Source: Balamuthia mandrillaris (Eukaryota). From it: a stretch of DNA of 64,000 nt. Shown piece after piece: positions 1 to 64,000 of the stretch (the first letter of the stretch is position 1; each line of letters starts with the position of its first letter). The position numbers and the translations under genes were made by a program. The notes below the pieces were generated by a model. It did not search any database. It saw only the letters and a program-made list of their open reading frames with translations, and was not told where the DNA came from. The stretch lies in contig JAVKOQ020000090.1 in NCBI GenBank assembly GCA_031835245.2, positions 1-64,000 on the forward strand, given 5' to 3'.

Positions 1-80
1 TAACCCTAACCCTAACCCTGATCTGATCGAAATTTCCTTTAGCCCTAGACCTAACCTAGCTTTGCCCTAACCTTACCTAA
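1..80 (+). repeat. Telomeric repeat (CCCTAA)n plus degenerate copies; probable chromosome end
   Basis: The window begins TAACCCTAACCCTAACCC (TTAGGG on the - strand), followed by degenerate variants (CCCTAG, CCTAACCTAG, CCCTAACCTTACCTAA). Only 3 perfect units are visible. Confidence 0.7.
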
Positions 81-592
81 TGTTTTTCTTTTTTTTTTTT
101 TTTGTACGTCTCTCTTCTTTTCCATCTAGCCTTGTGGTGTTACTTTTTATTTATTGTTGATATATTACATATCTTCTTATTTATTGCAAGGCAGTTGAGC
201 CTTTTGGTCCTTGCTCACTGCACTTTCTCTTTAACCGTTAGTAAATACCTAGTAAATCTGAACAACAATGCTTTAGTTTGTTACTGAATATAATACGTAC
301 TTGAGTTTTATTTGCTTTGTTGTCCACTTGCTCATTCACTCACCTACTCACTCGCTCATTCGCTCAAAAGCTTTTTTATATAACTAATTCATTAGCAAAG
401 ACTTTGTCTTTTTCTACTTTCATCCATTCATTCCTACACAACTAACTTGTTTAAACTAAACATGAATACAAAGCAAACAAACCTTTCTTATTTTACTTTT
501 GTTGTCCTTGTTGTTCATGGTCGGTAATACTGTATATTCTTGTTTTTGAAATGATTGTTAATACTTAAAATCGAGAGAGCGTACTGCTAATA

Positions 593-726
593 TCAGAATG
601 ACGTTTGGACAATGCGGCATTAGTGCATAGCACTAAATTTGCAAAGCTCGGCATCGTGAAAGCCTCAGAACGTTTGGACAATGCGGCATTAGTGCATAGC
701 ACTAAATTTGCAAAGCTCGGCGTCGT
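593..726. repeat. Two-copy tandem repeat (~69-bp period) with internal palindromes
   Basis: ACGTTTGGACAATGCGGCATTAGTGCATAGCACTAAATTTGCAAAGCTCGGC occurs at 601 and 670. Each copy contains TTAGTGC-ATA-GCACTAA and TTTGCAAA. Confidence 0.9.
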
Positions 727-1942
727 AACAACATCTGACCCACAGTACTATTGGTGTTTATAGACTTAGTATTGTTTTTAACTCTTTGTTATCCCAAATA
801 AAAATGTCATATACCTTCATTCCTGAGAAAAACGACCAAAGTCAGAATCATCACGAGAAGTAATGGATTTGCTTCGCAGTTATTTTGGTCGTACCGTTAT
901 CACAGCTCGCTCACTTGCTAGTTCACTCGCACTTGATAAAAAAAAAGTCCAACATAGTCTATAATATAAAATAATTGCCATCGCAGGTCTTTTAATTACT
1001 CCATCTATTCCATTTATCCATCCATACATGTATGCGTGTATCAAAAGATGACAAGTGTAAAGTTAGAGGATTCTTTGTTTGCATATCAAGAATGAGAGGG
1101 CCAAAAACAAATACAACCGCTGTTATTCATGTTGCTCTTGCTTCAAAGAAGTATTACTTTCCATCTATTCAATCTTCTTGGTCCGTTGACACTTTAAAAG
1201 CTCTTCCCGAAGAGTCCTTGGCCTTTGATAGTCCAAGTTTTATCTATTTTGCTTTGTTAACAAAGCCATTATTTAGAAGTGAGCAAAAATACAAGCAAGT
1301 AAGCAAGCAAGCAAGTCCTTATGAAACAAAACAATAACAACAACAACAACAACAACAACAACAAGTCAATGTAGAATAAGCATGTCAGTCAATAGCTGAC
1401 AGAGCCAACCAACGAGTGAGTGAGTGAGTGAATGAGCAAGTGGATGAATGATCAAGTAATTGCCTGTTCCCTGAAGATAAACAAACAAAGCAAAGAGTAT
1501 GTTAGTTAGTTAGTAAGATAACCAGTCAATTTGTCCGTCTATCCATCCATCCATCCGTCCGTCCGTCCGTCCGTCCGTCCGTCCATCCGTCCATCAATCC
1601 ATCTGCCTGCCCACCATCTAGCCCACTATCCATCTGCTCCATTTTTATCTCATGCAGAGGCTGTCAGTTAGTTAAGTAAATAGAACAGCTATATAATTCA
1701 AATAAATAAATAATAATAATAATAAATAAATAATAATAAATAATAATAAATAAATAAATAAATAAATAATAAATAATAAATAACAATAATAATAACAATT
1801 AATGTCAATAATAACAATAAATTTGTTATAAATAAATAATAAGAATAACAATAACAATAATATTAATAACAATAACAAATAAATAACAACAACAACAATA
1901 ACAATAACAAATAAATAACAACAACAAATAACAACAACAAAT

Positions 1943-2025
<83 letters not shown>

Positions 2026-2299
2026 ATAAAAGAGGTGATTCCTTTGAAAATACAGTGCTGAGCAAGCCAATGCTTCTACTCGGGTTTAGTAGGTCAAAAA
2101 AGAGCTCAGCCATAACGAAAAAGGCAAGTAAATGAATGAGTGAGTAAGTGCATGCAATGAGTGAATAGAACGACAATAACAAAGAGAGTTTAAAAGAAAA
2201 GAAAAGAAAAGAAAAGAAAAGAAAAGAAAAGAAAAGAAAAGAAAAGAAAAGAAAAGAAGTATACCAAAAAAACAAGCAAAGCAAAAAAGAAAGATGAAC

Positions 2300-3965
2300 A
2301 GGCTAACAAGGCCGTGAAGAGCAGTGAGTACAGTCACAAAGGAAAACAAAGATCATGGAGAGCAGTGCGGCCAGTCACAAAGGAGAAGAAAGAAAGGTCG
2401 TGAAGAGCAGCACGGCCTCTAAGAAGAAAGGTCATGAAGGAAAAACCAAGGCCGTGAAGAGCAGTGAGTGCAGTCACAAAGGAAAACAAAGATCATGGAG
2501 AGCAGTGCGGCCAGTCACAAAGAAGAAGAAAGGTTGTGAAAAGCAGCATGGCCTCAAAGAAGAAAGGTCCTGAAGGAAAAACCAAGGCCGTGGAGAGCAG
2601 TAAGTGCAGTCACAAAGGAAAACAAAGGTCATGGAGAGCAGTACAGTCAGTCACAAAGGAGAAGAAAGGTCGTGAAGAGCAGCACGGCCTCAAAGAAGAA
2701 GAAAGGCCATCTATGAAAGAGAAGAAAAGCACAAAGGAGAAGAAAGGCTGTGAAGAGCAGTACAGCCACGAAGGAAAAGAAAGGCCGTGAAGAGCAGTGA
2801 GTGCAGCAGCCAGCCAGCCGCAAAGGAGAAGAAAGACAGCAAAGAGCAGCCAGTGTGGCCTCAAAGAAGGAGAAAAGCCAGCCAGCAAAGAGGGAAAACG
2901 GCTGTAACGAGCAGTGAGTGCAGTCATAAAGGAGAAGAAAGGCCATGAAAAGCAGCGTGACCTCAAAGAAGAAGAAAGGCCGTGAAGGGCCGTGCGGGCA
3001 CAACGGAGAAGGCCATGAAGAAAAAGAACAGCCAGCGCAACCAAAGAAGAAGAACGGCCATGAAGAGCAAAGCGGTCAGTCGGTCGGTCAGTCAGTCGGT
3101 CGGTCGGTCAGTCAGTCGGTCGGTCGGTCGGTCGGTCGTTCGGTCGGCCAGTCGGTCGGTCGGTCGGTCGGTCGGTCGGTCGGTCGGTCGGTCGGTCGGT
3201 CGGTCGGTCGGTCGCAAAGAAGAAGAAAGGCCGTGAAGGGCAGAGCAATTGCATGCAAAGAAGAAGAAAGGCCGTGATGGAGAAGAAAAGCCACGGAGAG
3301 CAGTGCAATTGCATGCAAAGGAGAAGAAAGGCTGTGAAAAAGAAGAAAGGCCATGGCCATGAAGAACAGTGTCATTACAAAGGGGAAGAAAGGTTGTGAA
3401 GAGCAGCAGTGCAGCCTCCGAGGAGAAGAAAGGCTGTGACGAGCAGTACAGCCACAAAGGGAGAAAAAGGCCGCGAAGAGCAGTGTGGCTGGCTGCGAAG
3501 AAGAAGAGAAGAGCAGTGCGGGGGCCTCAAAGGAGGGGAAAAGTCATGAAGGGAAAGAAAGGCTGTGAAGAACAGTGCAGTCCTAAAGGAGAAGAAAGGT
3601 GATGAAGAGGAAAAAGGCCGTGAAGAGCAGCGCAGCTTCCAAAAAGATGAAGAAAGGCTGTGAAGGGCTGTGCGGGATGGAGAAGGTCATGAAGAAAAAG
3701 AAAAGCCATTAAGAACAGTGCAACCACAAAGAAGAAGAAAGGCCATGAAGGGCAGAGTGGTTGGTCGGTTAGTCGGTCGGTTGGTCGGTCGGTCGGTCGG
3801 TTGGTCGGTCGCCAAGAAAAAGAAAGGCCGTGACGGCGGGGCCGAAAAGCCACAGAGAGCAGTTTGACCACAACAGAGAAGAAAGGCCATGAAGAACAGT
3901 GTGGCTACAAAGAGGAAGAAAGGTGTGACGTGTGGGTCATGAAGAGGGAGGAAGGCCGTGAAGGG
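2300..3965 (+). repeat. Degenerate purine-rich minisatellite (~40-45-bp unit, ~140-bp higher-order repeat) with (CGGT)n inserts
   Basis: Recurrent AAGGCCGTGAAGAGCAGTG...CACAAAGGAGAAGAA. Near-identical ~140-bp blocks start at ~2307, ~2447 and ~2583. (CGGT)n runs at ~3072-3213 and ~3760-3810. Confidence 0.85.
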
Positions 3966-4071
3966 TGAGTCCTCGTGCGATCCGTGCCACTTTTATCTTT
4001 CTTTTTTTTTTTTCGGCCTGCTGATTAATTTGTTTTCCCTTCCCTGTTACCCCCCTTCCCCCTTCCCCCTT

Positions 4072-4114
<43 letters not shown>

Positions 4115-4148
4115 GCCCGGTCGAAAACGGACCCGGAGAAAAAAGAAA

Positions 4149-4464
4149 ATGAAACGTAACAGAGGGGAACTGAAGGAACACTACCAAACGCTAGAGCGAC
4201 AGCTACGATGCCAGCAACAGCAGCAGCAGCAACAGCAGCAACAAGAGAAGGCAGAAAACAAGCGACTGAAGCGCGTACGGCTTCGACAAGCGAAAATGAA
4301 ACGCAGGCACGTCTTTTTAACAGTATTATTGTTGTTATGTTGTTGTTGTTGTTGTTGTTCTTCTTCTTCTTGTTCTTCTTGTTCTTGTTCTTGTTCTTGT
4401 TCTTGTTCTTCTTCTTCTTCTTCTTCTTCTTCTTCTTCTTCTTCTTCTTCTTCTTCTTCTTCTT

Positions 4465-4495
<31 letters not shown>

Positions 4496-5911
4496 TTGGT
4501 TACCATAGGTTGTTTGGTTAACTTTAGGTTTGCTTTCCGCTTTTTGCTCCTCCTTTGTTCATATTGGTGGCATTGTTCTATGCAACTTGACCGACTGTTG
4601 AATTGCAAACGTAGACGAGCAGGGATTCACCTCTCACCTCCATTACCAAAGATAAAGCTACCATTACTTAGTAGCGAGGAAAAGTTACAAGTCCTGTGGT
4701 CAGCACCTCTGACTTTGGAAGAAAGCCAACAATCTGGCCCCTTTTCTTCTTATCGCTTGCTGTCCGCAAAAGACCTGCTGGACTCTTTCCAGTTTGAGGC
4801 CGAAGCTAGTACCCACAGCTTAAAACGACTTTTTCCCTGCAGCAGCAGCGGTGGCAGCAGCGGCGGCGACAAAAACAAGATGAACTCAAAGGCAGCTTAC
4901 AAGTAATTTCTCTTTCTTCTTCTTTATGTTTGTTCTACTCAATGTGTTTTCTTTTTTTCCGTTCTCCTGGTTTGTTCATTGTTTTTTTTCTTTCTTTCTA
5001 TCTCTTCTTTTTCTTTTTCTTTTTCTTTTTCTTTTTTTTTTTTTTACTTTGCTTGCTCTCTTGCTCGCTCGCTCACTCGCTCGCTCACGTTTTTGATAAA
5101 CAGGTTAGCTTATATTTATGTTCCAGTGGATAAGCAACTTAAAGAATGGAAAGAAAGGCATTGTCTCTCCAACCAAGACCTTCACTTGATTATGACCTCT
5201 AGCGGTGGGAACTTGGGCAAAAGAAACAACATTGCCAGTGCAGGGAAGGCAGCTGGCGTGGGAAAGCGACCAGGCACGGACAAAGGATACTTTGGGCTGT
5301 CATATACCCTTGCTCCACGTGGTCCAATTTTTCAGGAATGGCTTTCAAAATGGTGGACGCAGCAACCCTTGCAGTTGAGAACTAGAAGAGAGGAACAAGA
5401 AGAAATGGAGAAAAAGGAAAAGGAAAGTGCAACCACAAAAATGATAACAACAAAGAAGACCATGGAAGAGAAAGAGGAGGAGGAAGAGGAAGCGGACGAG
5501 GACGAGGACGAGGACGAGGAAGAGGAAAAGGAAGAGAACAAGGAAGAAGAAGAGGAAGAGGAAGAGGATAAGGAAGAGGAAAAGGAAAAGGAAGAGGAAG
5601 AGTCAGAAGAAAAACAAAAAGAAAAGAAAAGAAGCACTAGACCTCACTATCACCACAAGGATTTTCCCTACAAGGAACTAAGGAACTTGGAAACTCTCCG
5701 CCCAGATCTCTACGCTTCTTTCGAGTCGTTGGCTTGCATTTTGGCCGCAATAATGCAACAGCACTGCCAAAGGGCTTCAAAGTATCGAAAGAAAACCCTG
5801 AAGAGGCTTTTTTCAACAACTGTAGGAGCATCAATGTCATCTTCATCTCCATTATCATTCTCTTCCTTTTCCTTCTTCCCCTCCTCTTCCTCTTCGTTGT
5901 CATCATCCTCG

Positions 5912-5965
<54 letters not shown>

Positions 5966-6631
5966 GCAGCACTGAAGGAAGGGATAAAGACATCAATAAA
6001 GTGGAAACGCTACCTAGAGGCCGTGGCCATCAGGATGGCCCACAGAGGTACTCTTCTAGGCCAAGGCTTTGCCACAAACCTTATTTTTAGTTGGAATTTT
6101 AGTTCAGCGCCACATGTGGATCCGCAAGATGATGCTAAGGGATTGGCCATTGTGGTTTGGTGGCGCGGTTGGGACCAAAGCAACCGCTGCCCCTACGGCA
6201 GTGATGATGGAAAGCATCGTGCAGCAGGAGAGGTATGGGCCTTTTTTTTCCCTCAATTCTATCGTGCAGTGCGCCTGCATGACCTGGCAACTATTATCTT
6301 CAATTCGGCTGAAGTGTGGCATGGTTCGATCTTTCAAAGAGCTCCGCATTGCACATGTTCAGTTTATGGCTCAATCTCCGCCTTGAACAAACGATTTTTG
6401 AGTGCAATGCACAAGAAAAAGAGCAATGATGACAGCCAGCAACAACAACAACTACCTCCATCACAACTACAACCACAACCACAACCACAACAGCAACAAC
6501 AAAAACAACCCCAACAACAACAACTCTCATCACCACTACTGCCACCACCACTATTGCAAGACTTAACACGATCCTTGTTTGAAATGGCCTCGTACTTTAG
6601 TGCCCCACGAACGACTACAACGACAAAATAA
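4149..6631 (+). CDS. TET/JBP-like 2-oxoglutarate/Fe(II) dioxygenase (3 exons: 4149-4306, 4528-4902, 5104-6631)
   Basis: The C-terminal region NFSSAPHVDPQDD...WAFFFPQFYRAVRLHDLATIIFNSAEVWHGS supplies the HxD (His 6113-6115) and distal His (6320-6322) iron triad in a context like fungal/protist TET/JBP enzymes. Both introns are phase-compatible: a GC-AG intron at 4307-4527 and a GT-AG intron at 4903-5103. Confidence 0.72.
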
Positions 6632-6662
6632 CAGTCAGCAGCAAGCAGATTAGAACAATTGT

Positions 6663-6984
<322 letters not shown>

Positions 6985-6989
6985 GATAT

Positions 6990-9900
6990 TTACAACACTA
7001 ATAAAGGATCCACAAAGTCATCTTCAGCTGTCCTTGAAATAATAACAACATCATCATTAGAATCTTCATCTTCATCTTCCTCTTCAACAACAGCACACTC
7101 CTTCTGTGTGGTCTTTCTTTGAACAGCTGCTCTTTTGCTCTGTTGTCCTTGTCGAAGTCGTCGTCGTCGTTGTTGTGATGATGAGTGTTTATTCCTCCTT
7201 CTTCTCGATTTTAGGGTTGTGGTCCTGCTTTGGTCGTTAGTTTGTCTGGTGGTGGTGGTTGATTGTTGTAGGCCATCCTTTTCCTCGTTTCCCACCCTCG
7301 TGACAGCAACCACAGCACTTCCTCCGCCACCATCCTCACCACAGGTTGAAGAAGTAACAGCCGCAGCCCCAGTCTTTCTTCGTTTTGCTTTGCGAAAACC
7401 AGTGTCGATCTGGTCGTTACCCTCTTGGCTGAAATCTAGAATGCCGATGCAAGGACCGCGAAGACGTTGTTTCGGTTCCATCATCAGCAGATTGTGTAGG
7501 TCCTGGCAATTGTTGCAGTTGTTGTTGTTGTTGTTGTTGTTGTTGTCATTGTTGTAGTGGTGATGATGATAAGGATCCTCCTCTTGTGCCTCTTCGTTGT
7601 TGCTCTCATGGTCGTTGGTGTCGTGGGTAAGAAGGTGACGATGATGGCGAGTAGCACGCCGCTTGTTGTGGGAGTTGGGCATCGAGTGTTGGCCGAGGCG
7701 AGCGAGCTCCTTTGGTAACTGCACCTGCTCCCATTCCACATCATCAACAGTGGTCCTGAGAGGGCGAGCATAGCCCGAAATCTCGAGGTCCCTTTGAAGT
7801 CCTGGGTAATCCCCTTTTGTCATCCCCATGGAGGCCTTCGTGGAACGAGACACTTCTTCATCGTCGTCATCGCCTTCGTTGCTGTCGCTGCTGCTGCTGT
7901 CCTCCTCAGGACTGCTGAAGGCTGCTGAGGAACCGCCACCGCCACTCCCACCGCCACCACCACCGTCGCCACCACCACCACTACCACAACAACGGATAAA
8001 CCAAGCATTTGTTTGGTCTAAAACGGACCTCACTCCTTGTTGCAAAAGCTCATCCACCAGCTGCTGTTGGGTTCTCCATGTTTCCTCAAACGTACTGTAG
8101 CGATTGTAGTTTTCGCGCATAACCATCTCTTGCACGTTCAACAAATCGGCCAGGGCACTCAACCATTTGGAGAATTCCTCGGTGTCCAGGCTACCTTTCT
8201 TGCGGAAAACATCGGTCAAGGTCATCCTTCGGTATTGAATTGGCGTGAGTCCAGCCACATAAGGATTGAAGTCTTGGCCCATCTGACGAACCTCTTGGCT
8301 GAACTGCTTGTACTCCATCGCTTGGCCCTTCCTGTTGATCCACAAAGCCCAAGGATTGAATGGATGTTCCTTGCGACTTTGTTGTCCGGAGGTGGCGCAG
8401 CAATGGTTGTTGCTGTTGTTGTGGTTGTTGCGGCGGTTGCCATGGGTCAGGTTGCGTAGCATCGTCGTGTCACCCTCAGCATGGTTGCTGTCCTCCTCCT
8501 CCTCCTCCTCCTCCTCCTCCTCCTCTTTCACAATCTTCTAGGCAGTGGTCCTCATCCGACATGGTATTCTCTTTATCTTCATCATCATCATCATTGTTGT
8601 CATGAGTGTCGTCGTTGTGTTTGTTGTAGTTATTGCCGTTATCTTCGACATCAGTATTGCCGTTGACAGTTGTTGTTAAGGGACGGTGATGATGAGGAGA
8701 ATGCAAGTGGCTGCTATCGAGTAACGAAGGACGAACCGTACTCAAAAAGTAATCCAACAAAGGTATAAAGCAGGATGGCAAAGGAATCTTATTTGTTTTG
8801 GTTCGAGTTTTTTTCTCTCGAGTGGAGATGATGTAAAGTATCACCTCTTCGTGGCGCTTGTGTGATGAAGCAGCACTAGCCTCAGCTTCAGTAGATAGGG
8901 AAGAGGATGCAGAAGAAGAAGAAGAAGAAGAAGAAGAAGAAGAAGAAGAAGAAGAAGAACAAGAAGAAGAAGCCGAAGATGATGATGATGATGATGACGA
9001 TGTTGAAGGCGAACCCACTTTTAAACGATCGAGTCGTAAACCAGCCACTACTTGTCGTCTCAAACCACCGCAAAAATTCATAAGCAATGTCATCAAACAA
9101 CGTTGAAAAAGCCTTGCTTCCTGTCGTTGAAACAGTAGTTTTTTGGTTTGTAGCCGTTGTCGTTTCTTTCGACGACGTTGCTGTCGCTGTTATAATTAAC
9201 AGAGCCACCATGAAGAAAAAGCAAAGTAAGAAAAGTAAGAAAAGTAGGACTCACTCACCACAAAAACAAACAAACGAAACAAACAAACAAATTATTGCCC
9301 TCCCTAAGCAATGTTTCCTCACCCTAATAAGACGGACAAACAGATAAAACAATAAAAATGGAATCTATCCATCTGTTCATTCTAACCAGCCAGCCAGCCA
9401 GCCAGCCAGATTACCAACCTTTCTTTTAATAGCCTTGCAGGTTAGAGCATGCATCTTGTTCAACATCCAGATGGCAAACACAGCCCTTTCTTCCGCAGTG
9501 ATAAACTTGCCGTTGTTGATCATATCCTTTTCATGGAAAATTTCACTTTGATAGCTGTGGTTTTCGTGCATAGCTTGATTTGCTACTTCTCGAATTAACT
9601 AACCACCAACCTTACATCAGTTATAGAAAGAAACGACAAGAAAGAAAGAAAGAAAGAAAGAAGAAAGAAACAACAACAAGAAATGACAAGAAAGAAACAA
9701 CTACAAAGAAAGAAAGAAAGAAACGACTAGAAAGAAATGACAAGAGAGAAAGAAAGAGACCAAAAGGAAATAGCTACATACGAGACGACAAAATACGATT
9801 TGCCGAACATAACCACGAAATTCAGGTTGGAATGACATCCACCACAGCACTCGTGCCAATATAGCCGCTTTGTTTCGTCGCGTCTTTGCCTGTCCCCAAC

Positions 9901-11869
9901 AGCAGTTTGCAAACTTAACCCAGATACGAACTCGCACACAATCATACAACATGCTAATATGTGGTTTCCATTCGCCACCGCTGCTGCCACCACCGTTGTT
10001 CCATTTTTGGTTGGTTGGTTGGTTGGTTGGTTGGTTGGTTGGTTGGTTGGTTGGTTGGTTGGTTGGTTGGTTGGTTGGTTGGTTGGTTGGTTGGTTGTAT
10101 TGAGATGTAGAGTTGATTGGTTAGTTCATTGGTGAGGTAACGAACAAATGAATAACGCTAATGATGCAAGAGTTGGTTGGTCCTCCAAGGCACTTACCTT
10201 TGTTTGCCACTGCAGCCATAAGTTACTTCGCATTCATAAATCAAACGATAAAACTGGGCCAATACGCTTTTGATATCGCTAGCTGTTTGGTCGCAACTGC
10301 CAAAAGTAACACTTTTTCTTTTTTCTTGGCTTTGTGTTTGAAGGATCCTTCGGGTTTCTGTATCCACACGGTTCTTTTTCAGAGCCGCTTCTTGCTTCAC
10401 GTAGCATGCTAGATATGGAACAAATGGAGCCACTTCCTTATTGAAATTCAGTCCCTTTGTGAGAAGAACAACAACAATAACAACAATCAATCACAGTTAG
10501 CTGAGAGTAACCAACCAACCAACCAACCAACCAACCAACCAACCAACCAACCAACCAACCAAGAAATGGTGAACAAAGAGGCGATGGAAAACAAAATAGG
10601 CCTTACCAAGAAACGGTTGTTGCGGTCTGTTCCTTTTTCTATCAAAGCCATAAGTAGCTGTTCCTTCTTTTTACTAGTGTAGATGGTAGAGAGTTTTGTA
10701 CTATCATCATCTTGAATTTCTTGTTGTTGTTGTTGTTGTTCTGCTTCTTCTGCTTCTTCTTCTTCTTCTTCTTCTTCTTCTTCTTCTTCTTCTTCTTCTT
10801 CTTCTTCTTCTTCTTCTTCTGTTTCTTCTTCTTCTTCTGTTGCTTCTTTATGTACGTCTTCTTTGTTTTGTGCTTTTTCATCTACTTCTTCTGCTTCTGT
10901 TGTTGCTTCATCGTTTTCTTCATCTTTCCGTTTTCTTACTTCCAATTCCTTGCTGCTGCTGCTGCTGCTGCACTTCCACATGTTGTTCTCAGCAGCGCGA
11001 GCATTCTTTCTGGCATCATCCTCAATTTCTGAAGAAGCATTCGAAGACTTCAACAAGAATAGATCATCCTCCTCTTCTTCAAGAATGTCCGTCACCTCAT
11101 CATGGTTTACTGCTGCTGTTGCTTGTTCTGCTGCTGTTGCTGAGAGAAAAGAAGAGGAGGGAAAAGAAGAAAAGAGGAAGGATGATAATGGTGATGCAGT
11201 GAATGTTTCCATGGTCTCCATCGACATTATCGATGGATCAACCGCACCACTTGAGGCCACAGTCAAGGGAGTTACTGTTTGTGTTGTTGTTGTTGTTGAA
11301 GAGAAAGAAGGTTCCAAGTAGTCGCCAAGGAACTGGTGCATTGAAGATGATGCGTATGAGGAAAAGGGATGTTGTTGTTGTTGTCGTTGGAGCTGCACCT
11401 GTTGTAGTTGTTTGGGTTATTGTATGTTAGTATGAACAATAAAAGCAGCACTTATACAGAGTGTTTTGATGGATGGATGGATGGATGGATATGGATGGAT
11501 GGATGGATGGATATGGATGAATGGATGGATGGAGGGAGTGAGTGAGTGAGTAAGGGAAGAGAAAGAAAGGCAAGGTAGGCTACTCGCAATCAAAGTTCTT
11601 GTGCTTACCTGTGAGTTGTCCTCAAAGGCCATTTTCACCTCATTTTCACCAACTGCAGGGCTTGTAGTTGTCGTTGTTTGAGTTCGTTGTTGTTTTCGTT
11701 GCTTACGACGTAGTCTTCTTGCCTTTCTTCTCTGAAGTCGGTTGTGATAACGACAACAACGAACAACTGTTTGCTCTTTGTCCATCACACAGCAACACTT
11801 TCCATTGTTGTTGTTGTTGTTGTTGTTGCTGTTATGATCCCTGTAGAACTGTTCTTCTTCTTTTTCCAT
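6990..11869 (-). CDS. Tyrosine recombinase / integrase-like protein, multi-exon, with a frame change near 8530-8560 (start uncertain)
   Basis: Box [23 protein letters not shown] (~9040-9096); catalytic Lys region [24 protein letters not shown]; HxxR-equivalent [12 protein letters not shown] (~8226-8243); LADLLNV...RENYNRY with the candidate nucleophile Tyr at 8106-8108. Upstream exons are joined by phase-compatible GT-AG introns (11608-11399, 10606-10455) and include [17 protein letters not shown], which resembles a core-binding domain. Confidence 0.78.
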
Positions 11870-12254
11870 TTCTGCTCGCTTCTTTACTTGCCCTTGCACT
11901 TACTCACTTGCAGGCTTGCTTTCTTTTCTTTCTTTTCTTTCTTTTTTGTGTCTTCCATCCCATCTTCGTCACCTGTTCGCTCTTCTCTTCACCCATCAAT
12001 TTTCTTCTATTTTCACCAATGTTTTTTTTTTCATTAATTATTTCTATTAAATCTATCTTCTCATTGGATGGCTTTTGGTGATGGTTGTTTTTTGGTCTTT
12101 GTTTCCGTTTTGTTGTAGTTTTTTTTGAGCTACGTACGTACGACAAAAAAAAACAGTTTTGCTGTTCGCTGCAATAGTAAGAACAACACAGCACAGCAAA
12201 GGCAAACAAAAGTAGTGAGAACGAACTTGTTTGCTTGCTTCTTGGCTTGCAACA

Positions 12255-14100
12255 GCTATGTGGACTTGCTTCCTTGGATGGAAAAGCTCGCTGCTGATAC
12301 TTCTTCAGCAAAGAGATGAAACCAAGGGAGTAGGTCTGCGTGCATGACACAACAGCTGTGCGGACTTGCTTCCTTGGGCTGAAAAGCTCGCTGCTGCTGA
12401 TGCTTCATTCAGCAAAGAGATGAAACCAAGGGAGTAGGCCTGCATGCACTATGCAACAGCTGTGTGGACTTGCTTCCTTGGATGGAAAAGCTCGCTGCTG
12501 ATACTTCTTCAGCAAAGAGATGAAACCAAGGGAGTAGGTCTGCGTGCATGACACAACAGCTGTGCGGACTTGCTTCCTTGGGCTGAAAAGCTCGCTGCTG
12601 CTGATGCTTCATTCAGCAAAGAGATGAAACCAAAGGAGTAGGTCTGCGTGCGCTACGCAACAACTGTGCGGACTTGCTTCCTTGGGCAGAAAAGCTTGCT
12701 GCTGATGCTTCATTCAGCAAAGAGATGAAACCAAGGGAGTAGGCCTGCATGCACTATGCAACAGCTGTGTGGACTTGCTTCCTTGGATGGAAAAGCTCAC
12801 TGCTGATGCTTCATTCAGCAAAGAGATGAAACCAAGGGAGTAGGTCTCGCTGCTGCTGATGCTTCATTCAGCAAAGAGATGAAACCAAGGGAGTAGGTCT
12901 GCGTACGCTACACAACAGCTGTGCGGACTTGCTTCCTTGGATGGAAAGCTCGCTGCTGATACTTCTTCAGCAAAGAGATGAAACCAAGGGAGTAGGTCTG
13001 CGTGCATGACACAACAGCTGTGCGGACTTGCTTCCTTGGGCAGAAAGCCTGCTGCTGCTGATACTTCTTCAGCAAAGAGATGAAACCAAGGGAGTAGGTC
13101 TGCGTGCATGACACAACAGCTGTGCGGACTTGCTTCCTTGGGCAGAAAAGCTCGCTGCTGATGATGCTTCATTCAGCAAAGAGATGAAACCAAGGGAGTA
13201 GGCCTGTGTGCGCTATGCAACAGCTGTGCAGACTTGCTTCCTTGGATGGAAAAGCTCGCTGCTGCTGATGCTTCATTCAGCAAAGAGATGAAACCAAGGG
13301 AGTAGGCCTGTGTACACTACACAACAGCTGTGCGGACTTGCTTCCTTGGGCAGAAAAGCTCGCTGCTGCTGACACTTCATTCAGCAAAGAGATGAAACCA
13401 AGGGAGTAGGTCTGCGTGTGCTACGCAACAACTGTGTGGACTTGCTTCCTTGGGCAGAAAAGCTCGCTGCTGATGCTTCATTCAGCAAAGAGATGAAACC
13501 AAGGGAGTAGGTCTGCGTACGCTACACAACAGCTGTGCGGACTTGCTTCCTTGGACAGAAAAGCTTGCTGCTGATGCTTCATTCAGCAAAGAGATGAAAC
13601 CAAGGGAGTAGGCCTGCATGCACTATGCAACAGCTGTGAGGACTTGCTTCCTTGGACAGAAAAGCTAGCTGCTGATGATGCTTCATTCAGCAAAGAGATG
13701 AAACCAAGGGAGTAGGCCTGCATGCAATATGCAACAGCTGTGAGGACTTGCTTCCTTGATGGAAAAGCTCGCTGATACTTCTTCAGCAAAGAGATGAAAC
13801 CAAGGGAGTAGGGTCTGCGCAGATGACACAACAGCTGTGCGGACTTGCTTCCTTGGGCAGAAAAGCTTGCTGCTGATGCTTCATTCAGCAAAGAGATGAA
13901 ACCAAGGGAGTAGGCCTGCATGTGCTACACAACAGCTGTGCGGACTTGCTTCCTTGGATGGAAAAGCTTGCTGCTGCTGATGCTTCTTCAGCAAAGAGAT
14001 GAAACCAAGGGAGTAGGCTGTGCAGACTTGCTTTCTTGGGCAGAAAAGCTTGCTGCTGACGCTTCAGCAAAGAGATGAAACCAAGGGAGTAGGTCTGGCT
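12255..14100 (+). repeat. Tandem array of ~100-bp hairpin-forming units (19 copies of the CAGCAAAGAGATGAAACCAA anchor)
   Basis: Anchors at about 12306, 12410, 12510, 12614, 12715, 12816, 12869 (preceding unit truncated), 12968, 13070, 13174 ... 13989 and 14065. Units are mostly 96-104 bp. Confidence 0.95.
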
Positions 14101-14401
14101 GGGATGAAGGACAACATTCCTTTGAACCTGCTTACGCCCAGGCTTGATGCTGTTGCACCACCTGTGGTACGCGATGATCGGCAAACAAAAGAGCTGAAGC
14201 AAGAGTGGTAGTTCTGAGAGTGCATAAGATGTTCGGTTGGTTGGTTAGTTAGTTGGTGGTTCAAAAAAAAGAAACAAGAGAATGAGTTGAGAAGTAAGCA
14301 GGTTCCGAGCCAGCTTGTGTGTCGGTCCCCGAGGTCTTTATGGCTCTCATGTCGTCATGAAAGTCTCAAACATTTCGTCTCTTCCTTTTTCTCTTCTCAG
14401 C

Positions 14402-14655
14402 CTTCTGCTGCTTCCTCGCGTTCTCTGCCTCAGGCGGCTTCGCCGCCTTCGGCAGGTGGCCTTCAGCCACCCTCTAGAAGCCTGGTAGACCCACATTTTC
14501 AACAGAAAAAGTGGGAAAGCGACATTTGTCTCGCGATTCCACCGGAAATTGCACTTTTGCGGCCTTGGGCCGCTTCCTCGCGTTCTCCGCCTCAGGCGGC
14601 TTCGCCGCCTTCGGCAGGTGGCCTTCGGCCACCCTCTAGAAGGCCGGTAGACCCC
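14402..14655. repeat. Two ~90-bp direct repeats made of GC-rich TTC/GAA-loop hairpins
   Basis: CCTCAGGCGGC-TTC-GCCGCCTTCGGCAGGTGGCC-TTC-(A/G)GCCACCCTCTAGAAG...GGTAGACCC at ~14402-14492 and ~14570-14655. Two more degenerate copies lie at ~15660-15750 and ~15828-15912. Confidence 0.9.
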
Positions 14656-14818
14656 TAACCCTAACCTAAAAACTGACTCACATACATAAACTCACTCACT
14701 CATAGTAACTCTCCTCCTTTTTGACATCATTTTTGTTTTACTTTGTTTTCAACTGCTACCTTTGTGTTTATAGTTAATATTGCTTCCTTCTTTAAAACTT
14801 GTGCTGTTAGTCCTAACC

Positions 14819-15917
14819 CTGTTTGCTGCAGTAGTGAGAACAACACAGCACAGCAAAGGCAAATAAAAGTAATGAGAATGAACTTGTTTGCTTTCTTCTT
14901 TTCTTAGCATAACAGCTGTGCGGACTTGCTTCTTTGGGCAGAAAAGCTCGCTGCTGATGCCTCTTCAGCAAAGAGATGAAAACCAAGGGAGTAGGCCTGC
15001 GTACACTACACAACAGCTGTGCGGACTTGCTTCCTTGGGTAGAAAAGCTCACTGCTGATGCTTCTTCAGCAAAGAGATGAAAACCAAGGGAATAGGTCTG
15101 CGTGCATGACGCAACAGCTGTGCAGACTTGCTTCCTTGGGCAGAAAAGCTCGCTGCTGATGCTTTATTCAGCAAAGAGATGAAACCAAGGGAGTAGGTCT
15201 AGCTGGGATGAAGGACAACATTCCTGCAGGCTTGATGCTGTTGCACCACTTGTGATGCACGATGATCAGCAAACAAAAGAGCTGAAGCAAGAGTGGTAGT
15301 TCTGAGAGTGCATAAGATGGTCGGTTGGTTGGTTGGTTAGTTAGTTGGTGGTTCAAAAAAAAGAAACAAGAGAATGAGTTGAGAAGTAAGCAGGTTCTGA
15401 GCCAGTCAGCTTGTGGGTTGGTCCTGAGGTAGTTATGGCTCTCATGTCATCCTGAAAGTCAAACATTTCATCTTGTCCTTTTTCTCTCTTTTCCCTAGGA
15501 GTTGAGCTCTCACCGATGATTCCCTTCTTTTAGATCCGTTGGTTGGTTAGTTAAGAACCAAACCAACTGTTGTGAGGTACATAAAGGTATACTTGGAGCT
15601 CTATTGCAACGCTAAAACAGCAAATAAATCAATTCCACCGTAAATCACACTTTCTCAGCCTTCTGCTGCTTCCTCGTGTTCTCTGCCTCAGGCGGCTTTG
15701 CCACCTTCGGCAGGTGGCCTTCGACCACCCTCTAGAAGCCTGGTAGACCCACATTTTCAACAGAAAAAGTGGGAAGGCACCATTTGTCTCGTGATTCCAC
15801 CGTAAATTGCACTTTTGTGGCCTTTGGCCGCTTCCTCATGTTCTCTGCCTCAGGCGGCTTCGTCACCTTCAGCAGGTGGCCTTCAGCCACCCTCTAGAAG
15901 GCCGGTAGACCCCTAAC
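14819..15917 (+). repeat. Second, shorter copy of the subtelomeric module at 12162-14659 (3 array anchors plus downstream flank)
   Basis: Shares the left flank (CTGTT(C/T)GCTGCA(A/G)TAGT(A/G)AGAACAACACAGCACAGCAAAGG), array units, right flank and end GGCCGGTAGACCCCTAAC. Has an extra ~170-bp segment at ~15490-15650. Confidence 0.9.
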
Positions 15918-16201
15918 ATGATTCCTCCTTAGAGGCCAATACCTATTAGTATTTCCCCATTGCACACACTGTTAAAGGTCAACCTCAATGGTTGTATCTA
16001 AATTTGCTGACCACTTTTGGAAAAACTTGAAAGTGCTGGGTAATATTTCTCCTTTCTCCTGCTCTTATATTTAAAGAGCTTCTTTATCATTTGTATTCTA
16101 ATAGATAGACAGACAATACACATCTTTTCTTCCACACATTGTTTCCCTTCCACTGTACACCTCTACTCTTCTAACACCTAGACCTTGAGAACAAGGACAT
16201 C

Positions 16202-17650
16202 ATGGAGCACCTCACCACCCATGGACTCAACCAGGAGGAGGTCAGAAAGGTGATTGACAAGATCAGCAGGAAGGCTGCTGATATTAGGAAGTTCTGCAAG
16301 GACTATAGCATCACCAAAAACCTGGATGAGAGCCTTGACAAAACCGTGAAGAGCCTATCAGAAAGCGCCCAGCTTGAATACAAAAAAGTGCATGCAATTT
16401 TTTGTATTCTAGTTGGGCACTTTCTGATAGGCTCTTCATGGTTTTGTCAAGGATTGACACATTGCTGACCTTTCCTGAAATGTCTTCTTGGAGGCCTTCG
16501 CTGATTTGCCTAACGTCTTTCTGCACTTTGTCGTTGAGCTCTTCCCATTCCTCTTGAAGCCATCTCTTGCCGTCTATCACCCTCTTTTCAAGGTCTCCTA
16601 TCTTGGCATCTTTTTCCGTGAGGGATTGCTTCAGCATGTCTGTAATCTCGCTCTTCAGGACATTGTCCCCGTGCTATCCAAGATCACACATTATGCCGGA
16701 CAAGAGGAGAAGAATGGAACCAGTCCCCTGGTCCTAAAGTTTCTTCCTGAAGAGGAGAAAGAAGCAGGAAACGAACCCTGGTAGCCTTTGGTAACAATGT
16801 CTACAGTACTTGCAGGAACGTTGTAGGTGCTATAGAACAACTTCATGTCACTTGGAGATATCCGTAGGTGCATGGGCCTGGAGAGAGAGAGAGAGGATAT
16901 CAGATTCATGGATGTTCTGACCGTGAGCACAAAGAAGCAACTATGTACCCCAAACCATCTGAGATTTCGTCTGCATAATGAACTTACAGTCAGCTTACAA
17001 GACAAGGAGGAAAATAAAAAGGAGAAGGGAATACCTTGTTGGTGCCTCGCACATTGGCTGGCATGCCATAAGCCAGCTTCTGAGTGTTCGGGTCAGCCAA
17101 TTGGACGGTCGGTTTGGAGCGGAAATGGGTCTGTCGGGTCAATTGGGATTCAGAGCATTGGACTTGCCTCTTGAACGAAGTCTCTGGAGAACGGATGACC
17201 ACTACGTCGTCTATCAGGTCTGTAATTCTCTTTGGCGCACTGAAGAGAAGCGAAGGAGAAACAGGAAGAGAGAATGTGAGAGTGAGAGTGAGAGTGACAT
17301 TGTACAGATCAAGGGGATTTTTTTTTTTTTGTCGGGCAGGAAGGGGAGGTGTAGACGGCGACATCCTCTACTTCGCCCTCGCCTTCGCCCTCACCCTCAT
17401 CCTCACCATCACTTACCTGGACAAGTATCAAAAGAGCAAGGCTCCAGTCTTTGAAGAGGACACAAAGCATAAGAAGCAGAAAACTGCGCCTGATCTTTCC
17501 ATTGCTAAAGTGTCCACAGTTGAAGAGGTGAACAAGCTCAAAGGGAAAGCGCTTGAGGCACAACTCTCTTCGGTCTCTCCAAGACCTCTAAGGGCGATAC
17601 CACCGTGGTGGGCAAGAAGAAGCGTTTGGCCGAGTTCCTCTCCGATCCAA
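16202..17650. pseudogene. Mosaic of fragmented coding remnants (coiled-coil fragments; possible SAP-like motif at ~17520-17640)
   Basis: Short, broken protein-like ORFs on both strands. EEVNKLKGKALEAQL followed across a frameshift by GLSKTSKG...GKKKRLAEFL resembles a SAP motif. Confidence 0.35.
16333..16452. repeat. 120-bp imperfect palindrome without spacer
   Basis: CCTTGACAAAACCGTGAAGAGCCTATCAGAAAG...TGCA|TGCA...CTTTCTGATAGGCTCTTCATGGTTTTGTCAAGG, centre 16392/16393. Both strands encode LDKTxKSLSESAQLEYKK. Confidence 0.93.
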
Positions 17651-17828
17651 GCGCCTTTCAACACTGCTTGCGGCCTCACAAGCTCCGCGGCCTCACTGCT
17701 CTTCCTTTGCCCTTCTTTTTTGTCGACAAGACGGAAAAAGACGGTTTGCATTTTTGGACTTGCTTTCGCGGGTTTTCGCTTGTGCGAATGTCGACAAAAA
17801 ATCAGAGGAAAGTCGCTCACAGAATCGC

Positions 17829-17876
<48 letters not shown>

Positions 17877-18345
17877 CCCCCGCCCCCCATAGAAACACAT
17901 CACTGCTCTAACAAATCTCCTTTGTCCTTCCTGAGACACTTCCGTCATGCAGCGTGTGCTCACATAGCACAATAAGGCGCATTATCGGACTACTTGCTAA
18001 TTCTGCGTAAGGCGGGTTTGCTTCGCGAAAAAAAAAAAAAAAAACTCTTTTTCTTTTTCGTGGGGTAAACAGGGGTTTACTTGCACCACGGAGCAGTTTG
18101 GTGCCTCTTCCGCAACGCCATGTGTAAAACTTCGTGAGCAGTTTCCCTGCCAACGTGCCGTTTGCTTTTTCCTTTTCGCTTTCTTGTTGTCGACGGTAGA
18201 ACTGGGCAATACCTCTTCGTCCAACTTCGTAAGCAAATGAGCCGCGCTGGTATAAAAGCGACGTTTCCTCACGCAATGTTGGACTCACTTCACAGCTGTC
18301 GTCCTTTGAAGAAGACGAAGACGAAACTGAAACCAAGAACACGAA

Positions 18346-20862
18346 ATGGTGCTGCGGAGAGCAGGTTGGTGGTTGGCGGTGGCTGCGGTAGGTACCTGTT
18401 TGGCAGTCGGAGCTTCGGTGGGACTGGGTGTCTGGTCTAAGGCCGATTGGTTCACCGATCCTGGCCCCTACAGCCACACCTGGACAGGCTACAACAAGCA
18501 ACAGTTTGTGGGGCTCGTCTTCTTCACGTTTCTTTCTCCCGTGGCTTTCACTCTGTTGTTCACGGCATCGCAGCAAGCACTGTGCTTCCTCACGCCAGCC
18601 AACAAGTACATCCGATTGATCGCTACAGCGCTGGCGGTGAGCTTGTTGGTTGTTGGAGCTACGTTTGGAGGCTTGTGGGCAGCTCCTTTCCTGGATTGCT
18701 TCGGTGTAGGGTGCCTGAATCCGGAGGTTTACAAGAAGCTCACTCCTCGACAGCCAGAGGCCGGCATGGGGTGGCAGGCCATCGTTGGCATGTCCGCCCT
18801 TTTGGCCTTTGTCTCTCTAGCGGTTGCACAGTTGGCAAGCTTCGTTCTGGGCATCGTGGCAGAGCGGAGACAAGCCAGCAACAAAGAGAGGGAGGACCTC
18901 CCGCTTCTTCGCAAAGGAACGTCAACAAGCTTGTTGGTGGTCTCGCCCCCCACTCCTGGAGCTACTCTACGACAAGGCTGGCTTCTTTACTTTCTTCTCT
19001 TCCTGCCGTTGCTGGTCTTTGGCTTCACGACCACCTACATTCCCAACTCTTGGGAGTACTTCATGCCAGATCGCATTGCCTCCTATGCCGCTCAGAAGGT
19101 CACTCATGACCCTAAGGTCTATAAATACCCCGAGTACGTCGCCATTCCGGAGTACCCTTGGGCCACTTTCAAGACCAAGGAGCTGGAGCTGCGTGACGAC
19201 TGGCGCCTTAAGATCTTTCCTGACAACCTCTTCCTCTATGTGTTCCTTCTGGTGGTTCCTCTGGCCACATTGTTTCTGCGTTCATTTGGGCCGACAAGGC
19301 TGCTTCTTGGTGCGGGAGTGTGGCTCCCTCAGCTCGAGTTCTTCTACTGGCACTTCCCACGATACATCCTTCAGCTTAGCGTCCGTTTACTCCCAGCGGG
19401 CGAAAGCAGCTCAAAACTGGAAGCCTCTCGCCCTTCGTTACGGCTGCGCCAACACCTCGTCTTTGTATCGCTTGGTCGGCTGCTGCTGGCCGCTGCAACG
19501 GTGACTCTGATCACTTTGTGGTTCTGGTATTGGGTCCACGACCACAACTTCAACGGCTACTGGCCATCTGCAGCGCATGTCTACGATGCGGAGAAGATAG
19601 GTCGTGCTTTTGGCCAGTTGGCTGTCCTCCTGTTTGGATTGCTGATGTTCCCTGCTGCTCGCAACTCTGTTCTGCCTTTCATCTTTGGGCTTTCTTGGGA
19701 GGCTGCCATCTTCGCTCATGTCATCCTCGGCCGTCTCTTCCTGTTGGCAGCCTTCGCTCACATGGTGGCTAACTACGTCTGGTACTCCAAGACACACAAC
19801 TTTCCGGGAGATGTGCTGGCTGTGCCGATGCACCTCAGCAACGGCATTGACAACTTCACGGTGCCTCTCATCACGTTGGTCACATGGCTTACCTTCATCA
19901 CAATGGGCGTTTTGACTCTCTGGCAGATAAGGCGGAGGTTCTTTGAGCTCTTTTACTACTCCCATCATATCACCTACTGCTTGCTCATCCCTGCCGTTCT
20001 GTGGCACGCCGCTGCCGGTTGGGAGTTCCTTCTTCCCGGCGTTGCCTTTTGGTTCGTGGATCGCTGCATTCGGGCCTACCGCAGCGCTACAGCCGCTGAA
20101 ATTATCTCTGCCATCCACCACGACCTCGGTGGTGTTGGGCGTGTGGTGTCGCTGCGCCTCCGTGCTCCTTTTGCTTACCGACCGGGCCACTACTGCTTCA
20201 TCAACGTCTCTCAACTGTCCCTCTTCCAATGGCATCCCTTCACCATCGCTGGAGCCGACAAGAACGAGGTGGAGCTTCACATCAAGGTCATGGGAGAAGC
20301 CACCTTTACCTCTCGCCTGGCAGACGCTGTGCGAGACGGCCTTACTCTTACTGTCAACGTGGACGGACCCTACGGCCTCCCTATCGAGTTTGGGCGTTAC
20401 CAACAGATCTGCCTGGTGGCCGGTGGCATTGGCATCACTCCTTGCAAGGCCATCATCGAAGCACTGGCCGCCCTGCCACAGGCTCATCTTCCTCACCTTG
20501 AAAGAGTGGTGCTTGTTTGGAGTGCCCGCGATAGGAAGCTGCTGGACTTGCTGTACCCCGCCATGGCCAAGGCTGCTGCTAACGACAAACGCTTCGCCCT
20601 CTACTGCCACTTTACCGGACATGATAACGTCTCCATGAACTCGAGCGTAACGTCTGTCTCCTTCGCAGAAGAGGACGTTGGTGGGTGTCCTGTCTTTGTT
20701 GGGCGGCCTAATCTGTCTGACATCGATGAGCTGCACGAGGGTGACGATCTTGGATTGTCCACCCTGATGTTTGCTTGTGGTCCGGAGAACCTCGTTGCAG
20801 ATGCTGAACGACACGCACGCCAGCGACGATGGGACTTTCATAACGAAACCTTTTTGCTGTAG
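18346..20862 (+). CDS. Ferric reductase / NADPH oxidase-family transmembrane flavocytochrome (intronless, 838 aa)
   Basis: Heme-ligand His pairs (FAHVILGR...FAHM; FYYSHH...LWH), FAD motif QWHPFTI, DGPYG, NADPH motif LVAGGIGITP, FACGP and terminal FHNETF. Confidence 0.93.
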   Translation: MVLRRAGWWLAVAAVGTCLAVGASVGLGVWSKADWFTDPGPYSHTWTGYNKQQFVGLVFFTFLSPVAFTLLFTASQQALCFLTPANKYIRLIATALAVSLLVVGATFGGLWAAPFLDCFGVGCLNPEVYKKLTPRQPEAGMGWQAIVGMSALLAFVSLAVAQLASFVLGIVAERRQASNKEREDLPLLRKGTSTSLLVVSPPTPGATLRQGWLLYFLLFLPLLVFGFTTTYIPNSWEYFMPDRIASYAAQKVTHDPKVYKYPEYVAIPEYPWATFKTKELELRDDWRLKIFPDNLFLYVFLLVVPLATLFLRSFGPTRLLLGAGVWLPQLEFFYWHFPRYILQLSVRLLPAGESSSKLEASRPSLRLRQHLVFVSLGRLLLAAATVTLITLWFWYWVHDHNFNGYWPSAAHVYDAEKIGRAFGQLAVLLFGLLMFPAARNSVLPFIFGLSWEAAIFAHVILGRLFLLAAFAHMVANYVWYSKTHNFPGDVLAVPMHLSNGIDNFTVPLITLVTWLTFITMGVLTLWQIRRRFFELFYYSHHITYCLLIPAVLWHAAAGWEFLLPGVAFWFVDRCIRAYRSATAAEIISAIHHDLGGVGRVVSLRLRAPFAYRPGHYCFINVSQLSLFQWHPFTIAGADKNEVELHIKVMGEATFTSRLADAVRDGLTLTVNVDGPYGLPIEFGRYQQICLVAGGIGITPCKAIIEALAALPQAHLPHLERVVLVWSARDRKLLDLLYPAMAKAAANDKRFALYCHFTGHDNVSMNSSVTSVSFAEEDVGGCPVFVGRPNLSDIDELHEGDDLGLSTLMFACGPENLVADAERHARQRRWDFHNETFLL

Positions 20863-21041
20863 AGTTGCCTTCTTCTTGACTCTTTGTTTTTTAATTATTT
20901 ATTTGTTCTTGTATTTGAAAAATAACACAAACAAGTTACGTGTACGCAAAATGAAGTTTACAAAAGTACCTACTGTTCTGCCTTCTCCAATCACACAGAT
21001 ATGAGAGAGAGAGAGAGAGAGAGAGAGAAGAACAGAGGGTT

Positions 21042-21786
21042 TTACAGACCGATCTCGTCGAAGAGAACGAGAATGACGGTGATGTCATCACGGCTTCCCT
21101 TGTTTTTGGCTTTCTCGCATAGGACTTGGCAGACACGATTCAAGAAAATATCAGACTGCTTTGGGGGCACAAACGGCTCGTCCTCTTCGTCCTCTTCGCC
21201 ATCCGAGTCTCCACCAGTTTCTTTGGGAGAGCCATTGGTTGCTTCCTGCATTGTGCGAGTACCGATCTCTTTGGAGCTAGTAAGGTTTTCTTTATCACCT
21301 TCCTGTGCGGAGAGCAACGTAGGAGAAGGATCGTCTTCAAAGAGGTAGTCCCTGTCCGTTGCTGCAAAACTGTACTTTCGCAGCCGCTCCTTTCGGTACC
21401 GTTCTTCTGCCGACAGGATGATGTCGCCTTCACTTGCTTTGGAGTGACGAGAACTCTTACCATTGTTTGTGTTGGTTTCAGATGGCTCTGCTTGAGGTTG
21501 CTTCTTCTCAGATTGTTCGCCGTCTTCTTGGGCTGCATCTTGGGATTCTATTCCTTCTTTCTTCTTTAGTAGTTTCTCCTTTTCTTCCTTCAAGAGCTTG
21601 GCCACCGTGTCCACGGCCTTTTTGTTAGTGAATACGTCCCAGAAACCGTCGCTGGCGATGATGATGAAGTGGTCCTTAGGCTTTATCTTGAAGACTTTTG
21701 AAAGACAAATATCATAAGAAAGAGATGAGAGAGAGAGAGAGAGAGAGAGAGCGGAGGAGAAACAAGAGAGCTAGGGTAATAGAGCA

Positions 21787-21823
<37 letters not shown>

Positions 21824-23107
21824 AGAGAGAAAGTAAACATACATCTGAGCTCGGGTTCCGCGATAACGGCACCTTCGCCAGCGTTGGCTCCTCCTTGCTC
21901 TTTCATCTTTCGCCACATGGCTATCCGTTGTTGAATTCTCTTTTCCCGTTCTTTTTGTCTTCGAGCCTCGTACTTTTCTCGTCTTTCTCTCTCTCGTTGC
22001 TCTTTCTTCGTCTCCTTCTTTGCTGGCTCAGTTACTTCGCTGTTAGTGCCTGCTGGTTCATCTTCTTTCTCGTTTTTGACCTTCTTGTCTGCATTGGTCT
22101 TATCCACGTTATTGTTGCTTTTCTTCGGGGCTTTGTTGTTTCCTTCCTTGGGACCAGCTGCAGCACCATCTCCAGCAGTTTTGCCATTTTTCTTCGCCGC
22201 TGCTCCGACTTTGGGGTTCTCCTTTTCCTCTTCGGCTTCGGGCTCTTGCGACTTCTTCTTCGTTGATTTCTTTTTGGTGGCCACTTCCTTGTTGCTTCCT
22301 TTCTTTCCAGCTTCCTCTTCTCCAGCCGCTTCCTTTGATCCATTCGTCTCTTCTGCGTCGCCTCCAATTTTATTGGAGTTGCTGCGACTACGATTCTGCT
22401 TTTTACTTTCGTTGTTGCTGTCTGCATTATTAGTGGTTTCGTTGTTTTTGGTTGAACCATCAGGAGACTCTTTACGCTTGGTTCCAGCTGGACTGGGTGG
22501 ATTCTTGATGAATCGATCTCCAAAAGAGCGACCCACAGCCAGCATACCAAGAGCCCTTCCTCCACTTACAAAACCTGCCAGGGAGAGAGAGAGAGAGAGA
22601 GAGAGAGAAAGATAAGATATTAATGTTCGGATACGAAATGTTTCAGCTTTCAGCGTAATAAACGACGATTTACCTCCTTGTTTGTTAATACGTCTTCTTT
22701 CCACCGGGTGAGAGGCCTTCTGGTCTTCACTCAGAGGGACCGCCTTGTAGGTCAACGGGAAAGGTACTCGCATTTTGCCCACTCCCGGATTCTCCGCTTT
22801 GCGTCCCTGCACAACTCTGGAGTCGCCCAAATTGGCTACCAATATCCTATCGTACACCTGTTGACCCACAAAGAAAAGGGTGAGTGCCATGAGCGTGAGA
22901 GAAGAAACAAGCAGAACGGACCTGCATGACCACAATGGCACAACAGCCACTGAGGTTTTTCTTTTTGATGGTGTAGTTGATCAACTTCTGCTCCGTGAGA
23001 GCAAACGCGGCTAGCACCACCCCAGAGATTCTGAAGATTACCGCGAACAAAAAATGGCATGGTGAGTGAACGACGAACACAGAGGAGCGGAAGAGAGGAA
23101 AGAGAAG

Positions 23108-23149
<42 letters not shown>

Positions 23150-23655
23150 TGAGAAGAGCGAGCAAAGAAGAAATTTTCAACAACAAACTTTTTCTCATCA
23201 ACAGCAGCAGACGACTGTGGCCAAAACAAGTTGCTCGTTTGTTGATTGATGATCTGTGCGTGAAGATGAACCCGCACAAAGTCCGCCGCCATGCGACCGC
23301 CATGTCCGTCATACACCGCGAAATAACTTGGATTGAATCGTCCGGGATAGGAGGACGAGCAAACCTCGCCGCCCGAAGGAGCTCCTTCCTCGTCGGAGCT
23401 TGAACCTTGGCCTTCACTACTCGCCTTGGCCGGCACAGGAGGAGAGCCCTTTTCCTCTTTTTCTTCGGGGGAAGAGGCCTCGGTGATCTCCACGGAGCCG
23501 AGAGAAGGCTCGGGGAGGCCCTCGTCGAGGATTTGCTTGAAGGTCACCCAACGGTCCTCGTTCTTGTGGCGTTCTCCTTCGAGGCTGAAAACGCCAAAGG
23601 CCTGGATGCGTTTGGCAAAGCCGGGCTCAGTACCACCGGGTCGGACTAGCTTCAT
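21042..23655 (-). CDS. PP2C/PPM-family protein phosphatase (multi-exon)
   Basis: GERHKNEDR, FAVYDGHGG, VANLGDSR, LAVGRSFGD, IIASDGFWDV and GSRDDITVILV motifs spread over several exons. Confidence 0.93.
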
Positions 23656-24297
23656 CGTTTCTTTCTGCTACACGAACCAAAACTTTCTCTCTCTCTTTTT
23701 TCAAAACAAAGGTCAAAACCAAGAAGAAGAAAAGGGTCGTAAAAGTAAAGAAAAATAATTAGGGAGGTAGTTAGGGTTTTTTGTTTCTTTCGTCTTCTTG
23801 TTTCAAACCCAAAACCTTTTCTTTTTCTGCGCCGTAGTGCACCACTTTGCCCTCTCCCCTTTTTCCTTCACTCCTCTCTCTTCTCGTAAATGAAAATCTT
23901 TTTTGTTGCCCCACTGCGGAGTTAAGCCAGGAGCAGCAGGAGATACTTGGGGGCCAGGTAACCTCCAACCGCAATTCAAACAGGTTGCTTAAGATCAACT
24001 CTGGTTCCCTAATAGATCTTCATGGACGAACGATCGAAGGCACCCCCTCTCTGTGCGCCTTCTTCTGATGCCCTTGTTGTTGGGTGCTGAGACAAAACAG
24101 AAACATAATTCCCAAATGAAAAAGAGGGAAGGGGAAAGAGAGAGGAGGCATTGGTAGGTAAAAGTTTGATTTTATGTACAGCTACCGCCTTTGTTATGTT
24201 GGTAAGCATTACAAGTCTAAGAGAACAGTAGTGTACAGCAGATACAAAAAACATAAAAACAAAAAATAAGGCGAGTGTGGGTTGTGCGAATCCATCC

Positions 24298-25000
24298 TTA
24301 GGCTTTGAGTGCCGCTGTTGTCATCGTCCCGTCGAAGTTGTGTCCTCAACGTAGAGGGCGAGGAATAGAAACGCGTGGCGTCATTGTTCTCTCGAGGGCT
24401 GCTCTACCGTTGCACTTTTTTTTGTTCAACCTTCAACGGTCCAAAATAAAAAGCCCGTCGTTCTAAACGTACAGTTATTATCCTCGTTCTCCTATCACCG
24501 AAACAGTTCCTCCTCATTTTTCCCCCTTCGAACCTCCTTCCTTTCCCTTTGTTCCTTCCGAATCCTTCGTTCATCCTATAATTTTTTTCTAACGTCCTCC
24601 TCGTTTCCTGTGTTGTTCGTTCGTTTTACTTGTTGGTCGAGTGACCAGCGTCGCGTCGACTGGCAGAAGGAACAGGGCAGAACCGCTCAGAGGGGGAGGA
24701 GGAAGGCGAAGGGTTGGGGTTGGTATTTTTGTTGTTGTTGGCCGTGAAAGAAGGGAGGTACGACCACAGGGAGAGATTGGAATTGGATCGGCTAGGGGGC
24801 CCAAAGAGGGCGGCATCTTTCTGGAAGGAGAAAGAGCTGGACCGTTTTTTGCCGCCGCCAGAGACAGGCATCTCTTCCAGGCAACGCGGTTTGGGAGAAG
24901 AGGGGCAAGCGTTGCTCATTGTGCGGCTACGAGGGCGGTGAGAAGGAGGAGAGAGTTTAGTGGGAGAGTCGGGAAGCAAGAAGAACAGATCGCCTTCCAT
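24298..25000 (-). CDS. Hypothetical Ser/Pro-rich protein (probably 2 exons)
   Basis: The ATG ORF 25000-24626 ends at a GT donor, with a plausible short second exon at ~24415-24298. No recognisable domain. Confidence 0.3.
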
Positions 25001-25804
25001 GGTGTCGGTTGTGTGTTAGAGTGCGTAGTGCGAGTCAACAAAAAAAAGTAAAACAAAATAAAAAAAACAACAAAGTTTAAAAGGGTGCGCGAGTGAAAGT
25101 GGCTGGCTTGTAGTGGAAGAAACAGAAGAAGCAAAGGGAGGTATGTGAAGCAGCACAAGCTCTTGGGGTCGCTGCGGCGAAGGGGGAACGGTCCTGACTG
25201 TCGGCTGGATACAAAAGCGAAAAAGAAAAAATGCGAGGCAAAAAAAAAATTCACCCTTTATGAACGCTGAAAAGGTACTTTAAATGATGGATTGTGACAA
25301 ACAAAGAAGGCCATTTTGTCGACTGCGGAGTGGACAGGATTGGTGGAAAAACTCCATACTCTTTCCTTTTGCCCCGGATTTTCCACCGACTCTCTGTGAA
25401 TTGACCCAATGGGCGGTTTATTACAGATTTCTTTGACTTTTTCGAGGGCTGGGACAACTTTGGACCACAAATGTCAACGCATGTTCCCCCATTTTCAACC
25501 CTCCAGCACCCCACCCGTTGTACCTCTTTCCCACAAGGCGGACCGTTGGTCCCTTCGGCCCTTTTTTTCCCCTCCCCCTTTGCTGCCTGCTTCACTATCT
25601 TGAGTTTTTTTTTCCGCAGTCCTTTTGGTTATGGTTTCTGCTGCTGGCACGACATCAGATAGCAGCTATCGACGAACAAGTGGCGCTATGGAAATTTGGT
25701 TTGCTGAGAAAAAAGAAGGAATGCTTCGCAGAAGGTGTTGTTTTCTTAAGTTGACCATCCCGGCCGTTACCCATTAGTTTGAAGCACATACAAGAAAGAA
25801 AAAC

Positions 25805-27092
25805 ATGTTGGGAGCAATGGAAGCGGTGGCGAAGCGGAAGACTGTGTTCAAGTCAGCGGTGGTGGTGATCCCTCCCCCTCAGCTTTGGGACGGCCCGCTG
25901 CAGGACATACGTCGGCAGCACGACAGGGGGTTCGTCCGGTGGATGCCTCACATCACCCTGCTCTTTCCCTTTGTGGAGGACCTCTACTTTGAGGAGGCCC
26001 AACAACGCTTGACCGCAGCTCTTTCCTCCATGAAGCCCTTCACGCTGCGTTTCCGCAAGTTTGACTTCTTTGAGCACAGCAAGAGCTATACCGTTTGGGC
26101 GCATCCTGAAGATGAGGTTTGGTTTCTACTCCCCCTTTGATGCACCTTTGCTCTTCGCCCTTCTTGTCTTCTTTTTCTTCGCTCTTGTTTTTCTTGCATC
26201 TTCTTTCTTTGCTCTTCTTTTGTTGTTCTCTTTCTTCTCTCTCTCACTTTGTGCTGTTTGGGTCTATAAACAGCCAGAAGGATCGTTGAAAGAACTGCAA
26301 AGGAAGATCGAAGAAGCGTATCCCTATTGCGACGCTCAGTCCACAAAATCCGACAAAGGCTTCACTGCTCACATGAGCGTAGGCCAGTTCAAGAAAAAGG
26401 TACTTGCTTTCACTCGTTGCGTTGCCTCGTGTGAACCCATGGACGATGCTTACCGATGTGCCTTTCTTCTTCTTCTCAGGCAGAAACGCTGCGCAAGATC
26501 AAAGAGTTTGAGAAGATTTGGGACGACTCGTTCGAGTTTGTCCTGAAGGAGGTTTATCTCATCAGCAGAACAGCGGATGACCCCTTCGAAGTGCGTTATG
26601 TGGTTCCTTTAGGAGAGGAAGGAGCACAGAGCCCTCCTCACTTTGAGTGCTCAGAGATTCCCGACAAAGAAAAAAAGTAAGTCCTCTTCATTCTTGCTTT
26701 GTGTATTTAGTCTCCTGTTGCTTGTTCTTTTCTCTCGTACTTCTTGTCCTTCTCGTTCTAGTAGTAAGGTCGTTTTTTTTCTCATCGTTTAACGTCGTTT
26801 CATTCTTTTGTCTCCTCTTTGTTTGGACAGATTGCAAGACCTGGAAAAGAGCAAACGGACGCTTTATGTGGGCAACCTTCCTTCCGAGACCACAGAAGAA
26901 GAGCTGCGAGACTTGTTCGCCTCCACCTTTTCCGTCCGCTCAGTGGACATCCCAAAGCGTGGCAATGACGGCCGCAGCAAATACTTTGGCTTTGTAGAGT
27001 TTGACAGCGAGGAGGAGAAAGAGCGGGCGATGAAAGAGATGAACCAAACCACCCTCAAGGATAGAACCATCACCTTGCAGAATGCTAACTAA
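25805..27092 (+). CDS. 2H phosphoesterase (LENG9/AKAP7/LigT-like) fused to a C-terminal RRM (4 exons)
   Basis: Two HxT/S motifs (WMPHITLLFPF; FTAHMSVGQF). RRM with RNP2 LYVGNLP and RNP1 KYFGFVEF. Confidence 0.88.
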
Positions 27093-27170
27093 GAAACACC
27101 TCTTTTAGTCCATGTAAACCAGTTCGTTATTAGTCCCTCTCTTCTTCCTCCTCTTCTCTTTCCTGTTCTT

Positions 27171-27279
<109 letters not shown>

Positions 27280-27542
27280 GTCTTTGGTTCTGGGAAGACT
27301 TTTCGTTGGGTTATTTGTGAAGGAGGATTTCGCACGAGGGGTGGGGGGAGTGGCTCCATCTTTCCTCGCCTTGCTTTGCGGTTTTCTCTCTGTTTTCCCT
27401 GTCTTCTATCCGGTGACCCAACCAAACATAAAGCCACAACACCACCAGAGAGGCTGCTTTTTTAAAAACAACAATCCACAAAGAGCACAAACGACTCACA
27501 CACTCAAAAGACAAGGTCTACCAATCTTATTTCATAGCTAAA

Positions 27543-27929
27543 ATGGAAGGACAGAGCCAGTTGGAGCAGAACAAGCCGAGGGAGCCCTCCGCCTTGGAGG
27601 ACCTGACCGTGCAGACCCCCAAGGGCAAAATCTACACCCAGTCGGTGGAGTCCCAACCCGCCCATCGAAAGGAGAATCCCTTCCCCAAGGACCCCATGAC
27701 CGCGGAGGAGAGGGACAAGTACGCCGAGTCGCTGCAGAAGAAGGCGGACGAGGAGAAGGACAAGAGCAAGACGCAAAAGGACCCCAAGTTCATCACGGAG
27801 ATGGAGGGCAAGGCGAGGTACCACCACTCGGCAGCTGCCGAGATGAGGGACCACAAGGGCGAGGACCAAGGACGACTGTTGGGGGACATGCAGCCCAACT
27901 CGCCGCGCCTCAGGGAACGCAACAAGTGA
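27543..27929 (+). CDS. Hypothetical hydrophilic protein (128 aa)
   Basis: ATG-initiated ORF with the GC3-rich codon usage seen in neighbouring genes. No domain recognised. Confidence 0.55.
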   Translation: MEGQSQLEQNKPREPSALEDLTVQTPKGKIYTQSVESQPAHRKENPFPKDPMTAEERDKYAESLQKKADEEKDKSKTQKDPKFITEMEGKARYHHSAAAEMRDHKGEDQGRLLGDMQPNSPRLRERNK

Positions 27930-28242
27930 ATGTCGACACGAATGCGTCTGTTTGCCCGTGTCGACTCGAAATGGTGAAAATTTTTGCGGACATAATCGAC
28001 GATAATAAAATCGAACGATAATTTGTTTTTGTTTTTTTTTTTTTGTTGAAATTACAAATTTTTTGAAATAAACGAAGAAAAAGAGAAAAGAAAGAAGTGG
28101 GCGCAGGGATTTCTGATTCTTTTTCTTGTTACGGTGAGCGAGGGAGCCAAACGTAACGACAACAAAAGCACGTCTCCTTCTGTTTTTTGCTCAAACGAAG
28201 AAGAAGAAAAGGGAAGGAGATATCTATTATTTTTTGAAAAAA

Positions 28243-28665
28243 ATGCTGGCGGAAAATAGTAGCGGCAGCGAAGAGAGTAAGGGACGACATCCAAAGGAGA
28301 AGCTCAGCCCTTACGTTCAGTTGCCATGCTGCCGCGGCCTTACCTACCAAAGCAGCCAAGAAGGGGAGGTTCTTCCTCTGTGGGATCTGATCGTGGAGAA
28401 GGTGCTGACGGCTGCCCTCACCACCCCGGAACAGCTGATTGCGGCGTTGATAGCGATACAGCACCTTAAAACGGAGGCACATAGCGAGACGATGCCTCCC
28501 TCGTTTGATGGGTTGCGCTTGTTCTTGAAGGAGCGGATGAGCGAGGAAGAGCGAGTCAGATTTTTCTCCTCCACTCTGCCGTTCCTGCAGCGGCTCGCTC
28601 TTCAGGTTTGTTTTCATTGTCTTTCGTTTGTCGTTTCTCTCTCCTCACTGCTCTCTCTTCTCGTA

Positions 28666-28707
<42 letters not shown>

Positions 28708-29150
28708 TGCTTCTCTTTTTCTCGTTCTGTGTTCTCAATTCGCATTTATTGTTAAACGACTTAAAGCTGCCAGAGCTTTTTCCTTCTCCGATCGCATTGC
28801 TGGTGGAAGGCGTTGAACAAACGGTTACACTCACCCGGCTGCAGATAGCCTCTCTCTTGGCGAACGCTTTCTTTTGTACGTTTCCTGTACAACGCTATGA
28901 GGCCCAACAATTTCCCTATTTCAACTTCAGCGGCAATCCTTCTGGTATGTTTTGCCTTTCTTCCATTTGTTTTCCTTTTTTTTAAGCCTGACAAAGTCAT
29001 CGAAGAGGAGTGCATGTCTTGTCTCTATGAGATAGTAGATGGCGAGTACGGTTCTCAGCAAAGCGAAAAGCTTCGAAGCATATTGCACTACTTTGAGCGG
29101 TTTAAGCAAGAACGTTCGTTACTTCTCTCTTCTCTTCATCATTGTTCTCT

Positions 29151-29182
<32 letters not shown>

Positions 29183-32100
29183 ATTTAGTGTTCTCATCTC
29201 TCACGAAATTATAGTGGAGTCTTGTAATGGATGGTCAACAAAAGACGGAGGAACGAATTCACTGGGAACCGTAACATACCACAGGCGCGTAATTCACCAG
29301 CAGCAACTGCCCGACTGGCAAATCTCCCAAACGCGGTTCACGGACGTAGAAGTGGCTGCGGTTGCTGGTTTTGAAAATAAGATCGAAGACGCGATTGGAA
29401 TGGCTCACGTTGACTTTGCAAACGAGTTCATTGGCGGTGGAGTTCTTCAAGAGGTTTGTTCAACGTTCTGTTTCTGTTTTATTTTCTTTAAAGCATATGT
29501 CCAAGTACTGAATTTGAGTTTCTTTTCTGTTCACTACTTCAGAGCGCAATACAAGAACAGATATTGATGATGATTCATCCGGAGTTGTTGGCAGCGATGT
29601 TGTTCACCGCCAAGTTAACCGAGTGGGAGAGTCTAGTGATCAAAGGAGCTCAACGTTATAGTAACTATCGTGGTTATGGTCCGTCCTTTACGTTTGATGG
29701 AGATTATGTCCTTCCTGCAAAACGTTCCAAACGGTTCGTTTCACTTTTACTTCATTTTTTGTTTTGTTTGCTCATTTTGTTATCCAAAGTGATGCAATGG
29801 GTCGGTTGGACACAGAGGTAATAGCTATTGACGCAGTTGACTTTCGAATGATAGAGAACGGAGAACATAAGCAGCAATATGAGATTCCGTTTCTTTTGCG
29901 AGATCTCAACAAAGCGTATGCTGGTTTCTCTGTTCCAGAAGAAGGCATCTACACAGCAACAAAAGCGCTGAAGCCAATTGCCACCGGCAACTGGGGTAAC
30001 TGTTACTTCTAATTTGTTTCTTTCTAGTTTATCTTCAATGAGGCTAGTTATCTCATTCTCTCCCCCCATTTTTGTTGAAACATTGATAGGTTGTGGCATC
30101 TTTAAAGGCGATCCACAGTTGAAAGCGATCATTCAAGTGATAGCAGCAGCACAATGCGGACGTTCTATCAAATATTTTGCTTTTGAGCAGAGCCAATTGC
30201 CTTCTCAGCTTCACTCTTTGTTATATTTGTTGAAACAAAAGCAAACAGCAATAGGTACATTCAAGTTTCATTTAAGTTGAAACATTTTGTTGTTCACACT
30301 TACAATTTTCATCGATGACCAGGCGATCTTATAACGTTGCTCAAAACGTATGGAGAGAATCGGACTTCCAACTCAGAGAGCGTGTTCGAGTTTTTAGCGT
30401 GGTCCCTTGCATTAAAAGATTTCATCGTACCTTCTCCTCAACGGGCAGGAAGAGACGAGGAGGATCAAAGCTATTTTGAGCCTCCTACGCTACATCTTGC
30501 TTCAACGAACGAGTCGACAACGTCGATTGAAGCATTCGAACGAAAAGTAAAAGAAGAAGAGGAAGTAAGAGAAGTGGATGAACACGAAAAGGAAGAAGAA
30601 ACAAAAACAGAAGCCAGAGGAGAAGACCAAACGAAAAATGAACGTGAGAGCAACAATACTTCTCATCACCTCAAGAAACGGCAACGAACAAAAGCAACTA
30701 AAGGAACGTTCATTCCACAAATAATGGACGAATTAGATACAGCTGGAGAGCGAAGGATCGAACGTGAAGCAGAGAAAGAAAGAGAAGTGCTTAGAGAGAT
30801 CGAATTAGAACAAGAACAAGAGCAAGAGCGGCGAAAGCTCGAACGAGAACGGAGACTACAGCAACAGCAACAACTAAGTGCAATGAGAGGACAAAAACAA
30901 ACCGGCTTTAGCTTAACTCGACGGATGAGTCTTTCTCTAAAGTCACCCCGTAAAGTCAATTTGAACAGCAACAATAATCAAAAACAAAAACGAATTGAGA
31001 TTTTCATGCCTGACACAGAAGACAAAGAACAAGAAACACCTTCTTCGTGCGAAATGGAGGCATTTCACAAAGAAGAATCATCGCCATCACCTTCCCCTTC
31101 TTCTCCTGGTTCTCCGTCTGCTTCTTCACCCTCTTCACCCTCCTCTCCCTCTTCATCTTCTTCCACCCCCATTGAAGCAACTGAAAGAGCGATTCCTGCT
31201 GTTACGATTGAAGCTACCAAAACGGAGCCTCAATTATCATCATCATCTTCCTCCTCTTCTTCATCATCACTTTCTTCCTTTTCTGTAAAACAAACCGTCC
31301 CATCGGTAGCATGGGAAGCTGCCAACAAAGGCGCCTTAACTCCTATTCCATTTTCCTCTGCCACTGTCACCAGCCCTCGCCTTGGCCATAGTAAAGACAG
31401 TGCCTTGAAATCATCCACTGCTTCTGTCTCTACTTCTACTCCAAACTTATCAGCATCAGATCCAGGACAAAGCTTCAAAACTTCTTCTTCTGATACTGTT
31501 CCCGTCAGGAAAGGAGCCGAACTGCAATATCAACACCAACAACAGAGCTATAACGCTAGCAACACGTCGACAGTACCAGTAACACCTACGAAAGGCAAAA
31601 CATTCTTCACTATGGCAGCCAACATATACAATACCTACAAAACTATTCACAATGAAGTTGTTCAAATACCAACGAAACATTCTGCTTCTCCATCACGTTC
31701 AGCTCATTCTTCCGTCGATTACTCTGGTTCCTCCCTCAACGCTGATGCATCAGAGATGCATAGCGATGGCTCTTCTTCCTCCTCCTCTTCAACAAGGCCA
31801 GGTTTTTGGAGAGGGAGTATAAGTAATAGAACCGAGCACTCGTCAGCAGATGTATCGCACGAAATGGAGGAATGGAGTACAACGTCTTCGTCTAACAAAG
31901 ATGGTGGTGCGGAAGAAAAAGAAAGCGAAGAATTCGATAACGGAAAGAAAGAACAAGATGAAAAGGCAGAGCTAGAGCGCGAATGGCATGTTGTTCGTAG
32001 AGAAAAGAAGAAAGGAGAAGAGATAGAGGATCAATATGGAGAAAGCAAAGAAGAGAGGAATACAGAACATAAGGAATATGAAGGAGAAGAAGAGGAGAAT

Positions 32101-33002
32101 GAATCGGTGCCTGGAGCTACGACGCGAATGTACATAGAAAAAGCGTATGCCGTTTCTTCCTTTTCTTTTTTTGTTTTCCTTATCTTTTTGCTTGTTAAAA
32201 AGCAATCTCAGACTTACGTTTGCTTACTTTTGGAAAATAGTATCAAAAGTTTCGAACTATTAACGCCTACTACAAGCAAACGAGATGAAGCATCTGAAAT
32301 GGAAGACATGGTGAGGTGGGAAGGAGAGCGAGATTCTTGTGGCTTTACTTATCAAAGTAAAGAACAATACTTGGCAGATAAAGCATACTCTCACATCATT
32401 AAGCACAATGCTCAACAGTGGCAAGGTATCGTATTACATCCTCTTCCTCTTCCTCTTCCTCTTCCTCTTCCTCTTCCTCTTCCTCTTCCTCTTCCTCTTC
32501 CTCTTCCTCTTCCTCTTCCTCTTCCTCTTCCTCTTCCTCTTCCTCTTCCTCTTCCTCCTCCTCTTCCTCTTCCTCTTCCTCTTCCTCTTCCTCTTCCTCT
32601 TCCTCTTCCTCTTCCTCTTCCTCTTCCTCTTCCTCTTCCTCTTCCTCTTCCTCTTCCTCTTCCTCTTTCTCTTCCTCTTGTATAGCATTTTTCATTTCTA
32701 ATCTCGTCTCACTTTAGCCTACTTGCGGAACAATAAGAATAGACTGTATACGACTACTGTCGCTTTCAAAAATTTAGTTCGAAGAGGCATTCCTATGAAC
32801 CGCAGGAGACAAGTACTGTATTTTGTTCAGTTTTTCCTCGGCTTCGTTGTATCTTACATTCATTAAAACCGGTATATGCAGGCATGGCTGCTGTGTTCCG
32901 GAGCAAGGCGGAAGATGGAACAAAACGAGGGCTACTACAAAAGTCTATTACGGCAGCATGAAACGGAACCATCTCCTTTTGCTGAGCAAATTGCTCTTGT
33001 AA

Positions 33003-33043
<41 letters not shown>

Positions 33044-34447
33044 CTCTCTTCTGTCATCTGTCTTCAATGTTTCCAACCAGTTTCCTTTTTTACAAACAAC
33101 GTATGTAGGATGCCCCAAGAACTTTTCCTGGACATCCTTACTTCGACGAAAAGGGTCAAGAAAAGCTCAAACGAATCTTGGTGGCCTATGCTATCAGGAA
33201 CCCTACGTACGTTATTATCTTTGAGTCTTTAAATTCTCTATCTAACAAAGATGATAAGTGTTGGTTATTGTCAGTCCATGAACTTCTTCACAGGGATGAT
33301 TCTGTTATTTATGAAAGAAGAAGAGGCCTTTTGGATGCTAGTTACAATCATGGGTTTGCTTTCGTTTCTCTCCCTCTCCCTCTGCCTCTCCCTCTCCCTC
33401 TGCCTCTCCCTCTTCTCAAATGAATTTGCTTCTCTATAGAGGATATTCTGCCACGGCATTACTTTGGGTAACTTCCTTTTATTTTTCTTGCTTCCGTTAA
33501 TTGTAACTCATTTCTTCTCTTTCTTCTATTTTATTATTCAGAGTAAATTTGTTGGGAGTTCAAATCGATCAGCTAGTGCTGCAGGACTTATTGTCCACAA
33601 AACTGACTGCGGTGGCCACTCACCTCCATCGTAATAACTTGTCACTTCCTCTTATTACGATGCAGTGGTTCAGTTGCTTGTTTGTCAAAGACCTTTGTCC
33701 AGAGGTATGTTCCATTCCCTTCTCTTTTCTCTATACTCTATTTTCCCTTTCTTAAAAAAAAAAAAAACCGATGTTTAACAAACATAACAGGCAGTACTTC
33801 GAGTATGGGACTGTTTATTCAACGAAGGGAACAAAGTGTTGTTCAGGGTTGGGTTAGCCATTCTCAAAATGCATAGTGCCGAGATCCTCAAGACCGACGA
33901 TTACCAGTCCCTGTTTGTCCTACTCAAGGGCATCCCAAAGCGACTCCACGATTATGACCAACTTATCAAGGTAGCTTTCCTATCCGAGTGAACACCATAA
34001 AAGAGTCATTTTTTCTTCTAACGTCGTGCGGAGCAACAGGTTGCATTTGACGGACTTGGTTCTTTTCCCAGGAAGAAGATTGCACGTCTGCGAAACCACT
34101 TTTATCCGCAAATCCTGGAAGAGTTCAACCGCCTTCAACAGATGCGTACAGCACTTTCCACCCCTACCACCTCTTCCTCTTCAACTACTCCTACCTCCTC
34201 TTCCACAACCATAAAGGCGGAAACAGCGACCTCTTCCTTATCTTCCACCACCACAACAACTTCCAACAATAACAGCGAAAAAGAAGAAGATGCAGCAGAG
34301 TCTCCTACATCCTCTCCACGCCAACGTCGTTCTTCATCCTATCGGTATCAACGACGGTCTCTCACGGATGCTGCTTCGTTGATCATGCCCGTCACACAAT
34401 CCTCTCTCTCCGACAGGCATGAGAGTCTTGAAAGTCTTCAAAACTGA
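28243..34447 (+). CDS. PARG (poly(ADP-ribose) glycohydrolase)-like domain, low-complexity linker and TBC Rab-GAP domain (multi-exon fusion)
   Basis: PARG motifs [44 protein letters not shown] and [17 protein letters not shown]. The phase-1 intron 30255-30322 joins in frame to the long ORF at 30337. TBC motifs [25 protein letters not shown] and LRVWD follow. Confidence 0.85.
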
Positions 34448-34540
34448 ATACACTTAGGGTAGTAAGACAAAACAGGATTTTATGTGCAATAGCGAAGTTT
34501 AAAAAGGAACAAGAGAGATGAGAGAAGCATTCGTTTTGGT

Positions 34541-37282
34541 TTAAGAGCGATGCTTCTTGGCAAAGAAGGAAAGCAGCTCCGGTCGTCTATCCTTCTTTCC
34601 TTGCAAGAAGAACAACAAGGGCACGCTCTCCACCCATAACATCACATAGATAACATGAAAGAAACCGGCCACGTAGAGCAGCATGCTCCTTGATACGGCG
34701 TTCGTGAAGCCAAAGAAGTAAAGCTCGATCCACAGGGTAGCAACGTTGAGGAAGAGAATGGCGAGACTGTTGCAGGCGCAGTTGGCGAGAAGGCCGCTTT
34801 GCTCCAACCAAAAGTACTTTTCGAAGGCCTCTTTGGCTTTGAATTGACGCAAAGGATGCTGCATAAATGTTGTTGGCGTTGAGAGAATTGGCGTTGTTGC
34901 TGATGCTCTTGTTGGTCCGGTTTCTTCATCCACTTGCTCAGGAACTGAAGTCGAAGAAGAAGAAGAAGAAGACAGGAAAGGATCGTCTTCCATCGTGATA
35001 TCCTCTTCCTTTTCCTTGTGTCTTGTTGAAACAAAGTCCGAAGCAGGCGAAGAGGGGAGCAGAATGCCCACCAAGTAGAAGTAATAGCAGTAGAGAGAGA
35101 AGGGCACCCAGAAGAGGAACAAGCTCCACTCCAAGTGAAGGAACCAACCAAAGAAAGGAGAGAGGTAGGGAGGGATGAGCTCTTTATCCTCCGCCCACAA
35201 GTAGTAATGAGGATAGAGCAAGCAGTAGGAAGCAAAGGCGATGCAGAGCAAGCTCGAGAAGAGGCTGTTGTTGGGAGAGTAATGGCGACGACCGCTTCCT
35301 CGGTTGCGATTGCCAAAGATAAAAAAGAGCAAAGGACCGACTATCGGAATCCATCGTATTCCTCGTTTCACTTGCTCCCAAACGGAACGTCTTTGCCAAC
35401 GAGAAGCGGGAGTATAGCGGAAGGAAGAAGGAGTGCCGAAGAAAGGAACGCGAGACAAGAAATTGGCAGCGAACCAGTGAGAGAAACGAGGTAATCCCCA
35501 TTCTTGCTGGCTAAGGAAGTAGATGAAACCAAAGACGAGCAGAGGGAAGAGCAAGGTTGGGATCTGTTGAAGGTTATCTTCGCGGAAGATACCAGGGCTC
35601 AGATCGCCAGTGAAAGCATGCCAGTAGCCAAACCATCCGTGGAAGGGATAAAGTCTCCATTGCCAAGGCTTGAAGGCACCGTTGAAGTGAACTATTTGTC
35701 TGTTGTTGTATGGTTTGCCAACAATAAGAATCGAGGAAGAAAAAGAAAACAGAAAAGAAATAACAAATAAGTAAATAAACGAAAAAAAGCAAGAAGAAAG
35801 TACATGTTCTTGTTGTAAGGCTCCAGTTTGGTCTCGTTGCCAATGAGTTGATGGATCCACTGGCCCCAACGCCAGTTGTAAGCTTTGGGAAGAGTCACAC
35901 ACCACAAGTCTCTCATCTCTTCCAGTTTGTTCTCATCGAAAGTCGGAGGATGGAATGGCTTCGATTGTGATCGCAACGCGGGAAGAGTTCCTGGTAACTT
36001 GCCTTCATTTACGCAGTAATGCATAAAGTATCTATATTTCATTTTTTTTTTGAAGGAGAATAGGAGAAGGTAAGACAAAAAGAAACTAGAAATGAAGCCA
36101 AAGAACAGTGAAAGACAAAAAAGGAGAGTGAGTGAGTACTTGTTCATAAGACCAGCTTCGGACTTGCCGTTGTGGCCAAGACGCTTGGCGGAAGCGAGCA
36201 AGTCGTTAAGGATAGCCTCCGATGGAGTAATCACCATTACTCCAGCATTGAAGTTGAAGAGAGAGGGATATGCTTTCTGTTATTTTTTTCAATGAGTTTC
36301 CAGTGGTCAGATATTTGCAAATGAAACCAAAACAAAAACACCAAACGAAAAAGCATACTCCAATTTGAGCACACATGCCCTTGCCACAGTTGAACAACGG
36401 GTCCAAGTTTTTAAGCACCACCACATCAGCATCCAAGAATATGAGTTTGTCATATCTGTTTTGTCATGTAAAGCGTTGAGGTTTAAAACAGGCAGAGAGA
36501 AGAGAGAGAAGCAGGGCAAAGAACAGAGACACGAGAGAACGAGAAAGAAACAAGAGGAAAGAGACAAGATAGAAAGAGATAAGAGACAGGGAGTTTGAGA
36601 CGGGGGAGAGGTTGAGAGAAGAGAGACGAGCGAGAGGCAGAGAGAGAGAAGAGAGCGACAAGACATACTCGGTAATGTTCCAAATGGCAAACTTGGTGAA
36701 GGTGGACCAGATGGTGAAGCTAGGGGCGTCCTCCTCCCTCGCGAAATAGGGGTTGGGGATGATGTCCACGGGGCGCACCAGCCAGCCGTCCCCTCGCAGC
36801 AGGTCCCTGTTCTTCTCCGACACGCCGTCCGTGACCACCATCACCATGTCCTTGGTGGAGCCGGAGCGACGGATGGAGGCGCCGAGGGCTCGCCCGCCGT
36901 AGACGTAGTTGTCGTTGGTCAGCATGGAGACGTAGGCCTCCCTGCGGGGTCTACTCGGCTGCAGCTGCTGAAGGGAGAGAACGGGCTCGGGAAGAGGGGA
37001 GAGCAAGAGGGGATCTTGCGGTTCATCTTCTTCCTGGAGAGGTTCGTGCGGTTCGGGCTCGAGGTCGAGGTCCAGATCCTGTTGTGGGGCGGCTTCGAGG
37101 TGCTGGTACTGGAGCTCGCGGTCGAGGGGGAGGAGGTGTTCGTCCTCGTCGTTGTTGAGGGGCTGGGAGAGGGAGGAGGGAAGGAGAGGGGAGAGGACGA
37201 GAAGGACAAGGACGAGAAGGAAGGGGGGAAGGGAATGCCGCCGGCTGGTGAAGGAGGAGGAGGCACCAGCGAAAAATGTCAT
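34541..37282 (-). CDS. GT8 glycogenin-like glycosyltransferase with signal peptide and C-terminal TM helices (plant PGSIP/IPUT1-like architecture)
   Basis: EAYVSML...ALGASIRRSGS, FTKFAIWNITEY, LDAD, FNAGVMVITPS and HFNGAFKPW. Hydrophobic C-terminal segments. Confidence 0.88.
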
Positions 37283-37684
37283 GGTCGTTTTCTTTTGCAG
37301 CAGATCGTTTGTCTTCTTTTTTTTTTCTGATTATTTTTTTTTTTCGGTGTCTTTTTTTTAAAAAAAAAAGTTTTGTTTGGGTGTGTGTGTGTGTGTGGCG
37401 TGTCTGAAAAGGTTGGAGGGAGAAAGGGGAGGGGGGGAAAAAAGAAAAAGAAAAGAAAGCAAGAGCCAAAGAAAACAGAGAGGAAGAGCGCGTAACTCTC
37501 TTTCTTTTTTGTTCCCTCTTTCCGCTGCGCCGCTCTTGGTTTTCGCTGGAAATGAATCGCTGGGGCAATTGTTTCGTGACGACACGAAATTTAATTAATC
37601 TAGAAGGGGAAGATGTTATCGTGACGACGCGAATGTTGTCCCAGGACGACGCGAAAACAGAAAAAAAGTAGCAGGAAGGAGGTT

Positions 37685-38242
37685 ATGCAACAAAGAGGGA
37701 GCAGCAGCAGGCACCTGGCGCAGGAGGCAGAGCAGGAAGAGCACGGTCGTCACCACCTCCTGGCCTCCTCGACAGACTATTACTCTGCAGGAGCGGCGGA
37801 CGAGGGGGGCGACCTCGAGGAAGACGTCGACGAGGAGCTGGCGCGCTACGAGGCGGTCGTCCTCTTTGACGGCGTCTGCAACTTTTGCAACTCCTTTGTG
37901 AACTTTGTCATCGACAGGGATCCCCAGAATCGCATCAAGTTTGCCTCCCTCCAGTCAGAGACCGGGCAGAACTTCCTGGATAAGTTCCACCTGCCCAACG
38001 ACCTCAGCACCGTGGTCCTCATCCAGGGCCAGCAGTGCTACACAAAGTCCTCTGCGGTGCTGAGGGTGCTGGCCATGCTGGAGGGCTCCGGGTGGTCCTG
38101 CCTCTACGCTTTCATCGTGGTGCCCCCCTTCCTGCGGGACTTTGCTTACTCCACCTTTGCCTCCTGGCGATACACACTCTTTGGGCAGAGCGAGTCCTGC
38201 CGAAGGCCAACCCCCGAGTTTCGTGCTCACTTTCTTGAATGA
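37685..38242 (+). CDS. DCC1-family thiol-disulfide oxidoreductase (DUF393)
   Basis: VLFDGVCNFCN, FASLQS, LRDFAYSTFASWRYTLFG. Confidence 0.92.
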   Translation: MQQRGSSSRHLAQEAEQEEHGRHHLLASSTDYYSAGAADEGGDLEEDVDEELARYEAVVLFDGVCNFCNSFVNFVIDRDPQNRIKFASLQSETGQNFLDKFHLPNDLSTVVLIQGQQCYTKSSAVLRVLAMLEGSGWSCLYAFIVVPPFLRDFAYSTFASWRYTLFGQSESCRRPTPEFRAHFLE

Positions 38243-38305
38243 CTTCCCCCCCCCCCCTCCCATCTCACTCTGTACATACATGCATGCATGCATAATTGCG
38301 TTTCT

Positions 38306-38644
38306 TCACGCTTCTCTCGTTTCAAGAGGAGAAGGTGCTAGTTGTTGCACCACAGCAACCACCTTGGCGACGCCGTTTTCGGCGGCCAACAGCTTGGCGA
38401 CCGCTTGGACCCTTTCACGGATGATGCTCCCTCCCTCCATCTGCCCTTCTTCGCTCTGTTCTTTTTCTTCGTCGCTGAAAACTTCTTTCATCGAGGCTAA
38501 TAGCTCCTCGGCGTTCACCCTCAGAGCGTTGACGATTTTCTTGGGACCTAATCCCTTTTCGGCCAATCTATGAGCCCAAAACTTTGCAACAAAGGAGTCA
38601 GACCAATGCGGAATCCGAGAAGCAAACGAAGCGCAGAAGAGAAG

Positions 38645-38696
<52 letters not shown>

Positions 38697-40265
38697 AACC
38701 GGTTGATCCATGCCAATGGGACAGATGATGGGAGGAACGGCGGCTTTCAAGGCGGTGGCCACAGTGCCAATACCGCCATGGATGACCACTGCACGGCATT
38801 GAGGAAAGAGCCAAGAATGAGGAACCTCCTTGGCCCACAGGACACGATCCGTTCCAAACTTGGTCAGATCCAAGTCTATTGGGCGTGGCAAGCTGCCCGC
38901 CCCCTCGTAGATGATAGCTCGTAGCTTGAGTCTTCGCAAACAAAGTTACCATAAAAGCGAGAATGAGGAAAACAATTGAATGCGGTGATCAGAGAAAGAA
39001 CATCCACAAAAAAAAAAAAAAAAAAAAGAAGGAGAAAGAAGAACAAGAACACGAAGAAGAACAAGAACAAGAACAAGAACAAGCAGTTACCTATCAATGA
39101 CATTCAGAATGGCTTGGACCAAAGTATCCGGATTTGGATGCTGCACTGATCCAAACCCAAAGTAAACTGGCTTCTCTCCTTTTGTCAAGAACTCCTCCAC
39201 TCTCTCCTGTTCCGCCGACTTTTTTCCTTTCGCATCTTCCTCCAGGAAACAGAATCCTCCTTCCAAAACGTTCTCTCCCCAATCAGCTGCTCGAGGCAAG
39301 ATGTGTCCGCTCCACATTGTGATGAAGCGATGATTCAGGCCTTCTTTGCCCTCGGCAAGGCCATGAATGCCCAAAGGGTGGTCGACTGGAGAGAGCCCCA
39401 GTTCTCGTCTCCATTTGTTGATGGCGTTGGCCCGGGCCTGTGTCCATCCTCCCTTCAACACTGTTTCCCATACCTTTTATTTATATAGTTTTGTTAGCTT
39501 ATAAAACAAGTAAAATAAATAAACAAAATCAAAGATGCAAACCAAAGAACAAGGCGTGCCAGCTGGAAACATGTCTTCATCCAACACCGGTGGAAAATAC
39601 TGGGATGTCACTGTTGTGGGTATTTGTTCTGGTCAAGAAAACAAAATGCAAACGATAGCGAAAGCAACGCGTTACCCATGAACGGAAACACGGTCGCTCC
39701 AATGGCTGGAACTTTGAAATGTTCGGTGGCACACAATACCTCGCTCTCTAAGCAACAATGGTAAAGCACAATATCGGACTCCTATGTATTATTTTTATTG
39801 ATATTAGATATAAAATAAAACTTCATTGAATGAATGAAAAGAAAAGACCAAGAGGGAATGTACGAACTTTACAAACTTTCATAACCACGTTCTTTGTTTG
39901 AGGAAAGTCTTCGCTGTAGTATCCAGCAATAATACTCTCCATCTGTTTTTTTTTTTTTTTTTGAATTTTTTTTTAAAGAGTTAGAATGAAGAAAGGCCAG
40001 TGAAAAGAGAATGAAAAGGAAGGAAAACGCATGCCTTGGAAGGGTCCCTCATGCACGGGGCGAACTTCTTCATAATCTCCTCCGTGGTGAAGTGCAGAGG
40101 GACGAAGTGGTGAATGCCGTGATGCCTGACGAAGCCCTCCTGGTCCTTGGGAGCGCAGAGCGTCACGTGGTAGCCCTGCCTTTGGAGGGCCAGCCCGATG
40201 GCGACGAACGGTTGCACGTCCCCACGACTGCCAAAGGTAAGCAGCGACGCTCGAGTTTGGGACAT
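38306..40265 (-). CDS. Sterol 3-beta-glucosyltransferase-like GT1 glycosyltransferase (multi-exon)
   Basis: N-terminal GSRGDVQPFVAIG, PVYFGFGS and VPHSWLFPQCRAVVIHGGIGT. Confidence 0.88.
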
Positions 40266-40725
40266 CAAGCCTTTTGTTTTTGTGAGTGGGTGTGTTAGGT
40301 AAAAACGAATGTGCAGGATACTAAGTTGTCTTCCAGGTTTAAGAAAGAAACAACAAGAAGGGAAAAAAAAAATTGTGGAATGACGAGATATTACTTAGTT
40401 GCTCGGCAGAATAAGTTCGATCCTGGTTACTCGATGGGTGAGATGGGTTGCGTGTTTCAAGGATGACTGTCGTTATGCCGGACCAACCAAAACAATGAAA
40501 AAGGTCAATTGAATTATCTGGCAGAACCCACCCACCAATCGAAAATCAGAGAATGGATCCGTGATCTTATTATTGTCGACAACTATTTACAACTATCAAA
40601 ACAATTATCAATATTTCAGATTCGATAATCGTGATGTCCACAAATAAATTACTTTTTCGATATATCGATAATTGTGTTGATATTTTTTCCGAAAATCGTT
40701 CGGAGAAGAACGAAGAAAGAACACA

Positions 40726-41459
40726 ATGGGAGAGCAAGTCAGCGAGGTGGTTCACGCCCGATGGATCGTTCCTATCGTTCCTGATAACTGCGTTCTGGAG
40801 CGACACTCCTTGGTCATCCATCAAGGCAAACCTTTCTTCTCATCTTCTTTTTTTTTTCCTTCCTTCAAAGACATCCATGACACTAAAAAAAAAATTATTG
40901 TTCTTCATCAAACTCCCAACAGGAAAGATCCACGACATTCTCCCCACGGAGGAGGCCAAGCAAAAGTACGTCGCCGAGCGGGAGCACCACCTCCACAAGC
41001 ACCACGTCCTCATCCCCGGCCTCGTCAACATGCACTGCCACACGCCCATGACCCTCTTCCGCGGCTTCTACTCCGACCACACCACGCTCTCCCAGTGGCT
41101 CTCCAACATCGTGCAGGCGGAGCAGCGCTGGGTCGGCCCCGAGTTCGTGGAGGACGGCACGCGGATCGCCGTCGGGGAGATGCTGCGCAACGGCGTGACC
41201 TGCTTCAACGACATGTACTTCTTCCCCGAGGTGACCGCCCGCGTGGCCTCCTCCATGGGCATGCGCTGCAACATCGGCGTGCCCGTCATCGAGTTCCCCA
41301 CCGCTTGGGGCAAGGGTCCGGACGAGTACCTGGAGAAAGGCCTGGCCATGGCGGAGGAGTTCAAGGAGGACCCCTTGGTCACTATTTCTTTGGCGCCGCA
41401 TGCTCCCTATACCGGTTTGTAACGCCTCTCTCTTTCTCTTTCTCTTTTTTTCTTTGGTC

Positions 41460-41501
<42 letters not shown>

Positions 41502-42761
41502 CTCTCTCTTGCTCTCTCTTGCTCTCTCTGTTGGTTGCTTTTGTTCCTCACTGTTTTTCTCTTATTGTTGTTCTCATAACGCAGTGAACGACGAAAGTTT
41601 CCTCAAGGTTAAAAAGCTTGCTAAAGGTATTACAGAACAAAAACTTTTTGTGTTTTTGGGGTAATTAACTGTCTACTGAAATCGTATTCACTTCCATGGA
41701 CATACAGAACATAACATGCGAGTGCACCTTCACTTGCACGAGGAAATGGCCAAGGTGACCGAGAGTGTGAAGGTCCATGGCGTTCGTCCCATTGCTAGAA
41801 TGGAGAGGCTTGGCATCATGGATTCTTCCCTCATCGCCGTTCACATGGCCCAAATTCTGCCTGAAGAGATTGATCTTTGTGCTGCCAAAGGTTCTCTATG
41901 CCTTCTCCTTCCTTCCCTTCTCTGTACTTCTGTCCCTTTTCTATTCTCTCGTTCTGCTGTCACGTTACTCTCTCTTTTTGCGCTTCGACACTTGGTTTAT
42001 TTCTAAACTGGAGCTTTTCCTAAAACGGGGAATAGGAGTGAGCGTGGTGCACTGTCCTGAGTCCAACCTGAAACTCGGCAATGGCATCTGCCCCATCGCT
42101 GACTATATCAGCAAAGGCGTCAACGTTTGCCTTGGCACTGACGGCGCTGCTAGCAATGACGACCTCGATCTTTTAGGTCTATCGCTTTTTTCCCTCGTTC
42201 CCAGCTTCTCCGCTGCTCTTCTCTCGTTTTCTCTCCTCCATCGTTGTTTCTTCTCTTCTTTTGGCTTACCAAACAAAAACAGGTGAAATGCGCACAGCAG
42301 CACTGATGCACCGCCTGCATGCCCAACAAACAGAAGGCGTTAAAGTGCTGCCCAGTTTCGAGATGTTGAAGATGGCCACCATAAACGGAGCCAAGGCTTT
42401 GGGGTTGGACCACTGCATCGGCTCTTTGGAGAAAGGCAAATGGGCGGATTTGGTCGCCATCGAGCTGCGAACGGAGCCTGTCTTCAACCCTATCACCAAC
42501 CTCGTCTATGTTGGTACCAATAGGTGCATTTTCCTTTCCTTTCCTTTCCTTTCCTTTCCTTTCCTTTCCTTTCCTTTCCTTTCCTTTCCTTTCCTTTCCT
42601 TCTTCTTCCTTTCCTTTCCTTTCCTTTCCTTTCCCTTTCCTTTCCTTTCCTTTCCTTTCCTTTCCTTTCCTTTCCTTTCCTTTCCTTTCCCCTTCTTTCC
42701 TTTCCTTTCCTTTCCTTTCCATTCTTTCTTGTCGTTTCTTTCTTTCTTTTTTCTTTCTTCC

Positions 42762-42819
<58 letters not shown>

Positions 42820-43032
42820 TTTCATTCTTTTGCTCTTTTGGTCGTGTTAATGTTTTAAAACAAAAAAAAAAGCGTGAGCAAGGTGTGGGTAGCAGGCAAG
42901 CTTATGGCAGAAAACGGGCACAACATCGGCTTCGATGAGGAAGCTCTCCAAGCCAAAGCCCATCAATGGATGGAGCAAATCGTCGCGTGGGAGAAGAGCG
43001 TGAACTCTTCCTACGACGAGCACAAGGACTAA
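40726..43032 (+). CDS. Metal-dependent amidohydrolase, MTA/SAH deaminase (TRZ/ATZ) family (multi-exon)
   Basis: [57 protein letters not shown] and [10 protein letters not shown]. Confidence 0.92.
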
Positions 43033-43222
43033 CAAAAAAAAAACAAAATAATCAATAATTCATCTGAATAGTTTGGCCTAATAGTTTCGGGTCGTCATGG
43101 ATTTAATCGGGACGACATGAAATTCAGTCGACATTTATCTGCTCGGACAATAATTATCGATTTGGAGGCCGTTTCGTGAGAGTGTGCTTTTACGAAAGAA
43201 ACGGAAAGAAGAGAGAACAAGA

Positions 43223-45230
43223 ATGTTCAGCAAAGACCGTGGGCCTTTGCCGCAGTACGGCACGTTTGTCCGACTGAGTTCGCGAGTGCCGCCGATTGTG
43301 GATGAAACCATCCGCTGGTTACGCCGCCATAATGGTTTGGATTGCAATTTTTTAATCACAATTTGTTCATCCGCTTTTAAAAAAGAAGTAATCTGTTAAC
43401 CGTTTTTTCCCCCCGCGGACAGCAACTACGGTGGAAGGTTTGTTCCGTGTTTCCGGTTTGTTGCAAGACATAAATACCATCAAGAAGCGATTTGACAAGG
43501 GTTCGATTTCTCTCGATTTTTTAATCGTTTAAATCACAATTCAATTATTTTCTTTTTTTTTTCCATGCAGGAAAGAAAGTAGACCTGGACAAGCTTTCCA
43601 AAGGAGACGTTCACACGGTGGCCGGCGTCCTAAAGTTATACTTGCGTGGTTCGTGTAAATAACGAGTGTTTGGAGAGAGGAAAAATCCTCATTTTCTAAA
43701 ACGGATTTCTTTCTTTTCTTTTTTCCTTTTCTTTTTTCTTTTTTCTTTTTGCTATGCTACAGAACTGGATATTCCTCTTCTGACGTTTGAACTTTATGAC
43801 TGCTTTGGCGTTGCCATGGGTTCCTATTTCTTTTTAAACCTTCTCTTTGCTTTCTTCATTCGTCATTCTTTTGCTTTCTTGCTTCTTTTTTTCTTTTCTT
43901 CTCCCTGCTTCCTTCTTCCTTCTTCCTTCTTCCTTCCTCGTGCTTCCTTCTTCCTTCTTCCTTCTTTCTTCTTCCTTCTTCCTTCCTCGTGCTTCCTTCC
44001 AACTTTCTCCTCCTCCTCCGTAGAGCTGGGACAAGAAAACCAAAGGATAAACTGCCTTCGCACTGTCATCTCTCTGCTGCCTCCCGCCAACAAGGAGATC
44101 CTCACCCTGCTGCTTCGCTTCCTGAAGGAGGTCTGCGCCGACTCGGACAAGAATCAAATGGGCGCCTCCAATCTGTCCCTCATCTTTGCTCCCTCCATTC
44201 TTCGACCTTATCAAACGGGAGATGCGACCGCTGACATGAACCTTTATCTCACGGAAGGTCCTAAGGCTGCAAAGATTGTTGAGTATCTCATTACTCATTA
44301 CGATGGCTTGTTTGTGCGTATTTTTTCCTTGTTTTTGTTTTTTGTTTCTGTCGTTCTGCTGTTTCTCCCTTCGTTCCTTTTTCACTTCTTAATCTGCTTT
44401 GCTATATTGCCAAACAAAAACAGAGAAAAGGCAACAAAGAAGAAGCCGAAGGCCTAAAGAAAGACATGATGAAAAACTCTCGCCAGTACAGACAGTTTTA
44501 CGCCACCCTGAAAAGAGGCAGCATGCTGCTGGCCACCAATCTCGTCAAAGAGCGTCGCACCCTCTTTGAGGGCATGGCCCAACCCACTGCTCCTTCTTCC
44601 TCTTCCTCTCCATCCTCTCCATCTCCTGGCTCTCCTTCTTCATCGCCGGCCTCTTCTGGCCCTCCCTCTCCAACTCCTTCCAAGTGGAGAGACCCCAAAT
44701 TCTACATTCAACAACAGAGCAAAGCATCCACAGCAAACTCCTCTTCCGGAGGCATTAGACAATCGTTGGGAGTTCCTCCTTCTTCCTCTCCTTCTTCATC
44801 AGCAGCAGCGAAAGAGCGACGCAAGAGTGCGACCTATGGAACTCCTCCTTCTCTCGCCGGCAGCAACAGCCGCAACAAACCGCTCACCACCTCCTCTGAA
44901 GACCTCAAAAAACAGCTGCAACAACATGAAGAGCTGCAACAATCGATGAAGAACAAGCTGATGCTGAGACAAACAGGGGCGACATTCTCGAAGCTCACTC
45001 CTCATTCCAACCTGCCGCCTCCTCGTCCTCCTCGACATATTACCACGCAGCTCTCCTCTGCCAAGGGTGATGCAAGCGGTGCAAAGAAAGGAGAAGAAGA
45101 GGACGATGAAGAGGAGGGAGAACAAGAAATGGAGTCGTGGGTGGATGTATTTGTGTCAGGCAAGGCGTTACCTTATTGCGAGGAGCTCATCACTTCTTGC
45201 TATGACATCAACGACTGGTTGGAGCAATGA
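43223..45230 (+). CDS. RhoGAP domain protein (multi-exon)
   Basis: VPPIV, EGLFRVSG (Arg finger), VHTVAGVLKLYLRE and NQMGASNLSLIFAPSIL. Confidence 0.92.
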
Positions 45231-45864
45231 AGTGAAGCGAGAGATGAAAGAACGAAGAAGGAAGTGAGAAGAAAGCAAGAAGCAAAAGAGAAGAAAATGA
45301 TGAGAAAGGAGATAAGAAAGAGAGATAAAACAATGCATTAAGTGGAACAAGATGAGAACTGTCCGCCTTTGTAACAAAAAGGAAGAAGATGAAAAAAAAA
45401 ATACGAGTTTACCCAAACTCTCTTCTTTTCGCTTTGTGTTCCTTCCTTGGGCTCGCTCTTCTTGAACCATTTGGAGTGGGTGGGTGCATTTGAAAAGGAG
45501 GAGGTTATGGCCACAGCAACCACTGCCCCCGTTCCATTGAAACGATGTTGGGCTCGCGCGGTGGAGGAAGGAGAAGATGAGGGAGAAACACAAGTTTTAT
45601 TATGGCATGAACTGAAGGCCAAAACGGAAGAAAAAGCCTTTCGGATTCTTCCTCGCATTTATAATACAGGAAATTACAGGAAATTATAGTAATGATATTA
45701 CTCCTCCTCCTGGTATAACAACATTACGGGGTGATTGATGAACGTGGTGCTTTGCAGAACTTGGTGCTTCTGTCTTTTTTTTTTTTTGAGACTTGTTTGA
45801 AAAACCACAAATAAAGAACGCATACCCGACGAATATAAGAGAGACAGCACAGAAAAAGCCGGGT

Positions 45865-46220
45865 ATGATCACAGAGGAGGAAGAGGCTGTGGCTGAGTTC
45901 AAAGTGAAGAGCGGGCTGACTGGCAAACGGACCTTTGATAGTCGCCTCAATTCAGAGCAAGTCTGTTGTTTCATTTCCAATTGTCGTTTTTCGTTCTAGT
46001 CTTTCTTTCTTTTCATTGTCATTTCTCTCCTCTCCTCTCTCCTCTCCTCTCCTCTCCTCTCCCTCTCCTCTCCCTCTCCCTCCTCTCCTCTCCCTCCCTC
46101 CCTCCTCTCCTCTCCCCTCTCCTCCCTCCCTCTCCCCCTCTCTCCCTCCTCTCTCTCCTCCCTCTCCTCTCCTCTCCTCTCCCTCTCCTCCCTCTCCTCT
46201 CCTGTTGTTTTATTGTTCTC

Positions 46221-46257
<37 letters not shown>

Positions 46258-47176
46258 GTCGTTTTGCTTTCCTTCGGTGTTTTTTAAAACAACCAATAAC
46301 CACCTAACTGAAGAGGTGCAGTTATTGAGTTTGCAACTCTCAATGCCTCTAAACCAGCCACTTATGTGCATCAGTACGCAGAGCACAGGAAGGAATGCAC
46401 GGACTCCAACGGAGACACTTACACAGAAACGGTGGTGTACCTCGACAAATGGACCGACATCACCGCCTACGTAGCTGACAATTGTGAGTGGAGCAACGAT
46501 GAGGGCATTGAACGGTACTTCCAGTCCAAGGCAACCCTGAAGTGAGTACATTAGTTTGTCTTTTCGTTGGATTGGGCTCCTGTTTGTTTGCTGTCCCTCC
46601 TTCTTTCTGTGTCCTGTCCTTTTTCTCCTTCTTTGATGCGGTTACTTGCTCCTTATCTGTGCTCCTCTCCTTGTCGGCCCCAGGAGGCTAGCAATAATCA
46701 AGTGCGTGGACGACCTGCCGAACCTACGCAAAAAGGTGGCATCAACAGTTCGTCCTCACTACCCCGCATGCAGCTACTGCTGTTCGGTTCAGACAAAAGG
46801 TGCCACAACTTTTATCTATCCCGCCACCAACGCCTCAAAGGCTTGGCGCTCCCCTTGGACGGTGGCCGGCTTCTTCATCGGCGGCCTCGTCATCGGAGGC
46901 GTCATCTCCCTCGGAGCTCGGCACGCAGCCACCAGGACCTACAAAGCCAACATGTACTATCCCTATCTCATGGAGGAGAATGCCATTTGGAAGGAGCTCC
47001 AGGATCGGTTCACCGAGGGAACGAGAGTGGAAGAGGCTCGCAAAAGGGCGAAAGCGAAGCAACATAAGGCTGCCCGGAAGGCGGAGAAGAAAGCGGCCAA
47101 GGAGATGGAGAGAGCTTCGAAGAGAGAGGAGAAGGAAAAGAAGAAAGCCGCAAAGAGACAAAAAGGATTTTACTGA
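45865..47176 (+). CDS. Hypothetical membrane protein with a Lys-rich tail (about 3 exons; start uncertain)
   Basis: Coding-like segments at ~45865-45960, ~46315-46541 and ~46684-47176 with GT/AG boundaries. One hydrophobic stretch (VAGFFIGGLVIGGVISLG). Confidence 0.55.
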
Positions 47177-47293
47177 TGCCAATGTGCATTCTTGTTAACA
47201 GTAGTCAAAAGGATAAGGAGCTCCTTACTTCTCTCTCTTGTTCTTTTGTTGTTCTGCTGATGCTCCTGGCTTCCTCCCTCAGCAACACACCTA

Positions 47294-47350
47294 ATGGAGG
47301 ACGGTCGCACCTCTGCCGACTACAATACCCAGAAGGAGTCCACCCTCCGC
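47294..47350 (+). pseudogene. Ubiquitin gene fragment
   Basis: MEDGRTSADYNTQKESTL matches the ubiquitin segment LEDGRTLSDYNIQKESTL. The flanks are not ubiquitin-like. Confidence 0.75.
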
Positions 47351-48268
47351 ATTCGGAACGTTGCTCACCAAAACGAGCAGCTTCGGTTCCGGTCATTTTG
47401 CAGCCCAATGGCGGGACCCGTCGGTTTGGCCAAGTTCATCAGGACATGTTTCAGAGAGAGAAATGCCCTCTCCTTTTCCCTCAAGCCGAATGCATCACTT
47501 TACCCCACCGCCTCCACAGAAGTGAAGAAGCGATCCCAGTACACAACGTGTCCCTTTCCAATGGAGACCTGCCATAAGGTTCACGATGACACGTGCCCTC
47601 CTGCTGTTTTAGTTGCTTCCCGGTGTAGATCTCTAGCTTCCAGACCATAACCATCGTCGGAAGCAAGCGCCCAGACCTTGAATCCTCTTTTGGTTGACGA
47701 AGTACCGCCTCAACGAGGAGCAATCCTTTGAAAGCAATCGTCATTTCATCCACCGGAGCTCCTTGCGGCAGGAGATATGCAGCGCAGAAGAGAGAGTGTT
47801 CACCAGGTCCAGCAAAGGAGGAACCTTGTAGCTTTTTGTCGTGGTTAGGAGATTGCTCGGTGGGTTTCTTTGGTTTGAATCGCCGATAGGTAGGAGGAGG
47901 GAAAAGAAGAAGAAGAGGAATGGGCAGGAAGGAGGCGAAGGGGCACAACAAGAAACGGAAGCGCCGTCGTCTTCAGCGTCCGTCGAAGAATTGTGGGAAA
48001 ACCTATCAGAGCCAAAGAGAAAAGCAAATTGGTACAAGGACCCAAGGTTAGGTCTTACCTTGTGCCAAGGGACCCGAACCACCCACCGTTACTAGGTTTT
48101 TTTTAAAAAAAAAAAAGAAGAAGAAGAAGAAGCAGGAAGCAGCGAAACTCTCCGTCTTCTCTTCCTCACACACCCCTTTCCCAAGCTCCTTCGTTTGAAA
48201 AAAAAAAATAATAATAATAATCCCTTCCCACTGGATGAAATAGAAAAGAGAGAAATAAAAAAAATAAA

Positions 48269-50674
48269 ATGGGAGGACGTCTCGCTTGGTACCTATCCTT
48301 CATGCTCATCGTGATCCTGGGCAACACCTTGCTTGTCACCTGGTTCCTCAGTGCACCGTCCACTCCTCCTTCTCCTTCCACCCCAGCTTCCTTCGATCAA
48401 CAATTCTACGCCAAGAAAGATGGAGAGGAGCTCAAGGCCTTGATCGAGAAGGAGGTCTCTCGCTTGGAAGGTCTCCTTCGAAGGCTTTCCTACGAGGAAG
48501 AGGGCGACCAGGAGGACCCCGCCATAGCTGATCTCCAACAACGGGTCAACTTGTTGGAGTCCCAACTCACTCAGCTTTCGCCTCAGCAGATGGAAATTTT
48601 TTTTGAGGAAGCCACAAGAGCGCAGCAAGGAGGAGGCTTCCCTCTGGAGGAACGCGTGCGGCAGCTGCAGCAGCAGCTGCAAGTGTTCAAGCCGCTCGTT
48701 GGGGAGCTCATCAGGAAGGAGGACGCCCCGGTGGTGCCGCTGGCGGTGGCCCAGGAGGTGGAGCGAGTGGCCGCCCGGCTGGCCCATCCCAAACTGCAAC
48801 GAATGTTCCGAAAGTGCTTTGTTAGGTTTGCTCCTGTTCTTCTTTCTTTCTCGTGTCGTTTCTTTCTTCTTGTCGTTCTCTCTCTCTCTCTTTTCTCTCT
48901 CTTTTCTCTCTCTCTCACTCTCTTTCTCACTCTCTCTGCTCTTCTCTCTCTGCTTCTCTGCTTCTCTCTCTCACACAATGCAAACAAAAAACCAAACAAC
49001 GAACAGTACGTTGGAAACGACGACCCAACTTTTGCCGGATGGCACAACGCACATCTTTACAGGAGACATTCCTGCTATGTGGCTCAGGGATTCCTCCGCT
49101 CAAGTCCATCATTACCTTCCTTTGGCTGCTTCTGATTTGCATCTTCAGGTTTCTTTCTTTCTATTCCTTTTCTTTGTTCTTCTCTCTCTCTCTCTCTATT
49201 TCTTTCCGTTGTCTTTCACTTTTTCTTGGTGCTCTTTTTCTAACGGGAGCAAAAACAAAGGTAATTATCGAAGGACTGATAACGAGACAAGCCAATCGTA
49301 TTTTGCACGATCCATATGCCAATGCCTTTCGACTGGAACCATTTCCTGCGTTCGTGCTTCTTTATTTCTCTTGTTTTTGAATGTTCTGTTGTTGGTTGTT
49401 TCTTTTCCATTTTCATTTTCTGTTCTTTTTTTAAATGTAATTGGATGATGAATGAATCACAATAGAGACAAGATACCTCCGAATGAAAAGAAGAACGGAA
49501 AGACGCCAGAGATTTGGGAAAGAAAGTACGAAGTGGACAGCCTTTGTTACTTTTTGAGTCTAAGCTATCAGTACTGGCAAGCCACTGGCAGTACTTCTTT
49601 CTTTGATTCTCAGTGGAAGGTCTCTTCTGCCTCCCTTATTTCTTCTTTCATCGTTCTTCTTTGCTCTATTCTCATTTTGCTGATATTAAAAGTATTAACT
49701 ACTTTATTGTAGAAAGCAGCAGAGTTAATTGTACAGACATGGATAAATGAACAGGTTCACGACCCAAACGTTTCACCTTACAAATACCACAGCGAGATGC
49801 CCAATCGAGGTGTTGGTGCCGCTCACACACGCACTGGGATGACTTGGAGTGGTTTGGCTTTTTTTTTTCTCCCTTTCTTGCTCTATTGATTTCTTGCTTC
49901 TGTCTTATCTTAACGTTCCCAAAACCATTTTCTTCAATAAATAGGCTTCCGACCGTCTGATGATCCATGCAGGTACAACTTTCTCGTTCCCTCCAACATG
50001 TTCGCAGTGGTCGTCCTCCGACAGCTCTCCCAAATCGCCAAAGAAGTTCTCGCCGACGAGACCTTAGCCTCCCGTGCCTCTCGCCTCGCCGTCGAAATCG
50101 ACGACGGTATTCACCAATACGCCGTCGTCAACGACCCTCAGCTCGGCAAGATCTATGCCTACGAGACGGATGGGCTCGGCAACCACAACTTGATGGACGA
50201 TGCCAACGTGCCCAGTCTTCTCTCCATTCCGTACATGGGCTATACCTCGCGGCACGATCCGGAGGGGGTCATCACAGCCAACACGAGGAAATGGGTGTTG
50301 AGCCCCAAGAACAAGTTTTATTACCAAGGCAAGCTTGCCAAAGGCATTGGTTCGTCTCTTCTCTCATTCTCTTCTCTCTTTTTTTTTTTTTTCTGATACT
50401 TATTTCTTTTCTCAAAGGGAGTCCCCATACGTTCAACGGATACATATGGCACATGTCGCTGATCATGCAAGCGCTCTCCTCGGATGATCCGGAGGAAGTG
50501 AAGGAGCTGGTGAGGATGTGCATGAACACCGACAACAACTCGGACCTCATGCACGAGAGCTTCCACCCAGACAACCCCGCTCGCTTCAGCAGGGCGTGGT
50601 TCGCTTGGGCCAACTCTCTCTTTGGAGAGCTTGTACGGACTCGCTTGGATATTGTGAAAGAGATTCAACCTTAA
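48269..50674 (+). CDS. GH125 exo-alpha-1,6-mannosidase-like protein with an N-terminal TM anchor and coiled stem (multi-exon)
   Basis: TGDIPAMWLRDSSAQ, WERKYEVDSL, FRPSDD, MDDANVPSLLS, MHESF and WFAWANSLFGE. Confidence 0.93.
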
Positions 50675-50775
50675 AGAAGAAAAAGAAAGGAAGAGATAAC
50701 CACTTTGTCCATATAATTTTTTTTTATCTACATGAGAGAAAGAAAGAGCTGGAAAGAAGAGAGAGAAAAAAAAGC

Positions 50776-51150
50776 TCACTTGCCACGAATGGCTTGGGCG
50801 ATTTCTTTTTTGCCGAGAGAGCGAGCGGGGAGGTAAGAGCCAAGCACCGCCACGCACAACGACATGCCCAGCATCGCAAAGAAGACCTTCCACGGGAAGA
50901 AGATTTGCACCGACATCTGGTTAAACAACGAGTACTGGAATGAAAGTGTGTACGCCACTGCCACTCCTGGTTTTTTTTTAAGTTGTGTGAGAAGAAAGAA
51001 ATAAAAGAAGAAATGGAAGGAGGACAGAAAGTTACCAATGCCAGTTGCGAAAATGATGGAAGTGAGGGTAAGAGCCAATGCCTCGAAGACGTAGATCGAA
51101 AGCACCTCTCGATTCTGATCATCAAAGAAAACCAGGTTAAGAGAGAGAGT

Positions 51151-51182
<32 letters not shown>

Positions 51183-51968
51183 AGAAACAAAGAGGATAGG
51201 GAAAAACATACAGCAAGGCCGACAGCACGAAGCACACCATACTCCCATGCATTCTCCCTCACATTCGATGTGAACGAGATCCAAAGGACAAAGAAGCAAA
51301 GCACCATCGCTATGAACGATATTATGTAAAAGAAGGTCAACAATAAGTCGACCGCAAAGGCGGTAGCATCGATGGCATCGGCCGTGTCCGACACGAGCAC
51401 ACGATCGTCGTCCATAAAGTTGCGAAGGCTGTTGATGATGAACTCTCTTTGGTCTCTGGTGGCGCCGTCCACCATTCTCACCAACAGTTTGGCTTTGGGT
51501 GGTTTTGCCGGAGGTGGACGCAACTTTTTTTTTTGTGTTTGCATGATCACGATAAGAAAGGAGAAGAGAAGAAAGAGAAGAGGGAGGGACTAACGTATTC
51601 AGGAAGAACGTTGAGGCCAGCAACTTGGGAGGCATTAATGCGAGCTTCGTAGAGTTCTCTTGAGAGACGATCAAAAGAGTCCATTGTTATGAGAACCGGT
51701 TGATAAGCACCTGCCAGAAGCTCCAACCAACTGAATAGAAAACCTGCAATAAATAAAGTGAGAAATGGAAGTTGAAGGCGAAATTTTAATTGCAGAAGAT
51801 GGTGTGTACCTGGACACTTGCTAACAAGAGCGCGTGGCTTGGCAAGATAGGTCAAACGCGATTGGTGGATGCGAGTAACCTTAAAGCGAACGATCAGTTG
51901 CGCTGGTTCATACATATACACCGCCAATCCTTTCTGTTATTGTTGCCAAAAAGTTGTCAATAAAAGTT

Positions 51969-52004
<36 letters not shown>

Positions 52005-53548
52005 ACATGAGCAGTAGAGGCGATCACGTCGATGTAGTTATTGTAGGTTGTCTCTTCATCTTGATATACAATGTAAGGCACGTCAAATCCTCCTTCCTCC
52101 TCCTCCTTTATTAGTATAACGTTAGTTAAGGCCAAAGACGCCGAGAGAGATAGAAAGCCAGAGAAGCGAGTTACCTCTGGACGAGGAAACAAAGTTGGGT
52201 ATTTGCTACGATCCAAATCAATATAGGAAGTATTGTCAGTAGAGCCCGTGCCAAGAACGGGAGGAATGTGATCTTGTTTGTCTATAGGGAACTCCGCTTT
52301 GCCGGCATCATCGTAGAGGCTGGCTATAACGTTTGGTTTGCCTTTGGCCGTTTGTTTGTAGCTGAACTCTTCGTCGATGTCTGACGCCATAAAATATTCG
52401 TCATACATCGTGTGCATGTAATTCTCTTCAACTCCGTAAAGATCCTTTTTGTTTGATATTTTGTTAAGGAACATTTACGAAGACGGAAGAAGAGAGAAAC
52501 GAACCACTTTGCCCCAAGGATGTCTTGCCATGTTAGATAAATAAGTATGCCTAATGCCACCCAACTGATGAAAGGGTAATGTGGCAACTGTTTCGCCCAA
52601 CAAAAAAAATAAAAAAACAACTTCAGTCAAGAGAAAAAAGAGAAAACAGAGGCAAAAATAAAATACGTACAGCTGTAGCTTTTGATGTATGGATTCTTGG
52701 ATTGGAGATGCTCATCCAAAAACTCACGCATCTGATCTTCGGGCAGGCGATGTCCCCATGCAATAGTTTGAAAGAGAATGTCGCTGCCAGAAAGCACTCT
52801 TGCGTTGTCCACCACTGACGCCGTCTGTAAGTGAAATATTGCTGAAGCGAAAATACTGAAAGTAGAATGTTTTGTTTAGTGTCGCAGGTTGGAGCAGAAC
52901 AAAGAGACAAGAGAAGACGAACAGGAAGGCAACAACGGTGGTAAACATGAGTGCAGTCTTTCGGTTTCGGTCCCCATGGGCAGTGAGAGCCTTGCGCACC
53001 AATGATTTCAGTTTGCGAGCCTTTCCCCACATCAGCAGATGAAGCATCCACCGCTCCACTTTCTTCTGAAGAATGGAGGCTACCATCGCCAAACCAATCA
53101 CCATTCCTGTTTTAGTGAAGTGATGTAATGTTGAGTGTAGAAAATATAACAAGACTAAGGAAGAGCAAAGCAGAAGAGCAAAGAGAGAGATGAAGAAGGC
53201 GAAGGAGAGAGGAGAAGCAAAGAAACATATAAAAACAAAACTGAGCGGAGAAGGAAAATAGGTACCAAGGAGAGTGGCGTTGAGAAGACCAAGGAAGAGA
53301 GACCAATATTCATAGCGAAAGGCAAAGGGAACCACGTAGATGAGAAGGAAGCCAAAGACAACGGCCATTATGGAGGACACGGTTTGCTCTATGGAGATTC
53401 CCATGTTCTCCAGTCGGACTATCCGAACTAAAGTATCGCTGAAGCTTTGGTGATAAATGTCTAATGCATCTCTCAAAGTTTGCGTCAACGCACGCTAAAC
53501 AAAGAAGAAAGGATGAATAACAGTTTTGCATGAAGAATATGAAGAAGA

Positions 53549-53581
<33 letters not shown>

Positions 53582-55132
53582 CATACACGAATGGGAATAA
53601 TGTTAGCAATAATGGGCATGATAAAGCCAAGTGCGAGACCAATAGCAATAGAAATGCTGCTCAGCCGAATGTCCATCTCTGTGTCGGAATAGGAGGCTAT
53701 AAAATAGGCTACCGGTATGTTAACCAGAAAAGCTGCGCCAAGCCCCAACCCAATTGCTGGAAGCGAGAAGTAAAGCGCCTTTAAATATAAGATTCATTGT
53801 TAGTGAAAAGAGCAGAAGAAGAGAGTCGAAAAAGAGAAGAGAGAAACCTGAATAGTAAGGAGCTTGATAAGAGAGTTGTGTTGCATGCCAAGAGCGCGCA
53901 GCATGCCGTATTCATATGTCTTCTCCTCCGCATTGCTCAACAGCAACGAATAAATAACAAGCATGGAATGAAGTATCAGCACTGATACTATAACTATTAA
54001 CAACTGATAGGCGAATATTAGTAAAGAAACAAACAGAATTAAAAGCGACAAAGAAGAACGCACTTGGTCCAGAAAAGCTCTGGCAATATCGACAGTGTTT
54101 AAAAACTCGTTGATGGGCAGCTTGTAGTCCATTGGCAAAGCAAGACCGAGCGCCAAAGAGATTCCATTCGTCCATGCGATAAGTTCCTCATCACGCTCTG
54201 ATTGTCCTTGTATGTATGTTCCTATTCTGCCTTTTTTCTGTACTATCACTAACGGTGCATAATCCTTTGTTTTGCATTGCCAGTTTTGTTTTGATAAGAA
54301 CATAGCAAATGGAATGAGGAAAAAATACAAAAAAAAAAAGGAAAGGAAGAAAGAAAGGAGAGTAGGTTGTATACGAACATAAATGGGAAAGTCTTTCAAG
54401 AGAAGGTCGACGCTGTCATGAGAAGGATCGGCAGGAGGAGGCGGCAGTCGCATGCCAGGAAGAGCGGACAAGATGGTACGAAGCAGCTGAGCATCCTCTT
54501 TGAAGAACGGCGGTAGCAGTTCCTTGAAGATGAGAAAGGGAACGTATTTGGCTTCCATGATTACGACTGTTCCTAGAGCAGCTGGCCATTTGCCTCTTGG
54601 CTCTTCCACTGATCCTGCCACTATTTGAAACAATTAAAAACGTTTGAGAGCAAGAACGCAGAAGGAAGAAGGGTGATCGAGGAGGCAAGAAGATAAGAGG
54701 AAGAAAAAAAGATACCCATGATATCGGTACTAAACCGAAGAAGATTAGACGCGCCACTCGTTTGGGAGTAGAACTGGTCGAAAATGTCGGAGAGAAGCTC
54801 GTCCGTGAGATACTCGTCCGAATTGACCTCAATGATAGAGCTGCCACCAAAGTTGGCCCGTATGACGATCAATGCCTGTTCCACCAATTCGATAGGAAGC
54901 GTTATGTTCGCCAATCTGGCTATTATTTTTGGGTTCACCAACGTCAATAAAAGGAGATAGTGGAAGAAGAGAAAGACGAAAGAGAACCAATTTGTTGTTG
55001 GACTTGAGTGGCGTTGGAAATGTCAATGGTGAGCGTCTTATTGGCAAGTACTTGTTTGGCAGTGAGTATGAAGAATTGACGAGCTGCCCTATCTAATAAA
55101 TCTGGGGAGAAGCCACCAGCATCCTTTGTTGT

Positions 55133-55174
<42 letters not shown>

Positions 55175-56481
55175 TTCAACTAAAACGCTTTGATAAAGGA
55201 AGTAACTAACTGTAGATAGGTCAGTAAGATCGAAGGTGAGGCTCATCCACTCGCCAGCATTGGCCTTTATCCCCAAGTTTCGAAGCAACGGTCCTGAAAC
55301 AAGTGCCTCTTTTTCACCCAAAGCACGATGCTCCCACCCTCGTCCAAGTCCAACTCTCTGATGTGCGTGAGGAAAGAGAAGCAAGAAGAGAAAGGGTCAC
55401 AAAAGTGACGAGTACCAAGAGAATAGATGACAAGGTACCTTTTCTGCTTCCGTGTCAATGATAAGAATAATGGCGCTTGAGTTTCTTTCCGGCTCAAAGC
55501 GATTGCCCACTCTGCCCAACAATGCCCACCGCGGCACCACTCCCTCTACCTGCGGCACGCCGGACAGCCGTTGCATGATGCTGGTGGCGTTGAGGAGGAA
55601 GGTGGAGGACTCGTAGGTCGTGTTATTCTCCGAGGAGATGATTTGGGCAGGTTGCAGCACGGGTTGCTCAAAGGTTGGTGTCATGACGAGGTCATACTCG
55701 CCCAACGTGTTTTCTGCTAGCTTGAGGAATACGAGAGGTGCTTTTCCTATAGCTGTCGATAAAGCGCTTTGTTTTTCAAAAAATATTGTTGTCAGGTGAT
55801 GGAACTAGACAAAAACAAGTAGAAGAGAGAAAAAAGAGAGAAGAGCGAGAAGAGAGAATGAGAGAATGGGACAAGAGAGGAATAGAAGTGAATGACGAAG
55901 AGAAGAGAGAGAGCGTACACGACGAATGTGACGACAATGAACACAGTGATAACAGCGATAATGAAGTTACGATAGTTCTTGCGGGAGTCGCTGAGGGCAT
56001 AACGCACTGCCACCCACAACTCTAACATCAGCGCCCAAAACGCAGCCTAGAAAGAAGAAAGAAGAAAGAAGAGGAAAGTAGCAAGAAGAGGAAGAGAGAG
56101 AGAGAGAGAGAGAGAAGAAGGAGGAGGAGAAGGATAGAAGAACAGAAGAGAAACGATCGAGAATAAGCAAACAACACTTGCAAAGCAGACTAGGTGAAGA
56201 GGTGCGTACATTAATCCGTTGAGTTATGCTCTGAGAAGTTGGCGAGCGCGACAAGGAGCTTACTCTCTTCTTAAGAGACACTCCATGGACCAGTTCCTGA
56301 TAGGCCTCTTGGGCGTCCCTCTCAGCGTCAGAGTCGTCCAGCTCTTGCTCCAAACGAGGCAGACGAAAGCGAACCTGCTTGTCGGTGCTTGGTAGGTCTG
56401 GAGAGGAGAAAGAGTCCTCACTGCCACTGCTACGAAGCAGTGGTCTCTCTTCAGGTGCCTGCTTCTTTTTTTTTCATCCAT
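50776..56481 (-). CDS. FtsX/MacB-like (DUF214) permease-domain membrane protein (many exons; start uncertain)
   Basis: Two FtsX-type repeats (NAEEKTYEYGMLRALGM; SNVRENAWEYGVLRAVGL), multiple TM segments and large soluble loops. The first exon is out of frame with the nearest ATGs across an A9 run. Confidence 0.82.
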
Positions 56482-56736
56482 CCAAAATGTTTGTGATGAA
56501 TGAAATCTTCAGTTTGTGACACACAAAAGAGAACCACCACAAAGAGAGAAAATACAAACTTTTTTTCTTTCTTTCTTTTCTCCCTCGTCTAATTTGCCAC
56601 AACAGGATTGGTCAGTTATGATGTCATTTCTCCGATTAATCTTCCGATGTCGACAAAATATGAAGAAAGAGGAAATTTCCTCGTGATTATTGAAAGAATG
56701 TTAAGAATGCGAGGAAACTTCGAAGGAAAGAAGTTT

Positions 56737-58266
56737 TTACTCGGCAGCCTTTGGTGCTTCCTCCTCTTCCTTCTTCTCTTCTTCGCCTTCTTCCTTCTTG
56801 TTCTCACTGGCTTCTTCCTGCTTTACTTCTTCGTCTTTCGAGGGCTCATCAACCTTGTCCGTTTCTTGAGAGGCAGCGGTAGCGGCATCCTCCTTCTTCT
56901 CTTCGGAAGCAGCAGAGGTGTTCTCTGAAGCAGCAGCAGTTTCTGCTTCTCCTTCCTCCTTGCTCTTCTGCTCCGCATCCTTTTGTTTGTCCTTCTCGAC
57001 CTCTTCAGCAGCAGCAGCGACCTCTCCCTCCTTCTTCTCCTGCCACTTTTGCTTGTCCTGGGAGTTTGCTCCCTTGTTGTGTTGTCCACCTCTGCCGCCT
57101 CGTTGACCGCCGCCTCTCTTTCCGCTCTTTGATCGTGTTCGGTGACCAGAAGAGTTGCCATTGGTCTCCGCATTGACAACGCTACCCTCACCACCCTCTT
57201 CCGATGTTGTGGTCTCGTGCTCTCCACCGTTTTGTTGTTGCTCACCTTCCGCAGGAGCAGCTCTGCTACCTCTCCTGCTTCTGCCTCCGCGTCCCCCTCT
57301 GTTACCTTTGCCTCTTCCCCCTCTTCCCCGACCACCTCCTCTCCTGTTGTGATGATGGTTGCGATGATGACCATTCTCTCGTTCGCTGGCGAGTTGTTGC
57401 TCGATCAACAGTTTTGCTTCGGGACTGTCGGGAGCGGTTACTTGCAGCAAACGAGCCATCGAGTGAGAGAACTTGCAGTGCTGGCCGTATCGGCAGCCGT
57501 TGGGAGTGCTGAAAAAGGCACATACGGGAGGACCCGCTTGATATATTGGAAGAAAATTCAGAAGGTGAAAGAGAGAGAAGAAAGCAGCGAAGAGAAAACG
57601 AGAGAATAAGAGAAGACGAGAAGAATGTTCCAAGATGAAATGTTTGACAGTGACAAGAGAGAATGACCAGAAAAAAAGAAACGAAAATAAAAACAAATGA
57701 GATGAGAAAACAAGAGAAAGCGAGAGAGAGAGAGAGAGAGAGAAAACGAGAGAGAGAAAGAAGCGAATGAGAGAAAACACTCAAAAAAAATCAAACAAAC
57801 CTCTATCTTTCTTGGCCCATTCCTGGTGAATGAACGGACACTGCTCCCCTCTCATGCAGCTCTCCGGCGTGCCCTTGTAGAATCGACAAATCATACCTTC
57901 CTGCGGGTGAGGCCTTCCCACCACGCCCAGGCCGATGCCGGGAATGCCGCCCACCATGGGGAGCGGCATGGGCAGAGGCAGGGACATGGCCGAGCCCTCC
58001 GGGCCGGTCATGGAGGCGGGCAGGGCGGCGATGCCCATGGGAGGAGGGGACATCAACGCGGCCATGTGTTGCAGCTGCTGCTGTTGCTGGTGGAGGTGCT
58101 GCAGCTGCTGCAGCTGGAGCTGCTGCTGTTGAAGCCGCTCCAGGGCCATGGCCTCCTCCTCGGAGTTGGTAGCCGTGGTAATAGTGGCAACGGCAGTGGC
58201 TGCTACTTGTTCCTGCTGTTGAGTCTCCTGAAAGGGTTGCTGTGCTTCTGTTTGTGGGGTCTCCAT
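56737..58266 (-). CDS. Tandem CCCH zinc-finger, RGG-rich RNA-binding protein (2 exons)
   Basis: CRFYKGTPESCMRGEQCPFIH and CAFFSTPNGCRYGQHCKFSH, RGG repeats and an acidic tail. Confidence 0.88.
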
Positions 58267-58921
58267 ATTTTTTTTTTTGGTTGGGACTATTTATCACAAA
58301 ACGAGTAGCGAAAAAAAAAACAGGATTAGAATTCAAAGGGAATCGATCGGAAAGGAAGCTAGAACAATAGCGAGAGGTGGAAGAAATGGGGGGGGGGGGA
58401 ATCATGCGTACAGAGAGGATGCTAAAAAGGAAGGAAATGAGAGCGATTCAATCGATCGCGAAGGGAATTAAATAATCGGCAACAACAAAAAAATAGAAGG
58501 TAGCGAAAGCGAAACCACCAACCGAGTGTCGGAAGCGGAGCGAGAGGACGAAGGAAGAAGGTTGTTGAAAAAAAATTAAAAAAAAAAAGGCCGGGCAAAA
58601 AACAGAAATCGGAATCGGACTCTGCTTTTTTTTTTCTTTTCCTCAACAAAAAAAAAAAAATAAAGAAGGACAAAAGAATTGTCGACAGAAGAAAAAGAAA
58701 GGAATTAAAGGGGACACTTTGGGATCGCAGCAGTTCATGGAACCGATCGAATTAAAATTTTCTTTTTATGGTTATATTGTCGACATTTCTCACCTTAAAA
58801 AATAAAGCAAAAATTTTTGGAATGTGAGGCATTTAAATGCGGACATCCAGTTCGATAACCTGACGTCAGCTGAGACTACGGAAAGCTTTTTGTGGACACA
58901 AGGAGAAAGCAGGAGAAAGAG

Positions 58922-59404
58922 ATGGCTGTGAACGAGGAAGAGTTTGTGGAGCTGTTGGAAGGCGAGTCGGCCATCGACCTGAACAACCTCAGAGAGGTCT
59001 CCATGTTTGGAGTCCCGGAATCTGTCAGAGGCGAGGTCTGGAAATATCTGCTGGGCGTGTCCAAAGAAGACAAATGTATTCATCATTCCCATCTCATCTC
59101 TCTCTCATTTTCTCTTCCTTTGTTTTTGATTTTTTTTTTTTTGAAACCATTTTTCTGTATTTCTAAAAGCACAAGAAATGAAAATGGTGCGTAAGCTCAA
59201 GGAAGAGTACGACGAGCTGGACAAAACGATTCACAGCGAAGACATTCGGAACATTTCCAGGGAGCTGAAACGCTTTCGCCCCAACATTACCGAGCTTCAC
59301 ACGGACACCAACCGCAAACGCTTCGTCTACTTGATCACCGCTTATGTTAACAGTCATACCGAGTTTGAGGTTCTCTCTCTCACTCACTCACTCACCCGCT
59401 ACAT

Positions 59405-59440
<36 letters not shown>

Positions 59441-60411
59441 TTTCAAAAATTTCAACATTTCTTTTTCTTTTTTCTTTTTCTCTTTTCTTTTTCTCTTTTT
59501 CTCTTTTCTCTTTTCTTTTTTTTGTTGTTTTGTTTTTTGCTTATTTGTTCTTTCGTTTATTTGGCATTAAACAATAGTATATAAGCAACGGAACGTTGAG
59601 TTTACTGGCTCCCTTCGTTTATCTTTGCGAGGAAGAGTATGCTGCCTTTTTCTGTTTCGACAGTCTTGTCAAACGAATGGAAGGTTTGTTTTGTTTTGTT
59701 TTGGTATTTTGTTTCCATCTTCTTTCTCATGCTTCTTCTTCTTCTTTTTTTTTTCGTTTATCTTCCAAACTTCCACAGAGGAAAAGTTTTCTGCGGATGA
59801 CTTGCCTCAAAACGTATCCATGCTGATGATGTTTTTCCAATCCCTATTACCTGACTTGTACGTGCTCTCTTCCTCTCCATCAAACAAACTCCCACTTTAC
59901 ACTTACAACCACAATAAGATTTACATATTTTGAAGACGAAGAAGTTGGCCCGAATGACTGGGCCACGCCTTGGGTTCAAGTTTCGTTTCTCTCTCTGCTC
60001 TCATCCCTCTCATATCTCTTTGTTCTCCTACAACCTCTCTGCTCTCCTCTCACACTAACAAACGAATCATGTTATAGTTTTTGCTAGCAAAAGAGCTGCC
60101 TTTTGACTGCGTCTTGCGGTTATGGGACACTTACTTTAGCTGCGAGGAAGGTCTGAGACTGCACGTCTACATCTGCCTCGCCATTTTGGTGCAGTTCCAC
60201 GAGGACCTCACCGAGCTCGAACATTCGGAGCTCAAAGGCTTTTTGCAGCATCTTCCGCCCATGGATATGGACCAAGTTCGTTTTTTTTTTTTGGTTTTCG
60301 AGTCTTTGGTGTCTTTTCTTTTGTTTCGTATGCTGACTTAACATTTAAAACCAGTTGATAGCACAAGCGTACAACATAAAGGAAGATCTAACGTTGAAAA
60401 ACTTGATATAA
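58922..60411 (+). CDS. Small TBC (Rab-GAP fold) domain protein (multi-exon)
   Basis: GVPESVRGEVWKYLLG, LLAKELPFDCVLRLWDTYF and LHVYICLAIL. Confidence 0.85.
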
Positions 60412-60450
60412 AGTTTTATGCTGTTCTGTTGAAAACAGTTTGGTTTTATG

Positions 60451-62401
<1,951 letters not shown>

Positions 62402-62405
62402 CTTT

Positions 62406-63448
62406 TTCTTTCTGCTTTTTTTTTTTTTGAAATAGTTTATTGGCTATCTAGTGGGCTGGGCCGCTCAACCTCGTAGGTAGAATACCTACGGCACCGCTTA
62501 CTGGCGTCAATGCCCATCGGGCAGAGTGCGTTGGGAGGCACATAGGTTGCTAGAGATCGCCTGTTACACGTTTTGAAGTTGGGAGGGTGTGGTGGGTGTG
62601 AGAGATCGCTTGTTCCAAGTTTTGAAGTTGGGATGGTGTGGTAGATAGGTTGGCTTCCATTGGAGGTGCAAAGGCAGATGTGTCATCCAGGCACGGATTC
62701 CGCTGGCAGTCCGCTGGCACCTGACCGGGCTGGCAGGTTTTAGGAGGTCTAACCTCCTGTGGGGTTTCCACTTTTTCGGGAAGGCCGCTCGGTTTTGTTA
62801 CGAGTCGTCGAGGAAATGCAGTTTTTTGAGTTTCTCATTTCGCTTGAGGAAAATATTGGTCCTGGTGCTGTCGATAATGTGGGTGATGCTATTGATATCT
62901 TTGTTTTTGGTGCCGTGTACCGTTAGATAGTAGGGGAGTTCTCCTTTCCAAAAGTCTAGGTTTTTCACTTGTTGTGCCAACAAGGAGGAAATAAGGATGG
63001 TTCGTTTTGTTGGTTTTTGTTTTTGTGCGTTTGTTTGCTTGTGTGTTTGGGCTTATATTTGTGTTTGTGTTAGCATAAGTATTTATATTCAAAGAATTAG
63101 ATGCGAGAGATTCAAGATTTGCAGTTTTGTGTGAGGGGGTTTTTCGTGATTTTTCGTATGGGATGGTGGGGGGCGTGCTTGGAGCTACCCATACACTCAA
63201 CTTTACCCACAAAAGTCGAGGGCACCCTTCGGATTGACGTGGTTGGGTGTTCCCACGGCACTCGTAAGATTTACATGGGCGAGTGCCCCCATAAAAGGGA
63301 GGGGAAGGGTTAACGCCAACGTTCATACCTTCTCGGCACCGCCCACGCAAGTCGGAGTGATCAAATTAGACAGGGGAAAGATAAAGTAGGAAAATCAAAA
63401 TCAAATCAAAGTTAGTCAGTCGCGCTCTTCCTCTCTTCTTTCTGCTTT
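62406..63448 (-). mobile_element. ~1-kb non-autonomous non-LTR retroposon (SINE-like or deleted LINE) with poly(A) tail and 13-bp TSD
   Basis: TTCTTTCTGCTTT at 62406-62418 and 63436-63448. On the - strand, AATAAA (62442-62437) precedes A13 (62428-62416). 3' stem-loop CGTAGGTA-GAA-TACCTACG at ~62472-62490. No long ORF. Confidence 0.78.
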
Positions 63449-64000
63449 CTTTGTTAATGAATGTACGAACACGTCATCATTTTTGCACAATTGTTGCACC
63501 ATCTGACCTCTTCCCATGATCTAGATACGATTGTTTTTTTGATTATCGGGTGGTCAGGACAACTGTTGCCCTTCATCCTTTTTCCAAAAATCAAAATCCT
63601 GGGTATCAATGAATATGAACTGAATAATAAAAATAAACAGGGGGGGACAACAGCGAGATATGTAATGTCTTGATCGACAGATTGATCAGATTTTTAACCA
63701 AATATGATCAGGCCTGGACGTCCTTTCGAGCACCAAGATTTCTCCTTTTCTCCCTGTTGTTTCAGAAACCGGAGGAGGAAGCAGGAAGACACCACAAAGG
63801 GAACCCTGTTTTTTTCTTTTATTCTTTTAAAAAATAAGGGAAGAATCAAGAGGGAGGGGGTAGACCTTTTGCCCATCCCTTTTGTTCAGGCTTTTGTTAT
63901 TGGTTGGAAACAAAAAAAAACGGTTGCTCAAAAAAAACTGTAAGCAACAAACACTTGTTTTTCAGTTTCGTTGTTTTCGTTTCCTTAAACGTGTATTTTT

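Follow-up and report, generated by a model that had tools for sequence, protein, structure and literature searches.

The window, by which we mean the whole 64-kb stretch of DNA that was analysed, is eukaryotic, being rich in microsatellites and containing GT-AG introns. Within it lie two tandem arrays of one monomer, array 1 and array 2, both on the + strand (Table 1). The arrays are part of an element that is present twice in the window and whose monomers reach high DNA copy number; the monomers have a strand-specific predicted fold and their CpG content has heavily decayed. TRF reported array 1 at a period of 104 bp, with 87-92% matches and 11.5 + 5.9 copies. Anchoring of the units on an invariant 16-mer gave 16 full monomers of 96-104 bp each, the two internally deleted units being reduced to 53 and 76 bp. 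Sequence matching the two arms of the monomer hairpin was found exclusively on the + strand (20 of 20 matches for the 5' arm, 21 of 21 for the 3' arm), and none of these matches fell outside the two arrays in the 64-kb window. Likewise, a covariance model of the monomer, applied to the whole window with filters off, returned the two arrays together with their − strand echo, and elsewhere in the 64 kb just two noise matches (E 0.6-0.8). Among metagenome contigs of public collections neither the invariant 20-mer of the monomer nor the 3'-arm pattern had any match, and the 20-mer had none among viral contigs of public collections. A reading of the array as coding sequence was rejected because 3 does not divide the period evenly and because only short open reading frames, shifting from place to place, are present.

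The preliminary description had placed the array in divergent orientation to a recombinase gene. A divergent neighbour is indeed present, as a spliced gene on the − strand has its start no more than about 300 bp from the array, but a recombinase was not confirmed by any of the tools. The open reading frame probably meant (6990-8537) has no Pfam family and its sole relative is itself, and no recombinase domain was detected by Pfam in any open reading frame of the window. For the candidate frame at 6990-8537, Atlas scores of 0.86-0.89 stay below the threshold of 0.9; they lead to clusters with the domains NDC10_II (carried by 25% of the members), DUF3435 (93%) and Phage_integrase (10%), and the best structural row reached a TM of 0.47 over 88 residues. 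We treat a Crypton-like identity of this open reading frame as a lead and no more. Another open reading frame (4907-6631) recalls a TET/JBP dioxygenase, a resemblance for which Pfam and PDB sequence searches provided no support. A neighbouring ferric reductase has a single relative (56%) among 5.8 billion proteins.

Table 1. Positions of the arrays, example hairpins, element parts and neighbouring genes in the 64-kb window
Feature	Position	Strand	Description	Basis
ORF, probable 'recombinase' of the preliminary description	6990-8537	−	Candidate	Sub-threshold Atlas leads
Spliced gene	11000-11795	−	Intron 11397-11606; transcript extends past 11795 towards the array	Joint 11396>11607, CT..AC ends, in X14 and X3 contigs
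Composite element, copy 1	12162-14659
Left flank, copy 1	12162-12243	+	82 bp	91% identical to 14819-14900
Array 1	12249-14093	+	16 full and 2 internally deleted units, a partial unit at either end; one orientation throughout	TRF, anchors, covariance-model matches
Hairpin H1 (first-unit example)	12322-12377	+	20-bp stem, 16-nt loop	Sequence, fold, pair counts
Hairpin H2 (inter-unit example)	12387-12419	+	CTC..TGCTGA / TCAGCA..GAG, 3+6 bp, 8-nt loop	Sequence, hand pairing, multi-unit fold
Internally deleted unit	12813-12865		53 bp
Internally deleted unit	13986-14061		76 bp
Right part, copy 1	14094-14659	+	TTGG-like microsatellite, two direct repeats, CCCTAA-like end	85-93% identical to 15198-15917
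Direct repeats of right part, copy 1	14400-14492, 14562-14654		92% alike, perfect G+C-rich hairpins
CCCTAA-like repeats	14652-14669		Close element copy 1
Composite element, copy 2	14819-15917
Left flank, copy 2	14819-14900	+		Comparison with copy 1
Array 2	14911-15200	+	2 full monomers, partial first and last units; start and end phase as in array 1	TRF, unit list, sequence
Right part, copy 2	15198-15917	+	About 164 bp extra at 15488-15651

Predicted hairpins and their strand

In the first unit of array 1, the arms CCAAGGGAGTAGGTCTGCGT (12322-12341) and GTGCGGACTTGCTTCCTTGG (12358-12377) face each other across the loop of H1. When paired by hand, the stem consists of 14 Watson-Crick and 6 G-U pairs with no other mismatch, as had been described, and RNAfold recovered the same stem in the units. 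The GAG/CTC and TCAGCA/TGCTGA pairings, previously regarded as a basal extension of this stem, were also recovered by RNAfold; in the unit fold the 20 contiguous base pairs are followed by a 6x9 internal loop, then by 3 bp and next by 6 bp. However, the bases in question are those of H2, a hairpin formed between neighbouring units, and the multi-unit fold uses these segments. Since the supposed extension is equally a separate inter-unit hairpin, a transcript of the array would be a chain in which 20-bp and 3+6-bp hairpins alternate.

Folding of both strands agreed with the earlier claim that the structure is specific to one of them. In all 18 intact units the + strand fold was the lower, with a mean of −40.6 kcal/mol (z −4.1 against dinucleotide shuffles) versus −26.8 kcal/mol (z −0.5) for the − strand, and a four-unit stretch of 431 nt gave z-scores of −7.6 on the + and −0.9 on the − strand. 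Base composition differs between the two parts of the monomer: G and T prevail in the paired part (G15 T11 C9 A5), whereas the unpaired part is A-rich and not poor in C (A22 C15 G15 T12). An excess of TG over CA, counted by hand, is limited to the arms (4 versus 1; elsewhere 6 versus 8).

The main rival to any reading of these hairpins as RNA is a neutral palindromic satellite, that is, an old DNA dyad in a transposon-like repeat, the G-T strand pattern of which arose by chance and the RNA of which is incidental. Such a history is somewhat doubtful in our judgement. Background imperfect inverted repeats of the window contain 52 G-T, 37 A-C and 93 other mismatches, whereas the 20 pairs of the stem hold no transversion mismatch and no A-C mismatch at all. 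The A-rich unpaired segments, the restriction of the TG excess to the arms and the fold asymmetry in 18 of 18 units also speak against a neutral dyad. Six G-T mismatches out of six are unusual, the chance being about 0.016 under symmetric transitions only and lower otherwise; nevertheless, odds of some 1 in 64, uncorrected for the post hoc choice, are modest and count in favour of the dyad. Because all units share one ancestor, the pattern amounts to a single observation, and one that was chosen post hoc. The comparison of fixed with polymorphic mismatches (G-U versus A-C, 6 to 0 and 3 to 4, respectively) gave 0.049 in a one-sided Fisher test carried out by hand. Base composition, the arm-limited TG excess, this test and the symmetric mutation spectrum given below speak for a real single-strand feature rather than a product of chance.

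The units had also been called pre-miRNA-like. Polycistronic miRNA clusters made by tandem duplication, such as miR-430 and C19MC, likewise repeat hairpins of about 100 nt in one orientation. However, usual miRNA precursors combine a lower stem with a duplex of about 21-22 bp, more than the 20 contiguous base pairs of the present stem, which is short for a pre-miRNA; no Rfam miRNA family was matched, and the host sequence is a CpG-decayed repeat. Rfam at gathering score gave no match in the whole window, and a search over 11000-17000 with E up to 1 gave none in the array, only a palindrome at 16332-16453 being matched. Satellites that carry ribozymes, known from the hammerhead satellites of newts and schistosomes and from retrozymes, have tandem monomers and a conserved fold in common with the array, and transcription of a single strand is one of their features. 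Unlike these, the array showed no match to the hammerhead or to any other ribozyme family. Motifs of the CUGAUG and GAUGAAA type could recall a hammerhead or a snoRNA; both readings were rejected, as the motifs differ from one unit to the next (CTGATGC or CTGATAC for the CUGAUG type) and Rfam was silent.

Variation between units and loss of CpG

Differences between units were said to be concentrated in the loop and upper stem. Variants do occur there, but the spacers vary too (columns 78-80, 89-90 and 97-103), and the most conserved block (columns 2-34) takes in unpaired spacer. The individual stem variants reported earlier were all recovered among the 17 distinct rows of the unit alignment: G-U is turned into A-U in 5 rows (columns 40-59), with U-G changed to U-A in a further position in 2 rows (columns 37-62), and the single C-A mismatch, found in 8 rows (columns 35-64), has spread to nearly half of the units.

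Nearly all variable columns represent CpG changed to TpG or CpA. The observed/expected ratio of CpG is 0.33 in the array versus 0.74 in the window, and TpG is enriched to 1.77; such loss of CpG is the pattern that would be expected of a methylated, decaying repeat. Where one arm already carries TpG, the + strand stays paired whichever of the two outcomes the partner CpG takes, and the conversions of G-U to A-U are therefore uninformative on selection. Covariation, proposed earlier as a check on the fold, was not detected among the units: 0 of 23 pairs had changed on both sides, and 500 of 500 shuffles equalled the observed score. The stem polymorphisms of the array are balanced as well, 3 of them creating G-U and 4 creating A-C. 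Because pairing is broken by these changes as often as it is preserved, and because the C-A variant is present in 8 of the 17 rows, a sign of current constraint is absent. The missing covariation, the ratio of 4 breaking to 3 preserving polymorphisms and the fact that variation tracks CpG decay rather than structure all count in favour of the neutral dyad.

The spectrum of changes bears on another explanation, one that the preliminary description had itself raised. If an old perfect palindrome had accumulated C>T changes on its + strand alone, G-T mismatches and no others would have resulted. Three of the six G-U pairs, those of the upper stem, stand at sites where a + strand CpG>TpG change would create them (hand analysis), and the strong CpG depletion of the array is in keeping with such a process. 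However, the other three lie outside CpG context, and the loops and spacers retain C, which makes up 15 of the 64 unpaired bases, and show no enrichment in T. Moreover, substitutions in the array affect both strands alike (C>T in 8 columns, G>A in 10), as do those in the contigs of DNA run X1, where the places changed number 10 for C>T, 14 for G>A, 12 for A>G and 13 for T>C. The strand symmetry of the spectrum weakens the deamination explanation, which appears hardly tenable to us. A general strand-biased mutation is unlikely as the cause of the hairpin asymmetry.

The composite element and its copies

Both arrays are embedded in a composite element with a left flank and a shared right part of about 565 bp (Table 1). 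Its two copies in the window differ in the number of monomer positions, of which there are 18 in copy 1 versus 3 in copy 2. Each array begins in the loop/3' arm and ends in the 5' arm of the monomer, and this common phase indicates that the array is an old, integral and expandable part of the element. On the 6-kb stretch around the arrays, 2428 contigs of DNA run X1 were placed, 1207 of which fit two places. The array bins of this run sum to 1000-7000 versus 6-19 for single-copy contigs, and the loose ends of the contigs reveal other genomic contexts. Consequently, the monomers belong to a dispersed family of many copies. A relative is represented in runs X9 and X10, the contigs of which are 90-99% alike. 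The contrast with a plain satellite that had been drawn in the preliminary description has to be given up, since monomers that are similar, arranged head to tail at a period of 104 bp, and present in high copy number constitute a satellite, here one that resides inside a repeat.

The flanks are conserved and recur as a unit around an array of varying monomer number, as is characteristic of central repeats borne by transposons. This architecture matches a known kind, namely non-autonomous mobile elements with a short satellite array at their centre, of which the Helitrons/Helentrons are the best described case (PMC8268682; see also PMC12628747). Elements of the oyster Cg170 type and Drosophila DINE-1 resemble the present one in having a short satellite in mid-element, a microsatellite beside it and conserved flanks, and in a monomer number that differs among copies; the average in the oyster elements is about six monomers, according to the portion of the report used here (PMC8268682). 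The dispersal of the present family in many copies, in which it is like the oyster central repeats of that same excerpt, is compatible with a neutral dyad. In contrast to the oyster monomer of 160-180 bp, the monomer here measures 104 bp, and a strand-specific G-U hairpin is not among the features that the excerpted text describes for such repeats (PMC8268682). A further difference is that no Rep/Hel was detected in the window.

Comparison with these elements suggests a role of the hairpins in DNA. In this alternative, the hairpins would be read as single-stranded DNA during movement or replication of the element, either by a Helitron-like HUH transposase of the rolling-circle type or by some other recombinase. 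The strand asymmetry is preserved when DNA parameters are used, the + strand being favoured in 18 of 18 units (−16.4 versus −11.6), and the varying monomer number also agrees with this alternative. Near the right end of the element, G+C-rich perfect hairpins are followed by CTCTAG, an arrangement that we take to resemble the 3' end of a Helitron. Helitrons are defined by a 5'-TC, a 3' hairpin with CTRR, and insertion at A/T or T/T. However, the similarity between repeats, judged from two copies only, runs on for about 17 nt past CTAG, and two copies do not define the element ends; convincing terminal inverted repeats were not found, and the 64-kb window yielded neither a Rep/helicase nor any other transposase domain. 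To our knowledge, internal arrays have no role as transposase sites. Taken together, we judge the single-stranded DNA alternative to be quite improbable.

Alternatively, the array could be the relic of a retroposed structured RNA, in which the G-U pairs were inherited from a small RNA gene and then multiplied as DNA, the RNA itself having no role today. Stems rich in G-U and loops rich in A, as in the monomer, are typical of RNA genes, and the CCCTAA-like repeats that close element copy 1 recall telomere-primed retroelements. Nevertheless, the Rfam searches mentioned above were silent for the array and for the window, the tRNA scan returned 0 tRNA-like genes, and no reverse transcriptase was detected in the 64-kb window. 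We regard this origin as very unlikely.

The fold bias of the array does not extend to its surroundings. In the right flank no + strand bias was found, the z-scores being −2.5 on the + and −4.6 on the − strand, an observation that again suits the neutral dyad.

RNA cover and a proposed small-RNA reading

Transcription of the array was assessed in RNA-derived runs from two studies. Runs X14 and X3 are considered RNA-derived because their contigs carry the spliced joint 11396>11607 of the neighbouring gene, which is absent from DNA run X1. Run X14, which consists of RNA contigs, leaves 12002-15007 uncovered and provides no evidence either way. In X3, the array bins have values of 3-27, and two contigs lie in the right flank, at 14062-14456 (1 other letter) and at 14427-14618 (0 other letters), with a depth of 8.7-15.8; exons nearby reach 12.7-16.6, compared to 0.72 for the intron bin. 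Raw RNA reads from X15, X16 and X17, of which 79, 94 and 17, respectively, were placed out of 12.9 million records per run, occupy 8 of the 18 cells formed by run and array bin. Every array read of these three runs has its first mate on the − strand. The control genes fix no library strandedness (a + strand gene gave 8.07 versus 4.35 in X16, and 17346-17679 was about even), so no strand is called.

The copy number of the repeat affects how this cover is to be read. An exact right-flank contig has a depth of 164.7 in DNA run X1, compared to 6-19 for single-copy contigs, which is roughly 10-20 times the single-copy value. Hence, a carry-over of DNA of a few per cent would mimic the cover seen in the RNA run. 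Transcription of the array is possible, and the low cover in the RNA runs is explicable as DNA carry-over from a multi-copy repeat. Within the 64-kb window, no antisense matches to either arm with up to 3 mismatches, such as a target gene of siRNAs would provide, were present outside the arrays.

We tentatively read the array as a repeat-borne satellite, a + strand transcript of which would form a string of hairpins and would probably be processed into small RNAs. According to this model, the + strand would be the transcribed one, and the restriction of mismatches to G-U may reflect past selection on an RNA hairpin or an origin in one. H1 with its 20 bp, H2 with its 3+6 bp and longer pairings between units could serve as Dicer-type substrates. 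The hairpin products might then act back on the repeat family, which would be consistent with the methylation-like loss of CpG.

The proposed small-RNA source would have its analogue in the tandem hpRNA clusters, hp-CG4068 among them, as far as these are covered by the excerpt cited (PMC10317233). In that excerpt, the Drosophila melanogaster locus comprises 20 tandem hairpin copies, the numbers in four species being 20, 9, 14 and 10; the hairpins presumably come from the cutting of a single transcript, and siRNAs, Dicer-2 dependence and a target gene were demonstrated (PMC10317233). Like this cluster, the array consists of many head-to-tail hairpin units in a single orientation, and all its tandem hairpins are formed by one strand. 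In contrast to hp-CG4068, the array is a putative source of small RNAs; its family is dispersed and multi-copy rather than confined to a single locus, and its stems are shorter. A more far-reaching version of the small-RNA reading is that a mobile element carries its own expandable battery of G-U hairpins, the + strand of which is transcribed beside the promoter of the Crypton-like gene, and that the diced RNAs guide both methylation and silencing of the whole family. This version is unlikely in our estimation.

If the hairpins are not processed, the locus would be another transposon-borne satellite with a dyad, and a caution that a G-U-only stem in a single family is weak evidence for RNA function. 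If they are processed, the array would represent a compact and expandable source of small RNAs within a mobile repeat, in a lineage whose relatives have hardly been sequenced, and the locus would tie satellite DNA, transposons and RNA silencing together beyond model organisms. Should the RNAs in addition target their own family, the element would be a transposon-borne counterpart of the hpRNA clusters.

Genes and open reading frames around the array

The element that bears the array, a 104-bp hairpin-forming tandem repeat, adjoins the 5' end of an expressed, spliced gene, the product of which is low-complexity and matches no Pfam family. The 515-aa ORF, probably the recombinase of the preliminary description, had no relatives but itself, and its Atlas leads, all weak (<0.9), pointed towards Crypton- or tyrosine-recombinase-related clusters. 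For the ferric-reductase/NOX-type gene, a search of 5.8 billion proteins returned a single relative (56% identity), indicating that the organism is poorly sampled. An apparent resemblance of the C-terminal part of the long acidic and serine-rich ORF to a 2OG-dioxygenase motif was unsupported by Pfam and PDB sequence search.

Features of the window
Feature	Position	Strand	Remarks
Further tandem-repeat family	2307-2800, 2928-3665		periods 136, 41, 37, 55-60
Long ORF	4907-6631	+	huge acidic and serine runs
ORF, 515 aa	6990-8537	-	no Pfam family
Spliced gene	11000-11795	-	intron 11397-11606
Array	12249-14093		
Second repeat, copy 1	14400-14492, 14562-14654		direct repeats
CCCTAA repeats at right end, copy 1	14652-14669		
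Second repeat, copy 2	15632-15750, 15794-15912		direct repeats
CCCTAAC at right end, copy 2	~15911-15917		
Palindrome	16331-16454		
Ferric-reductase/NOX-type gene	18346-20862	+	intact; Ferric_reduct, FAD_binding_8, NAD_binding_6

Repeats of the composite element and its surroundings

Both copies of the composite element, the repeat that bears the array, contain a second repeat consisting of direct repeats of ~93-119 bp at a spacing of ~162 bp. In every direct repeat, CTCTAG comes after perfectly paired G+C-rich hairpins (GGCGGC-TTC-GCCGCC; GGTGGCC-TTC-GGCCACC). Telomere-like CCCTAA repeats (~2.5 units) coincide exactly with the right end of copy 1, and that of copy 2 has one CCCTAAC only.

A near-perfect palindrome of 120 nt (arms of 60 positions, 54 Watson-Crick pairs) looks like a MITE-type foldback. 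Several miRNA covariance models matched it on both strands, far under their gathering scores (best 58 bits versus 200). Positions 16391-16642 are skipped in RNA contigs, assembled from RNA-derived sequencing runs, that stem from a diverged paralogue. The further tandem-repeat family has a GGCCGTGAAGAGCAG-like core.

CpG depletion of the array

The CpG observed/expected ratio is 0.33 in the array versus 0.74 in the window, and TpG in the array reaches 1.77. This base composition suggests that the array repeat is, or formerly was, cytosine-methylated.
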